Source of the DNA: a virus
Lineage: Duplodnaviria > Heunggongvirae > Uroviricota > Caudoviricetes
Virus record (IMG/VR): IMGVR_UViG_2778261353_000007
Span: 1 to 11,342 of that record
Reading direction: 5' to 3' (one strand)
Length of the DNA stretch: 11,342 nt
Shown: one piece after another, positions 1-11,342 of the stretch
Numbering within the stretch: position 1 is the stretch's first letter
Layout of the letters: the number at the start of each line of letters is the position of its first letter
Notes under the pieces: generated by a model
Seen by the model: the letters and a program-made list of their open reading frames with translations, nothing else
Database searches by the model: none
Told to the model about the DNA's origin: nothing
Made by a program: the position numbers and the translations under genes

Positions 1-255
1 CTGCTTTTCCTTGATGCTATAGGGGTGCTGAGACCGATAACGCATTTTGTAAACCATCCCTGTGAGAGCGAATATTCCGATATCTGGTTATTAATTTATG
101 ATTCTTGTTTTATGTGATCGTGGTAGCGTTAATTCCGCTCATATATCATTGTAAAATATGGGTTTTATATGAACTATAATGCTTTCGTGATAATACGCTG
201 CGTGTATTAGGCGGAAAAAACTGATCTGGGGGATGTAGAAACTCAAGGAAGTAGC

Positions 256-261
256 TATAAT
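256..261 (+). promoter_or_regulatory. Candidate -10 hexamer (TATAAT) of the selC promoter
   Basis: Exact TATAAT about 31 nt upstream of the mature tRNA 5' end; no convincing -35 seen. Position-based inference only. Confidence 0.3.
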
Positions 262-292
262 GCGCCCCGCCTCCATGTAGCAATCGAGGCGC

Positions 293-387
293 GGAAGATC
301 GTCGTCTCCGGTGAGGCGGCTGGACTTCAAATCCAGTTGGGGCCGCCAGCGGTCCCGGGCAGGTTCGACTCCTGTGATCTTCCGCCA
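293..387 (+). tRNA. selC: tRNA-Sec (selenocysteine, anticodon UCA)
   Basis: 95-nt sequence GGAAGATCGTCGTCTCCGGTGAGGCGGCTGGACTTCAAATCCAGTTGGGGCCGCCAGCGGTCCCGGGCAGGTTCGACTCCTGTGATCTTCCGCCA matches the E. coli selC tRNA as I recall it: long variable arm, anticodon TCA at 327-329, encoded 3' CCA. The minus-strand ORFs overlapping it are spurious. Confidence 0.93.
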
Positions 388-549
388 AACCTCATCCAGC
401 CAGTTCCGAGACACTCCATAAAATCCTTTATATTCAATACGATGAATAATCAGCTTGTCCGTAATAGTCCGAGAGCATCTCCCTGAATCCGCGAAAAATA
501 TGTATAGTAATGTGTATAGATTTTTTATAAGTAGTATTCAGTTATACAC

Positions 550-1728
550 ATGGCTCTAACCGATATACAGATCAAACGAGCAAAACCACAAGACAAGCCA
601 TACACATTGAACGATGGACAAGGTCTGTCATTGCTTATCAATCCCGATGGCTCGAAAGGCTGGCGTTTCCGTTTCCGATTTGCAGGAAAAGCGCGGTTAA
701 TGTCATTTGGCAGCTACGATTTAGTAAGCCTCGCAGAAGCACGTGAGAAGCGTGATATCGCCCGTAAGCAGGTTGCTAATGGCATTGACCCGGTAGAGGA
801 ACGCAAAGCTTTAAGACTCGCCCAAAAGCTATCAACAGAAAATTCTTTCGAAGCAATATGTCGAGAATGGCATACCAACAAAGCTGACCGCTGGACTGTG
901 GCCTATCGAGAAGAAATTATTAAGACATTCGAGCAGGATGTCTTCCCGTTCATTGGTAAACGTCCTATCAGTGAAATCAAACCATTAGAACTGCTTGAAG
1001 TATTGCGACGAATAGAGAAACGAGGAGCACTAGAGAAGACCAGAAAAGTGCGCCAAAGATGCGGTGAGGTCTTTCGTTATGCAATCATAACTGGCCGAGC
1101 TGAATACAATCCAGCACCTGATTTAGCTATCGCTCTGGCCGTTCCTAAGCAAAAACACCACCCATTTTTATCTGCCGAAGAGTTGCCTTATTTTATTCAA
1201 GATCTTGAAGCGTATACCGGAAGCATCATCACTAAAAATGCGACAAAGATAGTCATGTTAACTGGCGTAAGAACTCAGGAAATGCGCTTTGCCACGTGGG
1301 ATGAAGTTGACCTTGAGAAAGGAATATGGGAGATTCCAGCTGAAAGGATGAAAATGCGCAGGCCTCATATTGTACCTCTATCTACTCAGGTGATTGCCCT
1401 TTTTAAACAGCTCAAGCCTATTAGCGGCCATTATCCCTACATTTTTATTGGAAGAAATAATCGTAGTAAACCGATCTCTAAAGAAAGTGTATCACAGGTT
1501 ATTGAATTACTAGGCTACAAAGGTCGCGCTACAGGTCACGGATTTAGACATACTATGTCAACCATTTTGCACGAAAAGGGATTTGACAGTGTATGGATTG
1601 AAATGCAATTAGCTCACTTAGATAAAAATACTATTCGAGGTACATATAACCATGCACAATATTTAGAGAAGAGAAAAGATATGATGCAATGGTATGCGGA
1701 CTTTTTATACAAATCATTGGAGCGGTAA
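550..1728 (+). CDS. int: Tyrosine site-specific recombinase, P4-type integrase
   Basis: 392-aa ORF directly downstream of a tRNA gene. N-terminus MALTDIQIKRAKPQDKPYTLNDGQGL is typical of P4-family integrase arm-binding domains. C-terminal catalytic signature is present: Arg in LTGVRTQE, HGFRHT box and Tyr in RGTYNHAQY. No obvious Shine-Dalgarno before the ATG. Confidence 0.9.
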   Translation: MALTDIQIKRAKPQDKPYTLNDGQGLSLLINPDGSKGWRFRFRFAGKARLMSFGSYDLVSLAEAREKRDIARKQVANGIDPVEERKALRLAQKLSTENSFEAICREWHTNKADRWTVAYREEIIKTFEQDVFPFIGKRPISEIKPLELLEVLRRIEKRGALEKTRKVRQRCGEVFRYAIITGRAEYNPAPDLAIALAVPKQKHHPFLSAEELPYFIQDLEAYTGSIITKNATKIVMLTGVRTQEMRFATWDEVDLEKGIWEIPAERMKMRRPHIVPLSTQVIALFKQLKPISGHYPYIFIGRNNRSKPISKESVSQVIELLGYKGRATGHGFRHTMSTILHEKGFDSVWIEMQLAHLDKNTIRGTYNHAQYLEKRKDMMQWYADFLYKSLER

Positions 1729-1737
1729 ACGCTCCAA
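1717..1737. terminator. Perfect 8-bp stem / 5-nt loop hairpin between convergent int and membrane-protein genes (possible bidirectional terminator)
   Basis: TTGGAGCG-GTAAA-CGCTCCAA spans the int stop codon; no clear U-tract on either strand, so terminator function is uncertain. Confidence 0.3.
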
Positions 1738-1744
1738 TACATAA

Positions 1745-2386
1745 TTAATATATGGATGCTATTACCATTAAGACTTTAAAGAAAAACATGACGACAATTA
1801 ACCAGATAATTAAATACCCCCAAATACTACTGATATGATAGTTAATTCTACCTTTTAGCATCCTCCAAAAGCTAAAATTTTCAGGCGTATGGGAAATATA
1901 ATATCTGCTCTTTACTATTTTATGATATTCATAATCAACAGGGCTATGGTTGAAAGTGCATGTTGATTTTATTTTTTCATACTCATCGCGAAGATTATCT
2001 ATATTTTTATAATCTTCTTCAGTCATTTCATTTTTTAAGCTATTTTTGAATAGAGAAAGTTTCCTTTCATACTCATTAAGTAACTCAGCATTTCTAAAGA
2101 GAGCTTCAGATTTAGCTCCTGATGCAACTCCCCACTCAATAAGACTAATTATAATTAATAGCATACTTAAGATAATAGAAAATGCGGTTATTAATATATT
2201 GAGTTTAGGATTTATATCATTAATCCAAAAATATTGCATTAATGATAATATAATACTGGAAAGGCCAATTAAAGCGAGACTAATAGTTGAAAAGATCTCT
2301 CTGACCTTTAATCGACGGGATGAATTATATCTTGCACACGATGTTTCCCATGCAGCTTTACTTAGGCTATCCAAAAAATCTTTCAT
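1745..2386 (-). CDS. Hypothetical membrane protein with three predicted TM segments; candidate effector partner of the adjacent reverse transcriptase
   Basis: ORF track gives 1745..2482 (245 aa). I prefer the internal start MKDFLDSL at 2386 (213 aa) because GGAG lies 6 nt upstream (2393-2396) and the longer N-terminus runs into the GC-rich spacer. Hydrophobic stretches IFSTISLALIGLSSIILSLMQYF, LNILITAFSIILSMLLIIISLI and C-terminal ISSIWGYLIIWLIVVMFFFKVLMVIASIY; charged, probably helical region between TM2 and TM3. AT-rich like the RT gene. No family recognised. Confidence 0.65.
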   Translation of the reverse strand: MKDFLDSLSKAAWETSCARYNSSRRLKVREIFSTISLALIGLSSIILSLMQYFWINDINPKLNILITAFSIILSMLLIIISLIEWGVASGAKSEALFRNAELLNEYERKLSLFKNSLKNEMTEEDYKNIDNLRDEYEKIKSTCTFNHSPVDYEYHKIVKSRYYISHTPENFSFWRMLKGRINYHISSIWGYLIIWLIVVMFFFKVLMVIASIY

Positions 2387-2580
2387 TATAAACTCCATGA
2401 ATAGTATAAAGTGACGCAACGCCGGAGATATCAGTCCAATCCTCTTCACCAGCAGTTTCCCCCGATGAAGGTTTACTACCATTTTAGGTCAGGAGCACTT
2501 CTGCCCATCACGGCATTTCCGCATGGGGTACGGCACCTGCAAGGCAAGTGCCGTCGGCGTTGGTCAAGCTCAATATATCA

Positions 2581-3990
2581 TTATTTAGGATATACTTCAC
2601 CTTCATCTGCATGCATGCTAGCTAGATTTTTAGCTTTATATCTCTCATAACGCTCTTCAACCTGTTCTTTAGTTAACCTCTCACCTTCAGCAATCCTTCC
2701 GCGCCGGTGCAAGAATTCAGTTTTTTGTTTAACAGTTTTAATCTGGTCGTAATCTCGTATATAACCTCTATGTGGGCTATATTTCATTTCATAATAAGCA
2801 CGTGTTACCTTTTTCAATCCTTCAGGTGCACAATTATCAAAATCATCCAAGCGTTTAAACATTTCTCTTATTATAAAATCTATTTTATGCAGAAGAGAGT
2901 GGTCGGTAATATTTGAATAATAAGCCACCCATCCATATCTTTTTTTCTCACTAATAGCCCCTGTTAACTTATCATTTAACTCTTCCAGAAAAACATCTTT
3001 AAGATCATCAACGGTTAAATGTGTATACTTCTTTAAACGTTTATTTTTATTGTGAAGATAGTCACTAAACCTAGATGCGATTGATTTTATAAATGATTCT
3101 ACAGTCGAATCTCGCACTGTTATAACATTTGCATTAAAAACATATCCCAAAAAGCTAAAAGACTCATTAAGAAAACCTAAACGTGTCTTAGATGATGTTG
3201 GCGGATGAGTGTTTAATCCCCTATATTTAAGCCTACGCCGTAGTGAATGATAAGCTGAATTTACCTCGTCATAATTTCCATAAATTAGCACATCATCAAC
3301 ATATCTATAGTAAGCTACATCAAACTTTAGCATTTTATCATCAACACTTTGCAGATAAATTGCAGCTAAAATATTAGATATTGACAACCCTTGAGGAACT
3401 CCCTTTTCATTATCAAAAAAAAACTTCCTCATTTTTTTATTAACACTATCACTTGTTGTTGGTGTTAAAAGAGAACGAACTATGAGGTCCAACGCTCTTT
3501 TACAATGCACTCTTTTTGATAGAATCTTTTTAAGTCGATGTTTGTTTATATTGTCATAGAAACCTTCAATATCACAACTACAAACATAAATATCTTCAGG
3601 GGGCATATCTTTTAAATCATCCGAGATATTTCTAATATAAGTTGAAGCAATACTCTTAGGTACACAATCAGGGAAAATCTCACAAAGAAAAACATTGAGC
3701 TGTTTTAATACAATGCGATCTCTAATTGTTGGTATAGAAATTACCCTAGGACTTTTTCCTCGCCCTTTACTTTTTAATTTTTCTAAGTAAGGAGTAAATC
3801 TAAATGAACCGTCAAGACATTTTTCCGAAACTTTCTTTAATTCCTTTCTGGCTCTACTTGAATATTGCATGCCATTGATTCTGTCAATGCCTTTTGCTGC
3901 CGACTTACTAAATTTATCAGAATACACATCAAATAAAGATTTTGGGGAGAAGAGTTTTTTAAATAACGTTTCTTGTGCTCGTTCATCCAT
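2581..3990 (-). CDS. Reverse transcriptase (RNA-directed DNA polymerase), unclassified, probably defence-associated
   Basis: 469-aa ORF with the RT motif series: AAKGIDRINGMQY (motif 0/1-like), RVISIPTIRDRIVLKQL (motif 2), CDIEGFYDNI (motif A, catalytic Asp), GVPQGLSISNILAAIYL (motif B'), YRYVDDVLIYG (motif C, YxDD), FLGYVF (primer grip). About 180-aa charged C-terminal extension. SD-like AAGGTG 5 nt before the ATG. Very AT-rich relative to the P4 backbone. Confidence 0.9.
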   Translation of the reverse strand: MDERAQETLFKKLFSPKSLFDVYSDKFSKSAAKGIDRINGMQYSSRARKELKKVSEKCLDGSFRFTPYLEKLKSKGRGKSPRVISIPTIRDRIVLKQLNVFLCEIFPDCVPKSIASTYIRNISDDLKDMPPEDIYVCSCDIEGFYDNINKHRLKKILSKRVHCKRALDLIVRSLLTPTTSDSVNKKMRKFFFDNEKGVPQGLSISNILAAIYLQSVDDKMLKFDVAYYRYVDDVLIYGNYDEVNSAYHSLRRRLKYRGLNTHPPTSSKTRLGFLNESFSFLGYVFNANVITVRDSTVESFIKSIASRFSDYLHNKNKRLKKYTHLTVDDLKDVFLEELNDKLTGAISEKKRYGWVAYYSNITDHSLLHKIDFIIREMFKRLDDFDNCAPEGLKKVTRAYYEMKYSPHRGYIRDYDQIKTVKQKTEFLHRRGRIAEGERLTKEQVEERYERYKAKNLASMHADEGEVYPK

Positions 3991-4129
3991 TGCATCACCT
4001 TATATTACGTCACGACTATTCCGTCTGACCACTTAATATCATGAATTCATTGCGTTCTTATAGCAAAATTTAATAAAAACTGCATTAACCTTCACTATTG
4101 ATTGGTCGCATTAAATTCTTATGCGCGCA

Positions 4130-4148
4130 GTGCTTTCCCCGCCTCGCC
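4130..4148 (-). other. cos site: 19-nt P2/P4 cohesive-end sequence
   Basis: Minus strand reads GGCGAGGCGGGGAAAGCAC, which matches the P2/P4 cohesive-end sequence as I recall it. It lies downstream of psu, as in P4, and is flanked by GC-rich hairpins (4147-4167 and 4197-4218). Confidence 0.55.
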
Positions 4149-4250
4149 CGCCCGCTTTGCGGGGCGGTTTTAATGCAGTTGCACTGACACGCTCAGACCG
4201 CGCCGGGAATGGCGCGGTTTGCAGAAAATGAGGCAGGAAAACGCATGCAA

Positions 4251-4282
4251 AGCCATGCACCTTATCGATGCATGGCTTTTTT
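4251..4282. terminator. Rho-independent terminator-like hairpin downstream of psu (possibly bidirectional)
   Basis: 9-bp stem AGCCATGCA / TGCATGGCT with a 9-nt loop, followed by a T-run on the plus strand; A-rich tract on the other side. Sits between the psu stop (4313) and cos. Confidence 0.45.
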
Positions 4283-4312
4283 CAGTAAAAACGGGCGGAT
4301 TTTCGGGGGGTT

Positions 4313-4885
4313 TTACACAGACTGATGTGATGCCAGTTGCGCACTTTTACGCGAAAAAATCATATTCTGCGCAGGAGTGAATTTTTCACGGCTGTCATCC
4401 ACCGAAGCCGCGTCAGGCCTGAATCCGATGGTCGTTAAAATGTCGCTATCCTGTGCGGAATAATTAATTTTTTCCCCCTTCGCAAGCCAGGACAGAAGGG
4501 CTTCACGCAGGGCATCTGTGGCACGCTGTATGGCACAGTTTCGGGCAATGGCCGTCAGCTCACTGTAGCCCATCAGCTCCGGTGCCAGTGCGGCCGCCAG
4601 TGCTGTGCCGTGCTGCTGCATAAAATCATTCAGCCGGTCGCGGATGCTGATGTGCTGAACGGCTTCATGCGAACGAATATAACGACCGGCAGCCTGATTC
4701 ACCTGCCATTTTCTGACTTCGATAATATTGCGTAATTCGTCCAGGCGACTGACGTTTCTGCCTTCCCCGGACAGAAGCCGCAGATATTCCTGTTCGGCCG
4801 CAGCCAGCTCATTTTTGCGTTGCAGCCATGCTGCTTTGTTATTCTGACAGGTGTCAAAGGCCTGCTGTAAGGCTGTGCTTTCCAT
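4313..4885 (-). CDS. psu: Polarity suppression protein Psu (capsid decoration / Rho antagonist)
   Basis: 190-aa ORF, the size I recall for P4 Psu; last gene of a minus-strand sid-delta-psu operon, followed by terminator and cos exactly as in P4. Confidence 0.88.
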   Translation of the reverse strand: MESTALQQAFDTCQNNKAAWLQRKNELAAAEQEYLRLLSGEGRNVSRLDELRNIIEVRKWQVNQAAGRYIRSHEAVQHISIRDRLNDFMQQHGTALAAALAPELMGYSELTAIARNCAIQRATDALREALLSWLAKGEKINYSAQDSDILTTIGFRPDAASVDDSREKFTPAQNMIFSRKSAQLASHQSV

Positions 4886-4958
4886 CGTTATCTCTTTCTC
4901 ATCATGCTGAAGAATAAAAATACGGTGTGCGGCGACGGCCGGGGTTAACCGGCAGCCC

Positions 4959-5459
4959 TCATTCCAGACGCAGCGAATATGATTGTGTTTTTAACCGTAC
5001 TGGCGGCAGTTCCTGTTTTTCATGCAGGCGTTCTGCCAGTTCGTCCGGCGTGACCGGGCGGACAATGAAGCGGTTGATGGTCTGAAGCGTTTTAAACACC
5101 AGACCACAGCCCGGATCCGTGCACACATAAAAACGTTCGGTGACTTCCTGAGACAGACGCCGCGATGTTCTTGACAGTGCAAGGCCGTTACATCTCCGAC
5201 AACAATATCCGGTAACAAGCATTCTTTTCGGGCGTTTCATACTGCCGGAGGCAGAAGTCAGTGAATCGCGGTATCTCTGTTTGCCTGAAATGTATTCCAT
5301 TCCTGAATCTTTACTGTCAGAGAAAAAGCTTTCACTCGCTTCAAATGTCGCAGAGCAATAAATATTCCGGCACTGTGCAATCATTATCTTGGTGCCATCG
5401 TCCATGAAATGTGCGCGACGAGTGTGAGCAACATGTCCACACGACGGGCAGTAAATCAT
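4959..5459 (-). CDS. delta: Late gene transcriptional activator Delta (tandem Ogr-type zinc finger)
   Basis: 166-aa ORF with two Cys-rich zinc-finger units (CPSCGH...CRNIYC and CCRRCNG...CTDPGCG), matching a duplicated Ogr-like fold. Start overlaps the sid stop (ATGA), indicating translational coupling. Confidence 0.88.
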   Translation of the reverse strand: MIYCPSCGHVAHTRRAHFMDDGTKIMIAQCRNIYCSATFEASESFFSDSKDSGMEYISGKQRYRDSLTSASGSMKRPKRMLVTGYCCRRCNGLALSRTSRRLSQEVTERFYVCTDPGCGLVFKTLQTINRFIVRPVTPDELAERLHEKQELPPVRLKTQSYSLRLE

Positions 5460-6190
5460 GACAGCAGTCCTCTGGCCTTAAGCTCTGCACCCTGCTGGTC
5501 TATTTTGTCCTGCCACACCTTGCGCTGTGCCGGTGTGCCTGCCACCTCATAATCCATGTGCGGGAGTGTTGCCGCTGACAGTCCGGTCAGCCGGAGAACC
5601 GGCTCGCCGGTGAGGCTGATTTGCATCTGTTTAATTTTCTGTTCCAGCGATGATTTCACCTGCTGCATGACAGCCTTTTCCGGTGCGACGTAGCCCTGAT
5701 GGCCGGTGGTGTTGGCGAGCGGATTTTCCTGTACCAGAATGCTCAGATGCATTGCCCGGACAAGCGCCTCACAGGTTTCATTCAGGGCGTGTTCCAGCTC
5801 ATGCTCTGCATACAGACTCAGAAGGTGATGATGTGCCTTCCGGTAGGCGGTGGCCGTGCTGTCACACGCCCCTTTCAGGCGTTCGCGTTCAAAATTCAGC
5901 ACCACGGCCAGATTGTCATATTCCTGTACCAGCTCCCGGCGTGCCACGCGCTCAATGTGGCGCTGTTTCAGCTCGTCGCTCAGGACACCACCGGCTGCAC
6001 GAAAGGCCGTGCGCCAGTCGTCAGCGTCGTTTCCGTCGGCCTGCGCCAGCGCATTTTTTTCCTGCTCTGCCCGTTCAATGGCCGTGACGGTCTCATCCAT
6101 CAGACGGGCGTTCTCAAGATGGGCGGCTCTGGCCTTTTCCAGTTGTGCCAGCGCGGATTGCAGATATTCAGGGATGGTGTTGTCAGACAT
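5456..6190 (-). CDS. sid: Capsid size determination protein Sid (external scaffold)
   Basis: 244-aa ORF, the size I recall for P4 Sid; first gene of the late operon; GAGGAG Shine-Dalgarno upstream of the ATG; helical, Ala/Glu/Leu-rich composition. Confidence 0.9.
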   Translation of the reverse strand: MSDNTIPEYLQSALAQLEKARAAHLENARLMDETVTAIERAEQEKNALAQADGNDADDWRTAFRAAGGVLSDELKQRHIERVARRELVQEYDNLAVVLNFERERLKGACDSTATAYRKAHHHLLSLYAEHELEHALNETCEALVRAMHLSILVQENPLANTTGHQGYVAPEKAVMQQVKSSLEQKIKQMQISLTGEPVLRLTGLSAATLPHMDYEVAGTPAQRKVWQDKIDQQGAELKARGLLS

Positions 6191-6261
6191 TTTCGGCTCC
6201 TCGTCACTTCAGGTTGAGAAAATTGTGACGTACACCGGACAACAACACGACGCATTGCAGA

Positions 6262-6279
6262 TGTGCCAGCCCTGACACA
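6262..6279 (-). promoter_or_regulatory. TGT-N12-ACA dyad, candidate Delta/Ogr activator site of the sid late promoter (Psid)
   Basis: TGTGCCAGCCCTGACACA lies 72-89 bp upstream of the sid ATG, consistent with an activator site centred near -55 of a P2/P4-type late promoter. A second TGT-N12-ACA at 6224-6241 lies closer to the gene. Confidence 0.4.
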
Positions 6280-6358
6280 GGAGACTCATCCTCACACCGG
6301 CAAGCCAGGAAAAGGTCGCAGGAAAAACCGGCTTACTGTTTGTTTTTTTATATTTTAC

Positions 6359-6462
6359 TGTTCACCTCTGTTCACCATAAGAAAAAAGATAAGTAATACA
6401 GTAAGTTAAATGGTGAACAATCGCAGTAATGACTGTTCACCGTCTGTTCACCACTGTTCACC
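6359..6462. repeat. Iteron cluster: six copies of octamer TGTTCACC (five direct, one inverted), ori-like alpha-binding sites
   Basis: Octamers at 6359, 6369, 6434, 6445, 6455 (plus strand) and 6412-6419 (GGTGAACA, inverted). TGTTCACC is the alpha-protein binding iteron of P4 ori/crr as I recall; it lies about 4.8 kb from a second cluster after alpha. Confidence 0.6.
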
Positions 6463-6566
6463 CGTTGATGGGCTTTTTGTGCTGTTTATTACTGTTTGTT
6501 TTTATTAATTCGCCGGGAATGAATAAGAAAAAACGATTTGTATTTCACTATAAAAATTACGAATTG

Positions 6567-6596
6567 CTTTAAGTGGCTTTAAATGACTTTAAGTGG
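6567..6596. repeat. Three tandem 10-bp repeats CTTTAAGTGG / CTTTAAATGA / CTTTAAGTGG
   Basis: Direct tandem repeats with 10-bp (one helical turn) periodicity in the control region upstream of vis; possible protein-binding array. Confidence 0.35.
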
Positions 6597-6621
6597 AGAT
6601 GAACAAAAAACACACAAGCAT

Positions 6622-6639
6622 TGTAAGGCTGCCGGAACA
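6622..6639 (+). promoter_or_regulatory. TGT-N12-ACA dyad, candidate Delta/Ogr site of the rightward late promoter (PLL-like) driving vis
   Basis: TGTAAGGCTGCCGGAACA lies about 100-120 bp upstream of the vis ATG; same dyad class as the Psid site, in divergent orientation. Confidence 0.3.
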
Positions 6640-6741
6640 AATCCCCCCTGTTGCGTCTGCTGAAAATATTCACAAAATAAAGCGCTACCCGAAGCCGGAC
6701 GGACTTATCCGGTGCTGTATGGACATTAACGAGGTAGCCCG

Positions 6742-7008
6742 ATGCAAGCTGTTTTTTCTTCCCCGTCTCCCGCCCCTGTGACGCCACTGATGCCGCTGCC
6801 GGACATCACGCAGGAGCGTTTTTTACGTCTGCCGGAAGTGATGCACCTGTGCGGCCTGTCACGCTCGACCATCTATGAACTCATCCGTAAGGGGGAATTT
6901 CCGCCGCAGGTGAGTCTTGGCGGTAAAAATGTGGCCTGGCTGCACTCTGAAGTCACCGCATGGATGGCCGGCCGCATTGCCGGACGCAAACGGGGGTATG
7001 ACGCATGA
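6742..7008 (+). CDS. vis: AlpA/Vis-family small DNA-binding regulator (excisionase-like)
   Basis: 88-aa ORF with the AlpA-type helix-turn-helix core [27 protein letters not shown] and a conserved Trp-containing tail; GAGGT Shine-Dalgarno 7 nt upstream. Same size and position as P4 orf88/vis as I recall. Confidence 0.75.
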
Positions 7009-7604
7009 TGATGCCCGCTCTGCAAAAAGTCCCTTTTTCTGGCTTGCCTTTTTCCGGCATTTGCGGATATAGTTTTTCCGCTGTCGCAAAATCGGCAGCC
7101 GGGCGTGGAAACCCGAGCAATCTAACGGCGACATATGACGCGCCATGCGTCTTTTTTTGTGTCGCAATCAACGCCACAGAGCGCCAGATTATGGTGTGGT
7201 GTGTGGTCAGTCGAGCAGATGGCACTCCGTGCATCCTGCCCGCGTCCGCTCATTATGCCGCAGAGTCAATGGTAGCTCAGGCGGGGCAGCCTCCGGGCTG
7301 GCCGGTATCCGTTAGAGCCGGTATTTCCACCCCCGTCTGGGCTATCGCCATCGAGCGTGGAAACTCCGGCGATAGCGTAACCTGCTATCTAACGGAGGCT
7401 GCCATCATGGCTACAACCCTTACCCCTTCACACCCTGAATTTGTCTTTGTGTTTGCGGCTGTCCGTCGCGCAGACCGTCATCCCCGTATCTGCATGCTTC
7501 GCACCGTCGCCGGTGATGAACGCAGTGCCCGCCGTTCCCTTGTCCGTGACTATGTGCTCTCCCTTGCTGCCCGTCTGCCGGTGGTGGAGGTGTCCCGTGC
7601 GTAA
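7005..7604 (+). CDS. Questionable 199-codon ORF overlapping the early promoter and immunity RNA region
   Basis: ATG overlaps the vis stop (ATGA), but the frame runs straight through seqA, the candidate CI RNA and seqC, and has Ala/Arg/Pro-rich low-complexity composition. Possibly only an N-terminal kil-like portion is real, or none of it. Confidence 0.2.
7044..7073 (+). promoter_or_regulatory. Candidate early promoter (PLE-like): TTGCCT, 18-bp spacer, TATAGT
   Basis: -35-like hexamer at 7044-7049 and -10-like hexamer at 7068-7073, about 30 bp upstream of seqA. Match by eye only. Confidence 0.3.
7103..7129 (+). promoter_or_regulatory. seqA-like target of the immunity RNA
   Basis: GCGTGGAAACCCGAGCAATCTAACGGC; its ends (GTGGAAA ... 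ATCTAACGG) are complementary to CCGTTAGA ... TTTCCAC at 7309-7330. A near-repeat lies at 7355-7397. Confidence 0.4.
7271..7346 (+). ncRNA. Candidate CI-like immunity RNA containing seqB
   Basis: Contains seqB-like CCGTTAGAGCCGGTATTTCCAC (7309-7330), complementary to seqA and seqC. GGTAGC (7271-7276) can pair with GCTATC (7341-7346) as a closing helix, with internal hairpin CAGCC-TCCG-GGCTG. Boundaries approximate. Confidence 0.35.
7355..7397 (+). promoter_or_regulatory. seqC-like second target of the immunity RNA
   Basis: GCGTGGAAACTCCGGCGATAGCGTAACCTGCTATCTAACGGAG repeats the seqA end motifs (GTGGAAAC ... ATCTAACGG) downstream of seqB. Confidence 0.4.
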
Positions 7605-7884
7605 TAAAAAAGCCCCTCAGACCGTCTCAGCGCGTCATGACGCCCGTGAACACCTCAGCATTGAGGCTTACCATAAGCTCAACCGCGCCAGCGCCGTATC
7701 CCAGTTTGTTGGGGGTGATTTGATTCACCGTGAACTCTCCGGCCTGCATCAGCTCTACATTCCGCATATTTTCAGCTACCTGAATGAAGATATTGATTTT
7801 GTGCTGAATGAACTGAAAGCCAAAGGCCTGTGCCGCGATTTTCTCGCCCAGCAGAAAGACCGGGGAGACAGGACGCATGTTTGA
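7597..7884 (+). CDS. Small protein (95 aa), possible epsilon-like antirepressor
   Basis: In-frame GTG at 7597 is preceded by GGAGG at 6 nt; the ORF-track ATG at 7441 would lie inside the immunity RNA region. Stop overlaps the next start (ATGTTTGA). The epsilon assignment is by position and size only. Confidence 0.45.
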
Positions 7885-8332
7885 TTTTCCCCAGCCCGGT
7901 GAGATTTACCGTTCTGCCGGTTTTCCCGATGTGGCCGTGGTCGGCATTCTGGAAGACGGTATTCCGTGGGAAATGCCGTACCGCTGCCCGGACATTGTCT
8001 GGAACCCGTACCGCCGTAAATTCAGTATCCTTGTGCGTATCCTCGCTGACGGGCGCACCACAGACATCCCGCTGGGGCGTTTTCTGCGGGAATTTACCTG
8101 TGACCGTCCTGACCTGTTTAAACGCAGCCCCGTAAACCGGCATGCGGTACTGAAAGAAATGGCCGGAGACCCGGAATTACAGAAATGGCGGGAGAAATAT
8201 CTGGATATTTACCCGCAGGCCCCTGTTCCGGTCAGCCGGGCGACACCGGTGGCGCGGGAATGGCGGGAAATCCCCCGCACGGAGCCTGACCCGGAAATCA
8301 CACCGGATAACAGTTACCGCAATTATCTGTAA
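7877..8332 (+). CDS. Hypothetical protein, 151 aa (P4 orf151-like)
   Basis: ORF translationally coupled to the preceding gene, same strand as alpha, backbone-like GC content. Function unknown. Confidence 0.6.
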   Translation: MFDFPQPGEIYRSAGFPDVAVVGILEDGIPWEMPYRCPDIVWNPYRRKFSILVRILADGRTTDIPLGRFLREFTCDRPDLFKRSPVNRHAVLKEMAGDPELQKWREKYLDIYPQAPVPVSRATPVAREWREIPRTEPDPEITPDNSYRNYL

Positions 8333-8467
8333 TTAAAAAACGACACCCGAAAAATTAAATGTGCGTATTCGCGCAGGGATACGCACGTCTTCAGGAGACG
8401 CAGATATGCCTTATCAGTTAATGCAACCGGCACGGAATGCAGTCATCTGTCACAGGGAGGAAAGCAA

Positions 8468-8788
8468 ATGAAAACACCCTTACCGCCCGTCTTACGCGCA
8501 GCCCTTTACCGTCGTGCTGTCGCCTGTGCCTGGCTGACCGTGTGCGAACGTCAGCACCGCTACCCGCATCTCACCCTTGAATCACTGGAGGCGGCCATCG
8601 CCGCTGAGCTGGAAGGCTTTTATCTGCGCCAGCACGGTGAGGAAAAAGGGCGTCAGATAGCCTGTGCCCTGCTGGAAGATTTAATGGAATCCGGCCCCCT
8701 GAAGGCCGCGCCGTCGCTGTCCTTTCTCGGGCTGGTTGTGATGGATGAACTCTGTGCCCGTCACATAAAAGCGCCGGTACTGCACTGA
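8468..8788 (+). CDS. Hypothetical protein, 106 aa (P4 orf106-like)
   Basis: Strong GGGAGG Shine-Dalgarno upstream of the ATG; sits immediately upstream of alpha. Function unknown. Confidence 0.6.
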
Positions 8789-8802
8789 AGGAGAACAACA
8801 CC

Positions 8803-11145
8803 ATGAAAATGAACGTAACCGCCACCGTCAGCCATGCGCTCGGCCACTGGCCGCGTATTCTCCCGGCGCTGGGGATTCAGGTGCTGAAAAACCGTCATCA
8901 GCCCTGTCCGGTCTGTGGCGGGAGTGACCGCTTCCGTTTTGATGACAGGGAGGGGCGCGGCACCTGGTACTGCAATCAGTGTGGTGCCGGTGACGGCCTG
9001 AAACTGGTTGAAAAGGTGTTTGGTGTTTCCCCGTCCGATGCGGCCGCAAAGGTGGCTGCCGTGACCGGCAGCCTGCCCCCGGCTGACCCGGCAGTGACGG
9101 CTGCCGCCGGTGCTGAAACAGACGCTGCCCGGAAGAACGCAGCCGCACTGGCACAAACCCTGATGGCGAAAACCCGTCCCGGAACCGGTAACGCCTACCT
9201 GACCCGCAAGGGCTTTCCCGACCGGGAATGCCGGATGCTGACCGGCACACACAGAGCCGGTGGCGTGAGCTGGCGCGCCGGTGACCTTGTGGTGCCACTG
9301 TATGACGACAGCGGCGAACTGGTTAACCTTCAGTTAATCAGTGCTGACGGCCGTAAGCGCACCCTGAAAGGCGGACAGGTCAGGGGCACCTGTCACACCC
9401 TTGAAGGACAGAATCAGGCCGGAAAACGTCTGTGGATAGCGGAGGGATACGCGACCGCACTTACCGTGCATCACCTGACCGGTGAAACGGTGATGGTGGC
9501 GCTTTCTTCCGTGAACCTCCTTTCTCTGGCCAGCCTTGCCCGGCAGAAGCATCCGGCCTGTCAGATTGTCCTTGCCGCAGACCGTGACCTCAGCGGTGAC
9601 GGCCAGAAAAAAGCCGCCGCAGCCGCAGATGCGTGTGAAGGTGTTGTTGCCCTGCCGCCGGTCTTCGGTGACTGGAATGATGCCTTCACGCAGTACGGCG
9701 GGGAAGCCACCCGTAAGGCCATTTATGATGCCATCCGGCCACCGACTGAAAGCCCGTTCGACACCATGAGCGAAGCGGAGTTTTCCGCCATGAGTACCAG
9801 CGAAAAGGCCATGCGTATCTATGAGCATTACGGCGAGGCGCTCGCGGTCGATGCCAACGGCCAGCTTCTGTCCCGCTATGAAAATGGTGTCTGGAAGGTG
9901 CTGCCGCCACAGGACTTTGCCCGGGATGTGGCCGGGCTGTTTCAGCGTCTGCGCGCGCCGTTCTCCTCCGGGAAGGTGGCCTCCGTGGTGGACACCCTGA
10001 AGCTGATTATTCCGCAGCAGGAAGCCCCCTCCCGCCGCCTGATTGGCTTTCGTAACGGCGTGCTCGACACGCAGAACGGCACGTTCCACCCGCACAGTCC
10101 GTCACACTGGATGCGCACCCTGTGCGATGTGGATTTCACCCCGCCGGTGGAAGGGGAAACGCTGGAAAACCACGCCCCCGCGTTCTGGCGCTGGCTTGAC
10201 CGTGCCGCCGGTGGCCGTGCGGAAAAACGCGACGTGATTCTGGCCGCACTGTTTATGGTGCTGGCAAACCGCTACGACTGGCAGCTCTTTCTGGAGGTGA
10301 CCGGTCCCGGCGGCAGCGGCAAAAGTATCATGGCCGAAATCGCCACCCTGCTGGCCGGGGAGGATAACGCCACGTCGGCCACCATCGAGACGCTGGAATC
10401 CCCGCGTGAACGTGCCGCGTTAACTGGCTTCTCACTGATACGCCTGCCGGACCAGGAAAAATGGAGCGGCGACGGTGCCGGACTCAAGGCCATCACTGGC
10501 GGCGATGCGGTGTCCGTGGACCCGAAATACCGGGATGCGTACTCCACGCATATCCCGGCGGTGATTCTGGCCGTGAACAATAACCCGATGCGCTTCACCG
10601 ACCGCAGCGGCGGCGTGTCACGCCGGCGGGTGATTATTCACTTCCCGGAACAGATAGCCCCGCAGGAGCGCGACCCGCAGCTTAAGGACAAAATCACCCG
10701 CGAGCTGGCGGTCATTGTGCGTCACCTGATGCAGAAGTTCAGCGACCCGATGCTCGCCCGGTCACTGCTTCAGTCCCAGCAGAACTCAGACGAGGCACTG
10801 AACATCAAACGGGATGCCGACCCGACGTTTGATTTTATCGGCTATCTGGAAACCCTGCCGCAGACCAGCGGCATGTATATGGGGAACGCCAGTATCATCC
10901 CGCGTAATTACCGTAAATACCTCTATCACGCCTATCTGGCCTACATGGAGGCAAACGGCTACCGGAATGTACTCAGTCTGAAAATGTTCGGGCTGGGGCT
11001 GCCGGTGATGCTGAAGGAATACGGACTGAATTACGAGAAGCGCCATACCAAACAGGGGATACAGACCAACCTGACGCTGAAAGAGGAAAGCTACGGCGAC
11101 TGGCTGCCAAAATGTGACGACCCTGCGACAACCCGACCCTCATGA
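8803..11145 (+). CDS. alpha: Replication protein alpha: primase (zinc finger + TOPRIM) fused to helicase, with C-terminal origin-binding region
   Basis: 780-aa ORF. N-terminal zinc motif CPVCGGSDRFRFDD...YCNQCG; TOPRIM-like region around WIAEGYATALTV and AADRDLSGDGQKKA; Walker A GPGGSGKS. AGGAG Shine-Dalgarno upstream. Size and architecture match P4 alpha. Confidence 0.92.
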   Translation: MKMNVTATVSHALGHWPRILPALGIQVLKNRHQPCPVCGGSDRFRFDDREGRGTWYCNQCGAGDGLKLVEKVFGVSPSDAAAKVAAVTGSLPPADPAVTAAAGAETDAARKNAAALAQTLMAKTRPGTGNAYLTRKGFPDRECRMLTGTHRAGGVSWRAGDLVVPLYDDSGELVNLQLISADGRKRTLKGGQVRGTCHTLEGQNQAGKRLWIAEGYATALTVHHLTGETVMVALSSVNLLSLASLARQKHPACQIVLAADRDLSGDGQKKAAAAADACEGVVALPPVFGDWNDAFTQYGGEATRKAIYDAIRPPTESPFDTMSEAEFSAMSTSEKAMRIYEHYGEALAVDANGQLLSRYENGVWKVLPPQDFARDVAGLFQRLRAPFSSGKVASVVDTLKLIIPQQEAPSRRLIGFRNGVLDTQNGTFHPHSPSHWMRTLCDVDFTPPVEGETLENHAPAFWRWLDRAAGGRAEKRDVILAALFMVLANRYDWQLFLEVTGPGGSGKSIMAEIATLLAGEDNATSATIETLESPRERAALTGFSLIRLPDQEKWSGDGAGLKAITGGDAVSVDPKYRDAYSTHIPAVILAVNNNPMRFTDRSGGVSRRRVIIHFPEQIAPQERDPQLKDKITRELAVIVRHLMQKFSDPMLARSLLQSQQNSDEALNIKRDADPTFDFIGYLETLPQTSGMYMGNASIIPRNYRKYLYHAYLAYMEANGYRNVLSLKMFGLGLPVMLKEYGLNYEKRHTKQGIQTNLTLKEESYGDWLPKCDDPATTRPS

Positions 11146-11152
11146 CTCACCT

Positions 11153-11176
11153 GACCGGCATCTGCCGGTCTTTTTT
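11153..11176 (+). terminator. Rho-independent terminator of alpha
   Basis: GACCGG-CATCTG-CCGGTC hairpin immediately followed by TTTTTT, 8 nt after the alpha stop codon. Confidence 0.7.
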
Positions 11177-11194
11177 ATCCCTGAAATCCCCGAA

Positions 11195-11285
11195 GGTGAA
11201 CAATCCACTGTTCACCCTTCACCGTATATTCACCCGTTATCACACTGAAATTAAAAGAGAAAAACGAAAGGTGAACAGTGTGAAC
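11195..11285. repeat. Second iteron cluster (crr-like, cis replication region), probably truncated by the window end
   Basis: GGTGAACA at 11195 and 11270, TGTTCACC at 11209, and degenerate copies (CTTCACC, ATTCACC, GTGAACA) immediately downstream of alpha. Confidence 0.5.
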
Positions 11286-11342
11286 AATCAAATCAAAAAA
11301 AACTTTTTTTTCTCCCTGTGTGATTTCAGTACGGGGGATTAA

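Follow-up and report, generated by a model that had tools for sequence, protein, structure and literature searches.

Introduction

Type A P4-like satellites are defined by seven co-localised core components (Moura de Sousa & Rocha 2021, PMC8628076). A defence hotspot has been described in P4 together with the reverse transcriptase (RT)-SLATT locus of E. coli H120 (PMC9122126; also Rousset et al. 2021 and 2022), and it was this H120 locus, also catalogued in the DRT10 papers, that led to the published hotspot. The locus has been assigned to UG17-B, and control by SbcB has been described, in the same study (10.64898/2026.04.29.721553). UG17-B is defined by an RT upstream of SLATT and a gap of about 200 bp that holds an ncRNA (Sanchez-Nieto et al. 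2026). The mechanism of DRT10, a bacterial RT now discussed as a telomerase relative, and the A-B-A' rule for its template are both given in PMC12632851.

Here we describe a stretch of 11,342 nt (hereafter the window) that is identical over its full length (100%) to E. coli VG12A2. With a probability of roughly 0.88, we read it as almost the whole of an apparently intact P4-family (Type A) satellite of 11.26 kb, placed in the 3' end of selC by a tyrosine integrase specific to this gene and carrying DRT10 as cargo. The element is of an already known, well-documented kind, with nothing new in its type, and it opens no new question; Rousset et al. 2022 set out from the same RT-SLATT pair in the P4-like satellite of H120. 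What the window does offer, within 11 kb, is a natural example of three published ideas, namely the swapping of an integrase module for selC use, the int-cos hotspot as an anti-phage carrier, and DRT10 as cargo. It may also be used as a reference annotation, in which cos, att, ori, crr, the CI RNA, seqA, seqB and seqC, the DRT10 ncRNA and its template are all placed exactly.

Boundaries and insertion site

In VG12A2, a strain whose source is a Swiss farm environment, the flanking genes are yicJ-selC on one side and setC on the other. The left end of the element reads as follows.

293-387, plus strand: selC, tRNA-Sec gene with anticodon TCA, the integration target (ARAGORN; Rfam tRNA-Sec, 83.8 bits)
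367-389, unstranded: attL core GACTCCTGTGATCTTCCGCCAAA, 23 bp (exact-match search)
550-1728, plus strand: tyrosine integrase, 392 aa, selC-specific type (Pfam Arm-DNA-bind_3, Phage_int_M and Phage_integrase; BLASTP)

The original prediction had placed a P4-type satellite with complete replication, late-gene and immunity backbone at selC and its right-hand junction outside the window. Every feature that it listed is present, and the junction lies about 280 bp beyond the window end, where an identical 23-bp copy of the selC 3' end forms attR (15622-15644 of locus L002, equivalent to 11622-11644 of the window). This repeat, whose absence would have spoken against the prediction, was found at the expected distance; the two direct repeats at the tRNA gene are 11,255 bp apart, and the position of attR therefore sets the element length at 11.26 kb. 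Two sequence marks of a P4-like satellite, att direct repeats and a P2-type cos, were found.

All seven core components (integrase, psu, delta, sid, alpA/vis, epsilon and alpha) are co-localised at full length and in P4 order, as Type A requires, and eta/kil, orf151 and orf106 are likewise full length. Neither frameshifts nor stop codons occur in the backbone, and the inactivating mutations named beforehand as a possible contradiction did not appear, with no backbone gene disrupted. Against P4 Int, the integrase reaches only 38% identity (BLASTP); in other selC satellites it is matched at 93-94% nucleotide identity up to position 1695. The earlier view that only the gop/beta/cII region had been exchanged was wrong, as the integrase and the att site have been swapped too.

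A P4 backbone from cos to crr

The P4-homologous part begins at 4122, with 97.9% nucleotide identity to P4 across 4122-11342. The proteins of this part are 94-100% identical to those of P4 and equal in length with the exception of alpha. The packaging, late and replication features are these.

4122-4200, minus strand: cos region (P2 and P4 cos matches)
4313-4885, minus strand: psu (98.9% aa identity to P4 Psu; Pfam Psu)
4959-5459, minus strand: delta, late transcription activator (98.2% aa identity to P4 Delta; Pfam Ogr_Delta)
5456-6190, minus strand: sid, capsid size determinant, 244 aa (99.2% aa identity to P4 Sid)
6224-6279, unstranded: two TGT-N12-ACA dyads upstream of sid, Psid region (pattern search)
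6359-6462, unstranded: six exact ori type-1 octamers, TGTTCACC / GGTGAACA (the annotated P4 repeats 9310-9413)
6567-6596, unstranded: three copies of the ori type-2 decamer repeat (mapping to P4 9176-9205, with zero differences)
6622-6639, unstranded: TGT-N12-ACA dyad upstream of vis, PLL region (pattern search)
6742-7008, plus strand: vis / alpA (orf88) (98.9% aa identity to P4 orf88; Pfam Phage_AlpA)
8803-11145, plus strand: alpha primase-helicase, 780 aa (Pfam Zn_Ribbon_Prim, Toprim_3, D5_N, DUF5906 and Pox_D5)
about 11190-11309, unstranded: first 120-bp crr repeat (three exact and two one-mismatch octamers; P4 annotation)

The exact 19-nt cohesive end GGCGAGGCGGGGAAAGCAC lies on the minus strand at 4148->4130, with flanks that also match both P4 and P2, and psu, delta and sid have the lengths of their P4 counterparts. 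Three TGT-N12-ACA dyads occupy the sid-vis intergenic region (6224, 6262 and 6622), the two of the Psid region starting at 6224 and 6262 with arms unchanged from P4. Across the window the pattern occurs 5 times against 2.25 expected by chance, which is not significant alone; with the count set aside, their position and their conservation with P4 point to these dyads as the putative late-promoter sites.

The six exact copies of GGTGAACA compare with 0.3 expected across the whole window. Both iteron clusters had been claimed for the window: the ori cluster is there, whereas only half of crr, the first of its two 120-bp repeats, falls inside. The second repeat lies at 15377-15468 of L002 (window-equivalent 11377-11468), so that ori and, in the source genome, crr are intact. 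Alpha is 98.8% identical to P4 alpha over 776 aa and retains all primase and helicase domains; at 780 aa against 777 in P4 it has three extra codons, in frame, and ends in ...CDDPATTRPS where P4 alpha ends in ...CDDPTTA. Together with the immunity RNA region, every one of the predicted landmarks (int, cos, sid-delta-psu, the late-promoter dyads, vis and alpha) was located.

The immunity region

Between vis and alpha lie the immunity RNAs and the remaining regulatory genes.

7005-7604, plus strand: eta (orf199) with nested kil (7407-7604, 65 aa) (ORF list, Pfam Phage_ASH, translation)
7080-7157, plus strand: leader RNA (Rfam isrK family) with seqA (Rfam, 72.5 bits)
7105-7111 and 7121-7128, plus strand: boxes 1 (GTGGAAA) and 2 (TCTAACGG) of seqA
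7265-7352, plus strand: CI immunity RNA (Rfam C4) with seqB (Rfam, 76.2 bits)
7309-7316 and 7324-7330, plus strand: boxes 2 (CCGTTAGA) and 1 (TTTCCAC) of seqB
7357-7396, plus strand: seqC target, with box 1 at 7357-7363 (GTGGAAA) and box 2 at 7388-7396 (TCTAACGGA)
7597-7884, plus strand: epsilon, helper derepression protein (98.9% aa identity to P4 epsilon; Pfam Derepression, 7.7e-51)
7877-8332, plus strand: orf151 (97.4% aa identity to P4 orf151)
8468-8788, plus strand: orf106, DUF5375 (100% aa identity to P4 orf106)

The names eta and kil for the open reading frames at 7005-7604 follow Forti et al. 1999. The eta frame overlaps the immunity RNA region, and seqC overlaps the kil ribosome-binding site. 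IsrK is equivalent to P4 SeqA (PMC4825925). SeqB is complementary to both the upstream seqA and the downstream seqC, through an 8-9-nt box and a 7-nt box at each target. These boxes covary across 10 elements, and those of the present element are complementary to one another and not to the P4 versions. This is a second respect in which more than gop/beta/cII departs from P4, through coordinated compensatory changes in seqA, seqB and seqC. Since both boxes differ from those of P4 in a compensated way, the element is predicted to have an immunity specificity of its own, different from that of P4.

A broader reading, tentative and in our estimate rather unlikely, would treat the P4-type immunity region as a modular two-box address code. 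Copies of a given box would stand at seqA, seqB and seqC alike, and reassortment of boxes among otherwise near-identical satellites would yield many that lack cross-immunity to one another and can share a genome. Box 1 is found as GTGGAAA, GTGAGAA or GTAGGAA, and box 2 as TCTAACGG, TTCACAGG, CTCGAAGG or GTTATCGG. If this were true, the window would represent one combination (GTGGAAA with TCTAACGG) of a population-wide combinatorial system undescribed at such a scale. Immunity specificity determined by seqB has reportedly been published already for P4 and phiR73, and the novelty would be limited to the combinatorial population picture.

The cargo between int and cos

Homology to other selC satellites stops at 1695 and restarts at 4123, leaving a variable slot between int and cos (approximately 1696-4122) in which GC falls to roughly 30%. 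When the phage collection was searched with the int-to-cargo segment in distant mode, the sole match was a 64-bp integrase stretch in an Erwinia phage. The slot contains the following.

1715-1739, minus strand: terminator-like hairpin where the SLATT and int genes converge (consensus scan)
1745-2386, minus strand: DRT10 SLATT_5 two-transmembrane effector, 213 aa (Pfam SLATT_5, 3.7e-31; PADLOC RTasSLATT, 1e-35)
2412-2566, minus strand: DRT10 ncRNA, Eco2-like / UG17-B type, 155 nt, structured (covariance model)
2430-2441, minus strand: predicted A-B-A' template GAU-UGGACU-GAU, inside the template loop 2425-2443
2581-3990, minus strand: UG17 (DRT10) RT, 469 aa (PADLOC RT_UG17, 4.4e-140; Pfam RVT_1)

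By sequence, this cargo belongs to subtype UG17-B of the DRT10 defence systems, its parts running RT - ncRNA - SLATT. The replacement of the accessory region had been correctly anticipated, and the cargo, then left unnamed, can now be given this identity. A UG17-clade RT with a YxDD motif, an adjacent SLATT_5 gene and a structured ncRNA with an A-B-A' template after a stem-loop are all present, and the 194-bp spacer between the RT stop (2581) and the SLATT start (2386) contains the ncRNA, which is the arrangement of UG17-B. The RT has the accession of the E. coli H120 RT (WP_000344414.1), also found in Tang Table S1; its YVDD (residues 230-233) and its C-terminal Y467 are invariant in an alignment of 22 homologues, and Y467 is probably the priming residue. 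The SLATT_5 domain spans residues 1-202 of the 213-aa form of its partner, the form used by PGAP and in Tang et al. Table S1. A longer SLATT frame of 245 aa, starting at 2482, probably has the wrong start, given that the added part runs into the ncRNA and that SLATT_5 starts only at residue 33 of this frame.

Some databases name this RT a "maturase" or "retron-type RT", and phiR73, also at selC, is a P4-like element with retron Ec73 according to the title of Sun et al. 1991, so that a retron or a group II intron maturase might come to mind. Such an identity is scarcely conceivable here. The best PADLOC match is RT_UG17 at 4.4e-140, far ahead of the generic RT model (2.7e-35) and of retron RT models, SLATT_5 is the partner, and the adjacent RNA matches the model of the DRT10 Eco2-type ncRNA; the intron RNA domain and an endonuclease context are absent, and an Rfam scan at the gathering score returned neither group II intron nor retron RNA. 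Family scores, partner gene and ncRNA type together rule it out in favour of DRT10.

The ncRNA was matched over the full model length (51.7 bits, E 3e-12) by a covariance model built on five published ncRNAs, with the window sequence left out, and its minimum free energy has a z-score of -5.3. Among 30 loci both sides change in 45 of 51 pairs, and 91% of cells are paired compared with about 45% when partners are slid, in an alignment that was fitted to the model and favours the modelled structure. Inside the template loop, the RNAalifold-derived model has a weakly supported helix 10 (79.7% of cells paired), which is probably unreal because the published structure leaves that loop unpaired. The score of 51.7 bits is below the 60-160 bits of betaproteobacterial relatives because one internal stem-loop is shortened, 16 model positions being missing between the GAAGUGCUCC motif and SL5.

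It might be argued from this lower score and these missing positions that the module in VG12A2 is present but inactive, for example through loss of function caused by the shortened stem-loop. We consider this very improbable: exactly this RT is found on 753 public contigs and exactly this SLATT on 923, a spread that suggests selection; in H120 the activity of the identical RT suffices to make sbcB essential; and a Serratia locus (L003), with an RT only 66% identical, has the same template loop and a similar model score (61.1 bits).

For a functional DRT10 module, the A-B-A' pattern, conserved in the compared DRT10 loci, allows the product to be predicted as a cDNA of 9-nt tandem repeats, the complement of GAUUGGACU. 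By analogy with the published mechanism, the RT would copy the GAU-UGGACU-GAU template into protein-primed ssDNA of tandem 9-nt repeats, probably primed from Y467, and host ExoI (SbcB) would keep this DNA in check. Phage infection would then tip the balance, and the SLATT membrane effector would abort the infection. The locus could serve directly as a test case for UG17-B, the DRT10 subtype that has had less study.

Proposed life cycle and mobility

From the P4 literature, we infer how the VG12A2 copy would excise, replicate and be packaged. CI RNA in the lysogen would pair with seqA and seqC and end the PLE transcripts early, leaving alpha silent. With a P2-type helper present, epsilon would derepress the helper, and Delta/Ogr would fire Psid and PLL via the TGT-N12-ACA dyads. 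Vis and Int may then excise the element and alpha replicate it from ori with crr, after which Sid and Psu would remodel helper capsids and the helper terminase would cut cos.

An alternative is that the element is a cryptic or domesticated remnant, with intact frames but mobilisation lost, kept in the chromosome solely as an island for defence. Fixation at tRNA sites is seen in many P4-like elements, the C-terminus of alpha is altered, and the same backbone is found at selC in many E. coli lineages, all of which could be accommodated by such a history. We nevertheless regard it as unlikely, since the whole set of seven core genes is intact, as are cos, ori, the two crr repeats, the attL/attR pair and the immunity pairings, frameshifts and stop codons are absent, and the turnover of cargo at one site among near-identical backbones points to active exchange and not decay. 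An apparently intact satellite is the reading that we carry into the comparison below.

Comparison with known systems

The closest relative in backbone is P4 (X51522 / NC_001609), with which the element shares gene order and 97.9% nucleotide identity from cos through crr, including psu, delta, sid, vis, eta/kil, CI RNA, epsilon, orf151, orf106, alpha, ori and crr. It differs from P4 in its integrase (38% identical) and in its target, which is selC and not P4's own site, in the replacement of gop-beta-cII by DRT10, in both complementarity boxes of seqA, seqB and seqC, and in an alpha C-terminus that is 3 aa longer. The likeness to the P4-like satellite of H120, whose contig is NZ_CADILR010000068.1, rests on the shared RT accession (WP_000344414.1) and on module position, the RT-SLATT module sitting between psu and int there; the strain is different (VG12A2).

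The cargo resembles the DRT10 / UG17 systems described by Tang et al. 2025 and by Sanchez-Nieto et al. 2026: its UG17 RT has YVDD and, at the C-terminus, a conserved hydroxyl residue (Ser or Tyr in DRT10), SLATT_5 is the partner, and the structured ncRNA lying upstream of SLATT has an A-B-A' template that follows a stem-loop. In contrast to the better-studied SLATT-RT order (Eco3, UG17-A), the VG12A2 copy is arranged as RT-ncRNA-SLATT (UG17-B / Eco2-like), and one internal stem-loop of its ncRNA is shortened. In a comparison with the published Eco2DRT10, neither its ncRNA strings nor six of the nine circular permutations of its predicted cDNA repeat turned up in the truncated supplementary texts. 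Finally, retronphage phiR73 is, to judge from the titles of Sun et al. 1991 and Inouye et al. 1991, likewise a P4-like, selC-integrated element with RT-based cargo; compared by description, phiR73 carries retron Ec73, whereas the VG12A2 element carries DRT10.

Integration site and variable slot

The whole 11,342-bp window is 100% identical to a stretch of Escherichia coli VG12A2 (NZ_CP128592.1, 47893-59234, minus strand), in whose genome it is flanked by yicJ and setC. The left end carries the following features.

293-387: tRNA-Sec gene (selC), called by ARAGORN and Rfam
367-389: attL, 23-bp repeat GACTCCTGTGATCTTCCGCCAAA
550-1728: tyrosine integrase (392 aa) downstream of selC, with arm-binding, central and catalytic domains

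A second copy of the 23-bp repeat, attR, lies at 15622-15644 of L002 (the same locus with its flanks in the source genome), some 280 bp beyond the right edge of the window and 11,255 bp from attL. The original prediction had placed the right junction of a P4-type satellite outside the window, as found here, and had held that a missing attR would count against it; the repeat is present. The int gene that it listed is also there, but is not that of P4, sharing 38% identity with P4 Int, and a megablast search of the window found no P4 match left of 4122. In other selC-resident satellites the integrase is retained at 93-94% nucleotide identity up to 1695 and the backbone is common from 4123 on, with AIPR, dCTP deaminase, SIR2 or AAA-ATPase cargo in between. 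As integrase and backbone are common to these satellites while the cargo differs, the left part represents a different integration module followed by a variable slot at ~1696-4122, which is the int-cos/psu hotspot of Rousset et al. 2022 (PMC9122126).

Several further observations concern the site itself. Two "Campylobacter phage" records of 174 kb each (MG065686 and MG065691) contain stretches 100% identical to the selC region (window 1-389), which look like contaminating E. coli DNA or chimeric assembly. Between attR and setC lies a rhuM-family pseudogene fragment (L002 15721-15882, ~100 bp beyond attR; also at 11748-11876 of a further locus, L058), probably the scar of an earlier selC island. 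In O157:H7 FRIK2455 a second integrase gene (L057 12252-12345) directly follows a selC P4-like satellite with dCTP-deaminase cargo, indicating tandem islands at selC. The whole-window search matched three places in the VG12A2 chromosome, NZ_CP128592.1, which therefore probably holds further P4-like elements.

The P4 backbone and its cis-acting sites

From 4122 to its end the window aligns to P4 (X51522) across the P4 ends (P4 nt 27-1, then 11624-4440), and the main 7.2-kb block (4149-11342) is 97.9% identical. All P4 reading frames of this stretch are present at P4 length, the sole change in length being at the alpha C-terminus (...CDDPATTRPS in the window versus ...CDDPTTA in P4). Protein identity to P4 is 98.9% for Psu, 98.2% for Delta, 99.2% for Sid, 98.9% for orf88/Vis, 98.9% for epsilon, 97.4% for orf151, 100% for orf106 and 98.8% over 776 residues for alpha, whose zinc-ribbon primase, Toprim, D5_N, helicase and D5 C-terminal domains are all retained. 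The sites on this backbone are as follows.

4148->4130, minus strand: cos, exact match to the 19-nt P2/P4 cohesive end GGCGAGGCGGGGAAAGCAC
6224, 6262 and 6622: three TGT-N12-ACA dyads in the sid-vis intergenic region
6359-6462: ori, all six type-1 octamers
6567-6596: ori, three type-2 decamers, unchanged from P4
~11190-11309: first 120-bp crr repeat, the only one inside the window

The window has nine copies of the type-1 octamer, where 0.3 would be expected. The window-wide count of dyads is not significant alone, their weight coming from position and conservation with P4; we take them to be the Delta/Ogr sites of the P2/P4 late-promoter literature.

Immunity region

Differences from P4 in this region are concentrated in the complementarity boxes, each site having a box 1 and a box 2, with seqB inside the CI RNA, seqA upstream and seqC downstream.

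7080-7157: leader RNA (Rfam isrK family)
7105-7111 and 7357-7363: seqA and seqC box 1, GTGGAAA (P4 GTGAGAA)
7121-7128: seqA box 2, TCTAACGG (P4 TTCACAGG)
7265-7352: CI RNA (Rfam C4 family)
7309-7316: seqB box 2, CCGTTAGA (P4 CCTGTGAA)
7324-7330: seqB box 1, TTTCCAC (P4 TTCTCAC)
7388-7396: seqC box 2, TCTAACGGA (P4 TTCACAGGA)

P4 CI RNA pairs with seqA and seqC, terminating transcription, and IsrK is a structural homologue of the P4 SeqA RNA (PMC4825925). Box pairing is perfect inside each element, whereas no match between P4 and the window element exceeds 4-6 nt. Across ten aligned elements (loci L049-L056 among them) the DNA around the boxes is nearly invariant; at least three alleles of box 1 and four of box 2 occur, each matched at seqA, seqB and seqC, and the box 1/box 2 combinations are reassorted between satellites. 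Since the boxes are complementary within the element and mismatched to P4, we predict from sequence a functional immunity with a specificity unlike that of P4. A mismatched case is L052 (E. coli O157:H7 FRIK944, NZ_CP016625.1 4853810-4854290), where seqA carries GTGGAAA / TTCACAGG against GTGAGAA / GTTATCGG alleles in its own seqB and seqC, a mismatch that points to recombination with a breakpoint between seqA and the CI RNA; termination that depends on seqA may also be impaired.

The core of the original prediction is borne out: cos, psu/delta/sid, dyads, vis, immunity RNAs and alpha were all found in a P4-type satellite at selC, and the inactivating mutations that it named as a counter-sign do not apply, with P4 reading frames at P4 length and alpha domains kept. 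The immunity region is complete, with CI and leader RNA, although the allele is not P4's, both boxes having changed. Of the two iteron clusters claimed, ori is complete but crr is represented in the window by its first repeat, the second lying just beyond (L002 15377-15468). The view that only gop/beta/cII had been exchanged has to be given up, as the integration module and immunity allele also differ from P4.

The DRT10 cargo

Both slot genes are on the minus strand, with a GC content of ~30% against 50-63% in the backbone. The 469-aa reverse transcriptase (RT) has RT_UG17 as its top PADLOC match (4.4e-140; runner-up 2.7e-35), and its partner is a SLATT_5 protein (PADLOC RTasSLATT, 1e-35; Pfam, 3.7e-31). 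UG17 paired with SLATT is the DRT10 defence system (PMC12632851; 10.64898/2026.04.29.721553), which also requires a third component, an ncRNA upstream of SLATT. The order RT, 194-bp spacer, SLATT is the "RT-SLATT arrangement" of the UG17-B subtype. A 245-aa SLATT ORF from a mechanical ORF list was set aside: it overlaps the ncRNA, and PGAP and Tang et al. instead begin the protein at 2386 (213 aa). In the RT, YVDD occupies residues 230-233, and a tyrosine two residues from its C-terminus (Y467), invariant in 22 homologues, parallels the reported C-terminal Tyr/Ser priming residues of Eco1 and Eco3, making it a candidate priming residue.

A covariance model trained on five Eco2-like ncRNAs published by Tang et al. 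(Table S2), leaving the window out, gave one match in the window, at full model length (2566->2412, minus strand; 51.7 bits, E 3e-12). In 29 loci with RT homologues ~46-66% identical, it placed the RNA directly downstream of the RT stop codon. In the resulting 30-sequence alignment, 91% of cells are paired, both partners vary in 45 of 51 pairs, and covariation scores 0.54, compared with 0.08-0.13 once partners are slid by 1-3 columns, figures to be read with the caveat that the alignment was fitted to the model. The segment folds alone with a z-score of -5.3 and has a GC content of ~55% versus ~30% in the adjoining RT and SLATT genes; window 2412-2566 (minus strand) had no Rfam 15 match at gathering thresholds. 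The loop after its last stem-loop, AGGAUUGGACUGAUAUCUC, includes GAU-UGGACU-GAU (2441->2430), and GAU...GAU recurs at an 8-10 nt period in most relatives. Taken with the published A-B-A' rule, this motif predicts a cDNA product that would be a 9-nt tandem repeat. The identical template loop occurs in Serratia sp. AKBS12 (L003 3924-4086), although the RT there is only 66% identical; betaproteobacterial relatives, unlike both, have GAUAUGACC(U)GAU-type templates.

Proposed working and relation to known systems

At the level of sequence, the element has intact genes and sites, att repeats and internally complementary immunity RNAs, together with a DRT10-type RT/ncRNA/SLATT trio in which the catalytic, candidate priming and template features are conserved. 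Going by the literature, transcription in the lysogen would be terminated via CI RNA, cross-talk between the element and a P2-type helper would run through epsilon and Delta, Vis and Int would excise the element, alpha would replicate it from ori and crr, the capsid would be remodelled by Sid and Psu, and helper terminase would cleave cos. [quoted passage not shown]

Much of this has precedent. The RT (RefSeq WP_000344414.1) is listed by Tang et al. as E. coli H120 UG17_locus_1580, with a 213-aa SLATT; the H120 RT-SLATT system opens Rousset et al. 2022 (PMC9122126), and Sanchez-Nieto et al. 2026 assign the H120 locus to UG17-B and report that DRT10 toxicity is suppressed by SbcB. The exact RT occurs on 753 public contigs and the exact SLATT on 923; of 5,426 complete E. 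coli genomes, four contain the element in full. Moura de Sousa & Rocha class P4-like elements that have the complete set of seven core genes as Type A, and retronphage phiR73 is a long-known P4-like selC element with an RT. The element is real and well formed and, given the same RT in H120, the Type A class and the phiR73 precedent, already known in every major respect.

Follow-up and report, generated by a model that had tools for sequence, protein, structure and literature searches.

A P4-like satellite locus that is very probably a complete DRT10 (UG17-B) reverse transcriptase-SLATT system, with proteins identical to the H120 pair

We conclude with high confidence that the reverse transcriptase (RT) and membrane-protein genes carried as cargo in the psu/cos-int hotspot of this P4-like satellite form a complete anti-phage system of the DRT10 (UG17) family, of the RT-then-SLATT subtype (UG17-B, 'Eco2-like'), and that the proteins are those of the pair from E. 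coli H120. The locus was studied in a window of 11,342 nucleotides (the whole stretch of DNA analysed), and its features are listed in Table 1.

Table 1. Features of the satellite and its cargo, in window coordinates.
Feature	Position	Strand	Basis or remark
tRNA-Sec	293..383		
P4-type integrase (int)	550..1728	+	Pfam Arm-DNA-bind_3, Phage_int_M, Phage_integrase; second hotspot boundary
Terminator-like hairpin	1715..1739	-	Ten-pair stem, then T-rich tail; consensus match only
SLATT_5 membrane effector, 213 aa	1745..2386	-	Identical to WP_001352776.1 (H120_04183)
DRT10 ncRNA, Eco2-like class	2409..2573	-	Match to covariance model R1, end to end
Basal stem, 3' strand CGGCGUUGCGUCA	2412..2424	-	MFE and centroid folds, R1 alignment
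Template loop AGGAUUGGACUGAUAUCUC	2425..2443	-	Predicted A = GAU 2441..2439, B = UGGACU 2438..2433, A' = GAU 2432..2430
Stable stem-loop, presumed template boundary	2444..2470	-	At least 9 pairs in MFE and centroid folds
Basal stem, 5' strand UGACCAACGCCG	2555..2566	-	Pairs with 2412..2424 (MFE, centroid)
Candidate extended -10 promoter TGATATATT for ncRNA	2572..2580	-	Read by eye from the sequence
DRT10 RT (UG17, subtype B / Eco2-like), 469 aa	2581..3990	-	PADLOC RT_UG17; identical to WP_000344414.1 (H120_04184)
Tyr467, candidate protein-priming residue	2590..2592	-	C-terminal tail L..MhADEG.vY
Catalytic YVDD, residues 230-233	3292..3303	-	Y230, V231, D232 and D233 invariant in 32 homologues
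P2/P4 cos core	4130..4148	-	Exact 19-mer; upstream boundary of hotspot
Psu	4313..4885		Domain search
Ogr/Delta	4959..5459		Domain search
AlpA/Vis	6742..7008		Domain search
C4 immunity RNA	7265..7352		Rfam scan
Alpha primase-helicase	8803..11145		Domain search

Identity and family of the RT-SLATT pair

The RT shows zero differences from WP_000344414.1, as annotated in E. coli 51489 and VG12A2, and SLATT shows none from the annotated WP_001352776.1; these accessions correspond to H120_04184 and H120_04183 (Rousset et al., 2020 preprint, later cited as 2021). In H120 this pair renders sbcB essential; it is toxic in K-12 under sbcB repression, and the suppressors are IS insertions in the RT (Rousset et al., 2020). 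It lies between psu and int of a P4-like satellite, a position that launched the study of the P4 hotspot (Rousset et al., 2022). The H120 locus is UG17_locus_1580 in Table S1 of Tang et al. (2025) and has been assigned to UG17 (Mestre et al., 2022) and UG17-B (Sanchez-Nieto et al., 2026). The combination of UG17 and SLATT is DRT10, the mechanism of which is the subject of two preprints (Tang et al., 2025; Sanchez-Nieto et al., 2026). With the same RT (469 aa), the same SLATT (213 aa) and the same psu/cos-int site, the H120 locus does not differ from the window at the protein level, the level at which the two were compared; given this identity, there is nothing new in the module.

Five complete E. 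coli genomes carry the locus with at most 0.2% difference from the window, and a blastn search at distant sensitivity of 5,426 complete E. coli genomes returned no other relative of the RT and ncRNA. As an indirect hint, this suggests that the Eco2 DRT10 of Tang et al. (2025), an E. coli system that has an ncRNA of the Eco2-like class and lies next to a tyrosine recombinase, could well be the window locus.

The first-pass annotation had presented the pair as a candidate undescribed module that could be placed in no named family, a reading made contingent on the absence of a high-identity, full-length match to a characterised system; the H120 pair is such a match. An undescribed RT-based defence family would fit the generic RefSeq names of the RT ('reverse transcriptase domain-containing protein', 'maturase'), the fact that Pfam sees only RVT_1 in it (1.6e-20), and the NCBIfam models, none of which scores above its own cutoff. 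However, PADLOC model PDLC03754 (RT_UG17) matches the RT over its full length at 4.4e-140 (465 bits), with residues 6-466 covering profile positions 3-428 of 429, whereas the next-best PADLOC family reaches 2.7e-35 and the Drt9 and Drt2 models about 1e-18. Together with the identity of both proteins to the published pair, which refutes the proposal, the two mechanistic preprints and the entry in Table S1 of Tang et al. (2025), this leaves an undescribed family with virtually no probability.

The catalytic motif of the RT is intact, as had been noted before; its replacement by YVAA kills defence in the DRT10 homologues assayed (Tang et al., 2025). The AlphaFold model of the RT has a pLDDT of 88, with low values in the C-terminal tail, and the nearest folds in the PDB are those of group II intron-type RTs (G2L4, GsI-IIC) and DRT9; sequence searches of the PDB turned up neither a DRT10 RT nor a SLATT relative of solved structure. 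These folds, the name 'maturase' in some sources, and group_II_RT_mat (TIGR04416) as top NCBIfam match (137 bits) could suggest a group II intron-type maturase or a mobile retroelement remnant instead of a defence gene. We give this reading hardly any weight: the match is far under the 300-bit cutoff, the UG17 profile fits far better, Rfam finds no group II intron RNA family in the window, and in homologues the ncRNA and SLATT invariably come after the RT. A diversity-generating retroelement would have a template repeat and a variable repeat close to its RT; no such pair was found, there being no direct repeat of at least 16 nt that involves 1700..4130 save one 73% match at chance level.

The membrane protein matches Pfam SLATT_5 (PF18160, 6e-31), NCBIfam SLATT_5 (NF033631, 4.6e-38) and PADLOC RTasSLATT (1e-35). 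It lies on the same strand as the RT and contains the three hydrophobic segments that had been recognized in the first pass (residues ~30-55, 60-91 and 183-213 of the 213-aa protein). The open reading frame had been read from ATG 2482, which is over-extended; the gene starts at ATG 2386, as judged from a GGAG Shine-Dalgarno sequence at 2396..2393, the RefSeq annotation, homologue alignments that begin at this Met, and the SLATT_5 profile, which begins at about residue 33-40 of the longer frame. With the start at 2386 the gap between RT and SLATT is therefore 194 nt and not ~98 nt. The DRT10 literature states a spacing of 'approximately 200 bp' for the RT-SLATT arrangement, and in at least 20 homologous loci the order is RT, ncRNA, SLATT, with a spacing of 200-245 nt. 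The window thus has the attributes by which UG17-B is recognized: the RT upstream of SLATT, a 194-nt spacer, and an ncRNA specific to the subtype.

The satellite and its hotspot

The genetic context is a P4-like satellite inserted at tRNA-Sec, in which P4 functions named in the first-pass annotation were found (int, cos, Psu, Ogr/Delta, AlpA/Vis, C4 RNA and alpha). The 19-nt core sequence of P2/P4 cos has an exact match in the window, with 0 matches expected by chance from shuffled sequences. The adjacency of cos and cargo agrees with the organization of the P4 hotspot (Rousset et al., 2022). The cargo, at 28-32% GC compared with 50-63% in the backbone, sits between psu/cos and int and replaces gop-beta-cII, again as first annotated. 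A search of the window for a duplicate of the tRNA-Sec 3' end, as a second att site, found none. Directly past the SLATT stop codon stands a terminator-like hairpin, which is common to the convergent int gene. The P4 hotspot is rich in defence systems; a 2026 preprint on the evolution of the P2/P4 hotspots does not mention DRT or SLATT.

The ncRNA between RT and SLATT

A structured ncRNA occupies the spacer. The covariance model R1, seeded solely from five published Eco2-like DRT10 ncRNAs, scores 60.2-60.3 bits on it, at E values near 1e-14 to 1e-15, and this is the sole strong match in the window. The ncRNA folds with an MFE of -70.6 kcal/mol (z = -5.4). Across 22 homologues, pairing holds in 91% of the cells and double changes occur at 39 of the 47 pairs, compared with 42-48% and 16-24 pairs in slid controls, pairing counts that are somewhat inflated because the alignment was fitted to the model. 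All 14 pairs of the basal stem (helix 1) covary. The stem-loop at the presumed template boundary (helix 7 of the model; double changes in 8 of 11 pairs) adjoins the template loop on its 5' side; Eco3 DRT10 cannot do without the stem-loop that precedes its template (Tang et al., 2025). The first-pass annotation had seen no room for an RNA component, having sought it upstream of the RT rather than between the genes.

We infer that the ncRNA extends from about 2566 to 2410. The candidate extended -10 element TGATATATT would start transcription at ~2563-2566, at the foot of the basal stem. A consensus promoter scan gave fewer matches than shuffled sequences and none upstream of the ncRNA; it missed TGATATATT because the -35 element is weak. 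Rfam, at gathering or permissive thresholds, assigns the spacer to no family; DRT10 ncRNAs are not curated there. In Table S1 of Tang et al. (2025) the 'ncRNA associated' flag is FALSE in the H120 row. We dropped this flag as a sign of an unreported ncRNA in H120: it is not decisive, because locus_1428 is equally FALSE and yet has an ncRNA in their Table S2.

The window shares with Eco2-like (UG17-B) DRT10 systems the order of RT and SLATT, the ~200-nt spacer and the position of the ncRNA upstream of SLATT, as well as the ncRNA motifs GAAGUGCUCC, AACCUUC and the loop GGAU..GA.CUGAU. Its ncRNA is a shorter variant: the small hairpin region that elsewhere separates the GAAGUGC motif from the pre-template stem-loop is missing, and the second hairpin is extended. 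Among the 22 homologues this form is common only to one Serratia locus, and the window score is the second lowest (60 bits versus 100-170). R1 matches UG17-B-like loci only, with none in the six UG17-A loci searched.

An RT, an ncRNA and an effector superficially resemble a retron, in which msDNA would be made from an msr-msd RNA with SLATT as the effector, and Rousset et al. (2020) used the wording 'putative retron system'. The chance that the locus is a retron is nevertheless minute. Two retron RT models, with cutoffs of 235 and 600 bits, reach 35 and 19 bits on this RT, Rfam detects no retron msr family at gathering or permissive thresholds, and the ncRNA fits the Eco2-like DRT10 model instead. 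Moreover, the RT groups with the class 2 UG/Abi RTs (Mestre et al., 2022), and DRT10 cDNA is protein-primed and not started from the 2'-OH of an msr. The first pass had likewise set a retron aside.

Following the A-B-A' rule for DRT10 templates (Tang et al., 2025), the loop directly 3' of the stem-loop contains an A-B-A' repeat. We predict from the sequence that the template is GAU-UGGACU-GAU and the cDNA unit AGTCCAATC; with template GAUUGGACU and A/A' = GAU, the RT would make (AGTCCAATC)n. Nineteen of the 22 homologues have GAU-N6-7-GAU in this register; one other has UAA...UAA in the template register, and another retains GA...GA. Alternative registers in the loop would be GGA-UU-GGA (5 nt; yielding AATCC) and GA-CU-GA (4 nt). 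The A and A' elements in Eco2 are only 2 nt (Tang et al., 2025), compared with the 3 nt predicted here, so either Eco2 is another locus or our register is off by one. RNAalifold, run on the five seeds, placed a hairpin inside the template loop; it was rejected and the loop left unpaired, as in the published model.

Mechanism and relation to other systems

Work on DRT10 homologues has shown that the RT binds a structured ncRNA whose gene directly precedes SLATT and in which the template loop stands after a stable stem-loop. A hydroxyl residue in the C-terminal tail of the RT starts synthesis, and a short A-B template is copied repeatedly, the nascent cDNA re-annealing to the downstream A' in each round in a telomerase-like manner, to give long single-stranded tandem-repeat DNA, which is restrained by the host ExoI (SbcB). 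Protein-linked tandem-repeat ssDNA was obtained from nine homologues (Tang et al., 2025), and likewise from UG17-A in other work on DRT10. Defence needs the RT, the ncRNA and SLATT.

The priming residue is a C-terminal Tyr in Eco1 DRT10 and a C-terminal Ser in Eco3 (Tang et al., 2025). As in other Eco2-like systems, an invariant Tyr closes the C-terminal tail of the window RT: all 32 homologues have Tyr467, while position S458 varies (S/N/R/A/E/T/Q). Tyr467 is a candidate primer, and the window RT would copy GAU-UGGACU-GAU from it into (AGTCCAATC)n. For the locus as a whole, we infer that the level or state of the cDNA would gate a SLATT pore and thereby cause abortive infection; the two DRT10 preprints conflict on whether cDNA goes up or down on infection.

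Phage protection has been published for homologues, namely Eco1-3 DRT10 and the UG17-A model of Escherichia sp. E3659, in each case dependent on RT, SLATT and ncRNA. For the exact H120 pair, the portion of the published account available to us gives sbcB-dependent toxicity as the sole phenotype, with suppressors that are IS insertions in the RT. This phenotype would also suit an addiction or toxin-antitoxin-like module, in which SbcB-sensitive cDNA restrains or activates a toxic SLATT and the primary role is to stabilize the satellite. Truncated RT copies beside an intact SLATT in several E. coli isolates point the same way, as does the TA-like pair gop/beta that occupies this site in canonical P4. 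Yet all three E. coli DRT10 homologues assayed and the UG17-A model protect, and defence systems are enriched in the P4 hotspot; we consider a primarily addictive role very improbable, while noting that it is compatible with the DRT10 assignment.

Eco3 DRT10 (OKX54664) and UG17-A (E3659) follow the same tripartite logic of ncRNA, SLATT and RT, with A-B-A' templated tandem repeats and priming by a C-terminal residue. They differ from the window in the class of ncRNA (R1 finds nothing in UG17-A loci) and share only about 30-34% RT identity with it; the primer of Eco3 is Ser456, whereas an invariant Tyr is proposed for the window RT. DRT9 (UG28) and DRT2 (UG2), class 2 UG/Abi RTs, also make ncRNA-templated repetitive cDNA, and DRT9, which is protein-primed, is among the best structural matches to the window RT. 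However, the product of DRT9 is poly-dA from a U-tract and that of DRT2 a rolling-circle, gene-encoding concatemer, and, unlike DRT10, neither has an obligate SLATT partner. Telomerase (TERT and TER) shares with DRT10 repeat-addition processivity, a template flanked by realignment sequences and a 5' stem boundary, a relationship that Tang et al. (2025) advance as a hypothesis; telomerase extends chromosome ends, whereas DRT10 is protein-primed and makes free ssDNA for immunity.

Only ~20 nt separate the end of the ncRNA from the start codon of SLATT in every homologue, and at this distance the ncRNA could double as the 5' leader of SLATT. We speculate that binding of the RT to this leader, or cDNA synthesis on it, could control SLATT translation in cis. 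That the enterobacterial H120-type branch of UG17-B is mechanistically unlike Eco3 and E3659 in all these respects (a trimmed ncRNA, Tyr467 and not Ser as primer, a 9-nt (AGTCCAATC)n repeat, and an ncRNA that also serves as a cis leader of SLATT) seems to us rather unlikely, and if true would still not amount to a new kind of system.

The first reading of this locus, as an RT plus membrane effector forming an anti-phage module in the P4 hotspot, is borne out by the UG17 and SLATT profile matches and the DRT10 literature; its novelty, its lack of a family and the absence of an RNA are not. Published work already covered the system and its family, the satellite context and a large part of the mechanism. 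To these the re-analysis adds the placement of the ncRNA, which has no entry in RefSeq or Rfam, the corrected SLATT start, and predictions of template, repeat unit and priming tyrosine for the clade. A generic 'RT domain' annotation masks membership of the UG/DRT groups, and intergenic RNA components are readily overlooked, as was the ncRNA here in the first pass, a component that is essential in the DRT10 homologues assayed.

The RT and SLATT proteins and their published identity

Two minus-strand ORFs occupy the cos-int interval of the window, encoding an RT with a YVDD motif and a membrane protein that contains three hydrophobic segments. The first-pass annotation described this pair and its P4-like setting correctly, and proposed an undescribed RT-based defence module whose RT could not be assigned to a named family. 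The RT is assigned by PADLOC to RT_UG17 across the whole profile (4.4e-140, with the runner-up family at 2.7e-35), and its partner matches the RT-associated SLATT model (PADLOC, 1e-35) and SLATT_5 in both Pfam and NCBIfam. Model scores for retron, Drt2/3/4 and group II intron identities were all far under the cutoffs. The AlphaFold model of the RT (pLDDT 88) is confident save for tail residues 462-466, and its fold resembles those of group II intron-type RTs and DRT9. A sequence search of a copy of the PDB returned neither a DRT10 RT nor a SLATT relative.

Among 5,426 complete E. coli genomes, 5 carry the region, each with at least 99.8% identity. In E. coli 51489 the proteins are annotated as WP_000344414.1 (RT) and WP_001352776.1 (SLATT), and the window translations show zero differences from both. 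These are the accessions given for H120_04184 and H120_04183, the pair whose presence renders sbcB essential in uropathogenic E. coli H120 and which is toxic in K-12 upon sbcB repression (Rousset et al., bioRxiv 10.1101/2020.05.25.114553). Rousset et al. (2022, PMC9122126) begin with this system, which lies between the psu and int genes of a P4-like satellite, a position that prompted the finding of the P4 defence hotspot. It has been classified as UG17 (Mestre et al., 2022) and UG17-B (Sanchez-Nieto et al., 2026, bioRxiv 10.64898/2026.04.29.721553), and is listed as UG17_locus_1580 by Tang et al. (2025, bioRxiv 10.1101/2025.10.16.682844). UG17 with SLATT constitutes DRT10, a tripartite ncRNA-SLATT-RT system that produces protein-primed, tandem-repeat ssDNA copied from an A-B-A' template, the cDNA being held in check by host ExoI/SbcB (Tang et al., 2025; Sanchez-Nieto et al., 2026). 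The system is already known, including its exact protein sequences and satellite context. The functional intuition of RT-based defence with a membrane protein was sound, but the module is not undescribed: identity to a characterised pair is what the first-pass annotation itself had named as evidence against its proposal.

Features of the satellite and its RT-SLATT locus
Feature	Position	Strand	Remarks
tRNA-Sec (selC)	293..383	+	Rfam 83.8 bits; directly upstream of int
Integrase (int)	550..1728		P4 part
SLATT start (ATG)	2386	-	213 aa by RefSeq; preceded by GGAG at 2396..2393
ncRNA	2409..2573	-	R1 60.2-60.3 bits
Template loop AGGAUUGGACUGAUAUCUC	2443..2425		between last stem-loop (2470..2444) and basal stem 3' strand
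RT	2581..3990	-	469 aa; YVDD at residues 230-233
cos core	4130..4148		19 nt
Psu	4313..4885		P4 part
Ogr/Delta	4959..5459		P4 part
sid-position ORF	5456..6190		P4 part
AlpA/Vis	6742..7008		P4 part
isrK	7080..7157	+	Rfam 72.5 bits; ~100 nt upstream of C4/CI RNA
C4/CI immunity RNA	7265..7352	+	Rfam 76.2 bits
Alpha primase-helicase	8803..11145		P4 part

The ncRNA between RT and SLATT

The membrane gene had been recognised but its start missed; homologue alignments begin at the Met encoded by ATG 2386. This start leaves a 194-nt spacer after the RT, in agreement with the spacing of 'approximately 200 bp' published for the RT-SLATT arrangement, and the spacer carries an RNA component that the first-pass annotation overlooked. 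Its fold (-70.6 kcal/mol, z = -5.4) is far better than that of shuffled sequence. R1, a covariance model built from five Eco2-like (RT-then-SLATT) ncRNAs in Table S2 of Tang et al., with the window sequence excluded, matches the ncRNA end to end (E between about 1e-14 and 1e-15 across searches); when filters were disabled, the second-best match in the window scored 10 bits. R1 also matches 21 homologous loci, mostly within ~40 nt past the RT stop (~150 nt in locus L019), and found no match in the UG17-A loci searched. In the 22-sequence alignment, which was fitted to R1, 91% of cells are paired and double changes occur in 39 of the 47 pairs, as against 42-48% of cells and 16-24 pairs in slid controls. 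SLATT begins 15-25 nt past the ncRNA in at least 20 loci (tblastn), and the window shares a trimmed variant of the ncRNA class with a Serratia locus (L024). Loci from Sideroxydans, Nitrotoga and cyanobacteria (L020, L021, L023, L025) encode UG17-B-like RTs of 42-46% identity, with SLATT likewise spaced at 205-250 nt; R1 found no match in them, and another ncRNA class of greater divergence probably occupies their spacer.

In 19 of 22 homologues the template loop has GAU-N6-7-GAU at a common register; at this register L007 has UAA...UAA and L014 retains GA...GA. Such conservation would be expected if A and A' were constrained and B free to vary. The predicted template is GAUUGGACU, which would yield the cDNA (AGTCCAATC)n; GGA-UU-GGA and GA-CU-GA are competing repeats in the loop. 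Among 32 homologues Tyr467 is invariant within the conserved tail and Ser458 variable, so tyrosine priming is expected, with Tyr467 as the candidate primer, as in the tested homologue Eco1 DRT10.

The satellite and relatives of the locus

The 19-nt sequence at 4130..4148 is an exact match (0 expected by chance) to the P2/P4 cos core, and GC content falls to 28-32% between cos and int, versus 50-63% outside. The satellite is integrated at selC, tRNA-Sec being the immediate upstream neighbour of int; no further copy of the tRNA 3' end (attR) was found within the window, which places the right end of the element past 11342. A 10-bp hairpin with T-rich tails (1715..1739), located where SLATT and int converge, is likely a bidirectional terminator, and immediately next to the cos core is a GC-rich terminator-like hairpin (CCGCCCGCTTTGCGGGGCGG, 4148..4167, +) with TTTT after it. 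The AT-rich intergenic region between sid and vis contains two direct copies of a 22-nt sequence (TTACTGTTTGTTTTT...), at 6333..6354 and 6489..6510 with a 156-nt offset; this repeat may act as a regulatory site in the area of a P4 promoter, late or early. In the immunity region, isrK and the C4/CI RNA both fall within ORF 7005..7604 (Ash family by Pfam), two structured RNAs thus overlapping one called protein.

In Table S1 of Tang et al., the same RT is frameshifted or truncated in UG17_locus_1340, 1346 and 1542, carried by E. coli R136-3, MOD1-EC5642 and NZ_MIXK01000015; SLATT is intact in 1340 and 1542, the two with a neighbouring gene recorded. These broken copies echo H120, where IS insertions suppress sbcB essentiality, and suggest recurrent selection against RT activity. 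Natural variants include RT A31T in STEC299 (L060) and SLATT Y106D in VG12A2 (L061), and WP_249926678.1 is a 191-aa member of the SLATT cluster. The ncRNA is unchanged among variants, a one-base change in STEC299 lying outside it, adjoining the SLATT start. The same table lists Klebsiella pneumoniae Kpn1241 (NZ_CP153710.1, position ~90 kb; UG17_locus_1579), whose RT is 89% identical and accompanied by a matching SLATT; cluster P0002, also 89% identical, holds 481 member sequences and is possibly of the same lineage, which may therefore be commoner outside E. coli. For the known system, what remains of value is annotation, comprising coordinates for the ncRNA, the start of SLATT, and predictions of template and primer.

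Follow-up and report, generated by a model that had tools for sequence, protein, structure and literature searches.

The small membrane protein encoded at positions 1745-2386 of the phage DNA analysed here (the window, 11,342 nucleotides in length; IMG/VR record IMGVR_UViG_2778261353_000007) is almost certainly a SLATT_5 protein serving as the effector in a DRT10 system of UG17 subtype B. This three-part anti-phage system is cargo of the hotspot between the integrase gene (int) and psu. The other two components are a reverse transcriptase (RT) encoded upstream and a structured non-coding RNA (ncRNA) located between the two genes. The RT and SLATT locus is already known: publications on it date back to 2020, and the family received the name DRT10 in 2025, hence the discovery value is small.

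Genomic context and identity of the locus

The whole window is a P4-like satellite integrated beside tRNA-Sec (Table 1), in which isrK and C4, the immunity RNAs of P4, were also detected. An AT-rich island with a GC content of 0.28-0.33, compared with 0.5-0.63 for the P4 backbone, lies between int and psu and contains two ORFs, both on the minus strand: one of 469 aa at 2581-3990 and one of 213 aa at 1745-2386. This bears out the earlier note, which had described the smaller ORF as co-oriented with the RT gene and of the same AT-rich composition. The convergent int and SLATT genes are separated by a terminator-like hairpin, and a simple sigma-70 scan returned no convincing consensus promoter for either the ncRNA or the SLATT gene. 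The integrase stands outside the defence system; deletion of the neighbouring recombinase left defence unaffected in the experiments of Tang et al. (bioRxiv 10.1101/2025.10.16.682844, fig. S1C). Among 5426 complete E. coli genomes, five carried the island, at the same site in all and with 99.7-99.9% nucleotide identity.

The SLATT protein is identical to H120_04183, the E. coli H120 sequence entered as UG17_locus_1580 in Table S1 of Tang et al., and the RT is identical to RefSeq WP_000344414.1 (H120_04184). According to Rousset et al. 2020 (bioRxiv 10.1101/2020.05.25.114553), sbcB is essential in H120 owing to H120_04184 and the downstream SLATT protein H120_04183, IS insertions in the RT WP_000344414.1 suppress this essentiality, and the system moved into K-12 causes a fitness defect upon sbcB repression. 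RT-dependent essentiality of sbcB is the only property documented for the identical H120 proteins in this preprint, in which the system is termed a 'putative retron'. Rousset et al. 2022 (PMC9122126) credit the RT-SLATT system, located between psu and int, with having drawn their attention to the P4 defence hotspot, and Mestre et al. 2022 (PMC9226505) gave the system the class UG17. H120 was assigned to UG17-B by Sanchez-Nieto et al. (bioRxiv 10.64898/2026.04.29.721553), and the combination of UG17 RT, SLATT_5 and ncRNA was named DRT10 (Tang et al.; Sanchez-Nieto et al.).

Table 1. Features of the satellite and of the DRT10 locus (positions in the window)
Feature	Position	Strand	Remarks
tRNA-Sec	293-387		
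P4-type integrase	550-1728	+	Pfam Arm-DNA-bind_3, Phage_int_M, Phage_integrase; left border of the P4 defence hotspot
Terminator-like hairpin	1715-1739	-	10-bp stem followed by a T-rich tail; directly past the SLATT stop codon
SLATT_5 gene	1745-2386	-	ATG to TAA, 213 aa plus stop; GGAG 7 nt before the ATG
TM3, C-terminal hydrophobic helix	1748-1828	-	Residues 187-213; hydropathy maximum 2.92; conserved W195
Charged helical domain, probably cytoplasmic	1829-2128	-	Residues 87-186; N146-H147-x-P-x-D151 motif
TM2	2129-2200	-	Residues 63-86; hydropathy maximum 2.84; ends in the conserved SLIEWG motif
TM1	2231-2296	-	Residues 31-52; from hydropathy; within AlphaFold2 helix 2-53
DRT10 ncRNA, Eco2 / UG17-B type, RT template RNA	2409-2573	-	Covariance model match
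Predicted A-B-A' template	2430-2441	-	GAU-UGGACU-GAU
Stem-loop 5' of the template loop	2444-2474	-	Counterpart of SL5 (template-boundary element) of Tang et al.
UG17 (DRT10) RT	2581-3990	-	469 aa; PADLOC RT_UG17 4.4e-140; RVT_1 1.6e-20
psu	4313-4885	-	Pfam Psu 1.3e-88; right border of the P4 hotspot
Ogr/Delta gene	4959-5459	-	
Primase	8803-11145	+	

The predicted effector protein

The start codon of the 213-aa ORF agrees with the RefSeq annotation in identical loci, homologues of the protein begin at MKDF, and by our own arithmetic the chance of a 213-codon ORF at 28% GC is about 1e-8. Two other readings of the region were rejected, namely a 245-aa reading from the ATG at 2482, which overlaps the ncRNA and has an extension without conservation, and a plus-strand ORF at 2046-2414, for which support was lacking.

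By its profile matches, the 213-aa protein is a member of the SLATT_5 family and the predicted DRT10 effector. The SLATT_5 profile of Pfam (PF18160) matched at 3.7e-31 (108.4 bits against a cut-off of 29.5), aligning residues 1-202 with profile positions 1-190 of 192, NCBIfam NF033631 scored 131.2 bits (cut-off: 60) and PADLOC RTasSLATT matched at 6.3e-36. At E ≤ 1e-3, a profile search returned 636 cluster representatives, which are about 200 aa long and aligned from end to end. Searches by sequence and by fold yielded no related solved structure; the best structural matches among viral models were giant-virus proteins annotated as SLATT (TM value 0.5-0.6).

The earlier note had proposed two closely spaced transmembrane (TM) helices near the N-terminus, a charged and probably coiled middle region of about 100 aa and a third, very hydrophobic C-terminal helix. 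All three helices were recovered as Kyte-Doolittle peaks at residues 31-52, 63-86 and 187-213, the first two being the '2TM' core of SLATT_5. At least three hydrophobic segments also arose in 311 of 2000 shuffled sequences, hence they are not rare on composition alone; the segments were instead taken as real because of the profile matches and their conservation, with three segments in 58 of the 60 relatives compared, the most distant of which share about 20% identity, and the C-terminal one in 59 of 60. According to Mestre et al. 2022 (PMC9226505), SLATT proteins possess 2-3 TM helices. The middle region is charged, with 16 K/R and 15 D/E in residues 87-186, and helical as proposed. An AlphaFold2 model based on 60 relatives (pLDDT 95.8, pTM 0.87) consists entirely of helices, at residues 2-53, 60-87, 89-116, 123-141, 149-158, 160-166 and 173-212, and as the middle domain is built from several short helices, 'helical' describes it better than a single long coiled coil.

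Basic residues number 7 in the 30 residues of the N-terminus, 1 in the 10 residues of the TM1-TM2 loop and 16 in the 100 residues of the middle domain. Based on the positive-inside rule, the N-terminus and the 100-aa helical domain are probably cytoplasmic, with three TM helices and the C-terminus outside. TM1 extends the N-terminal, predicted-cytoplasmic helix that bears the conserved W13, T15, R19 and R25. Among the 60 relatives, R19, N146, H147 and D151 are invariant and W13, T15, R25 and Y136 nearly so; since these residues fall in the parts predicted to be cytoplasmic, they are a candidate sensing surface. In strain 2015C-4136CT1, TM3 has been lost by a frameshift, giving a natural TM3-truncated allele that stops at residue 190.

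The reverse transcriptase and its predicted template RNA

The match to RT_UG17 spans the full length of the RT (465 bits; next best PADLOC model 2.7e-35) and the catalytic YVDD is intact at residue 230. In the Eco3 RT, the priming serine is the C-terminal S456 (Tang et al.). A serine, S458, is present here but is variable in the clade, with N, A, T or E elsewhere; the C-terminal feature that is conserved in RTs of the clade is M..DEGxxY, the Tyr of which is Y467 in this protein.

The RT stop codon and the SLATT start are separated by a gap of 194-195 nt that is richer in GC and folds with a minimum free energy of -72.4 kcal/mol (z -4.3 against shuffles). A covariance model, R1, was built only from five Eco2-type DRT10 ncRNAs in Table S2 of Tang et al., with the window excluded, and it matched the gap at 2409-2573 over the full model length (52.8 bits, E 5.7e-14). 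The alignment comprises 39 distinct sequences, and pairing holds in 87.6% of its cells but in only 37-52% in slid controls, a large margin even though the alignment was fitted to the model and therefore favours the structure somewhat. Compensatory changes occur in 43 of 52 pairs, a level that none of 500 shuffles reached. No Rfam family matched at the ncRNA. Sanchez-Nieto et al. place the ncRNA upstream of SLATT in all three subtypes. The entry for the same locus in Table S1 of Tang et al. reads 'ncRNA associated: FALSE', and the ncRNA at 2409-2573 is a small correction to it. This intergenic third component does not figure in the earlier note.

Ahead of the 3' strand of the basal stem lies an unpaired loop, AGGAUUGGACUGAUAUCUC, in which GAU-UGGACU-GAU is found. 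Such an A-B-A' arrangement programs telomerase-like repeat addition (Tang et al.). The pattern GAU-N5-7-GAU is retained in 22 of 27 distinct template loops with spacers of differing length, so that the period is 8, 9 or 10. For the present locus, the predicted 9-nt cDNA repeat would be 5'-AGTCCAATC-3' and the product (AGTCCAATC)n. The stem-loop on the 5' side of the template loop comprises helices 8-10, in which 74-88% of cells pair with compensatory changes; its putative boundary role was adopted from Tang et al.

Conservation of the three-component arrangement

Within the clade, the co-occurrence of RT, ncRNA and SLATT is strict. Seven loci were sampled from genomes and metagenomes, including Serratia P4-like satellites and non-P4 neighbourhoods, and all seven, with SLATT proteins of 38-100% identity, have an RT of 469-486 aa directly upstream across a gap of about 190-200 nt. 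A further 37 metagenome loci comprised 30 informative ones, all with a co-oriented UG17-type RT, and seven with less than about 500 nt of upstream sequence. This brings the informative loci with an RT directly upstream to 37 of 37, with RTs of 469-516 aa located 170-230 nt from SLATT proteins that share 37-100% identity. Using R1, the ncRNA was detected in all 42 loci that contain the corresponding upstream sequence. Of the seven loci with too little of it to show the RT, five still show the ncRNA. The sample is biased to the UG17-B-like clade because the scan needs conserved peptide patterns, and for this clade the notion that homologues occur mostly without an adjacent RT, which the earlier note had named as evidence against its proposal, is refuted. 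The proposal itself, a membrane effector paired with an RT in a defence system, is supported, given that SLATT_5, UG17 RT and ncRNA together constitute DRT10; the membrane disruption is a prediction.

Proposed mode of action

Homologous systems make tandem-repeat cDNA and depend for defence on each of RT, ncRNA and SLATT (Tang et al.); deletion of SLATT abolishes defence in Eco1, Eco2 and Eco3 (Fig. 1C and fig. S1C of the same report). The toxicity of delta-sbcB in UG17-A likewise needs SLATT, RT and ncRNA, and first-strand cDNA in UG17-A rises on infection (Sanchez-Nieto et al.). Both DRT10 papers present pore formation or membrane disruption by SLATT_5 as a prediction.

Taken as a whole, the following course of events is reasonably likely. 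The RT (2581-3990) would bind the structured ncRNA produced from the intergenic region (2409-2573) and repeatedly copy the short template GAUUGGACU, realigning on the downstream GAU. The product would be a protein-primed ssDNA of tandem repeats, with (AGTCCAATC)n as the predicted sequence; it would be made constitutively, and in the uninfected cell it would be trimmed to a low level by the host 3'-5' ssDNA exonuclease ExoI (SbcB). Should ExoI be lost, blocked or outcompeted, for example by a phage SSB-like protein, cDNA would accumulate; SLATT would then compromise the inner membrane and the cell would stop before the phage cycle is completed, i.e. abortive infection. We infer that SLATT would act as a pore or by depolarisation and that the cDNA would be its direct activator.

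A more specific form of this mechanism, which we advance only tentatively and consider doubtful, is that the cytoplasmic face of SLATT_5 senses the RT-linked 9-nt repeat ssDNA directly and that priming in the UG17-B clade is from Y467. The sensing face would consist of the N-terminal helix (W13, T15, R19, R25) together with N146-H147-x-P-x-D151, one repeat would be bound per protomer and a long cDNA would thereby nucleate an oligomeric pore. The UG17-B cDNA would be primed from the conserved Tyr, Y467, and not from a Ser as mapped in Eco3. Multivalent binding has been raised as speculation by Tang et al.; what is new here is only the residue-level prediction and the suggestion of Tyr priming.

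The inverse logic, which appears improbable, holds that SLATT is intrinsically toxic and that the repeat cDNA acts in the manner of an antitoxin, such that SLATT is freed when infection lowers the cDNA. This is the model of Tang et al., who found that Eco3 cDNA falls on Bas18 infection and proposed that cDNA restrains SLATT. The H120 observations point the other way: in Rousset et al. 2020, loss of ExoI is toxic and inactivation of the RT relieves the toxicity, therefore more cDNA accompanies toxicity and the absence of RT accompanies a healthy cell. Similarly, delta-sbcB cells with UG17-A tolerate RT-dead and ncRNA mutants, and the cDNA goes up on infection (Sanchez-Nieto et al.). The toxicity of exonuclease loss in H120, cured by loss of the RT, and the UG17-A data thus favour activation over restraint.

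It is also quite improbable that SLATT serves as a conduit that exports or membrane-anchors the RT-made DNA, with the DNA itself harming the cell or the phage. Inactivation of SLATT ends the delta-sbcB toxicity while the RT and ncRNA remain (Sanchez-Nieto et al.), so the DNA alone is not toxic, and a 213-aa protein with three TM helices would seem poorly equipped to translocate DNA other than as a large oligomer. The idea has a precedent in Burroughs 2015, cited by Sanchez-Nieto et al. for the proposal that SLATT proteins may export RT-derived DNA intermediates, and the related DRT9 acts via toxic DNA homopolymers without the need for an effector (Tang et al.).

It is scarcely credible that the ORF encodes a membrane protein of the P4 satellite in its own right, whether holin-like or for superinfection exclusion, and merely happens to adjoin the RT. 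The gene does lie in a cargo hotspot of a mobile element, 195 nt from the RT, and may have its own promoter; however, the linkage to RT and ncRNA is strict across SLATT identities of 37-100% and in both P4 and non-P4 contexts, and the gap is occupied by the template RNA of the RT. The ORF list of the window contains no lysis partner genes near SLATT, and the holin reading was rejected on this ground and on that of the strict linkage.

Despite the name given in 2020, and although the set of RT, ncRNA and membrane effector is reminiscent of some retron types, a retron (RT, msr/msd and effector) is barely conceivable and was rejected, given that the score on NCBIfam retron_St85_RT was just 35 bits where the cut-off is 235, compared with 465 bits for RT_UG17, and that the ncRNA matched no Rfam retron msr family and instead fits the DRT10 Eco2-type model. 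A CBASS effector was rejected as well because there is no cyclase gene nearby: only the genes for RT, integrase and psu adjoin it, with no CD-NTase, SMODS or SLOG.

The locus is a clean natural UG17-B example for studying how a SLATT membrane protein may be activated by repeat DNA made by an RT. As handles on SLATT activation, it offers the coordinates of the ncRNA, the predicted 9-nt repeat, the four invariant SLATT residues, a third TM helix found family-wide together with the natural TM3-truncated allele, and the conserved C-terminal Tyr of the RT.

Comparison with known systems

The closest known system is the RT-SLATT locus of H120, in which both proteins are identical to those described here and occupy the same psu-int position in a P4-like satellite; no difference at the protein level was detected. 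With other UG17-B / Eco2-type systems, the locus shares the YVDD RT, the gene order (RT, a gap of about 200 nt, SLATT_5), the position of the ncRNA ahead of SLATT and the ncRNA plan, in which a basal stem encloses several stem-loops together with the A-B-A' template loop on the 3' side. The ncRNA differs from the published Eco2-type examples in length (165 nt against 171-186 nt), in its score on the Eco2-type model (52.8 bits against up to 173 bits) and in spacer B, which is UGGACU here and AUGACU or CUGACU in the published sequences. The top Eco2-type match is NZ_CP012939.1.

DRT10 subtype A (Escherichia sp. E3659; Eco1- and Eco3-type) consists of the same components, with a SLATT that likewise belongs to SLATT_5, and it is in this subtype that SbcB dependence has been demonstrated (Sanchez-Nieto et al.). 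It differs in having an ncRNA of about 137-143 nt that is described by a separate covariance model, and in repeats of 7 or 9 nt with other sequences. Other SLATT effectors, i.e. the 2TM proteins of CBASS and the accessory SLATT of RADAR, DRT3 and DRT9, have in common the predicted pore module of 2-3 TM helices and, as here, are coupled to an enzyme that produces nucleic acid or nucleotides. A CBASS-type SLATT is partnered by a CD-NTase / SMODS or SLOG protein; the SLATT described here is partnered by an RT, with a long ssDNA of repeats as its presumed signal instead of a cyclic oligonucleotide. A further comparison is with DRT9 (UG28) and with telomerase-like repeat addition, where the shared features are the class-2 UG RT, a similar ncRNA shape, protein priming and repeated copying of a short template. 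DRT9, however, makes poly-dA from a U-tract and has no need of SLATT, whereas the system described here has a predicted 9-nt heteropolymeric template and an obligatory SLATT.

Non-coding RNA of the DRT10 system

In Table S1 of Tang et al. (bioRxiv 10.1101/2025.10.16.682844), the entry UG17_locus_1580 from E. coli H120, which is exactly the same locus as the one carried here, is listed as "ncRNA associated: FALSE". Despite this flag, an ncRNA was picked up at 52.8 bits on the reverse strand using a covariance model built from the Eco2-type sequences of those same authors.

A divergent subclade of RT-ncRNA-SLATT loci (L045-L050) has U-rich template loops (GGAUUUUUUGAAACGC, AGUUUUUAUUAAAUAGU). 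The GAU..GAU pattern is absent from these template loops, and their ncRNAs scored weakly against the model (30-38 bits). The product of this subclade may be different, either A-rich or DRT9-like.

Coordinates of the features described in the window and in homologous loci
Feature	Sequence	Position	Strand	Remark
tRNA-Sec	window	293-387	+	satellite integration site
10-bp hairpin with T-rich tail	window	1715-1739		between convergent int and SLATT; overlaps final int codons
DRT10 ncRNA	window	2409-2573	-
GC-rich hairpin CCGCCCGC...GCGGGGCGG	window	4148-4167		between psu and RT
isrK and C4 antisense RNA	window	7080-7157, 7265-7352	+	agree with P4-type immunity region
ncRNA template loop, divergent subclade (example)	L045	1918-2109
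ncRNA template loop, divergent subclade (example)	L048	2407-2603

Boundaries and mobility of the module

The hairpin between int and SLATT is probably a terminator common to both genes. The GC-rich hairpin probably terminates psu, and the AT-rich cargo has its right-hand boundary there. The same RT-ncRNA-SLATT module was observed beyond P4 satellites in two metagenome contigs (L010 and L011), where it adjoins RhuM-like and SymE-toxin genes, and its movement is therefore independent of its carrier.

Truncated SLATT allele

The SLATT gene of E. coli 2015C-4136CT1 (NZ_CP027550.1; L001, 6111-6686) is frameshifted and stops at residue 191 but is otherwise near-identical. The third TM helix is lost and the RT of this locus is intact. 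The frameshifted gene is a possible natural loss-of-function allele.

RT C-terminus and possible priming residue

Comparison of the RT C-terminus (window 2584-2640, reverse strand) with the RT tails of L016-L049 identified an M..DEGxxY motif conserved across the clade, its tyrosine being Y467 in the window RT. At the position of the nearby S458, relatives carry N, A, T or E instead. Because the tyrosine is conserved and the serine position is variable, the priming residue of UG17-B RTs may be Tyr, in contrast to Eco3, for which Tang et al. (bioRxiv 10.1101/2025.10.16.682844) mapped it to Ser.

Follow-up and report, generated by a model that had tools for sequence, protein, structure and literature searches.

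The region between psu and int of P4-like satellites is a known hotspot, for which Rousset et al. (2022, PMC9122126) and Moura de Sousa et al. (2026, PMC13586616) described variable cargo that lies beside cos in either orientation and between conserved flanks, and fast swapping of this cargo between near-identical backbones. The hotspot came to light through work on E. coli H120 and its RT-SLATT locus (Rousset et al., 2022, PMC9122126). That locus has been classed as UG17-B/DRT10 (Sanchez-Nieto et al., 2026), and Table S1 of PMC12632851 has its RT, WP_000344414.1, under the UG17 entry for E. coli H120. In published UG17-B loci the RT gene precedes the SLATT gene at a distance of about 200 bp (bioRxiv 10.64898/2026.04.29.721553), and the DRT10 ncRNA sits upstream of SLATT (PMC12632851; bioRxiv 10.64898/2026.04.29.721553). 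RT-dependent synthesis of tandem-repeat cDNA, phage defence and toxicity in the absence of SbcB have been published for DRT10 homologues, and SbcB dependence was reported for E. coli H120. A text search of the two hotspot papers (PMC9122126, PMC13586616) found no mention of 'GC content'.

The window, i.e., the whole stretch of 11,342 nucleotides that was analysed, represents the left two-thirds of a P4-like satellite prophage at selC and shows five mismatches to strain VG12A2 over 11.3 kb. Very probably, the AT-rich block within it is the cargo of the known defence hotspot and a complete DRT10 (UG17-B) system, with a base composition that is a standing property of the circulating pool of cargo and integrases. 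The features that were localized are collected in Table 1. The P4-like core is complete, with int, psu, delta, sid, alpA, ash/cI, alpha and cos all recognized through Pfam matches, identity to P4, an exact cos sequence and the C4 RNA. From cos to crr (positions 4149–11342) the backbone is 97.9% identical to phage P4 (X51522/NC_001609). The yicJ-selC context is also present at locus L001.

Table 1. Features of the window, with the evidence on which each was placed.
Feature	Position	Strand	Evidence
tRNA-Sec (selC), integration site, attL side	293..387	+	ARAGORN; Rfam RF01852, 83.8 bits
Tyrosine integrase, selC type (int)	550..1728	+	Pfam Arm-DNA-bind_3, Phage_int_M, Phage_integrase
Terminator-like hairpin over the int stop, candidate for the SLATT transcript; within the variable segment	1715..1739	-	Terminator scan: 10-bp stem, then ATTTGTATAA
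SLATT_5 membrane effector, 213 aa, GC 0.31	1745..2386	-	Pfam PF18160 6e-31; PADLOC RTasSLATT 1e-35
DRT10 ncRNA, 155 nt, basal stem around several stem-loops	2412..2566	-	Fold, covariation, position
Predicted template loop, GAGGAUUGGACUGAUAUCUCC	2424..2444	-	Conserved GAU repeats; mechanism after PMC12632851
Conserved TGnTATnTT, extended -10-like, candidate ncRNA/SLATT promoter	2572..2580	-	6–7 nt upstream of basal stem
UG17 (DRT10) reverse transcriptase, 469 aa, YVDD active site	2581..3990	-	PADLOC RT_UG17; Pfam RVT_1
AT-rich RT leader and promoter region, end of variable segment	3991..4124	-	Seven-element alignment; GC change-point 4122
cos cohesive end, 19 nt, GGCGAGGCGGGGAAAGCAC	4130..4148	-	Identical to P4 NC_001609 bases 1–19
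Conserved P4 backbone, GC 0.56	4125..11342	.	P4 identity; Pfam; Rfam
psu	4313..4885		
delta	4959..5459		
sid	5456..6190		
ori (GC dip)	6333..6760		
alpA	6742..7008		
C4 RNA, in ash/cI region	7265..7352		
alpha	8803..11145		
orf151, orf106, start of crr			

The first-pass annotation had described AT-rich RT and membrane-protein genes, GC-rich psu, delta, sid and alpha, and an intermediate int, and the computed GC and GC3 values bore this out. The GC content is 0.333 for the cassette (positions 1745–4129) and 0.557 for the backbone (4313–11342), a gap of 22 points, with int between the two at 0.424. At the level of single genes, SLATT has a GC content of 0.314 (GC3 0.293) and the RT gene one of 0.327 (GC3 0.223), against 0.527 for psu, 0.489 for delta, 0.578 for sid and 0.610 for alpha (GC3 0.47–0.71). 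Synonymous codon usage differs strongly between cargo and backbone (chi2 468, df 41, p = 8e-74); the codon use of int is not separable from that of the cargo (p = 0.10). The description of an AT-rich cassette holds for the mean and not for every part of it: the RT-SLATT spacer (2483–2580) forms a GC-rich island of 0.55 that corresponds to the ncRNA.

The encoded proteins are skewed as well, with FYMINK residues making up 36% of the cargo proteins vs 20% of the backbone proteins, and GARP residues 17% vs 32%. This skew is what one would expect if the low GC content came from protein constraint, e.g., from the hydrophobicity of the membrane protein and the abundance of Lys, Asn and Ile in the RT, and not from history or bias at the nucleotide level. 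However, the largest shift lies at synonymous third positions and in the choice among synonymous codons, and orthologous RTs reach a GC3 of 0.6–0.8 in high-GC hosts, hence the RT protein tolerates GC-rich coding. We rejected protein constraint as the main cause on the GC3 gap and regard it as very unlikely; more likely, the skew of the proteins follows from the bias of the nucleotides.

As judged from sequence, the cargo is a complete tripartite anti-phage system of the DRT10 (UG17-B) type in the order RT-ncRNA-SLATT. The RT is identical to WP_000344414.1 and matches PADLOC RT_UG17 over residues 6–466 (4.4e-140), and its YVDD is invariant among 23 homologues. When genome contigs were searched, the single RT protein gave no match and the 23-sequence alignment gave 80 loci. 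The SLATT gene starts at 2386 and not at 2482, the mechanically called ORF being too long, as evidenced by (i) a PF18160 match that begins at residue 33 of that ORF, (ii) the PGAP start in locus L001, (iii) a length of 212–216 aa in homologues, and (iv) a GGAG 6 nt before the ATG. Hydrophobic segments of the SLATT protein span residues 30–55, 60–91 and 183–213. With RT upstream of SLATT and a spacer of 194 nt between the RT stop at 2581 and the SLATT start, the arrangement matches the UG17-B architecture.

The same chassis and integration site are reportedly shared by the retronphage phiR73, a P4-like element at selC that carries retron Ec73, so the RT could be read as that of a retron. Retrons do occur in the P4 hotspot (Rousset et al., 2022, PMC9122126), and this also counts for such a reading. 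Several observations are against it. The best model was RT_UG17, and no named retron model was among the 25 PADLOC matches listed; the RT is paired with SLATT_5; the structured RNA is encoded after the RT gene and has a DRT10-type fold as in the 26 UG17-B loci; and Rfam gave no retron msr match. Neither a retron-clade RT nor an msr-msd upstream was found among these matches, and retron identity, which we consider extremely improbable, was rejected in favor of DRT10.

The ncRNA folds with an MFE of -72.4 kcal/mol (z = -4.3), and its mean column identity is 81–85% among relatives whose RTs are only 66–82% identical. Each of the 26 loci matched by a covariance model has the match immediately 3' to the RT stop. 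Compensatory changes were seen in 29 of the 50 base pairs, and 92.7% of cells were paired vs 44–50% with the partners slid, counts that are inflated because the alignment was fitted to the model. Within the predicted template loop, the candidate A-B-A' is GAU-UGGACU-GAU (A-B from 2441 to 2433, A' from 2432 to 2430), with a predicted cDNA repeat of AGTCCAATC; GAU-N5-7-GAU is retained in 25 of the 26 aligned loci, with a spacing that varies from 8 to 10. An alternative template candidate, CU-GAUAU-CU (CU-N5-CU), would give a 7-nt repeat. The nearest ncRNA family is that of Eco2DRT10, where A/A' comprises 2 nt (Tang et al., PMC12632851), so that GAU, with its 3 nt, may be misplaced or incorrect as the repeat. 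Among relatives, the columns T6, G7, T9, A10, T11, T13 and T14 of the candidate promoter TGnTATnTT are invariant. A simple sigma-70 scan did not call this site, and sigma-70-like sites were fewer than in shuffles.

The mechanism that we propose takes its steps from work on homologues (PMC12632851; bioRxiv 10.64898/2026.04.29.721553). By analogy, the RT would bind the structured ncRNA encoded directly downstream of its gene and self-prime, probably at the invariant C-terminal Tyr467. The A-B stretch of the 3' loop would then serve it as a short template, copied over and over with a reset on A', to yield tandem-repeat ssDNA for which AGTCCAATC is the predicted unit. In uninfected cells, host exonuclease I (SbcB) would hold the level of this ssDNA low; upon infection the ssDNA would build up, and the SLATT membrane protein would kill or arrest the cell. 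What is said here of defence, of cDNA synthesis and of the repeat unit at the present locus is extrapolated from homologues.

The edges of the cassette were examined with a likelihood change-point scan of GC, for which 500 shuffles of 50-nt blocks served as the null. The strongest GC break in the window lies at 4122 with an LLR of 183 (block shuffles: mean 8.8, maximum 35.9). In an alignment of seven P4-like elements the sequence is unrelated through 4124 and invariant from 4125, placing the homology junction 5 nt, and the GC change-point 8 nt, from the cos cohesive end. The cohesive-end sequence is exact in all seven E. coli P4-like loci checked, and P2 phages match positions 4119–4195 of the window. 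On the left side, GC drops gradually within int, the final 300 nt of which are at 0.35; the sole change-point there, at ~1429 (LLR 24), is inside the range that block shuffles reach. Homology with other P4-like elements at selC stops at ~1700–1706, about eight codons ahead of the int stop. Sharp transitions had been claimed at both the int stop and cos, and only the one at cos stood. A repeat search found no IS elements and no flanking direct or inverted repeats of the transposon type, only short chance pairs of low identity, on which grounds transposition was rejected as the insertion mechanism.

The view of the cassette as an exchangeable unit in a conserved satellite chassis was supported by the near-identity of the backbone to P4, by the frequencies of edge and cassette and by the variety of cargo. 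Among 5426 complete E. coli genomes, 2249 have the cos-proximal edge and only five have the cassette. Comparison with related P4-like elements revealed alternative cargo at the same junctions: eight different and unrelated cargos occupy the shared junctions (4124/4125 and ~1700) in otherwise homologous elements, and the cargo of other elements at these positions includes AIPR, NACHT, P-loop NTPase, AAA ATPase, hypothetical genes and gop-beta-cII. Recombination within the conserved sequences that border the slot, int to the left and cos/psu to the right, would swap one cargo for another. At blastn sensitivity no plasmid matched the cassette, and in the phage collection the matches were confined to the backbone, the cos region and the E. 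coli flank.

The first-pass annotation had taken the compositional break as a sign that the cassette had come recently from a low-GC donor. On this reading, its GC content would still be short of that of the new host. Such an origin would fit the 22-point gap and the strongly different synonymous codon use, the rarity of the cassette among complete E. coli genomes, and the near-identity of its copies in unrelated strains. The remaining data, however, do not favor it. All eight cargos sampled at the slot have a GC content of 0.295–0.359, with backbones at 0.52–0.57, and the gop-beta-cII cargo of P4 itself (NC_001609) is at 0.359 vs 0.561; low GC is hence a property of the slot and not of the DRT10 cassette alone. 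In 26 of 26 related loci of other genera (Beta- and Gammaproteobacteria), the GC content of the RT gene is below that of its flanks (mean -13.5 points, Wilcoxon p = 3e-8), and UG17-B genes are likewise below host GC in every one. The nearest named relatives (Mixta, Lelliottia, Rosenbergiella and Serratia) all belong to the Enterobacterales and none to a low-GC taxon, and the cassette was found in no plasmid or phage record searched.

In Lelliottia and Mixta, an RT-SLATT pair with 66–67% identity occupies the psu-to-int slot of a P4-like satellite at a GC content of 0.32–0.35, and the Lelliottia satellite adjoins yicJ/yicI-like genes, as at selC. Identity to these relatives is 66–68% for the cargo, 62% for psu and 57% for sid; since the divergence of the cargo resembles that of psu and sid, both the association of cargo and satellite and the low GC content are old. 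We consider a recent low-GC donor unlikely, and that part of the first-pass annotation was not supported by the comparison. The compositional break does exist, as a lasting feature of the pool of integrases and defence cargo carried around by P4-like satellites, and is no recent trace of such a donor. Possible causes of the lasting AT-richness are mutational bias of mobile DNA, H-NS silencing or selection.

Over five E. coli strains, cassette and int are 99.8–99.9% identical, whereas the remaining backbones differ by 1.2–2.8% (97.2–98.8% identical). On these alignments the spread of the cassette within E. coli looks recent, and int moves together with the DRT10 cargo in the E. coli carriers. 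The two are not always of one history, because in Lelliottia the int protein is 91% identical and the RT 66%. A tentative reading, which we hold to be less probable than not, is that the separately evolving unit may be the entire AT-rich left arm (int plus cargo), with its GC content of ~30–36% perhaps actively kept, e.g., by H-NS-type silencing or a recombination requirement. It is based on the near-identity of int and DRT10 in the five strains, on a codon usage that int shares with the cargo, and on a low GC content that lasts through 34% protein divergence.

The locus is already known: it is the one from which the P4 defence hotspot was first published, its RT family has since been characterized as DRT10, and its significance as a discovery is low. 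What the present analysis corrects is the annotation, namely the SLATT start, the placement of a 155-nt ncRNA gene at 2412–2566, and cargo limits at ~1700 and 4124/4125. It also gives a caution, that a GC drop at such hotspots is no evidence of a particular low-GC donor.

Compared with P4 (NC_001609), the element is alike in its backbone from cos to crr and differs in its cargo (gop-beta-cII in P4), its integrase (a 440-aa int in P4) and its attachment site, which in P4 is leuX. No substantive difference is apparent from the E. coli H120 RT-SLATT locus (Rousset et al., 2021/2022), which has the identical RT, the same SLATT partner and the same position between psu/cos and int. With Eco1-3DRT10 (Tang et al., 2025, PMC12632851) and the UG17-A system of Escherichia sp. 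E3659 (bioRxiv 10.64898/2026.04.29.721553) it has in common the RT with YVDD, the ncRNA and SLATT_5; the ncRNAs are alike in lying directly upstream of SLATT and in having a basal stem, several stem-loops and a 3' template loop. Unlike the overlapping SLATT-RT order of E3659, the present locus is of the RT-first UG17-B type with a spacer of ~194 nt. The template loop sequence is unlike that of Eco1-3DRT10 and E3659, the present repeat unit being only predicted, and the conserved C-terminal residue is Tyr467 here vs Ser456 in Eco3. Relative to the P4 hotspot papers (PMC9122126, PMC13586616), the uniform cargo GC content of 30–36%, the AT-rich 3' end of int and the co-travelling of int with its cargo are small additions to what is known of the hotspot.

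GC was profiled along the window with a 300-nt sliding frame and counted gene by gene (see the table). Computation bore out what the first-pass annotation had estimated by eye, namely AT-rich cargo (0.333) in a GC-rich backbone (0.557) with an intermediate int (0.424), and the synonymous codon use of cargo and backbone was strongly unlike (chi2 468, df 41, p = 8e-74). The codon use of int was indistinguishable from that of the cargo (p = 0.10) and different from that of the backbone (p = 1e-30). The same annotation had described sharp transitions at both ends of the cargo, and this held on the right, where a binomial change-point scan placed the strongest break in the whole window at position 4122, beside cos (LLR 183; maximum in 500 shuffles of 50-nt blocks, 35.9). 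It did not hold on the left, where GC declines inside int to 0.35 over the final 300 nt and the sole change-point, 1429 (LLR 24), lies inside the block-shuffle range. The compositional contrast is hence real, except for the sharpness of its left edge. Within the cassette, the spacer at 2483-2580 forms a GC-rich island (0.55). A further dip in the backbone (6333-6760, 0.376) maps to the annotated P4 ori and is unrelated to the cargo; the last 170 nt of the window are also low in GC and lie outside the finding.

Features of the window and their base composition
Feature	Coordinates	Strand	GC	GC3	Details
tRNA-Sec	293-387				
int	550-1728	+	0.424	0.372	
AT-rich block as a whole	1745-4129		0.333		
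SLATT gene	1745-2386	-	0.314	0.293	
ncRNA gene	2412-2566	-			fold, conservation, covariance model, covariation
RT gene	2581-3990		0.327	0.223	
Cohesive end	4130-4148	-			19 nt, GGCGAGGCGGGGAAAGCAC
Backbone as a whole	4313-11342		0.557		
psu			0.527	0.550	
delta			0.489	0.473	
sid			0.578	0.641	
alpha			0.610	0.712	

The tRNA-Sec gene, Pfam matches to a tyrosine integrase, Psu, Ogr/Delta, AlpA, Ash and a primase-helicase, the cohesive end, and 97.9% identity to phage P4 from 4149 to the window end together identify the window, by sequence, as a P4-like satellite prophage at selC. Its orientation is reversed relative to P4, 4149 corresponding to the final base of the P4 genome in its linear form. 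Rfam also matched the P4 C4 immunity RNA; in the ash/cI region (7067-7157 and 7265-7352), the matches to C4, the a1/b1 target (just under the Rfam gathering score) and an isrK-type sRNA are as expected for P4. E. coli VG12A2 differs from the window at five positions in 11.3 kb, and the only protein-changing difference in the cargo, at 2071, affects residue 106 of SLATT, a Tyr in the window and an Asp in VG12A2.

The cos-proximal 200 nt were matched in 2249 of 5426 complete E. coli genomes, the cassette in only five. Upon alignment, seven P4-like elements with different cargo were unrelated through 4124 and invariant from 4125, a junction 5 nt from the cohesive end. On the left, the selC-type integrases of four aligned loci (81-92% identical to that of the window) could be followed to about 1700-1706, and the final ~8 int codons diverge. 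A repeat search found no flanking repeats or insertion sequences around the cassette. The reading of this segment as a cassette was therefore right, other cargos occupying the same junctions in related elements. The stop codon of int overlaps a 10-bp hairpin (1715-1739) that resembles a terminator when read on the minus strand; because this hairpin sits within the segment that varies between elements, the int C-terminus and the terminator both seem to arrive with the individual cargo.

Low GC had also been taken to indicate recent acquisition from a low-GC donor, an explanation left unsupported, with three tests against it. First, eight different cargos of the same slot (DRT10, AIPR, NACHT, two P-loop NTPases, an AAA ATPase, a hypothetical-gene pair and P4 gop-beta-cII) have GC values of 0.295-0.359 in backbones of 0.52-0.57, and every sampled element already shows 0.32-0.41 at its int 3' end. 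Second, the GC of the UG17-B RT is below that of its own flanks in 26/26 loci from other genera (mean difference -13.5 points; Wilcoxon p = 3e-8) and is only loosely linked to host GC (r = 0.49). Third, the nearest named relatives come from Mixta, Lelliottia, Rosenbergiella and Serratia, and the RT-SLATT pair of Lelliottia sp. AC1 and of Mixta occupies the psu-int interval of a P4-like satellite, with a GC of 0.32-0.35 and the same GC bump at the ncRNA. The Lelliottia locus has a cos-like site upstream and yicJ/yicI-like genes beside int; its RT and SLATT are 66% and 68% identical to those of the window, a divergence similar to that of psu (62%) and sid (57%). Since these relatives share the slot and are still low in GC, and the Lelliottia cargo has diverged about as far as psu and sid, sequence comparison indicates that both the association of DRT10 with P4-like satellites and its low GC are old. 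A further locus (L091, 6001-8248) carries a 70% identical RT-ncRNA-SLATT cassette beside RhuM, SymE-toxin and fimbrial usher genes, on a contig that stops just past SLATT; as neither psu nor cos lies upstream, the cassette may also occur outside P4-like satellites.

Within E. coli, identities were taken in four carriers other than VG12A2, which is near-identical to the window throughout. Identity to the window is 99.8-99.9% for both int and cargo, and 97.2-99.0% for delta-sid, ori-immunity and alpha (97.2-98.8% in the three intact elements). The carriers' backbones are no closer to the window than that of the ST2747 element, where an AIPR gene occupies the corresponding site, and the int of selC non-carriers is only 81-92% identical. 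In E. coli, int and cargo appear to move as one block that recombines into diverged backbones. Everything between the middle of psu and the middle of alpha is gone from the P4-like element of E. coli 1008S13 (L097, 11585-13193), where int and the DRT10 cassette remain, the RT under another protein accession; this element has the look of a satellite in decay that still holds its defence cargo. In E. coli 2015C-4136CT1 (L098), SLATT is annotated shorter (9082-9657), with a possible frameshift near its 3' end, and two elements appear to lie in tandem at selC, since LEE type III secretion genes (espF, escG; 19822-20583) adjoin the satellite.

A DRT10 cassette in a P4-like satellite is already known. 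The RT protein is identical to WP_000344414.1, listed by Tang et al. (PMC12632851) under E. coli H120 as its UG17 locus. The H120 RT-SLATT system, which made SbcB essential in that strain, had its place beside cos in a P4-like satellite, flanked by psu and int, and its neighbourhood led to the discovery of the P4 hotspot (Rousset et al., 2022, PMC9122126). Fast cargo swapping among elements with identical core genes has also been described (Moura de Sousa et al., 2026, PMC13586616). A text search for "GC content" in these last two papers found no occurrence, and the GC content of the cargo is the only respect in which our analysis adds to them.

The 469-aa RT matched the PADLOC model RT_UG17 (4e-140), and its neighbour matched the PADLOC RT-associated SLATT model and Pfam SLATT_5. 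Tyr467, two residues from the RT C-terminus and invariant in 23 homologues, may be the residue that primes synthesis, as Tyr444 does in Eco1DRT10. The longest SLATT ORF (245 aa, ATG 2482, minus strand) extends into the ncRNA and almost certainly overcalls a 213-aa gene starting at ATG 2386: the SLATT_5 match begins at residue 33 of that ORF, homologues are 212-216 aa long, and the RefSeq start is at 2386, with GGAG ahead of it. This start gives an RT-SLATT spacer of 194 nt.

The spacer folds well above shuffles (z = -4.3), and its nucleotide identity is 81-85% among relatives with RT protein identities of only 66-82%. A covariance model built from six enterobacterial copies found full-length matches in another 18 loci of Beta- and Gammaproteobacteria, directly 3' of the RT stop. 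Compensatory changes occurred in 29/50 pairs and 92.7% of cells were paired, vs 44-50% with partners slid, values attained in 0/500 shuffles, although fitting the alignment to the model inflates the covariation counts. These results identify the GC island as an ncRNA gene. An extended -10-like motif, TGATATATT (2572-2580, minus strand), lies directly past the RT stop and 6-7 nt ahead of the ncRNA basal stem. It is kept as TGnTATnTT in six enterobacterial relatives and may serve ncRNA and SLATT as a promoter of their own.

In DRT10, tandem-repeat DNA is made by protein-primed, processive synthesis from an A-B segment in an ncRNA loop, the nascent DNA resetting on a downstream A' repeat (Tang et al., PMC12632851). 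A UG17-A system performs the same synthesis with a 7-nt repeat; its toxicity is suppressed by exonuclease I (SbcB), and accumulated cDNA was proposed to activate SLATT (Sanchez-Nieto et al., bioRxiv 10.64898/2026.04.29.721553). By analogy with these homologues, the RT of the window would probably carry out protein-primed tandem-repeat synthesis from a template in the ncRNA loop. The 3' loop reads GAGGAUUGGACUGAUAUCUCC, in which CU-GAUAU-CU is an alternative candidate template; the conservation of GAU-N5-7-GAU in 25/26 aligned loci, with a spacing of 8 to 10, points to GAUUGGACU as the predicted template and AGTCCAATC as the predicted repeat. Published accounts describe DRT10 as tripartite, with an RT, a SLATT and an ncRNA encoded ahead of the SLATT gene, and its UG17-B subtype as RT-first with a spacer of ~200 bp; the cargo of the window, with the RT first, its 194-nt spacer and the ncRNA upstream of SLATT, agrees with both arrangements.

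Follow-up and report, generated by a model that had tools for sequence, protein, structure and literature searches.

A probable DRT10 noncoding RNA between the UG17 reverse transcriptase and SLATT_5 genes of a P4-like satellite

Does the 194-bp spacer between a reverse transcriptase (RT) gene and a membrane-protein gene in this P4-like satellite encode an RNA that works with the RT, or does it serve only the expression of its neighbors? The spacer (2387-2580) stood out by eye in an initial annotation as richer in GC than the two genes, and measurement bears this out: its GC fraction is 0.495, against 0.296 for the membrane-protein (SLATT) gene and 0.327 for the RT gene. The annotation read this contrast, together with two inverted repeats, as a possible mark of a structured noncoding RNA (ncRNA) or an RT template. 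The evidence assembled below indicates that the spacer very likely encodes the minus-strand ncRNA of a DRT10 (UG17 RT plus SLATT_5) anti-phage system in the int-psu hotspot. The feature is already known: the DRT10 ncRNA was described in 2025-2026, and its telomerase-like repeat synthesis and the E. coli H120 P4-hotspot locus are likewise in the literature.

The int-psu cassette and its two genes

The window (the whole stretch of DNA analyzed, 11,342 nucleotides) holds a P4-like satellite whose integration site is the tRNA-Sec gene (Table 1). Its int-psu interval is occupied by an AT-rich minus-strand cassette made up of a 469-aa RT, the 194-bp spacer, and a membrane protein. Cargo that sits in this interval marks the P4 defense hotspot, and the RT-SLATT pair of E. 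coli H120 occupies the same psu-int interval of its P4-like satellite (Rousset et al., 2022). In H120, the RT and SLATT genes make sbcB essential, and it was this gene pair that pointed to the P4 defense hotspot (Rousset et al., 2022).

The RT matches the PADLOC RT_UG17 profile over positions 3-428 of 429 (E = 4.4e-140, 465 bits). Its active site, YVDD, occupies residues 230-233, and Y230, V231, D232, and D233 are invariant among 21 homologues, as is Tyr467, the third residue from the C-terminus. The membrane protein is a SLATT_5 effector by Pfam PF18160 (E = 6e-31, 107.7 bits, cut-off 29.5) and NCBIfam SLATT_5 (130.5 bits, cut-off 60), and it also matches PADLOC RTasSLATT (E = 1e-35). The limits first drawn for the spacer are correct: on the minus strand, the RT gene ends in TAA at 2583-2581 and the SLATT gene begins with ATG at 2386-2384; RefSeq places the SLATT start at the same codon in an identical locus.

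The RT of that identical RefSeq locus is WP_000344414.1, which appears as the E. coli H120 RT among the UG17 loci in Table S1 of Tang et al. (PMC12632851); the table carries the same SLATT sequence. The "ncRNA associated" field of Table S1 is FALSE for H120 and is likewise FALSE for loci whose ncRNAs are given in Table S2, making it uninformative in the available portion. The H120 locus has been assigned to subtype UG17-B (Sanchez-Nieto et al., 10.64898/2026.04.29.721553). Among 5426 complete E. coli genomes, five carry a copy of the spacer, each with an identity of at least 99.5%, and RefSeq has no annotated feature over it in the identical locus.

DRT10 is described as a tripartite system of ncRNA, SLATT, and RT in which a structured ncRNA (about 137 nt) lies upstream of SLATT and is bound by the RT (Tang et al., PMC12632851). 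The RT-bound ncRNA is backed by RIP-seq, Northern blot, mutagenesis, and in vitro reconstitution (Tang et al., PMC12632851, available portion; Sanchez-Nieto et al., 10.64898/2026.04.29.721553), and three E. coli DRT10 systems defend against phage (Tang et al., PMC12632851). UG17 falls into three subtypes, with ncRNAs predicted upstream of SLATT in all of them, and the RT-SLATT order with a spacer of ~200 bp is one of two UG17 gene architectures (Sanchez-Nieto et al., 10.64898/2026.04.29.721553). The present locus combines a UG17 RT with an intact YVDD, an adjacent SLATT_5 gene, and, immediately upstream of SLATT, a homologous structured ncRNA.

Table 1. Coordinates of the spacer RNA, its elements, and the surrounding genes in the window
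Feature	Position	Strand	Details or basis
tRNA-Sec	293-387		
P4-type integrase (int)	550-1728		Pfam
Terminator-like hairpin	1715-1739	-	Just past the SLATT stop, between the convergent SLATT and int genes
SLATT_5 two-transmembrane effector	1745-2386	-	213 aa; Pfam PF18160, NCBIfam SLATT_5
GGAG ribosome-binding site of the SLATT gene	2393-2396	-	6 nt before the ATG
DRT10 ncRNA, Eco2-like / UG17-B class	2409-2573	-	Full-length covariance-model match
Basal stem P1, 3' strand	2412-2424	-	CGGCGUUGCGUCA, contains CAACGCCG
Template loop (predicted)	2425-2443	-	AGGAUUGGACUGAUAUCUC, 19 nt, flanked by stem-loop 5 and the 3' strand of P1
A-B-A' GAU-UGGACU-GAU	2430-2441	-	9-nt unit; predicted cDNA repeat 5'-AGTCCAATC-3'
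A-B-A' GA-CU-GA	2436-2431	-	4-nt unit
A-B-A' UG-GAC-UG	2438-2432	-	5-nt unit
A-B-A' GGA-UU-GGA	2442-2435	-	5-nt unit
Stem-loop 5	2444-2470	-	CUUCAUCGGGGG / CUGCUGGUGAAG; stable, 11 bp, directly 5' of the template loop
Weak hairpin	2489-2478	-	3 bp
Conserved motif	2492-2501	-	GAAGUGCUCC (family consensus CGGAAGUGCUCC); mostly single-stranded here
Stem-loop 2	2504-2527	-	9 bp with a bulge
Stem-loop 1	2530-2554	-	11 bp, loop CUU; the hairpin of the initial annotation
Basal stem P1, 5' strand	2555-2566	-	UGACCAACGCCG, contains CGGCGTTG
AT-rich block	2572-2590	-	TAAATAATGATATATT, overlaps the RT stop
UG17-family (DRT10) RT	2581-3990	-	469 aa; PADLOC RT_UG17, Pfam RVT_1
Psu	4313-4885		Pfam, E = 1e-88
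Delta-like zinc-finger gene	Within the window		
P4 C4 and isrK RNAs	7080-7352		Rfam
Alpha primase ORF	8803-11145		

Family membership, conservation, and fold of the spacer RNA

The minus strand of the spacer folds at -72.4 kcal/mol (z = -4.3), a stability that none of 200 dinucleotide shuffles equals; the fold of its 165-nt core has a z of -4.74, and the plus-strand fold is weaker (z = -2.75). Both of the inverted repeats noticed by eye are real and larger than first described. The hairpin CGGCAC/GTGCCG, at 2531-2536 and 2548-2553, extends to an 11-bp stem pairing 2554-2544 with 2540-2530. The 8-bp repeat, CAACGCCG at 2417-2424 with CGGCGTTG at 2555-2562, extends to 12 pairs and one bulge (2566-2555 with 2424-2412). 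The caution that the 8-bp repeat means little on its own was justified, as such a repeat is found in 180 of 1000 spacer shuffles (18%).

A covariance model built from published relatives identifies the RNA. The model was made from the five distinct "Eco2-like" DRT10 ncRNAs in the available part of Table S2 of Tang et al. (PMC12632851), which come from Ralstonia, Pseudomonas, and others, with the window left out. Its structure is the RNAalifold consensus minus a spurious hairpin in the template loop; the published structure strings of the individual sequences were unused, their brackets being unbalanced once deletion marks are removed. With filters off, the model matches the window at 2573 to 2409 on the minus strand with 60.2 bits (E = 1.6e-15) and over its full length (model positions 1-178), and the next-best match in the window scores 10 bits. 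Members from beta- and gamma-proteobacteria score 100-170 bits against 60 bits here; the lower score reflects how this clade departs from the family consensus, with model helices 5 and 6 missing and stem-loop 1 lengthened. Three sequence blocks are common to the spacer and the Eco2-like ncRNAs in the published set available: (G)GAAGUGCUCC; AAACCUUC...GAAGAGGAU; and the template loop.

Might the RNA instead belong to another RT-ncRNA mechanism, such as a retron msr-msd, the poly-U template of DRT9, or the DRT2 template from which rolling-circle copying makes a de novo gene? All of these are defense systems that combine an RT with an ncRNA, the published DRT10 and DRT9 ncRNA structures look alike (Tang et al., PMC12632851), and the RT weakly matches the Drt2, Drt9, and retron profiles. 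Those matches reach only 64, 64, and 35 bits, respectively (retron cut-off, 235), compared with 465 bits to UG17. A search of the whole window against Rfam 15 at E <= 1 found no family in the spacer, its only matches being tRNA-Sec, C4, isrK, and c4-a1b1 elsewhere in the window. In addition, the predicted template loop lacks a U-run and has the short A-B-A' repeats typical of DRT10. Retron identity was specifically rejected, given the profile score, the Rfam result, and the position of the RNA downstream of the RT gene, where a retron RNA lies upstream. Taken together, a mechanism of one of these other kinds is highly improbable.

The position of the DRT10 RNA is conserved. The covariance model finds the same RNA on the RT strand, 15-25 nt past the RT stop, in 29 loci of named genomes, and in 86 of 100 sources when contigs from metagenomes and viruses are included. 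In 25 of the genome loci, the RNA is followed at a distance of 15-30 nt by the start of a SLATT homologue.

Covariation across homologous loci, proposed at the outset as a check on the RNA, is strong. The five copies in complete E. coli genomes are at least 99.5% identical and useless for this purpose, and genome, metagenome, and viral contigs were used instead. In a 30-sequence alignment fitted to the covariance model, 90.9% of cells are paired, compared with 40-48% when partners are slid by one to three columns; 41 of 47 pairs have changed on both sides, and no shuffle attains the observed values. A second alignment comprises twelve spacers of the enterobacterial clade, aligned with MAFFT alone, onto which the window's own centroid fold was projected. 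Here, 91.6% of cells are paired compared with 36-58% after sliding, and 15 pairs show compensatory change. The proposal of a structured minus-strand ncRNA serving the adjacent RT is thus supported by the UG17 and SLATT_5 identities, the covariance-model match, and covariation.

The same substitutions bear on whether the region might be protein-coding, either as an N-terminal extension of SLATT (from an ATG at 2482, 245 aa) or as a 79-aa plus-strand ORF (2411-2650). Both ORFs exist, and in close relatives SLATT is lengthened to 233-234 aa by some of the gene callers used on metagenomes. However, spacer substitutions are paired across helices and the alignment carries indels of 1, 2, and 5 nt, the pattern of an RNA rather than a reading frame. 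RefSeq and most callers start SLATT at the conserved ATG, giving proteins of 210-213 aa, and SLATT homology by Pfam and NCBIfam starts only at residue 33-40 of the 245-aa ORF, which was therefore rejected as an artefact running into the ncRNA. A coding role for the spacer is barely credible.

Within the clade, nucleotide identity is 81-97% for the ncRNA, compared with 66-90% for the RT gene and 69-88% for the SLATT gene (ranges that leave out an ncRNA value of 0.03 for locus L057, an alignment failure). The GC contrast recurs in nine of ten relatives, with the ncRNA region at 0.47-0.56 and the genes at 0.31-0.36; the exception is the most distant relative, L057, whose genes are at 0.40-0.44. 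Because the RNA is more conserved than the genes and GC-rich between AT-rich genes, the compositional anomaly is the footprint of selection on RNA structure.

The RNA is built on a basal stem that carries a series of stem-loops and closes on the template loop (Table 1). The basal stem (helix 1) is 92.6% paired across the 30 loci, and all 14 of its pairs have changed on both sides. Stem-loop 1 (helix 2) is 97% paired in the same alignment, shows compensatory changes within the enterobacterial clade, and exceeds its family-consensus length there. Stem-loop 2 has compensatory changes at 5 of 6 pairs in the 30-sequence alignment and at 6 of 9 in the clade alignment, where stem-loop 5 is 100% paired with compensatory changes at two pairs. 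The GAAGUGCUCC motif is near-invariant across the 30 loci and is also found in the Eco2-like sequences of the published set available.

The RNA is predicted to be about 155-165 nt long, extending from about 2573 or 2566 to 2409. Its 5' end is uncertain because, on the minus strand of the spacer, a simple promoter and terminator scan called nothing, including any consensus sigma-70 promoter. In RT-SLATT loci, putative promoters have been placed upstream of both genes (Sanchez-Nieto et al., 10.64898/2026.04.29.721553). The stretch TGaTATATT (2580-2572) is a possible -10 or extended -10 element for the ncRNA, suggested by visual inspection and conservation: all 12 clade spacers have TGnTA, and 9 of them have the longer TGnTAT(A/C)TT. 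At the other end, a conserved U-run follows the basal stem in clade spacers.

A purely regulatory spacer, comprising an RT terminator, a SLATT promoter, and a structured 5' leader with no role as an RT partner, would account for some of these features. The U-run past the basal stem is what such a reading would expect, and the RNA ends 22 nt from the SLATT ATG, a tightly conserved spacing with room only for the ribosome-binding site. Against this reading, a five-helix covarying structure that extends across Enterobacteria, Betaproteobacteria, and pseudomonads exceeds what a terminator or leader needs, and the spacer matches the model of an RNA class defined by RT immunoprecipitation. Moreover, deleting or scrambling the homologous RNA in related systems abolishes cDNA synthesis and defense (Tang et al., PMC12632851, available portion). 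That the spacer is regulatory and nothing else is therefore very unlikely. The initial annotation had treated a promoter and 5' untranslated region of the membrane-protein gene as an alternative that would overturn the RNA; the two roles do not exclude each other, and given the 22-nt gap and the conserved tight spacing, the RNA is probably also part of the 5' leader of the SLATT message.

Template loop and proposed mechanism

If the spacer RNA is the DRT10 ncRNA, which part of it would be copied? The suggestion that the spacer is an RT template holds insofar as it encodes the ncRNA of an RT system; as to the template itself, copying is expected to be confined to a short part of the 19-nt loop, with the rest of the RNA a scaffold. 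The loop aligns with the "predicted template loop" of the Eco2-like ncRNAs in the published set available, e.g., AGGAUCUGACUGAUCUCUC, lies directly 3' of a stable stem-loop, and contains A-B-A' repeats. Stem-loop 5 would be the template boundary element, a role carried over from SL5 mutagenesis in the available portion of Tang et al. (PMC12632851).

RT binding, protein priming, repeat synthesis, and defense are attributed to this locus from the literature. The DRT10 RT primes on its own C-terminus and produces kilobase-long tandem-repeat single-stranded DNA by telomerase-like template resetting (Tang et al., PMC12632851), and DRT10 is controlled by host ExoI/SbcB (Sanchez-Nieto et al., 10.64898/2026.04.29.721553). 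By analogy, the RT here would bind the spacer RNA and start DNA synthesis on its own C-terminus, probably at Tyr467. A few nucleotides of the loop would be copied up to the boundary at stem-loop 5, whereupon the nascent cDNA would slip back onto the short downstream repeat A' and be extended again, as in telomerase. The product would be a long single-stranded tandem-repeat DNA that, held in check by ExoI (SbcB), would control the SLATT membrane effector, which in turn would abort infection.

The repeat unit can be read in more than one register (Table 1). An A-B-A' repeat with A of at least 3 nt (period 8-11 or 3-5) occurs in 52 of 55 distinct loops, compared with 31% of shuffled loops. The long GAU..GAU register (period 8-11) is found in 40 of the 55 and the short, UGA-type register (period 3-5) in 36; the two are near-independent, as 3 loops have neither and about 5 would be expected. 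Two observations favor the long register: locus L017 swaps GAU for UAA at both sites, and the register starts 2 nt past stem-loop 5, the same geometry as in characterized systems. Against it, several loci lose the long register yet retain the short one. The 9-nt unit GAUUGGACU plus GAU was ranked ahead of the 4- to 5-nt units as a leading guess, in which no confidence is placed. Eco2DRT10 is described as having an A and an A' of just 2 nt each (Tang et al., PMC12632851, available portion). If Eco2DRT10 is the present locus, GA-CU-GA or UG-GAC-UG would therefore be favored over the 3-nt GAU.

The template loop is identical in 21 loci and belongs to a larger fixed segment: the 3' 40-46 nt of the RNA, made up of the 3' strands of stem-loop 5 and of the basal stem with the template loop between them, does not vary among these loci, although their RTs diverge to 63% amino-acid identity. 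The other stems drift with compensatory changes while this segment stays fixed. Such invariance is unlike the published mutagenesis, in which the template loop is largely tolerant of change (Tang et al., PMC12632851, available portion). One rather unlikely explanation of the frozen 3' end is that the clade may use a trimmed DRT10 ncRNA and that selection acts on the very sequence of the repeat product. The cDNA repeat, e.g., (AGTCCAATC)n, could then be recognized in a sequence-specific manner, for example by SLATT or by a single-stranded DNA-binding protein of the host or a phage. Alternatively, the frozen stretch could double as a translation control element for SLATT.

The biological addition to what was known of DRT10 is small; two points of mild interest are the clade's precise repeat unit and its frozen template loop. 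The locus illustrates that an anomaly in base composition, together with two inverted repeats, can be enough to spot a functional RT-partner RNA in raw sequence. There is also a practical side, in that the RNA has neither a RefSeq annotation nor an Rfam 15 match (E <= 1), and some gene callers run SLATT into it.

Comparison with known systems

The closest counterpart is the Eco2-like DRT10 ncRNA of the RT-SLATT order. In the available portion of Tang et al. (PMC12632851), it shares with the present RNA the gene order, the ~200-bp ncRNA spacer between RT and SLATT, a basal stem together with stem-loops 1, 2, and 5, and the sequence GACUGAU within a template loop of 19 nt. What sets the P4-borne enterobacterial clade apart is the absence of two small central helices, a lengthened stem-loop 1, and a template loop that is invariant in 21 loci.

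The other characterized DRT10 RNAs, the Eco3DRT10 ncRNA (137 nt) and the UG17-A ncRNA of Escherichia sp. E3659 (143 nt), likewise lie upstream of SLATT and have a central stem with stem-loops, a template loop past the last stem-loop, and protein-primed synthesis. Their A-B-A' repeats are CAAU-GAUUC-CAAU and ACU-UAUU-ACU. They differ in their SLATT-RT order, overlapping genes, and primary sequences; published DRT10 covariance models work within one subtype only (10.64898/2026.04.29.721553). The priming residue is Ser456 in Eco3 and Tyr444 in Eco1, and the clade described here conserves a C-terminal Tyr, like Eco1.

Beyond DRT10, the DRT9 (UG28) ncRNA is an RT-bound scaffold of similar shape with a template loop and protein-primed synthesis. 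In contrast to the present RNA, whose loop has no U-run, DRT9 carries a conserved poly-U template that yields poly-dA, and its RT profile scores only 64 bits against the RT here. Retron msr-msd RNA is also a structured ncRNA beside a defense RT, closed by a long-range inverted repeat, but it belongs with another RT clade and gives a branched msDNA, whereas tandem repeats are expected here; the spacer has no Rfam match. Telomerase RNA, the analogy drawn in the available portion of Tang et al. (PMC12632851), likewise sets a short template and an alignment segment beside a structured boundary and supports processive repeat addition. Telomerase is primed from the chromosome end, whereas the system here would be protein-primed, bacterial, and defensive, and the comparison makes no claim of homology between the RNA sequences.

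Satellite setting and neighbouring genes

The tRNA-Sec gene (selC) directly adjoins the P4-type integrase gene, which makes selC the integration site of the satellite. On the opposite side of tRNA-Sec, E. coli VG12A2 has yicJ-yicI. Three overlapping or nearby Rfam matches mark the plus-strand segment 7067-7352 as the region of the P4-type immunity RNAs, which fits an intact P4-like satellite. SLATT and int converge on a 10-bp hairpin that overlaps the int stop codon (the genes stop at 1745 and 1728, respectively) and is probably their shared bidirectional terminator. Relatives of the cassette adjoin other defence or toxin genes at two homologous DRT10 loci, L057 and L051.

Coordinates of features in the window and in homologous DRT10 loci (L-numbers)
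Feature	Position	Strand	Remark
tRNA-Sec (selC)	293-387	+	
P4-type integrase	550-1728	+	
10-bp hairpin, flanking T/A runs	1715-1739		between convergent SLATT and int
ncRNA end to SLATT start codon	2386-2409		loci L002-L037
Over-extended part of SLATT ORF	2387-2482	minus	mechanical ORF call
Invariant ncRNA 3' stretch	2412-2457		L002, L048-L056, L058, L069-L078, L144, L146
psu-RT intergenic region	3991-4312	minus	GC 0.47
c4-a1b1	7067-7119	+	Rfam match
isrK	7080-7157	+	Rfam match
C4 antisense RNA	7265-7352	+	Rfam match
L017 homologue	L017:2052-2223		AT-rich; ncRNA GC 0.40
L057 neighbour	L057:275-1324		TIR_2-domain protein directly upstream of RT
L051 neighbours	L051:1-1048		SymE toxin and RhuM

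The ncRNA as a probable leader of SLATT

An upstream ATG at 2482 yields a mechanical SLATT ORF of 245 aa that crosses the 3' half of the ncRNA, and gene callers over-extend SLATT in the same way in two close metagenomic relatives (233-234 aa). RefSeq and the remaining callers start SLATT at the conserved ATG, giving proteins of 210-213 aa. In 25 loci the SLATT start codon follows just 15-30 nt after the ncRNA ends, and the ncRNA is therefore probably the leader of the transcript from which SLATT is translated. The gap in the window, 22 nt long, contains only a GGAG.

The psu-RT intergenic region is GC-richer than the cassette and contains three GC-rich hairpins (about 4281-4250, 4217-4196, and 4167-4148), the last of which was flagged as a terminator-like element of the plus strand. 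The DRT10 ncRNA model found no match in this region. An AT-rich stretch with ATGATATTAAG precedes the RT start and resembles the TGATATATT block that precedes the ncRNA.

Published annotation and template-loop conservation

In Table S1 of Tang et al. (PMC12632851), the E. coli H120 row lists "ncRNA associated" as FALSE. Among the rows compared (UG17_locus_1580, 1101, 1428, and 1565), the flag is also FALSE for loci whose ncRNAs appear in Table S2, and thus these FALSE entries are no sign that an ncRNA is absent.

The template loop of L017 reads AGUAAAUAACCUUAAUAUUUU, with UAA in place of both conserved GAU triplets (or, alternatively, AAUA...AAUA with a period of 9). L017 provides the only clear covariation between the two putative alignment sites. 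Across 21 loci with RT identities of only 63-100%, the ncRNA has an unchanged 3' stretch of 40-46 nt, comprising the 3' strand of stem-loop 5, the template loop, and the 3' strand of the basal stem. The remaining ncRNA stems vary, with compensation, in the same loci. Although the DRT10 template loop tolerates substitutions in published work, the loop is identical across these 21 loci.

What the first reader, a model, noticed from the sequence alone, without database searches (positions are those of the whole stretch)
2581..3990. RT has intron-like motif B and YVDD active site with a long C-terminal extension, but no intron or retron context
Motif B' (GVPQGLSISNILAAIYL) resembles the group II intron pattern, and motif C is YVDD rather than the YADD typical of retron and intron RTs. 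There is no VTG motif and no recognisable domain V or GUGYG intron boundaries in the flanks. The roughly 180 residues after the thumb-like FLGYVF region are charged and helical with no obvious nuclease motif. This mix suggests a divergent lineage.
Basis: seen in the sequence. Interest (0 to 1): 0.6.

Follow-up and report, generated by a model that had tools for sequence, protein, structure and literature searches.

The report
Known DRT10 phage-defence reverse transcriptase
The reverse transcriptase is not an orphan lineage: it belongs to the already described DRT10 (UG17) anti-phage system, together with a small RNA and a membrane protein encoded next to it, carried by a P4-like phage satellite in E. 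coli.

Summary
A 469-aa RT (2581-3990, minus strand) has GVPQGLSISNILAAIYL, YVDD and FLGYVF, then 184 charged, helical residues. It has no VTG motif and no intron or retron RNA nearby.

The reading as a divergent lineage without partners is wrong. The RT matches the UG17 (DRT10) profile at 4e-140, against 3e-35 for the next family. Its protein is identical to WP_000344414.1, the E. coli H120 RT. That RT, with its SLATT partner, sits between psu and int of a P4-like satellite and makes sbcB essential.

Both DRT10 partners are present:
- A SLATT_5 membrane protein lies at 1745-2386 (minus).
- A structured ncRNA of about 150 nt lies in the 194-nt spacer. A covariance model built from 23 distant homologues, without the window, finds it at 2408-2568 (56 bits, E about 3e-15).

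The template loop reads GAU-UGGACU-GAU, the A-B-A' pattern that programmes telomerase-like repeat addition. I predict protein-primed synthesis of (AGTCCAATC)n, probably primed from the invariant Tyr467.

Verdict: already known, low novelty.

The parts
2581..3990 (-). DRT10 (UG17, subtype B) reverse transcriptase, 469 aa, identical to WP_000344414.1 of E. coli H120
   Evidence: ORF. PADLOC RT_UG17 4.4e-140 over residues 6-466, next family 2.7e-35. Pfam RVT_1. 100% identical to the RefSeq CDS WP_000344414.1, which is the H120 entry in Tang et al. Table S1.
3292..3303 (-). Catalytic YVDD (residues 230-233)
   Evidence: Invariant in 25 homologues. YVDD>YVAA abolishes DRT10 defence in the literature (PMC12632851).
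3352..3402 (-). RT motif B region GVPQGLSISNILAAIYL (residues 197-213)
   Evidence: G197, P199, Q200, L202, S205, N206, L208, A209, I211 and Y212 are invariant.
2584..3135 (-). C-terminal 184 residues (286-469): conserved helical domain plus flexible tail
   Evidence: AF2 pLDDT is mostly 84-95 for residues 294-461, and the tail 464-469 is below 50. Many invariant positions: HNK313-315, ELN337-339, RYGW351-354, GY409-410, RGR430-432. No PDB sequence match beyond about residue 320.
2590..2592 (-). Tyr467 codon, candidate priming residue for protein-primed cDNA synthesis
   Evidence: Y467 is invariant in 25/25 homologues within MHADEGxxY, while S458 is not conserved. DRT10 enzymes prime from a C-terminal Ser (Eco3 S456) or Tyr (Eco1 Y444). 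The assignment here is an inference.
2572..2580 (-). Putative extended -10 promoter of the ncRNA (UG-a-UAUAUU), directly after the RT stop codon
   Evidence: Sequence. A TANNNT hexamer lies within a 13-nt window upstream of P1 in 27/35 homologues, at offset -25 from the start of SL2 in most; four more, including the window, have it at -23. About 18% would be expected by chance for such a window. Function is inferred, and the simple sigma-70 scan did not list it.
2408..2568 (-). DRT10 ncRNA (core about 2413-2565): basal stem P1, SL2, SL3, GAAGUGCUCC hairpin, SL5, template loop
   Evidence: Covariance model R1 was built from 23 homologous spacers, excluding the window and its closest relative. 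It hits here at 56.3 bits, E=2.9e-15, full length, and the next hit in the window scores 11 bits. The model structure has 81% of cells paired against 41-49% when partners are slid, 41 of 56 pairs show compensatory changes, and 0/500 shuffles reach it. The single-sequence fold is -72 kcal/mol, z=-4.4. GC is 0.49-0.55 in a roughly 30% GC gene pair.
2444..2470 (-). SL5, the stable stem-loop just 5' of the template (proposed template boundary element)
   Evidence: CUUCAUC...GGUGAAG stem. Helix 7 of the model shows compensatory changes in 10 of 14 pairs. Its role as a boundary comes from PMC12632851.
2425..2443 (-). Template loop AG-GAU-UGGACU-GAU-AUCUC: A = 2439-2441, B = 2433-2438, A' = 2430-2432
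   Evidence: An A-B-A' repeat of at least 3 nt with period 7-11 starts in the first 5 nt of the loop in 27/29 distinct homologous loops, against 7.9 +/- 2.4 (maximum 16) in 2000 shuffles. GAU...GAU occurs in 22/29.
1745..2386 (-). SLATT_5 membrane effector, 213 aa (start MKDFLD as in RefSeq; the longer ORF from 2482 overlaps the ncRNA and is probably not used)
   Evidence: Pfam SLATT_5 6e-31. PADLOC RTasSLATT 1e-35. RefSeq start. Three hydrophobic segments at about 30-52, 60-90 and 183-213. A SLATT gene lies on the same strand downstream of the RT in 37 of the fetched genome loci, with the 36 measurable spacers 195-245 nt long apart from one of 350 nt.
1715..1739 (-). Terminator-like hairpin ending the module, 5 nt after the SLATT stop and convergent with int
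4313..4885 (-). psu, one border of the P4 satellite defence hotspot
   Evidence: Pfam Psu 1.3e-88.
550..1728 (+). P4-type tyrosine integrase, the other border of the hotspot, next to tRNA-Sec (293-383)
   Evidence: Pfam Phage_integrase and Arm-DNA-bind_3. tRNA-Sec 83.8 bits. The same layout is found in E. coli VG12A2.

Best explanation
The RT is the enzyme of a complete DRT10 (UG17, subtype B) anti-phage system, carried as cargo in the psu-int hotspot of a P4-like satellite integrated at the tRNA-Sec gene. The module has three parts in the order RT, ncRNA, SLATT.

Shown here by sequence analysis:
- The RT belongs to UG17 and has an intact YVDD.
- A SLATT_5 membrane protein follows on the same strand.
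- The 194-nt spacer holds the family's structured ncRNA.
- The ncRNA's loop after the last stem-loop carries GAU-UGGACU-GAU.

Inferred from published experiments on homologues (PMC12632851; bioRxiv 10.64898/2026.04.29.721553):
- The RT binds the ncRNA and starts DNA synthesis from a hydroxyl side chain in its own C-terminal tail, here most probably Tyr467.
- It copies the short template GAUUGGACU up to the SL5 boundary.
- The nascent DNA's 3' ATC then re-pairs with the downstream GAU, and the cycle repeats as in telomerase.
- The product would be long single-stranded (AGTCCAATC)n covalently attached to the RT.
- The host 3'-5' exonuclease SbcB (ExoI) keeps the DNA products in check.
- Phage infection, for example through an SSB-like phage protein, shifts this balance, and the SLATT protein then damages the membrane and aborts infection.
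- How the DNA controls SLATT is not known for any DRT10 system.
For: Family placement: RT_UG17 4.4e-140 against 2.7e-35 for the next family; RTasSLATT 1e-35; SLATT_5 6e-31.

Identity: the window RT is 100% identical to WP_000344414.1. That is the E. coli H120 entry in Tang et al. Table S1.

Published context for the H120 RT+SLATT:
- It lies between psu and int of a P4-like satellite and makes sbcB essential.
- It is placed in UG17-B.

Architecture: the RT-then-SLATT order with a spacer of about 200 nt is the published alternative UG17 arrangement. It is seen in 37 of the fetched genome loci.

ncRNA:
- An independent covariance model hits window 2408-2568 at E=2.9e-15.
- Covariation is strong.
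- The spacer shares GGAAGUGCUCC, ACCUUC and GGAU..GACUGAU with the published Eco2-type DRT10 ncRNAs.

Template: A-B-A' sits at a fixed place after SL5 in 27/29 distinct loops, against about 8 expected.

Priming tail: Y467 is invariant and lies in a disordered tail.

Fold: full-length similarity to DRT9, and to group II-like RTs for the core.
Against: Nothing measured here contradicts the explanation, but several steps were not measured.
- The window's ncRNA is a compact variant that lacks two hairpins of the consensus. It scores 56 bits against 100-187 for most homologues.
- A second small repeat, GGA-UU-GGA, overlaps the template and could make repeat addition less precise.
- The priming residue is assigned by conservation only. 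Serine priming is known in the family, and the AF2 tail is of low confidence, so proximity to the active site could not be checked.
- The two published studies disagree on whether cDNA rises or falls on infection.
Confidence: 0.92

Rival explanations
1. A group II intron-type RT/maturase, either a degenerate or ORF-only intron remnant or a free-standing group II-like RT such as G2L4.
For: The best PDB sequence and fold matches for the RT core are group II intron and G2L4 RTs. Public databases label it 'maturase'.
Against: - No intron RNA domain was found at E<=1 anywhere in the window.
- The UG17 profile scores 465 bits, against at most 120 bits for any other RT profile.
- The conserved neighbours are a SLATT gene and a non-intron ncRNA.
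- The C-terminal domain has no sequence match to solved maturase or other PDB chains.
Confidence: 0.01
2. A retron: the RT makes msDNA from an msr/msd RNA, and the SLATT protein is the retron effector.
For: Some sources annotate relatives as 'retron-type reverse transcriptase'. Retrons also pair an RT and an ncRNA with a toxic effector, and they occur in P4 hotspots.
Against: - No VTG motif.
- No Rfam retron msr hit.
- Retron RTs are only weak structural matches, TM 0.37-0.40.
- The ncRNA lies downstream of the RT and has the DRT10/DRT9-like multi-hairpin architecture with a short looped template, not msr-msd inverted repeats.
Confidence: 0.01
3. A UG/Abi RT that works without an RNA template (AbiK, DRT4 or DRT7-like random or homopolymer protein-primed synthesis) or with a homopolymer template (DRT9-like poly-dA). 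In this reading the spacer RNA is only a scaffold.
For: The RT belongs to the same UG/Abi superfamily. There is full-length structural similarity to DRT9, and the ncRNA architecture resembles DRT9's according to PMC12632851.
Against: - The template loop is not U-rich.
- It keeps a positionally conserved A-B-A' repeat with a variable B, as expected for templated repeat addition.
- All nine DRT10 homologues tested in PMC12632851 gave tandem repeats matching their A-B-A'.
Confidence: 0.04
4. The module is decayed or inactive in this satellite: a correct family member that no longer functions.
For: Truncated RT variants of this same gene circulate in E. coli. The ncRNA is a reduced variant.
Against: - All three parts are intact here.
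- The catalytic and invariant residues are all present.
- The identical H120 protein has a genetic phenotype, sbcB essentiality that is relieved by an insertion in the RT.
Confidence: 0.05

Closest known systems
DRT10 / UG17 subtype B, specifically the E. coli H120 RT-SLATT locus (Rousset 2021/2022; Mestre 2022; Tang 2025, PMC12632851; Sanchez-Nieto 2026)
   Same: - Identical RT protein (WP_000344414.1).
- Same psu-int position in a P4-like satellite.
- Same RT-spacer-SLATT order.
- YVDD, a SLATT_5 partner, and an Eco2-type ncRNA with an A-B-A' template loop.
   Different: Nothing of substance. I could not establish whether this exact locus is one of the three E. coli systems (Eco1-3) tested biochemically, because the tables naming them were not available. 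Published Eco2 is said to have a 2-nt A/A', while this locus has 3 nt (GAU).
Eco3DRT10 / UG17-A systems (SLATT-then-RT order)
   Same: - Same family profile.
- Tripartite ncRNA + SLATT + RT.
- Short looped template after a stem-loop.
- Priming from the C-terminal tail.
   Different: - Gene order is reversed here: RT first, with the ncRNA between the genes.
- The ncRNA class differs, and published models work only within a subtype.
- The likely priming residue is Tyr467 rather than Ser456.
- The predicted repeat is AGTCCAATC rather than GAATCATTG (same length, 9 nt).
DRT9 (UG28)
   Same: - Class 2 UG RT with full-length structural similarity.
- Multi-hairpin ncRNA with a template loop.
- Protein-primed synthesis of long repetitive ssDNA.
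   Different: - DRT9 copies a poly-U tract into poly-dA and primes from internal tyrosines in a hexamer.
- Here the loop carries a mixed-sequence A-B-A' template.
- Here a SLATT protein is the obligatory partner.
Telomerase (TERT + telomerase RNA)
   Same: Works alike: a short RNA template with an alignment segment, a structured 5' boundary element, and repeat addition by realignment.
   Different: - Not a member of that family.
- Primes from protein rather than a chromosome end.
- About 470 aa with no TEN or TRBD domains.
- Serves immunity rather than end maintenance.
Group II intron RTs / G2L4
   Same: Closest solved RT cores by sequence and fold.
   Different: - No intron RNA.
- No sequence match to solved structures beyond about residue 320.
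- Different partners and product.

Membership tests
DRT10 (UG17) | RT matches the UG17 profile better than any other RT group | tested here: met
   PADLOC RT_UG17 4.4e-140, 465 bits, residues 6-466 of 469. The next family is at 2.7e-35.
DRT10 (UG17) | Intact catalytic YVDD | tested here: met
   Residues 230-233, invariant among 25 homologues.
DRT10 (UG17) | Adjacent SLATT (SLATT_5) gene | tested here: met
   Gene at 1745-2386 on the same strand. Pfam SLATT_5 6e-31 and PADLOC RTasSLATT 1e-35. The linkage is kept in 37 of the fetched genome loci.
DRT10 (UG17) | Structured ncRNA directly upstream of the SLATT gene | tested here: met
   A covariance model from 23 homologues without the window hits 2408-2568 at 56.3 bits, E=2.9e-15. 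The spacer shares motifs with published Eco2-type ncRNAs.
DRT10 (UG17) | [quoted passage not shown] | tested here: met
   GAU-UGGACU-GAU at 2430-2441, two nucleotides after SL5. The pattern is enriched at the same place in 27/29 distinct homologous loops, against 7.9 +/- 2.4 in shuffles.
DRT10 (UG17) | Conserved hydroxyl residue in the C-terminal tail for protein priming | tested here: inconclusive
   Y467 is invariant in 25/25 homologues and lies in a flexible tail. Its proximity to the active site and its function could not be tested.
DRT10 (UG17) | Synthesis of tandem-repeat cDNA and RT-, ncRNA- and SLATT-dependent phage defence | not testable with these tools
   Known only from the literature for homologues. 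For the identical H120 protein, only the sbcB genetic interaction is reported.
UG17 subtype B (RT-then-SLATT arrangement) | RT upstream of SLATT with a spacer of about 200 bp | tested here: met
   The spacer is 194 nt. The H120 locus was placed in UG17-B by Sanchez-Nieto et al..
P4-like satellite defence hotspot | Cargo lies between psu and int of a P4-like element | tested here: met
   psu, delta, sid-position ORF (no Pfam match), C4 RNA, alpha primase, int and tRNA-Sec are all present. The cos site is at 4130-4148. The same layout is annotated in RefSeq.
Group II intron | Intron RNA domains (for example V/VI) and splice boundaries flanking the RT ORF | tested here: not met
   No intron family hit at E<=1 in the whole window.
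Retron | msr/msd RNA next to the RT; VTG motif in the RT | tested here: not met
   No Rfam retron hit. VTG is absent. Structural matches to retron RTs are weak.

The most novel reading that the evidence does not exclude
In this RT-ncRNA-SLATT arrangement the ncRNA may be made as the 5' leader of the SLATT mRNA. A conserved -10 element sits at the RT stop codon, only 26 nt separate the ncRNA's basal stem from the SLATT start codon, and no terminator lies between them. RT binding or cDNA synthesis on the leader could then control SLATT expression in cis. That would be a regulatory layer not described for DRT10. A smaller possibility is that the overlapping GGA-UU-GGA and GAU-UGGACU-GAU registers yield mixed 5- and 9-nt repeats.
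Probability: 0.1. Interest if true: 0.45.

Novelty: already known. Interest (0 to 1): 0.15.

Why it matters
DRT10 is biologically notable: it is a compact, protein-primed, telomerase-like repeat-adding RT used for phage defence. This locus, however, adds no new kind of system, and its RT protein is one already catalogued and studied genetically.

The practical value is in annotation.
- Public records call the RT 'maturase', 'retron-type' or 'reverse transcriptase domain-containing protein'.
- The annotated E. coli record examined lists no RNA feature in the spacer.
- The longest-ORF call for SLATT overlaps the ncRNA.
- Rfam 15 has no model that finds the ncRNA.

The window gives explicit coordinates for the ncRNA, its template and the candidate priming residue of the UG17-B H120-type system. 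These are directly testable.

Tried and rejected
- A first scan of genome contigs with the single protein found no relatives. A second scan with the alignment gave 53 loci.
- I tried to establish whether the window is one of the biochemically tested Eco1/2/3 systems. The supplement tables naming them (S8, S9) and most Eco2 rows were cut in the stored copy. Only the H120 identity could be shown.
- The simple sigma-70 scan found fewer promoter-like sites than the shuffles and none upstream of the RT or the ncRNA. The ncRNA promoter proposal therefore rests on the conserved TANNNT element.
- A search for a duplicated att repeat of the tRNA-Sec 3' end inside the window found nothing. The far end of the satellite probably lies outside the window or was not resolved.
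- Group II intron, retron, DRT9-like and template-free readings were considered and rejected (see the rival explanations).
- Ser458 as the priming residue was rejected because it is not conserved.
- The GGA-UU-GGA 5-nt register as the main template was rejected because it occurs only in the window and its closest relative L002, whereas GAU...GAU is conserved across the family.

Full report
**Observation**

The minus-strand ORF 2581-3990 encodes a 469-aa protein.
- GVPQGLSISNILAAIYL is at residues 197-213.
- YVDD is at residues 230-233.
- FLGYVF is at residues 280-285.
- VTG and YADD are absent.
- 184 residues follow FLGYVF, 36% of them charged, with no simple nuclease strings.

Pfam finds only RVT_1 (1.6e-20, residues 78-284). 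A permissive Rfam 15 scan of the whole window found no group II intron or retron RNA. It found only tRNA-Sec, C4, isrK and c4-a1b1. The description is therefore accurate.

**What the RT is**

Against PADLOC models the protein matches RT_UG17 at 4.4e-140 (465 bits, residues 6-466). The next RT model scores 2.7e-35.

The ORF directly downstream on the same strand matches the RT-associated SLATT models (1e-35) and Pfam SLATT_5 (6e-31).

UG17 is the RT of the defence system DRT10. Two studies describe it: Tang et al. 2025 (PMC12632851) and Sanchez-Nieto et al. 2026 (bioRxiv 10.64898/2026.04.29.721553). According to them:
- The system has three required parts: a structured ncRNA, a SLATT protein and the RT.
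- The RT primes on its own C-terminal tail and adds short tandem DNA repeats.
- The repeats are copied from an A-B-A' template in a loop of the ncRNA, in the manner of telomerase.

**Genomic setting**

The window is a P4-like satellite. It holds the following features:
- tRNA-Sec at 293-383;
- integrase at 550-1728;
- psu at 4313-4885;
- delta at 4959-5459;
- an ORF in the sid position at 5456-6190, which has no Pfam match;
- the C4/isrK immunity RNAs at 7067-7352;
- the alpha primase at 8803-11145.

The 19-nt sequence that I recall as the P2/P4 cos site lies at 4130-4148.

The RT-SLATT pair sits between psu and int. This is the satellite's known hotspot for defence cargo (Rousset et al. 2022, PMC9122126). 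GC content falls to about 30% across the two genes, against 50-60% in the P4 backbone.

Among 5,426 complete E. coli genomes, only 5 carry the whole block, at 99.8-99.9% identity. In strain VG12A2 it lies in the same context.

**Identity with a studied protein**

The window RT is 100% identical over all 469 residues to the VG12A2 CDS, whose accession is WP_000344414.1. That accession is the entry for E. coli H120 in Tang et al. Table S1. Three things are known about the H120 RT+SLATT:
- It is the pair that makes the exonuclease gene sbcB essential.
- It led Rousset et al. to the P4 hotspot.
- Sanchez-Nieto et al. place it in subtype UG17-B.

**The ncRNA**

RefSeq starts the SLATT gene at window 2386, which leaves a 194-nt spacer after the RT stop codon. 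The spacer is a GC-rich island and folds well, at -72 kcal/mol with z = -4.4.

Using an alignment of 25 RT homologues, I fetched 53 genome loci from Beta- and Gammaproteobacteria, Cyanobacteria and other groups. In 37 of them a SLATT gene follows the RT on the same strand; the 36 measurable spacers are 195-245 nt long, with one of 350 nt.

The spacers share conserved blocks. These are CCUAYCGC, ACCUC, GCGGAAGUGCUCC, ACCUUC and GAAG-[A/U]GGAU..GAC.UGAU. The same blocks occur in the published Eco2-type DRT10 ncRNAs.

A seven-helix structure drawn on 23 of these spacers, leaving out the window and its closest relative, is well supported:
- 81% of cells are paired, against 41-49% when partners are slid.
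- 41 of 56 pairs show changes on both sides.
- 0 of 500 shuffles reach the observed values.

The covariance model built from that alignment hits the window at 2408-2568 on the minus strand. The hit is full length, at 56.3 bits and E = 2.9e-15, and the next best hit scores 11 bits.

The window's RNA is a compact version of the consensus that lacks two hairpins. In window coordinates its parts are:
- P1 at 2555-2565 paired with 2413-2424;
- SL2 at 2530-2554;
- SL3 at 2504-2527;
- the GAAGUGCUCC element at 2492-2501;
- SL5 at 2444-2470;
- the template loop at 2425-2443.

**Template and predicted product**

The loop reads AG-GAU-UGGACU-GAU-AUCUC.

Across 35 model hits, a repeat of at least 3 nt with a period of 7-11 nt starts in the first five loop positions in 27 of 29 distinct loops. 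Shuffled loops give 7.9 +/- 2.4. GAU...GAU itself occurs in 22 of the 29, with B varying in length and sequence. This is the signature Tang et al. showed to programme repeat addition.

By that rule the template is GAUUGGACU and the product is (AGTCCAATC)n with a 9-nt period. This is a prediction, not a measurement. A second, lineage-specific repeat (GGA-UU-GGA) overlaps the template and might reduce precision.

**The C-terminal extension**

This region is strongly conserved, with invariant HNK, ELN, RYGW, GY and RGR blocks. The family ends in ...MHADEGxxY, and Tyr467 is invariant in 25 of 25 sequences while Ser458 varies.

AlphaFold2 (pLDDT 84, pTM 0.77) predicts residues 294-461 as a confident helical domain with a small hairpin. 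The last six residues are disordered.

No solved structure matches this region by sequence. By fold, the whole chain aligns best with G2L4, DRT9 and GsI-IIC group II intron RTs, then with DGR and DRT2 RTs.

Published DRT10 enzymes prime from a C-terminal Ser or Tyr. I therefore infer that Tyr467 is the priming residue here.

**Expression**

Immediately after the RT stop codon lies UG-a-UAUAUU (2572-2580), an extended -10-like element. A TANNNT hexamer lies within a 13-nt window upstream of P1 in 27 of 35 homologues, at offset -25 from the start of SL2 in most. Four more, including the window, have it at offset -23.

No terminator-like site lies between the ncRNA and the SLATT start. The two are 26 nt apart, with a GGAG Shine-Dalgarno sequence between them. 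A terminator-like hairpin follows the SLATT gene at 1715-1739.

The ncRNA therefore probably has its own promoter and may be co-transcribed with SLATT. This is an inference.

**Mechanism and verdict**

The best explanation is a complete DRT10/UG17-B module. The RT-ncRNA complex constitutively makes protein-linked tandem-repeat ssDNA, and host SbcB limits the DNA products. Phage infection changes that balance, and the SLATT membrane protein then executes abortive infection. The link between the DNA and SLATT is unknown in the field.

Group II intron, retron, template-free and DRT9-like readings are rejected on the tests above.

The finding is already known, so interest is low.

Noticed in passing
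window 293-383 (+), 550-1728 (+), 4313-11145: The whole window is a P4-like satellite integrated next to the tRNA-Sec gene. It holds int, psu, delta, an ORF in the sid position with no Pfam match, the immunity RNAs and the alpha primase. GC content is about 30% in the RT-SLATT cargo against 50-63% in the backbone.
   Followed up: partly
window 4130-4148 (-): There is an exact match to GGCGAGGCGGGGAAAGCAC, which I recall as the 19-nt P2/P4 cos sequence. It lies between psu and the RT and overlaps a GC-rich hairpin at 4148-4167. The identification rests on memory, not on a database.
   Followed up: partly
window 7067-7352 (+): Rfam finds c4-a1b1, isrK and C4 antisense RNA. This is the P4-type immunity RNA region, and it is intact.
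   Followed up: no
window 2387-2482 (-): The longest SLATT ORF (245 aa, start at 2482) runs through the 3' half of the ncRNA. RefSeq and the Pfam match both support the start at 2386. Gene callers that take the longest ORF would hide the ncRNA.
   Followed up: yes
window 2572-2580 (-); homologous loci L003-L046: A TANNNT -10-like hexamer lies within a 13-nt window upstream of the ncRNA's basal stem in 27 of 35 homologues (offset -25 from SL2 in most), and in 4 more, including the window, at offset -23. In the window it has a TG extension and abuts the RT stop codon.
   Followed up: partly
window 2408-2568 (-) versus L003-L042: The enterobacterial ncRNA (window and Serratia locus L002) is a compact variant. 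One hairpin is reduced to ACCUAAAAUGGU, another is missing and SL5 is shortened. It scores 55-56 bits against 100-187 for most Betaproteobacterial copies.
   Followed up: partly
window 2408-2568 (-): Rfam release 15 gives no hit for the DRT10 ncRNA even at E<=1, so standard RNA annotation will miss it.
   Followed up: yes
E. coli relatives (Tang et al. Table S1 entries UG17_locus_1340 and 1346; clusters P0015 and P0021): Truncated versions of this same RT occur in other E. coli assemblies. They end near residue 320-330 with a changed C-terminus, or are 282-369 aa partial sequences. They may be decayed copies or assembly breaks.
   Followed up: no
window 2433-2443 (-): A second small repeat, GGA-UU-GGA, overlaps the predicted template. 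It occurs only in the window and L002. It could act as a cryptic realignment site, like the one reported for Eco1DRT10.
   Followed up: no

Follow-up and report, generated by a model that had tools for sequence, protein, structure and literature searches.

A very probable P2/P4-type cos site between psu and a DRT10 defence cargo in a P4-like satellite at the tRNA-Sec gene of Escherichia coli

In the 11,342-nt stretch of DNA analysed here as a whole (the window), a reverse transcriptase (RT) gene next to the psu gene of a P4-like satellite is preceded by G+C-rich, hairpin-forming DNA, raising the question of whether this DNA belongs to the RT, as a noncoding RNA (ncRNA), or to the satellite, as its cohesive-end site (cos). 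Comparison with P4, P2, and related satellites indicates that positions 4123–4177 very probably represent a functional-type cos of a P4-like satellite that is inserted at tRNA-Sec, and that a conserved psu-cos spacer (4178–4312) adjoins it towards psu.

The window was 100% identical to positions 47893–59234, reverse strand, of the E. coli VG12A2 chromosome (NZ_CP128592.1), and its positions 4149–11342 aligned with P4 as one uninterrupted block of 7,197 nt with 97.9% identity. A tRNA-Sec gene is located at 293–387, and its 3′ end carries attL (358–389, plus strand), a repeat whose partner lies just outside the window (L003 14613–14644); the two att repeats are 32 nt long and 91% identical, match exactly over their last 23 nt, and are 11,255 bp apart. 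The tRNA-Sec-specific tyrosine integrase (550–1728, plus strand) is 38% identical to P4 Int. Further genes include psu (4313–4885, minus strand; Pfam Psu 1.3e-88; 98.9% amino acid identity to P4), delta, encoding the activator of helper late genes (4959–5459, minus strand; 98.2%), sid, for capsid size determination (5456–6190, minus strand; 99.2%), epsilon, for helper derepression, as given by the annotation (7597–7884, plus strand; 98.9%), and the alpha primase-helicase gene (8803–11145, plus strand; Pfam primase, Toprim, and D5; 98.5%). Overall, int, psu, delta, sid, alpA, the epsilon/ash region, and alpha follow the P4 order without interruption and show 92–100% amino acid identity to P4, except for Int with its 38%. 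Rfam placed the P4 immunity CI RNA (C4 family) at 7265–7352 on the plus strand; an a1b1 target (7067–7119) and isrK (7080–7157, plus strand) were also found, which corresponds to the normal P4 immunity layout. P4-like 124-nt crr direct repeats follow alpha at L003 14190–14495 and begin inside the window at approximately position 11190. The predicted excised circle of 11,255 bp, as compared to 11,624 bp for P4, fits a small capsid (about 10–12 kb). Judged by its sequence, the element is a sibling of P4 in which both the integration module and the cargo differ; the int/att module of P4 aims at tRNA-Leu, whereas that of the window aims at tRNA-Sec. A related copy was observed in E. coli 1008S13 (NZ_CP147053.1 456859–475234; locus L132), which has the same int, DRT10, and cos at tRNA-Sec and a single deletion that fuses fragments of psu and alpha; by its gene content, this copy appears as a decayed element with the defence genes retained. 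Just outside attR, a rhuM pseudogene fragment was found (L003 14721–14882) and is present in the same place in L004–L006, the tRNA-Sec loci that reach it; this fragment could be a remnant of an earlier island at tRNA-Sec.

The P2/P4 cohesive-end sequence, GGCGAGGCGGGGAAAGCAC, occurs as a single exact copy in the whole window, at 4130–4148 on the minus strand; no match was found in 200 dinucleotide-preserving shuffles of the window, even with three mismatches allowed, and 0 were expected. The distance from this 19-mer is 165 bp to the psu stop codon and 140 bp to the start of the RT, confirming the position and both distances that a sequence-only reading of this DNA had given. Positions 1–19 of the P4 record and P2 cosL are identical to the 19-mer of the window, and the right end of P4 (11455–11624) is 98.8% identical to window positions 4149–4318, with an alignment that ends exactly at the 19-mer; this unique exact match, with the P4 right end abutting it, identifies 4130–4148 (minus strand) as cosN, the 19-nt cohesive end. 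An alignment of the window with end-joined P4, end-joined P2, and four sister satellites mapped the core common to P2 and P4 to 4123–4177 (a feature of no particular strand), where the 19-mer is bordered by TGCGCGC (7 nt) towards the cargo and by 29 nt towards psu, and which matches P4 at 54 and P2 at 53 of its 55 positions. The comparison with P2/P4 cos that the sequence-only reading had proposed as its check thus extends to the flanks as well as the 19-mer. The size of the aligned core equals that of the published P2/P4 core, stated as 55 bp in two articles that both cite Ziermann & Calendar 1990 (PMC9594776, PMC5694545). By analogy with P2 and P4, staggered cuts would fall at 4129/4130 on the plus strand and at 4148/4149 on the minus strand, giving 5′ overhangs. 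Within the interval previously noted (4100–4312), positions 4100–4122 are AT-rich, cargo-specific DNA outside cos.

The cos of P4 (NC_001609 / X51522) resembles that of the window in its identical 19-mer, in 54 of the 55 core positions, in 98.8% identity over the 170 bp that link cos to psu, in the same three hairpins, and in its place between psu and a non-essential region; it differs in the base just past the 19-mer, which is C in P4 but T in the window, as in P2, and in having gop-beta-cII across cos, where the window has DRT10. P2 (NC_001895) and other Peduoviridae share the 19-mer of the window, 53 of the 55 core positions, and the TGCGCGC 7-mer on the left-end side; in P2, however, the portal gene Q is reached from the left-end side, the old/tin hotspot lies beyond the right-end side, and one of the three hairpins (hairpin 2, see below) is absent. 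The P2-like phages YpM50, pro483, and ST147-VIM1phi7.1 have approximately 130–150 bp of right-end flank in common with the window, with 73–78% identity. Among 80 psu loci from IMG/VR (L051–L130, at approximately position 1926–1956), at least two types of cohesive end were observed, GGCGAGGCGGGGAAAGCAC (58 loci) and GGCGTGGCGGGGAGAGCAT, along with mixed forms, and the core bases adjoining the 19-mer shift together with the cohesive-end type; these types could mirror matching to different helper terminases.

The border between satellite backbone and cargo falls at the edge of this core. Satellites at tRNA-Sec whose cargo is an AIPR protein, an AAA ATPase, a SIR2 protein, or a dCTP deaminase are near-identical to the window from psu to 4123 and unrelated to it from 4122 on; across five satellites with five different cargoes, the common sequence ends at 4123. 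In the IMG/VR psu loci, the 19-mer or a variant with at most three changes was found approximately 165 nt after psu in 73 of 80 loci, and five of the other seven end earlier; median identity to the window was 96% on the psu side and 26%, which is chance level, on the cargo side. The G+C content drops at the same point from approximately 50–59% in the backbone to approximately 30% in the cargo. Positions 3991–4122 (minus strand) represent an AT-rich RT leader that is cargo-specific and diverges wholly from other satellites at 4122/4123; this leader presumably holds the RT promoter, although a sigma-70 scan of 3850–4450 found no promoter-like site. The RT start codon (ATG at 3990) is preceded by a Shine-Dalgarno sequence, AAGGTGA. 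With psu (4313–4885) and the RT gene (2581–3990) flanking the 19-mer, the placement of cos between psu and the defence cargo, as first proposed from the sequence, was borne out.

Three hairpins were identified near the 19-mer. Hairpin 1 (4148–4167), a stem of six G-C pairs with a TTTT run after it on the plus strand, lies inside the cos core. Hairpin 2 (4194–4204 / 4211–4221; 10/11 complementary) and hairpin 3 (4249–4259 / 4269–4279; 11/11 complementary, with TGCAT boxes and a T-run to 4285, terminator-like) lie further into the psu-cos spacer of P4-like satellites, which, counted from the 19-mer, spans 4149–4312 and is 98.8% identical to P4, with a median of 96% identity over the IMG/VR psu loci. 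The hairpins that the sequence-only reading had described as flanking the 19-mer do exist, but on the psu side alone, and only the first is within the 55-bp core; no inverted repeat comparable to these three was found on the RT side of cos. Folded as single-stranded DNA, 4123–4312 was more stable than 200 of 200 shuffles (z = -3.8). Nevertheless, among 22 satellites and helpers both-sided change was seen in only 6 of 25 hairpin pairs (none in hairpin 1; hairpin 3 barely varies), suggesting that conservation is mainly of sequence rather than of pairing. In hairpin 1, the arm adjoining the 19-mer (AAGCGGGC) is invariant and the opposite arm varies without compensation; in hairpin 2, the inner GCGCC/GGCGC pairs are retained and the outer pairs are frequently broken in relatives; in hairpin 3, the sequence is near-invariant even where Psu identity is just 62–64%. 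Hairpin 1 would thus be part of the cut site, and hairpins 2 and 3, from their sequence conservation, represent a conserved flank outside the core with a putative role in packaging.

An alternative for hairpins 2 and 3 (4194–4285), which is compatible with the cos reading of the core and which we regard as a real if less favoured possibility, is that they are terminators or insulators rather than a packaging signal, and would end the sid-delta-psu transcript and block cargo transcripts running antisense into psu. Hairpin 3 has a perfect 11-bp stem with A6 before and T6 after it, the layout of a bidirectional terminator with the stronger T-run on the plus strand, and hairpin 1 also scored as terminator-like on the plus strand; the T-run of hairpin 3 is, however, broken in the psu sense. 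Sister satellites carry cargo genes in either orientation, so that a plus-strand stop ahead of psu would be useful, and P2 itself is without hairpin 2. Against this alternative, three blocks in the spacer, GTGCAT, TTGCATGCGTTTTC, and CTGCATTAA, remain unchanged in diverged satellites as well as in the P2-like YpM50, pro483, and ST147-VIM1phi7.1 (three genera), and invariance at the level of sequence is a better fit to recognition by a protein than to a stem; moreover, longer cos flanks have been reported to increase cosmid transduction at least 10^4-fold (PMC9594776). Boxes of ATGCA/TGCAT are enriched in the psu-cos spacer (4173, 4245, 4255, and 4268–4269), with five observed as compared to 0.55 expected, a count reached in 1 of 5,000 shuffles. 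On a speculative and rather unlikely reading, the packaging signal of satellites and helpers may reach well past the 55-bp core, with GTGCAT, TTGCATGCGTTTTC, and CTGCATTAA as candidate sites for the terminase small subunit (cosB-like) that would set helper-satellite pairing with P2-type vs. 186-type 19-mers. Hairpin 3 may be both a terminator and a piece of such an extended packaging signal. These TGCAT-containing blocks, which lie outside the 55-bp core and occur in satellites and some helpers alike, are the only loose end of the locus with some novelty. Small open reading frames over cos were rejected as genes; the one at 4219–4380 (plus strand) in the window and the ORFs annotated as "hypothetical" or "aI protein" in pro483 and SW9 have unconserved frames and overlap conserved non-coding blocks.

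Returning to the cos reading of the core, the element looks packaging-competent, as had been proposed from the sequence, with an intact P4 gene set, 11,255 bp between the att repeats, and a near-identical cos; by analogy with P4, a P2-like helper would likely package it. The substrate for packaging is a monomeric circle. Following P2/P4 biology, the integrase would excise the element, which would then replicate as an 11.3-kb circle; the gpM/gpP terminase of a P2-like helper would recognise the 55-bp core and cut the two strands 19 nt apart, and the linear element DNA would fill the small capsids imposed by Sid. The DRT10 cargo (RT, ncRNA, and SLATT) would form the left end of the virion DNA, right after the cohesive end, in the place of gop-beta-cII in P4, and would go with every particle. 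Capsids of the size set by Sid hold approximately 12 kb (PMC7552001, PMC9122126), and plasmids of 5–10 kb with P4 cos get packaged (PMC2231350). The earlier conclusion that the cargo would be packaged stands, but the reason given for it, its position relative to cos, does not; the cargo would be packaged because it is within the att-bounded circle that carries cos, whichever side of cos it occupies. A chimeric query (cargo joined to the P2 Q/P portal/terminase region) matched the VG12A2 chromosome in five places, the best of them the cargo; a resident P2-like prophage in VG12A2 is possible.

A second alternative, that cos is a relic in a cryptic and immobile island, which would make the cargo a de facto fixed defence locus of the chromosome, appears improbable. 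Many P4-like elements decay, as illustrated by 1008S13, where the same int, DRT10, and cos remain and psu-to-alpha is deleted, and the full element was found in just 4 of 5,426 complete E. coli genomes; in the window, however, all P4 core genes are full length and 92–100% identical to P4, cos differs from the working site of P4 at one of 55 positions, the att repeats are intact, and the element size suits a small capsid.

Several DRT and retron systems have an ncRNA upstream of the RT, and the G+C-rich DNA at approximately 4123–4312 lies upstream of the RT, stands out beside AT-rich cargo, and folds better than shuffles; the proposal that it gives rise to an ncRNA serving the RT as partner or template is nevertheless almost certainly wrong, since the same DNA is found after psu in P4 and in RT-less satellites, the cos 19-mer is absent within 3 kb of the RT in 38 of 38 non-satellite DRT10 loci from other genera, the cos-side hairpins show almost no compensatory change, the covarying structure of this cargo is located in the RT-SLATT spacer, and published DRT10 ncRNAs are upstream of SLATT (PMC12632851; bioRxiv 10.64898/2026.04.29.721553). 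Presence in RT-less satellites and absence from non-satellite DRT10 loci also indicate that cos follows psu rather than the RT, and the sequence-only reading, which had preferred cos over an RT-associated ncRNA for this DNA, was correct on that point. An alignment of the 160 nt preceding the RT gene in 22 loci had no invariant column, an alifold energy of 0, and no consensus structure; the 139 nt that separate the RT start from cos are no more stable when folded than shuffled sequences (z = -0.97); and an Rfam search of the whole window (E <= 1) found nothing in 1745–4312, with matches to tRNA-Sec, C4, a1b1 targets, and isrK. As the region upstream of the RT shows no conservation and the 38 non-satellite DRT10 loci have no cos, the G+C-rich hairpins are, on this comparative evidence, satellite backbone unrelated to the RT, and the predicted RT ncRNA lies 1.6 kb away, between RT and SLATT.

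By protein family and gene layout, the cargo is a DRT10 (UG17) system of subtype B, comprising an RT, a SLATT protein, and a predicted structured ncRNA. The UG17 reverse transcriptase (2581–3990, minus strand; PADLOC RT_UG17 4.4e-140; Pfam RVT_1) is identical to WP_000344414, and its catalytic YVDD (Y230-V231-D232-D233) is invariant in 17 homologues. The SLATT_5 effector (1745–2386, minus strand; Pfam SLATT_5 6.1e-31; PADLOC RTasSLATT 9.9e-36) has 213 amino acids from the ATG at 2386 in the PGAP coordinates; this ATG, with GGAG ahead of it and a 213-aa product as in RefSeq, is likely the start. The program-made ORF at 1745–2482 (minus strand; 245 aa) overstates SLATT by 32 codons that overlap the ncRNA. 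The RT-SLATT spacer (2387–2580; 194 bp) is the sole G+C-rich patch within the cargo and folds with a minimum free energy of -72.4 kcal/mol (z = -4.3). DRT10-B loci fetched from other genera show the same spacing in approximately 25 cases, and their spacers align with conserved blocks; compensatory change supports 27 of the 30 pairs of the consensus, and 88.8% of cells are paired as compared to 42–53% with the partner slid, values that 0 of 500 shuffles reached. From this fold and covariation, the DRT10 subtype-B ncRNA is predicted at about 2413–2565 (minus strand), and it is kept from Escherichia and Serratia to Burkholderiales and Pseudomonas. The layout agrees with published DRT10 systems, in which the ncRNA is upstream of SLATT and, in subtype B, the RT is followed by SLATT after a gap of approximately 200 bp (PMC12632851; bioRxiv 10.64898/2026.04.29.721553); the likeness to DRT10/UG17-B, with its RT, a SLATT_5 gene approximately 200 bp later, and a structured ncRNA ahead of SLATT, concerns the cargo and not cos. 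The nearest relatives of the RT outside E. coli are 66–67% identical (Mixta, Lelliottia, Serratia, and Rosenbergiella); together with the composition of 1745–4122 (approximately 30% G+C), this suggests that the cargo was imported from elsewhere.

This RT and SLATT pair has been described before. The RT-SLATT system of E. coli H120 is the founding example that opens the description of the P4 psu-int defence hotspot by Rousset et al. 2022 (PMC9122126), whose locus table lists WP_000344414 and WP_001352776 as "RVT_1 + SLATT_5", and the H120 locus has since been assigned to UG17-B (bioRxiv 10.64898/2026.04.29.721553). The H120 locus has the same RT protein as the window and differs in SLATT, of which VG12A2 has a close variant (WP_289796570), and otherwise in nothing of substance. 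The element is also similar to the retronphage phiR73, with which it was compared by description; both are P4-like, in the selenocysteine tRNA gene, with RT cargo, and phiR73 depends on P2 for its transfer. The cargo of phiR73 is retron Ec73 and that of the window is DRT10. Packaging of phiR73 by P2 is reportedly among the results obtained by Inouye, Sun, and their colleagues in 1991. A search of the tRNA-int region against a phage collection returned tRNA matches alone and no phiR73. According to the reference list of PMC6174562 and to PMC8628076, phiR73 is P4-like, occupies the selenocysteine tRNA gene, and has a reverse transcriptase system, and PMC8628076, citing Inouye 1991, states that a retron-bearing P4-like element requires P2 for transfer. 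The arrangement, the exact RT/SLATT pair, and the ncRNA position are all already published.

For annotation of this locus, we suggest the labels cos and psu-cos spacer for the G+C-rich hairpins, a DRT10 ncRNA feature within the RT-SLATT spacer, and position 2386 as the start of SLATT. The arrangement of cos beside the cargo opens no new question; it confirms at this locus a textbook layout, in which P4-like satellites keep a swappable defence slot adjoining cos, so that the genes in this slot would ride in satellite particles.

Follow-up and report, generated by a model that had tools for sequence, protein, structure and literature searches.

The window analysed here, that is, the whole stretch of 11,342 nt, matches E. 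coli VG12A2 at 100% identity and carries a P4-like prophage of E. coli, which adjoins tRNA-Sec and is flanked by yicJ and setC. The core genes of P4 satellites (int, psu, delta, sid, epsilon, and alpha) are all present, full length and in P4 order. The RefSeq and P4 annotations give the P4 gene order on both sides of the immunity module: int, psu, delta, sid, vis, eta/kil, epsilon, orf151, and alpha. The vis gene, or ORF88, is annotated in P4 as an "excisionase and transcriptional regulator." The element also encodes a reverse transcriptase of 469 aa, which is of the UG17 class, has a SLATT partner, and is not that of retron Ec73.

The immunity region extends from 7044 to 7604 (Table 1) and shares 96 to 97% identity with phage P4. 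The identity was 96.4% over the 1 kb between 6700 and 7700 and 97% across 631 nt, in both cases without indels, and a window position w converts to P4 coordinates as P4 position = 15772 - w. This alignment bore out the likeness to the P4 cI region that had been anticipated by a first, sequence-only reading of this DNA. RefSeq reports a protein-coding gene only at this locus, without any ncRNA. Automated annotation thus hides the actual regulator, because RefSeq gives only an "Icd-like" coding sequence and the Phage_ASH profile overlies the DNA that encodes the RNA.

Table 1. Genes and RNA features in and around the immunity region, in window coordinates
Feature	Position	Strand	Description
vis / ORF88	6742-7008	+	AlpA-family helix-turn-helix protein; Pfam Phage_AlpA, 74 bits; directly 5' of immunity module
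eta ORF	7005-7604	+	199 aa; spans seqA, cI, and seqC; Pfam Phage_ASH, 100 bits; RefSeq "Icd-like"
PLE-type sigma-70 promoter	7044-7073	+	TTGCCT / 18-nt spacer / TATAGT; promoter scan; transcript start expected at ~7080
Leader RNA, IsrK-like	7080-7157	+	hairpin 7080-7099, hairpin 7100-7115, single-stranded linker, terminator t1
seqA target	7105-7128	+	5' box GTGGAAA 7105-7111 (loop of hairpin 7100-7115); 3' box TCTAACGG 7121-7128 (single-stranded linker)
Intrinsic terminator t1	7137-7157	+	GACGCG-CCA-TGCGTC, then T7; terminator scan; 3' hairpin of isrK model
CI RNA gene	7265-7352	+	C4 antisense RNA family; Rfam RF01695
CI hairpin 1	7287-7300	+	
CI hairpin 2	7301-7322	+	stem 7301-7305 / 7318-7322; 12-nt loop
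seqB antisense core	7309-7330	+	5' box CCGTTAGA 7309-7316 (hairpin 2 loop); GCCGG 7317-7321; 3' box TTTCCAC 7324-7330 (single-stranded joint)
Alternative helix 2:3	7341-7376	+	7341-7349 (3' strand of CI stem base plus RCC tail) with 7368-7376 (inside seqC); nine perfect bp
CI 3' tail	7347-7350	+	GCCA
seqC target	7357-7396	+	5' box GTGGAAA 7357-7363; CCGGC 7366-7370; 3' box TCTAACGG(A) 7388-7396
kil Shine-Dalgarno	7394-7398	+	GGAGG; first three bases within seqB:seqC duplex
kil	7407-7604	+	65 aa, Icd-like; ATG 7407, 8 nt past Shine-Dalgarno; first translated gene after PLE
alpha ORF	8803-11145		780 aa

The PLE site is the only promoter-like site between 6500 and 7900. Its sequence is identical in P4, and the TATAGT and the TTGC of the -35 element are kept across 59 relatives. 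The match to the Rfam isrK model has its 5' end at 7080 and covers the complete model (RF01394; 72.5 bits, with gathering set at 50; model positions 1 to 77 of 77; 7080-7157, plus strand). The leader helices show covariation among relatives, and the t1 hairpin is paired in 100% of them. As in P4, the terminator sits between seqA and cI, downstream of the PLE promoter, and both are conserved. The downstream terminators described for P4 (t4 and timm) were not located in the window. The c4-a1b1 model (RF03163) scored 45.8 bits at 7067-7119 (E = 2.6e-10), 0.9 bit short of its gathering score of 46.7; the isrK model overlaps this match and covers the same element. IsrK has been described as the structural homologue of the P4 seqA RNA and C4 as that of the CI RNA (PMC3632133, PMC4825925).

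The CI RNA gene matches the C4 family over the whole model (76.2 bits, with gathering set at 45; model positions 1 to 87 of 87; 7265-7352, plus strand). The sequence-only reading had placed a tRNA-like element here, closed by a helix of 6 bp between 7271-7276 and 7341-7346. The helix exists, not as 6 bp but as the outer part of a stem of 17 bp (7270-7286 with 7331-7347), which is found in both the minimum free energy (MFE) fold and the Rfam C4 alignment. In this fold (-48.7 kcal/mol, z = -3.8) the closing stem encloses two hairpins. The stem is 100% paired in relatives, with six covarying pairs, and in an old P4 record (X02534) a dyad symmetry is marked that spans exactly 7271-7346. The likeness to a tRNA is confined to a mimic of an acceptor stem followed by GCCA, and ARAGORN called no tRNA at the CI RNA. 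The prerequisites for RNase P are present, since the 17-bp stem ends at 7346-7347 and is followed by GCCA, of which R-C-C is kept in relatives. The 5' end left by RNase P is predicted to be G7271, and the stem-plus-GCCA architecture, together with the analogy to P1, suggests a mature CI RNA of about 76 to 80 nt starting there. The CI RNA of P4 is 69 nt long. It is listed among the substrates of RNase P (PMC5499578).

The two boxes of seqB (7309-7316 and 7324-7330) are perfectly complementary to those of both seqA (7105-7111 and 7121-7128) and seqC (7357-7363 and 7388-7395), giving, as in P4-type antisense systems, perfect boxes of 7 nt and 8 nt at an upstream and a downstream target. In addition, the CCGGC of seqC (7366-7370) pairs with the GCCGG of seqB (7317-7321), and an internal hairpin of seqC (7371-7376 with 7384-7389) is looped out in the seqB duplex (7371-7389). 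A repeat search recovered the near-repeats that had been noticed at 7103-7129 and 7355-7397. It reported them as two direct repeats, 7100-7121 / 7352-7373 (77% identical) and 7117-7128 / 7384-7395 (92% identical). Perfect inverted repeats join 7121-7128 with 7309-7316 and 7308-7316 with 7388-7396, and longer imperfect inverted arms join 7096-7111 with 7324-7339 and 7310-7335 with 7352-7377. The predicted duplex energies of the seqB loop (7303-7334) were -32.4 kcal/mol with seqA and -35.8 kcal/mol with seqC, well below those of 2000 shuffled loops (z = -4.6 and -5.1, respectively), and the two sites were the best plus strand targets of this loop in the whole 11.3-kb window. The core at 7309-7330 is indeed complementary to both repeats, as first proposed, and the suggestion of a P4-like RNA immunity, in which this core pairs with targets to either side of it within one transcript, agrees with the identity to P4 and with the Rfam C4 and isrK families, with the refinement that the targets are bipartite.

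Other pairings of the CI RNA were also considered. Extra targets at 5584-5619 and 10989-11025 (down to -30.6 kcal/mol) form irregular duplexes that depend on the invariant GCCGG stem, not on the boxes, and were rejected as GC-rich chance pairing. CI hairpin 1 (7285-7295) is perfectly complementary over 11 nt to the Shine-Dalgarno region of kil (7393-7403), but no pair was changed on both sides, and the pairing across relatives equalled the shuffle expectation, which gives it no support as a conserved interaction. The 5' flank and first strand of CI (7269-7276) and the initiation region of kil (7398-7405) were 81 to 89% paired in the correct register, essentially without covariation; this level of pairing results from the conservation of the sequence itself.

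The 3' box of seqC (7388-7396) overlaps the GGAGG (7394-7398) that precedes the ATG at 7407, as it does at the translation start in P4, and the GGAG of this Shine-Dalgarno sequence is kept across relatives. The kil gene, whose name and role are reportedly those given by Forti et al. 1999, differs from its P4 equivalent by 2 nt and is otherwise identical. In frame, it corresponds to the C-terminal part of eta, the translation of which is expected only from the upstream PLL promoter. Almost all of 90 relatives retain an open frame through the RNA module, and their indels are in frame; this fits a dual use of the region as coding sequence and as RNA.

The relatives, collected by two pattern scans, were 90 close ones and about 120 more distant ones. 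They were analysed as alignment A2, made of 59 distinct close sequences, and alignment A3, the distant set with P1-, phiP27-, and N15-like sequences; in the slid controls, the partner was shifted by 1 to 3 columns. The invariance of the hairpin 2 helix is by construction, because the scans fixed the hairpin 2 scaffold while leaving boxes, targets, and stems free. Far from being lost in relatives, the complementarity was almost complete on A2, where the 15 pairs of seqA:seqB were 99.0% paired and the 20 pairs of seqB:seqC 98.6% paired, each with nine pairs changed on both sides, against 31 to 53% paired in the slid controls. It also held on A3, where the seqB:seqC boxes were 96.2% paired with 12 covarying pairs. 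The intramolecular helices of the Rfam models were 96.7% paired on A2, with 17 covarying pairs.

These patterns bear on whether the region could be simply protein coding (Eta, "Ash," or Icd-like), with the repeats as by-products and no regulatory RNA. The 199-codon frame at 7005-7604, its 100-bit Phage_ASH match, its standing as the sole RefSeq feature, and its maintenance in almost all of the 90 relatives speak for such a reading, which we nevertheless find barely credible. The changes are compensatory at the RNA level, with G-U intermediates among them, and occur in concert at three sites separated by as much as 290 nt, which protein constraint does not predict. Moreover, two Rfam covariance models score above gathering, genetic work on P4 showed that the immunity factor is the RNA (PMC4825925), and coding and RNA functions coexist here instead of being alternatives.

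The module might also be a functionless remnant within a cryptic, defective prophage, its features persisting without regulating anything. Many P4-like elements of E. coli are cryptic, and some relatives are imperfect, with seqA mismatched in two of them (L013 and L049) and the targets degraded in two others (L046 and L059). This is very unlikely for the window, where the promoter, t1, the perfect boxes at three sites, the ribosome-binding site of kil, and the full-length genes are all intact. The allele is preserved without change in 55 genomes, and the three-way covariation in the family implies that selection is still acting.

The region is thus the known P4-type small-RNA immunity switch, and it is very probably best explained as the module that gives a P4-like satellite prophage at selC its RNA-based immunity. 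Constitutive transcription from PLE (7044-7073) would produce a leader with, in order, seqA, t1, the CI RNA, seqC, and the start of kil. The CI RNA would be excised from this leader, the 17-bp stem and GCCA mimicking a tRNA acceptor end for RNase P. Its exposed seqB boxes (CCGUUAGA in the loop and UUUCCAC in the joint) could then pair with seqA and seqC of further PLE transcripts. Pairing at seqA would promote termination at t1, and pairing at seqC would cover the ribosome-binding site of kil. The leader would then be left untranslated, and transcription would end before the replication genes epsilon, orf151, and alpha. On transcripts from the upstream PLL promoter, eta would be translated through the region, and these transcripts would evade the control. 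The details of termination and of eta and kil were reportedly worked out in Sabbattini 1995, Forti 1995, 1999, and 2002, and Briani 2000. For the window, RNA processing, CI-dependent termination, the escape of PLL transcripts, and heteroimmunity are expected by analogy with the genetics of P4 and P1. The mechanism of CI, seqA, and seqC in P4 has been summarised twice (PMC4825925, PMC3632133), and the genetics identified the CI RNA as the immunity factor and seqA and seqC as its targets (PMC4825925). From the 97% identity to P4 and that summary (PMC4825925), we infer that premature termination before the alpha operon would depend on CI.

A different logic is known from the IsrK locus of Gifsy-1. 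Transposed to the window, the t1-terminated seqA leader would act in trans on the long transcript or titrate CI, which would not be the primary repressor, and the leader RNA would open a closed structure and activate translation of the downstream open reading frame. The leader does match the isrK family, and in the MFE fold of the whole unprocessed leader seqA pairs with seqB in cis and CI is not folded, which resembles "structure A" at the isrK locus (PMC4825925); the outcome would therefore depend on the order of folding and on processing. In S. Typhi, TraDIS indicates a requirement for the IsrK-like elements of P4-like prophages (PMC3632133), and a conserved alternative helix, described below, shows that the leader can switch conformation. 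We consider this logic unlikely as the main one, both in its trans-acting or titrating form and as activation of translation. In P4, which is 97% identical here, the CI RNA is by genetics the immunity factor (PMC4825925), and the overlap of seqC with the ribosome-binding site has a repressing sense. The IsrK logic could supplement repression by the CI RNA, for example as autoregulation of CI through t1, rather than replace it.

Repression by CI would depend on which boxes match, and most of the differences between the window and P4 in this region lie in the boxes. Of the 32 differences in 631 nt, 18 fall within the 45 box positions (Fisher p = 1.4e-14). These are distributed as six each in seqA, seqB, and seqC, and all are compensatory: the seqB positions that differ from P4 are 7311, 7312, 7314, 7315, 7326, and 7327, and the changes in seqA and seqC match them. 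The box alleles are GGAAA in the window against GAGAA in P4 and TCTAACGG against TTCACAGG. Cognate duplexes of the window and of P4 ranged from -32 to -37 kcal/mol, whereas the cross duplexes (window CI with P4 targets and P4 CI with window targets) ranged from -18.4 to -23.1 kcal/mol, so that cross-pairing was weaker by 12 to 16 kcal/mol. The window thus falls outside the P4 homoimmunity group, understood as boxes identical to those of P4 or cross-pairing with them. Since the predicted cross-pairing with P4 is weaker, a different immunity specificity is expected, and the window allele is predicted, from duplex energies only, to be heteroimmune to P4. The allele carries a recognition code unlike that of the reference P4, in a system that is already known.

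The boxes vary among the relatives as well. Across the 90 loci, the 3' box has 3 alleles and the 5' box has 8, at least 13 matched combinations of which occur, and all three sites are matched in about 84 of the 90 loci, with occasional mosaics. Among 12 types, the mean energy of seqC duplexes was -32.5 kcal/mol for cognate and -23.1 kcal/mol for non-cognate pairs, and that of seqA duplexes was -31.5 and -21.1 kcal/mol, respectively. We propose that the box sequences set immunity specificity. The type of the window is the commonest (22 of the 90 loci). An exact copy of its 41-nt core is present in 55 of the 5,426 complete E. coli genomes, that of the P4 type in 206, and some C4/CI-like RNA in 2,554. 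The literature searched held no description of heteroimmune types of P4-like satellites, which is not proof of novelty. Box sequences allow the typing of satellites by immunity group straight from sequence, and such typing predicts which P4-like satellites, elements that carry defence cargo, can coexist in a host or superinfect it.

The second lead is an alternative helix, here called 2:3, which excludes the acceptor-like end of CI and the hairpin of seqC. On A2 it was 99.4% paired, with five covarying pairs. On A3 it was 92.4% paired, again with five covarying pairs and with 81 double-change cells, against 26 to 60% in slid controls. The helix covaries across P4-, P1-, N15-, and phiP27-like elements, in the variants GCTATCGCC/GGCGATAGC, GCTACCACC/GGTGGTAGC, GTCACCACC/GGTGGTGAC, TCCGCCACC/GGTGGTGGA, and GCTACCGC/GCGGTAGC. 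When enforced, it lay 0 to 6.6 kcal/mol above the MFE in seven of eight representatives and 10.3 kcal/mol above it in PY54; in a P1-like precursor, it is already within the MFE fold. Formation of the helix would open the acceptor mimic for RNase P, and its 18-nt loop would display the 5' box of seqC, much as a hairpin loop holds the 5' box of seqA. Such a switch could couple the maturation of CI to the occupancy or presentation of its target. The helix is possibly undescribed, as no description was found in the literature searched. That the C4/CI family contains a conserved conformational switch and that P4-like satellites use a modular two-box immunity code is a joint proposal that we make tentatively and regard as possible but doubtful. 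The family-wide conservation of the helix offers a testable handle on how maturation of CI/C4 is coupled to target recognition. Otherwise, the analysis re-identifies the classic CI RNA immunity module of P4, and the region can be filed as explained; only two leads deserve to be followed, the modular box code and the conserved alternative helix.

Among known systems, the immunity region of phage P4 has the same promoter, terminator, CI scaffold, open reading frames, and flanking genes as the window. It also has the same logic, in which seqB has one complementary target upstream and another downstream, and the downstream target covers the ribosome-binding site of kil. The two differ in that the element of the window lies at selC, not at the P4 att site, and carries other cargo. 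The satellite phiR73 is also P4-like, adjoins tRNA-Sec at selC, and carries a reverse transcriptase; unlike the UG17-class enzyme found here, that of phiR73 belongs to retron Ec73. It is heteroimmune to P4, from which it differs by compensatory changes in seqA, seqB, and seqC.

The IsrK / STnc1160 / orf45-anrP locus of Gifsy-1 in Salmonella shares the Rfam family of the leader and a processed C4-like RNA downstream, and alternative conformations of its leader have been documented (PMC4825925). In contrast to the window, its short leader RNA is a trans activator of translation, and the locus yields an antirepressor together with the AntQ antiterminator; trans activation of this type is not known from P4-like elements. 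The immI region of P1/P7 (c4, icd, and ant; also in N15, PY54, phiKO2, and phiP27) belongs to the same Rfam family and clan, and an isrK-like leader and a C4 RNA occur in tandem in RCS47, PY54, phiP27, and phiKO2, as they do here. The antisense boxes of c4 are likewise bipartite and have targets on both sides, a1 and b1 upstream and a2 and b2 downstream, of which the downstream one lies at the ribosome-binding site of an Icd-like open reading frame (PMC8198154), and processing by RNase P is shared (PMC5499578). The identity of c4 with the RNA of the window is about 70 to 80% and concerns the RNA only. P1/P7 controls an antirepressor, with the C1 protein repressor as an addition in P1, whereas the element of the window would control replication genes.

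The specificity of immunity seems to be modular in the P4-like satellite and its relatives, as judged from the segments by which seqB, within the CI RNA, matches its targets seqA and seqC. The comparison of the positions equivalent to 7105-7128, 7309-7330 and 7357-7395 of the window across loci L003-L090 revealed three alleles of the 3' box of seqB (TTTCCAC, TTCTCAC and TTCCTAC), which combine with eight alleles of its loop box and give at least 13 matched seqA/seqB/seqC combinations. In two loci, L013 (Mangrovibacter) and L049, the specificity of seqA differs from that of the seqB and seqC of the same locus, suggesting that these are mosaics that have recombined between seqA and cI. Two further loci (L046 and L059) have imperfect targets, and the modules of all four loci are mosaic or degraded.

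An alternative helix (see the table) is predicted to compete with the closing stem of CI, at its base, and with the seqC hairpin. This helix is 99.4% paired with 5 covarying pairs in P4-like elements, and 92.4% paired, also with 5 covarying pairs, in P1-, phiP27- and N15-like elements. Its formation would place the 5' box of seqC in an 18-nt loop. When the leader is folded whole and unprocessed (7080-7420), the minimum free energy (MFE) structure lacks the CI cloverleaf and pairs seqA with seqB in cis (z = -4.5), a fold similar to the translationally inactive "structure A" of the Gifsy-1 isrK locus (PMC4825925). In the MFE fold of 7340-7420, CUCCG (7364-7368), within seqC, can pair with the Shine-Dalgarno CGGAG (7393-7397) around an internal hairpin, and this would leave the ribosome-binding site of kil partly occluded in cis even when CI is absent. 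Hairpin 1 of CI (7285-7295) also carries an 11-nt perfect complement to the kil Shine-Dalgarno region (7393-7403). This complement is present in the P4 clade, no compensatory change was found outside this clade across the relatives, and it is either lineage-specific or a coincidence.

Features of the window by position
Feature	Position	Strand	Remark
tRNA-Sec (selC)	293-387		
Tyrosine integrase	550-1728		downstream of tRNA-Sec
Cargo	1745-3990	-	between int and psu
Predicted alternative helix	7341-7349 with 7368-7376		complementarity and covariation

In RefSeq, the region 7005-7604 is annotated with a CDS only ("host cell division inhibitor Icd-like protein"), which covers the whole RNA module; no ncRNA is annotated there. 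The match to the Pfam Phage_ASH profile (residues 22-146) lies over the DNA encoding seqA, the terminator t1 and the CI RNA, so that constraint on the RNA may account for part of this "protein family" signal. Among 5,426 complete E. coli genomes, 2,554 contain C4/CI-like RNA genes, which occupy 3,372 places in total. Plasmids account for 904 of these places; these plasmids are presumably prophages of the P1-like kind, and the CDS overlying the RNA gene on them is annotated as "ash family protein."

The cargo encodes a reverse transcriptase of 469 aa and class UG17 (PADLOC, 465 bits) and its partner, the two-transmembrane SLATT_5 (RTasSLATT, 121 bits), which by sequence make up a candidate DRT-type defence system located in the variable hotspot of P4. 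In sister elements, this hotspot is occupied by AIPR, AAA ATPase or SIR2 genes. The succession of tRNA-Sec and integrase genes places the integration of the satellite at selC, which is likewise the integration site of retronphage phiR73.
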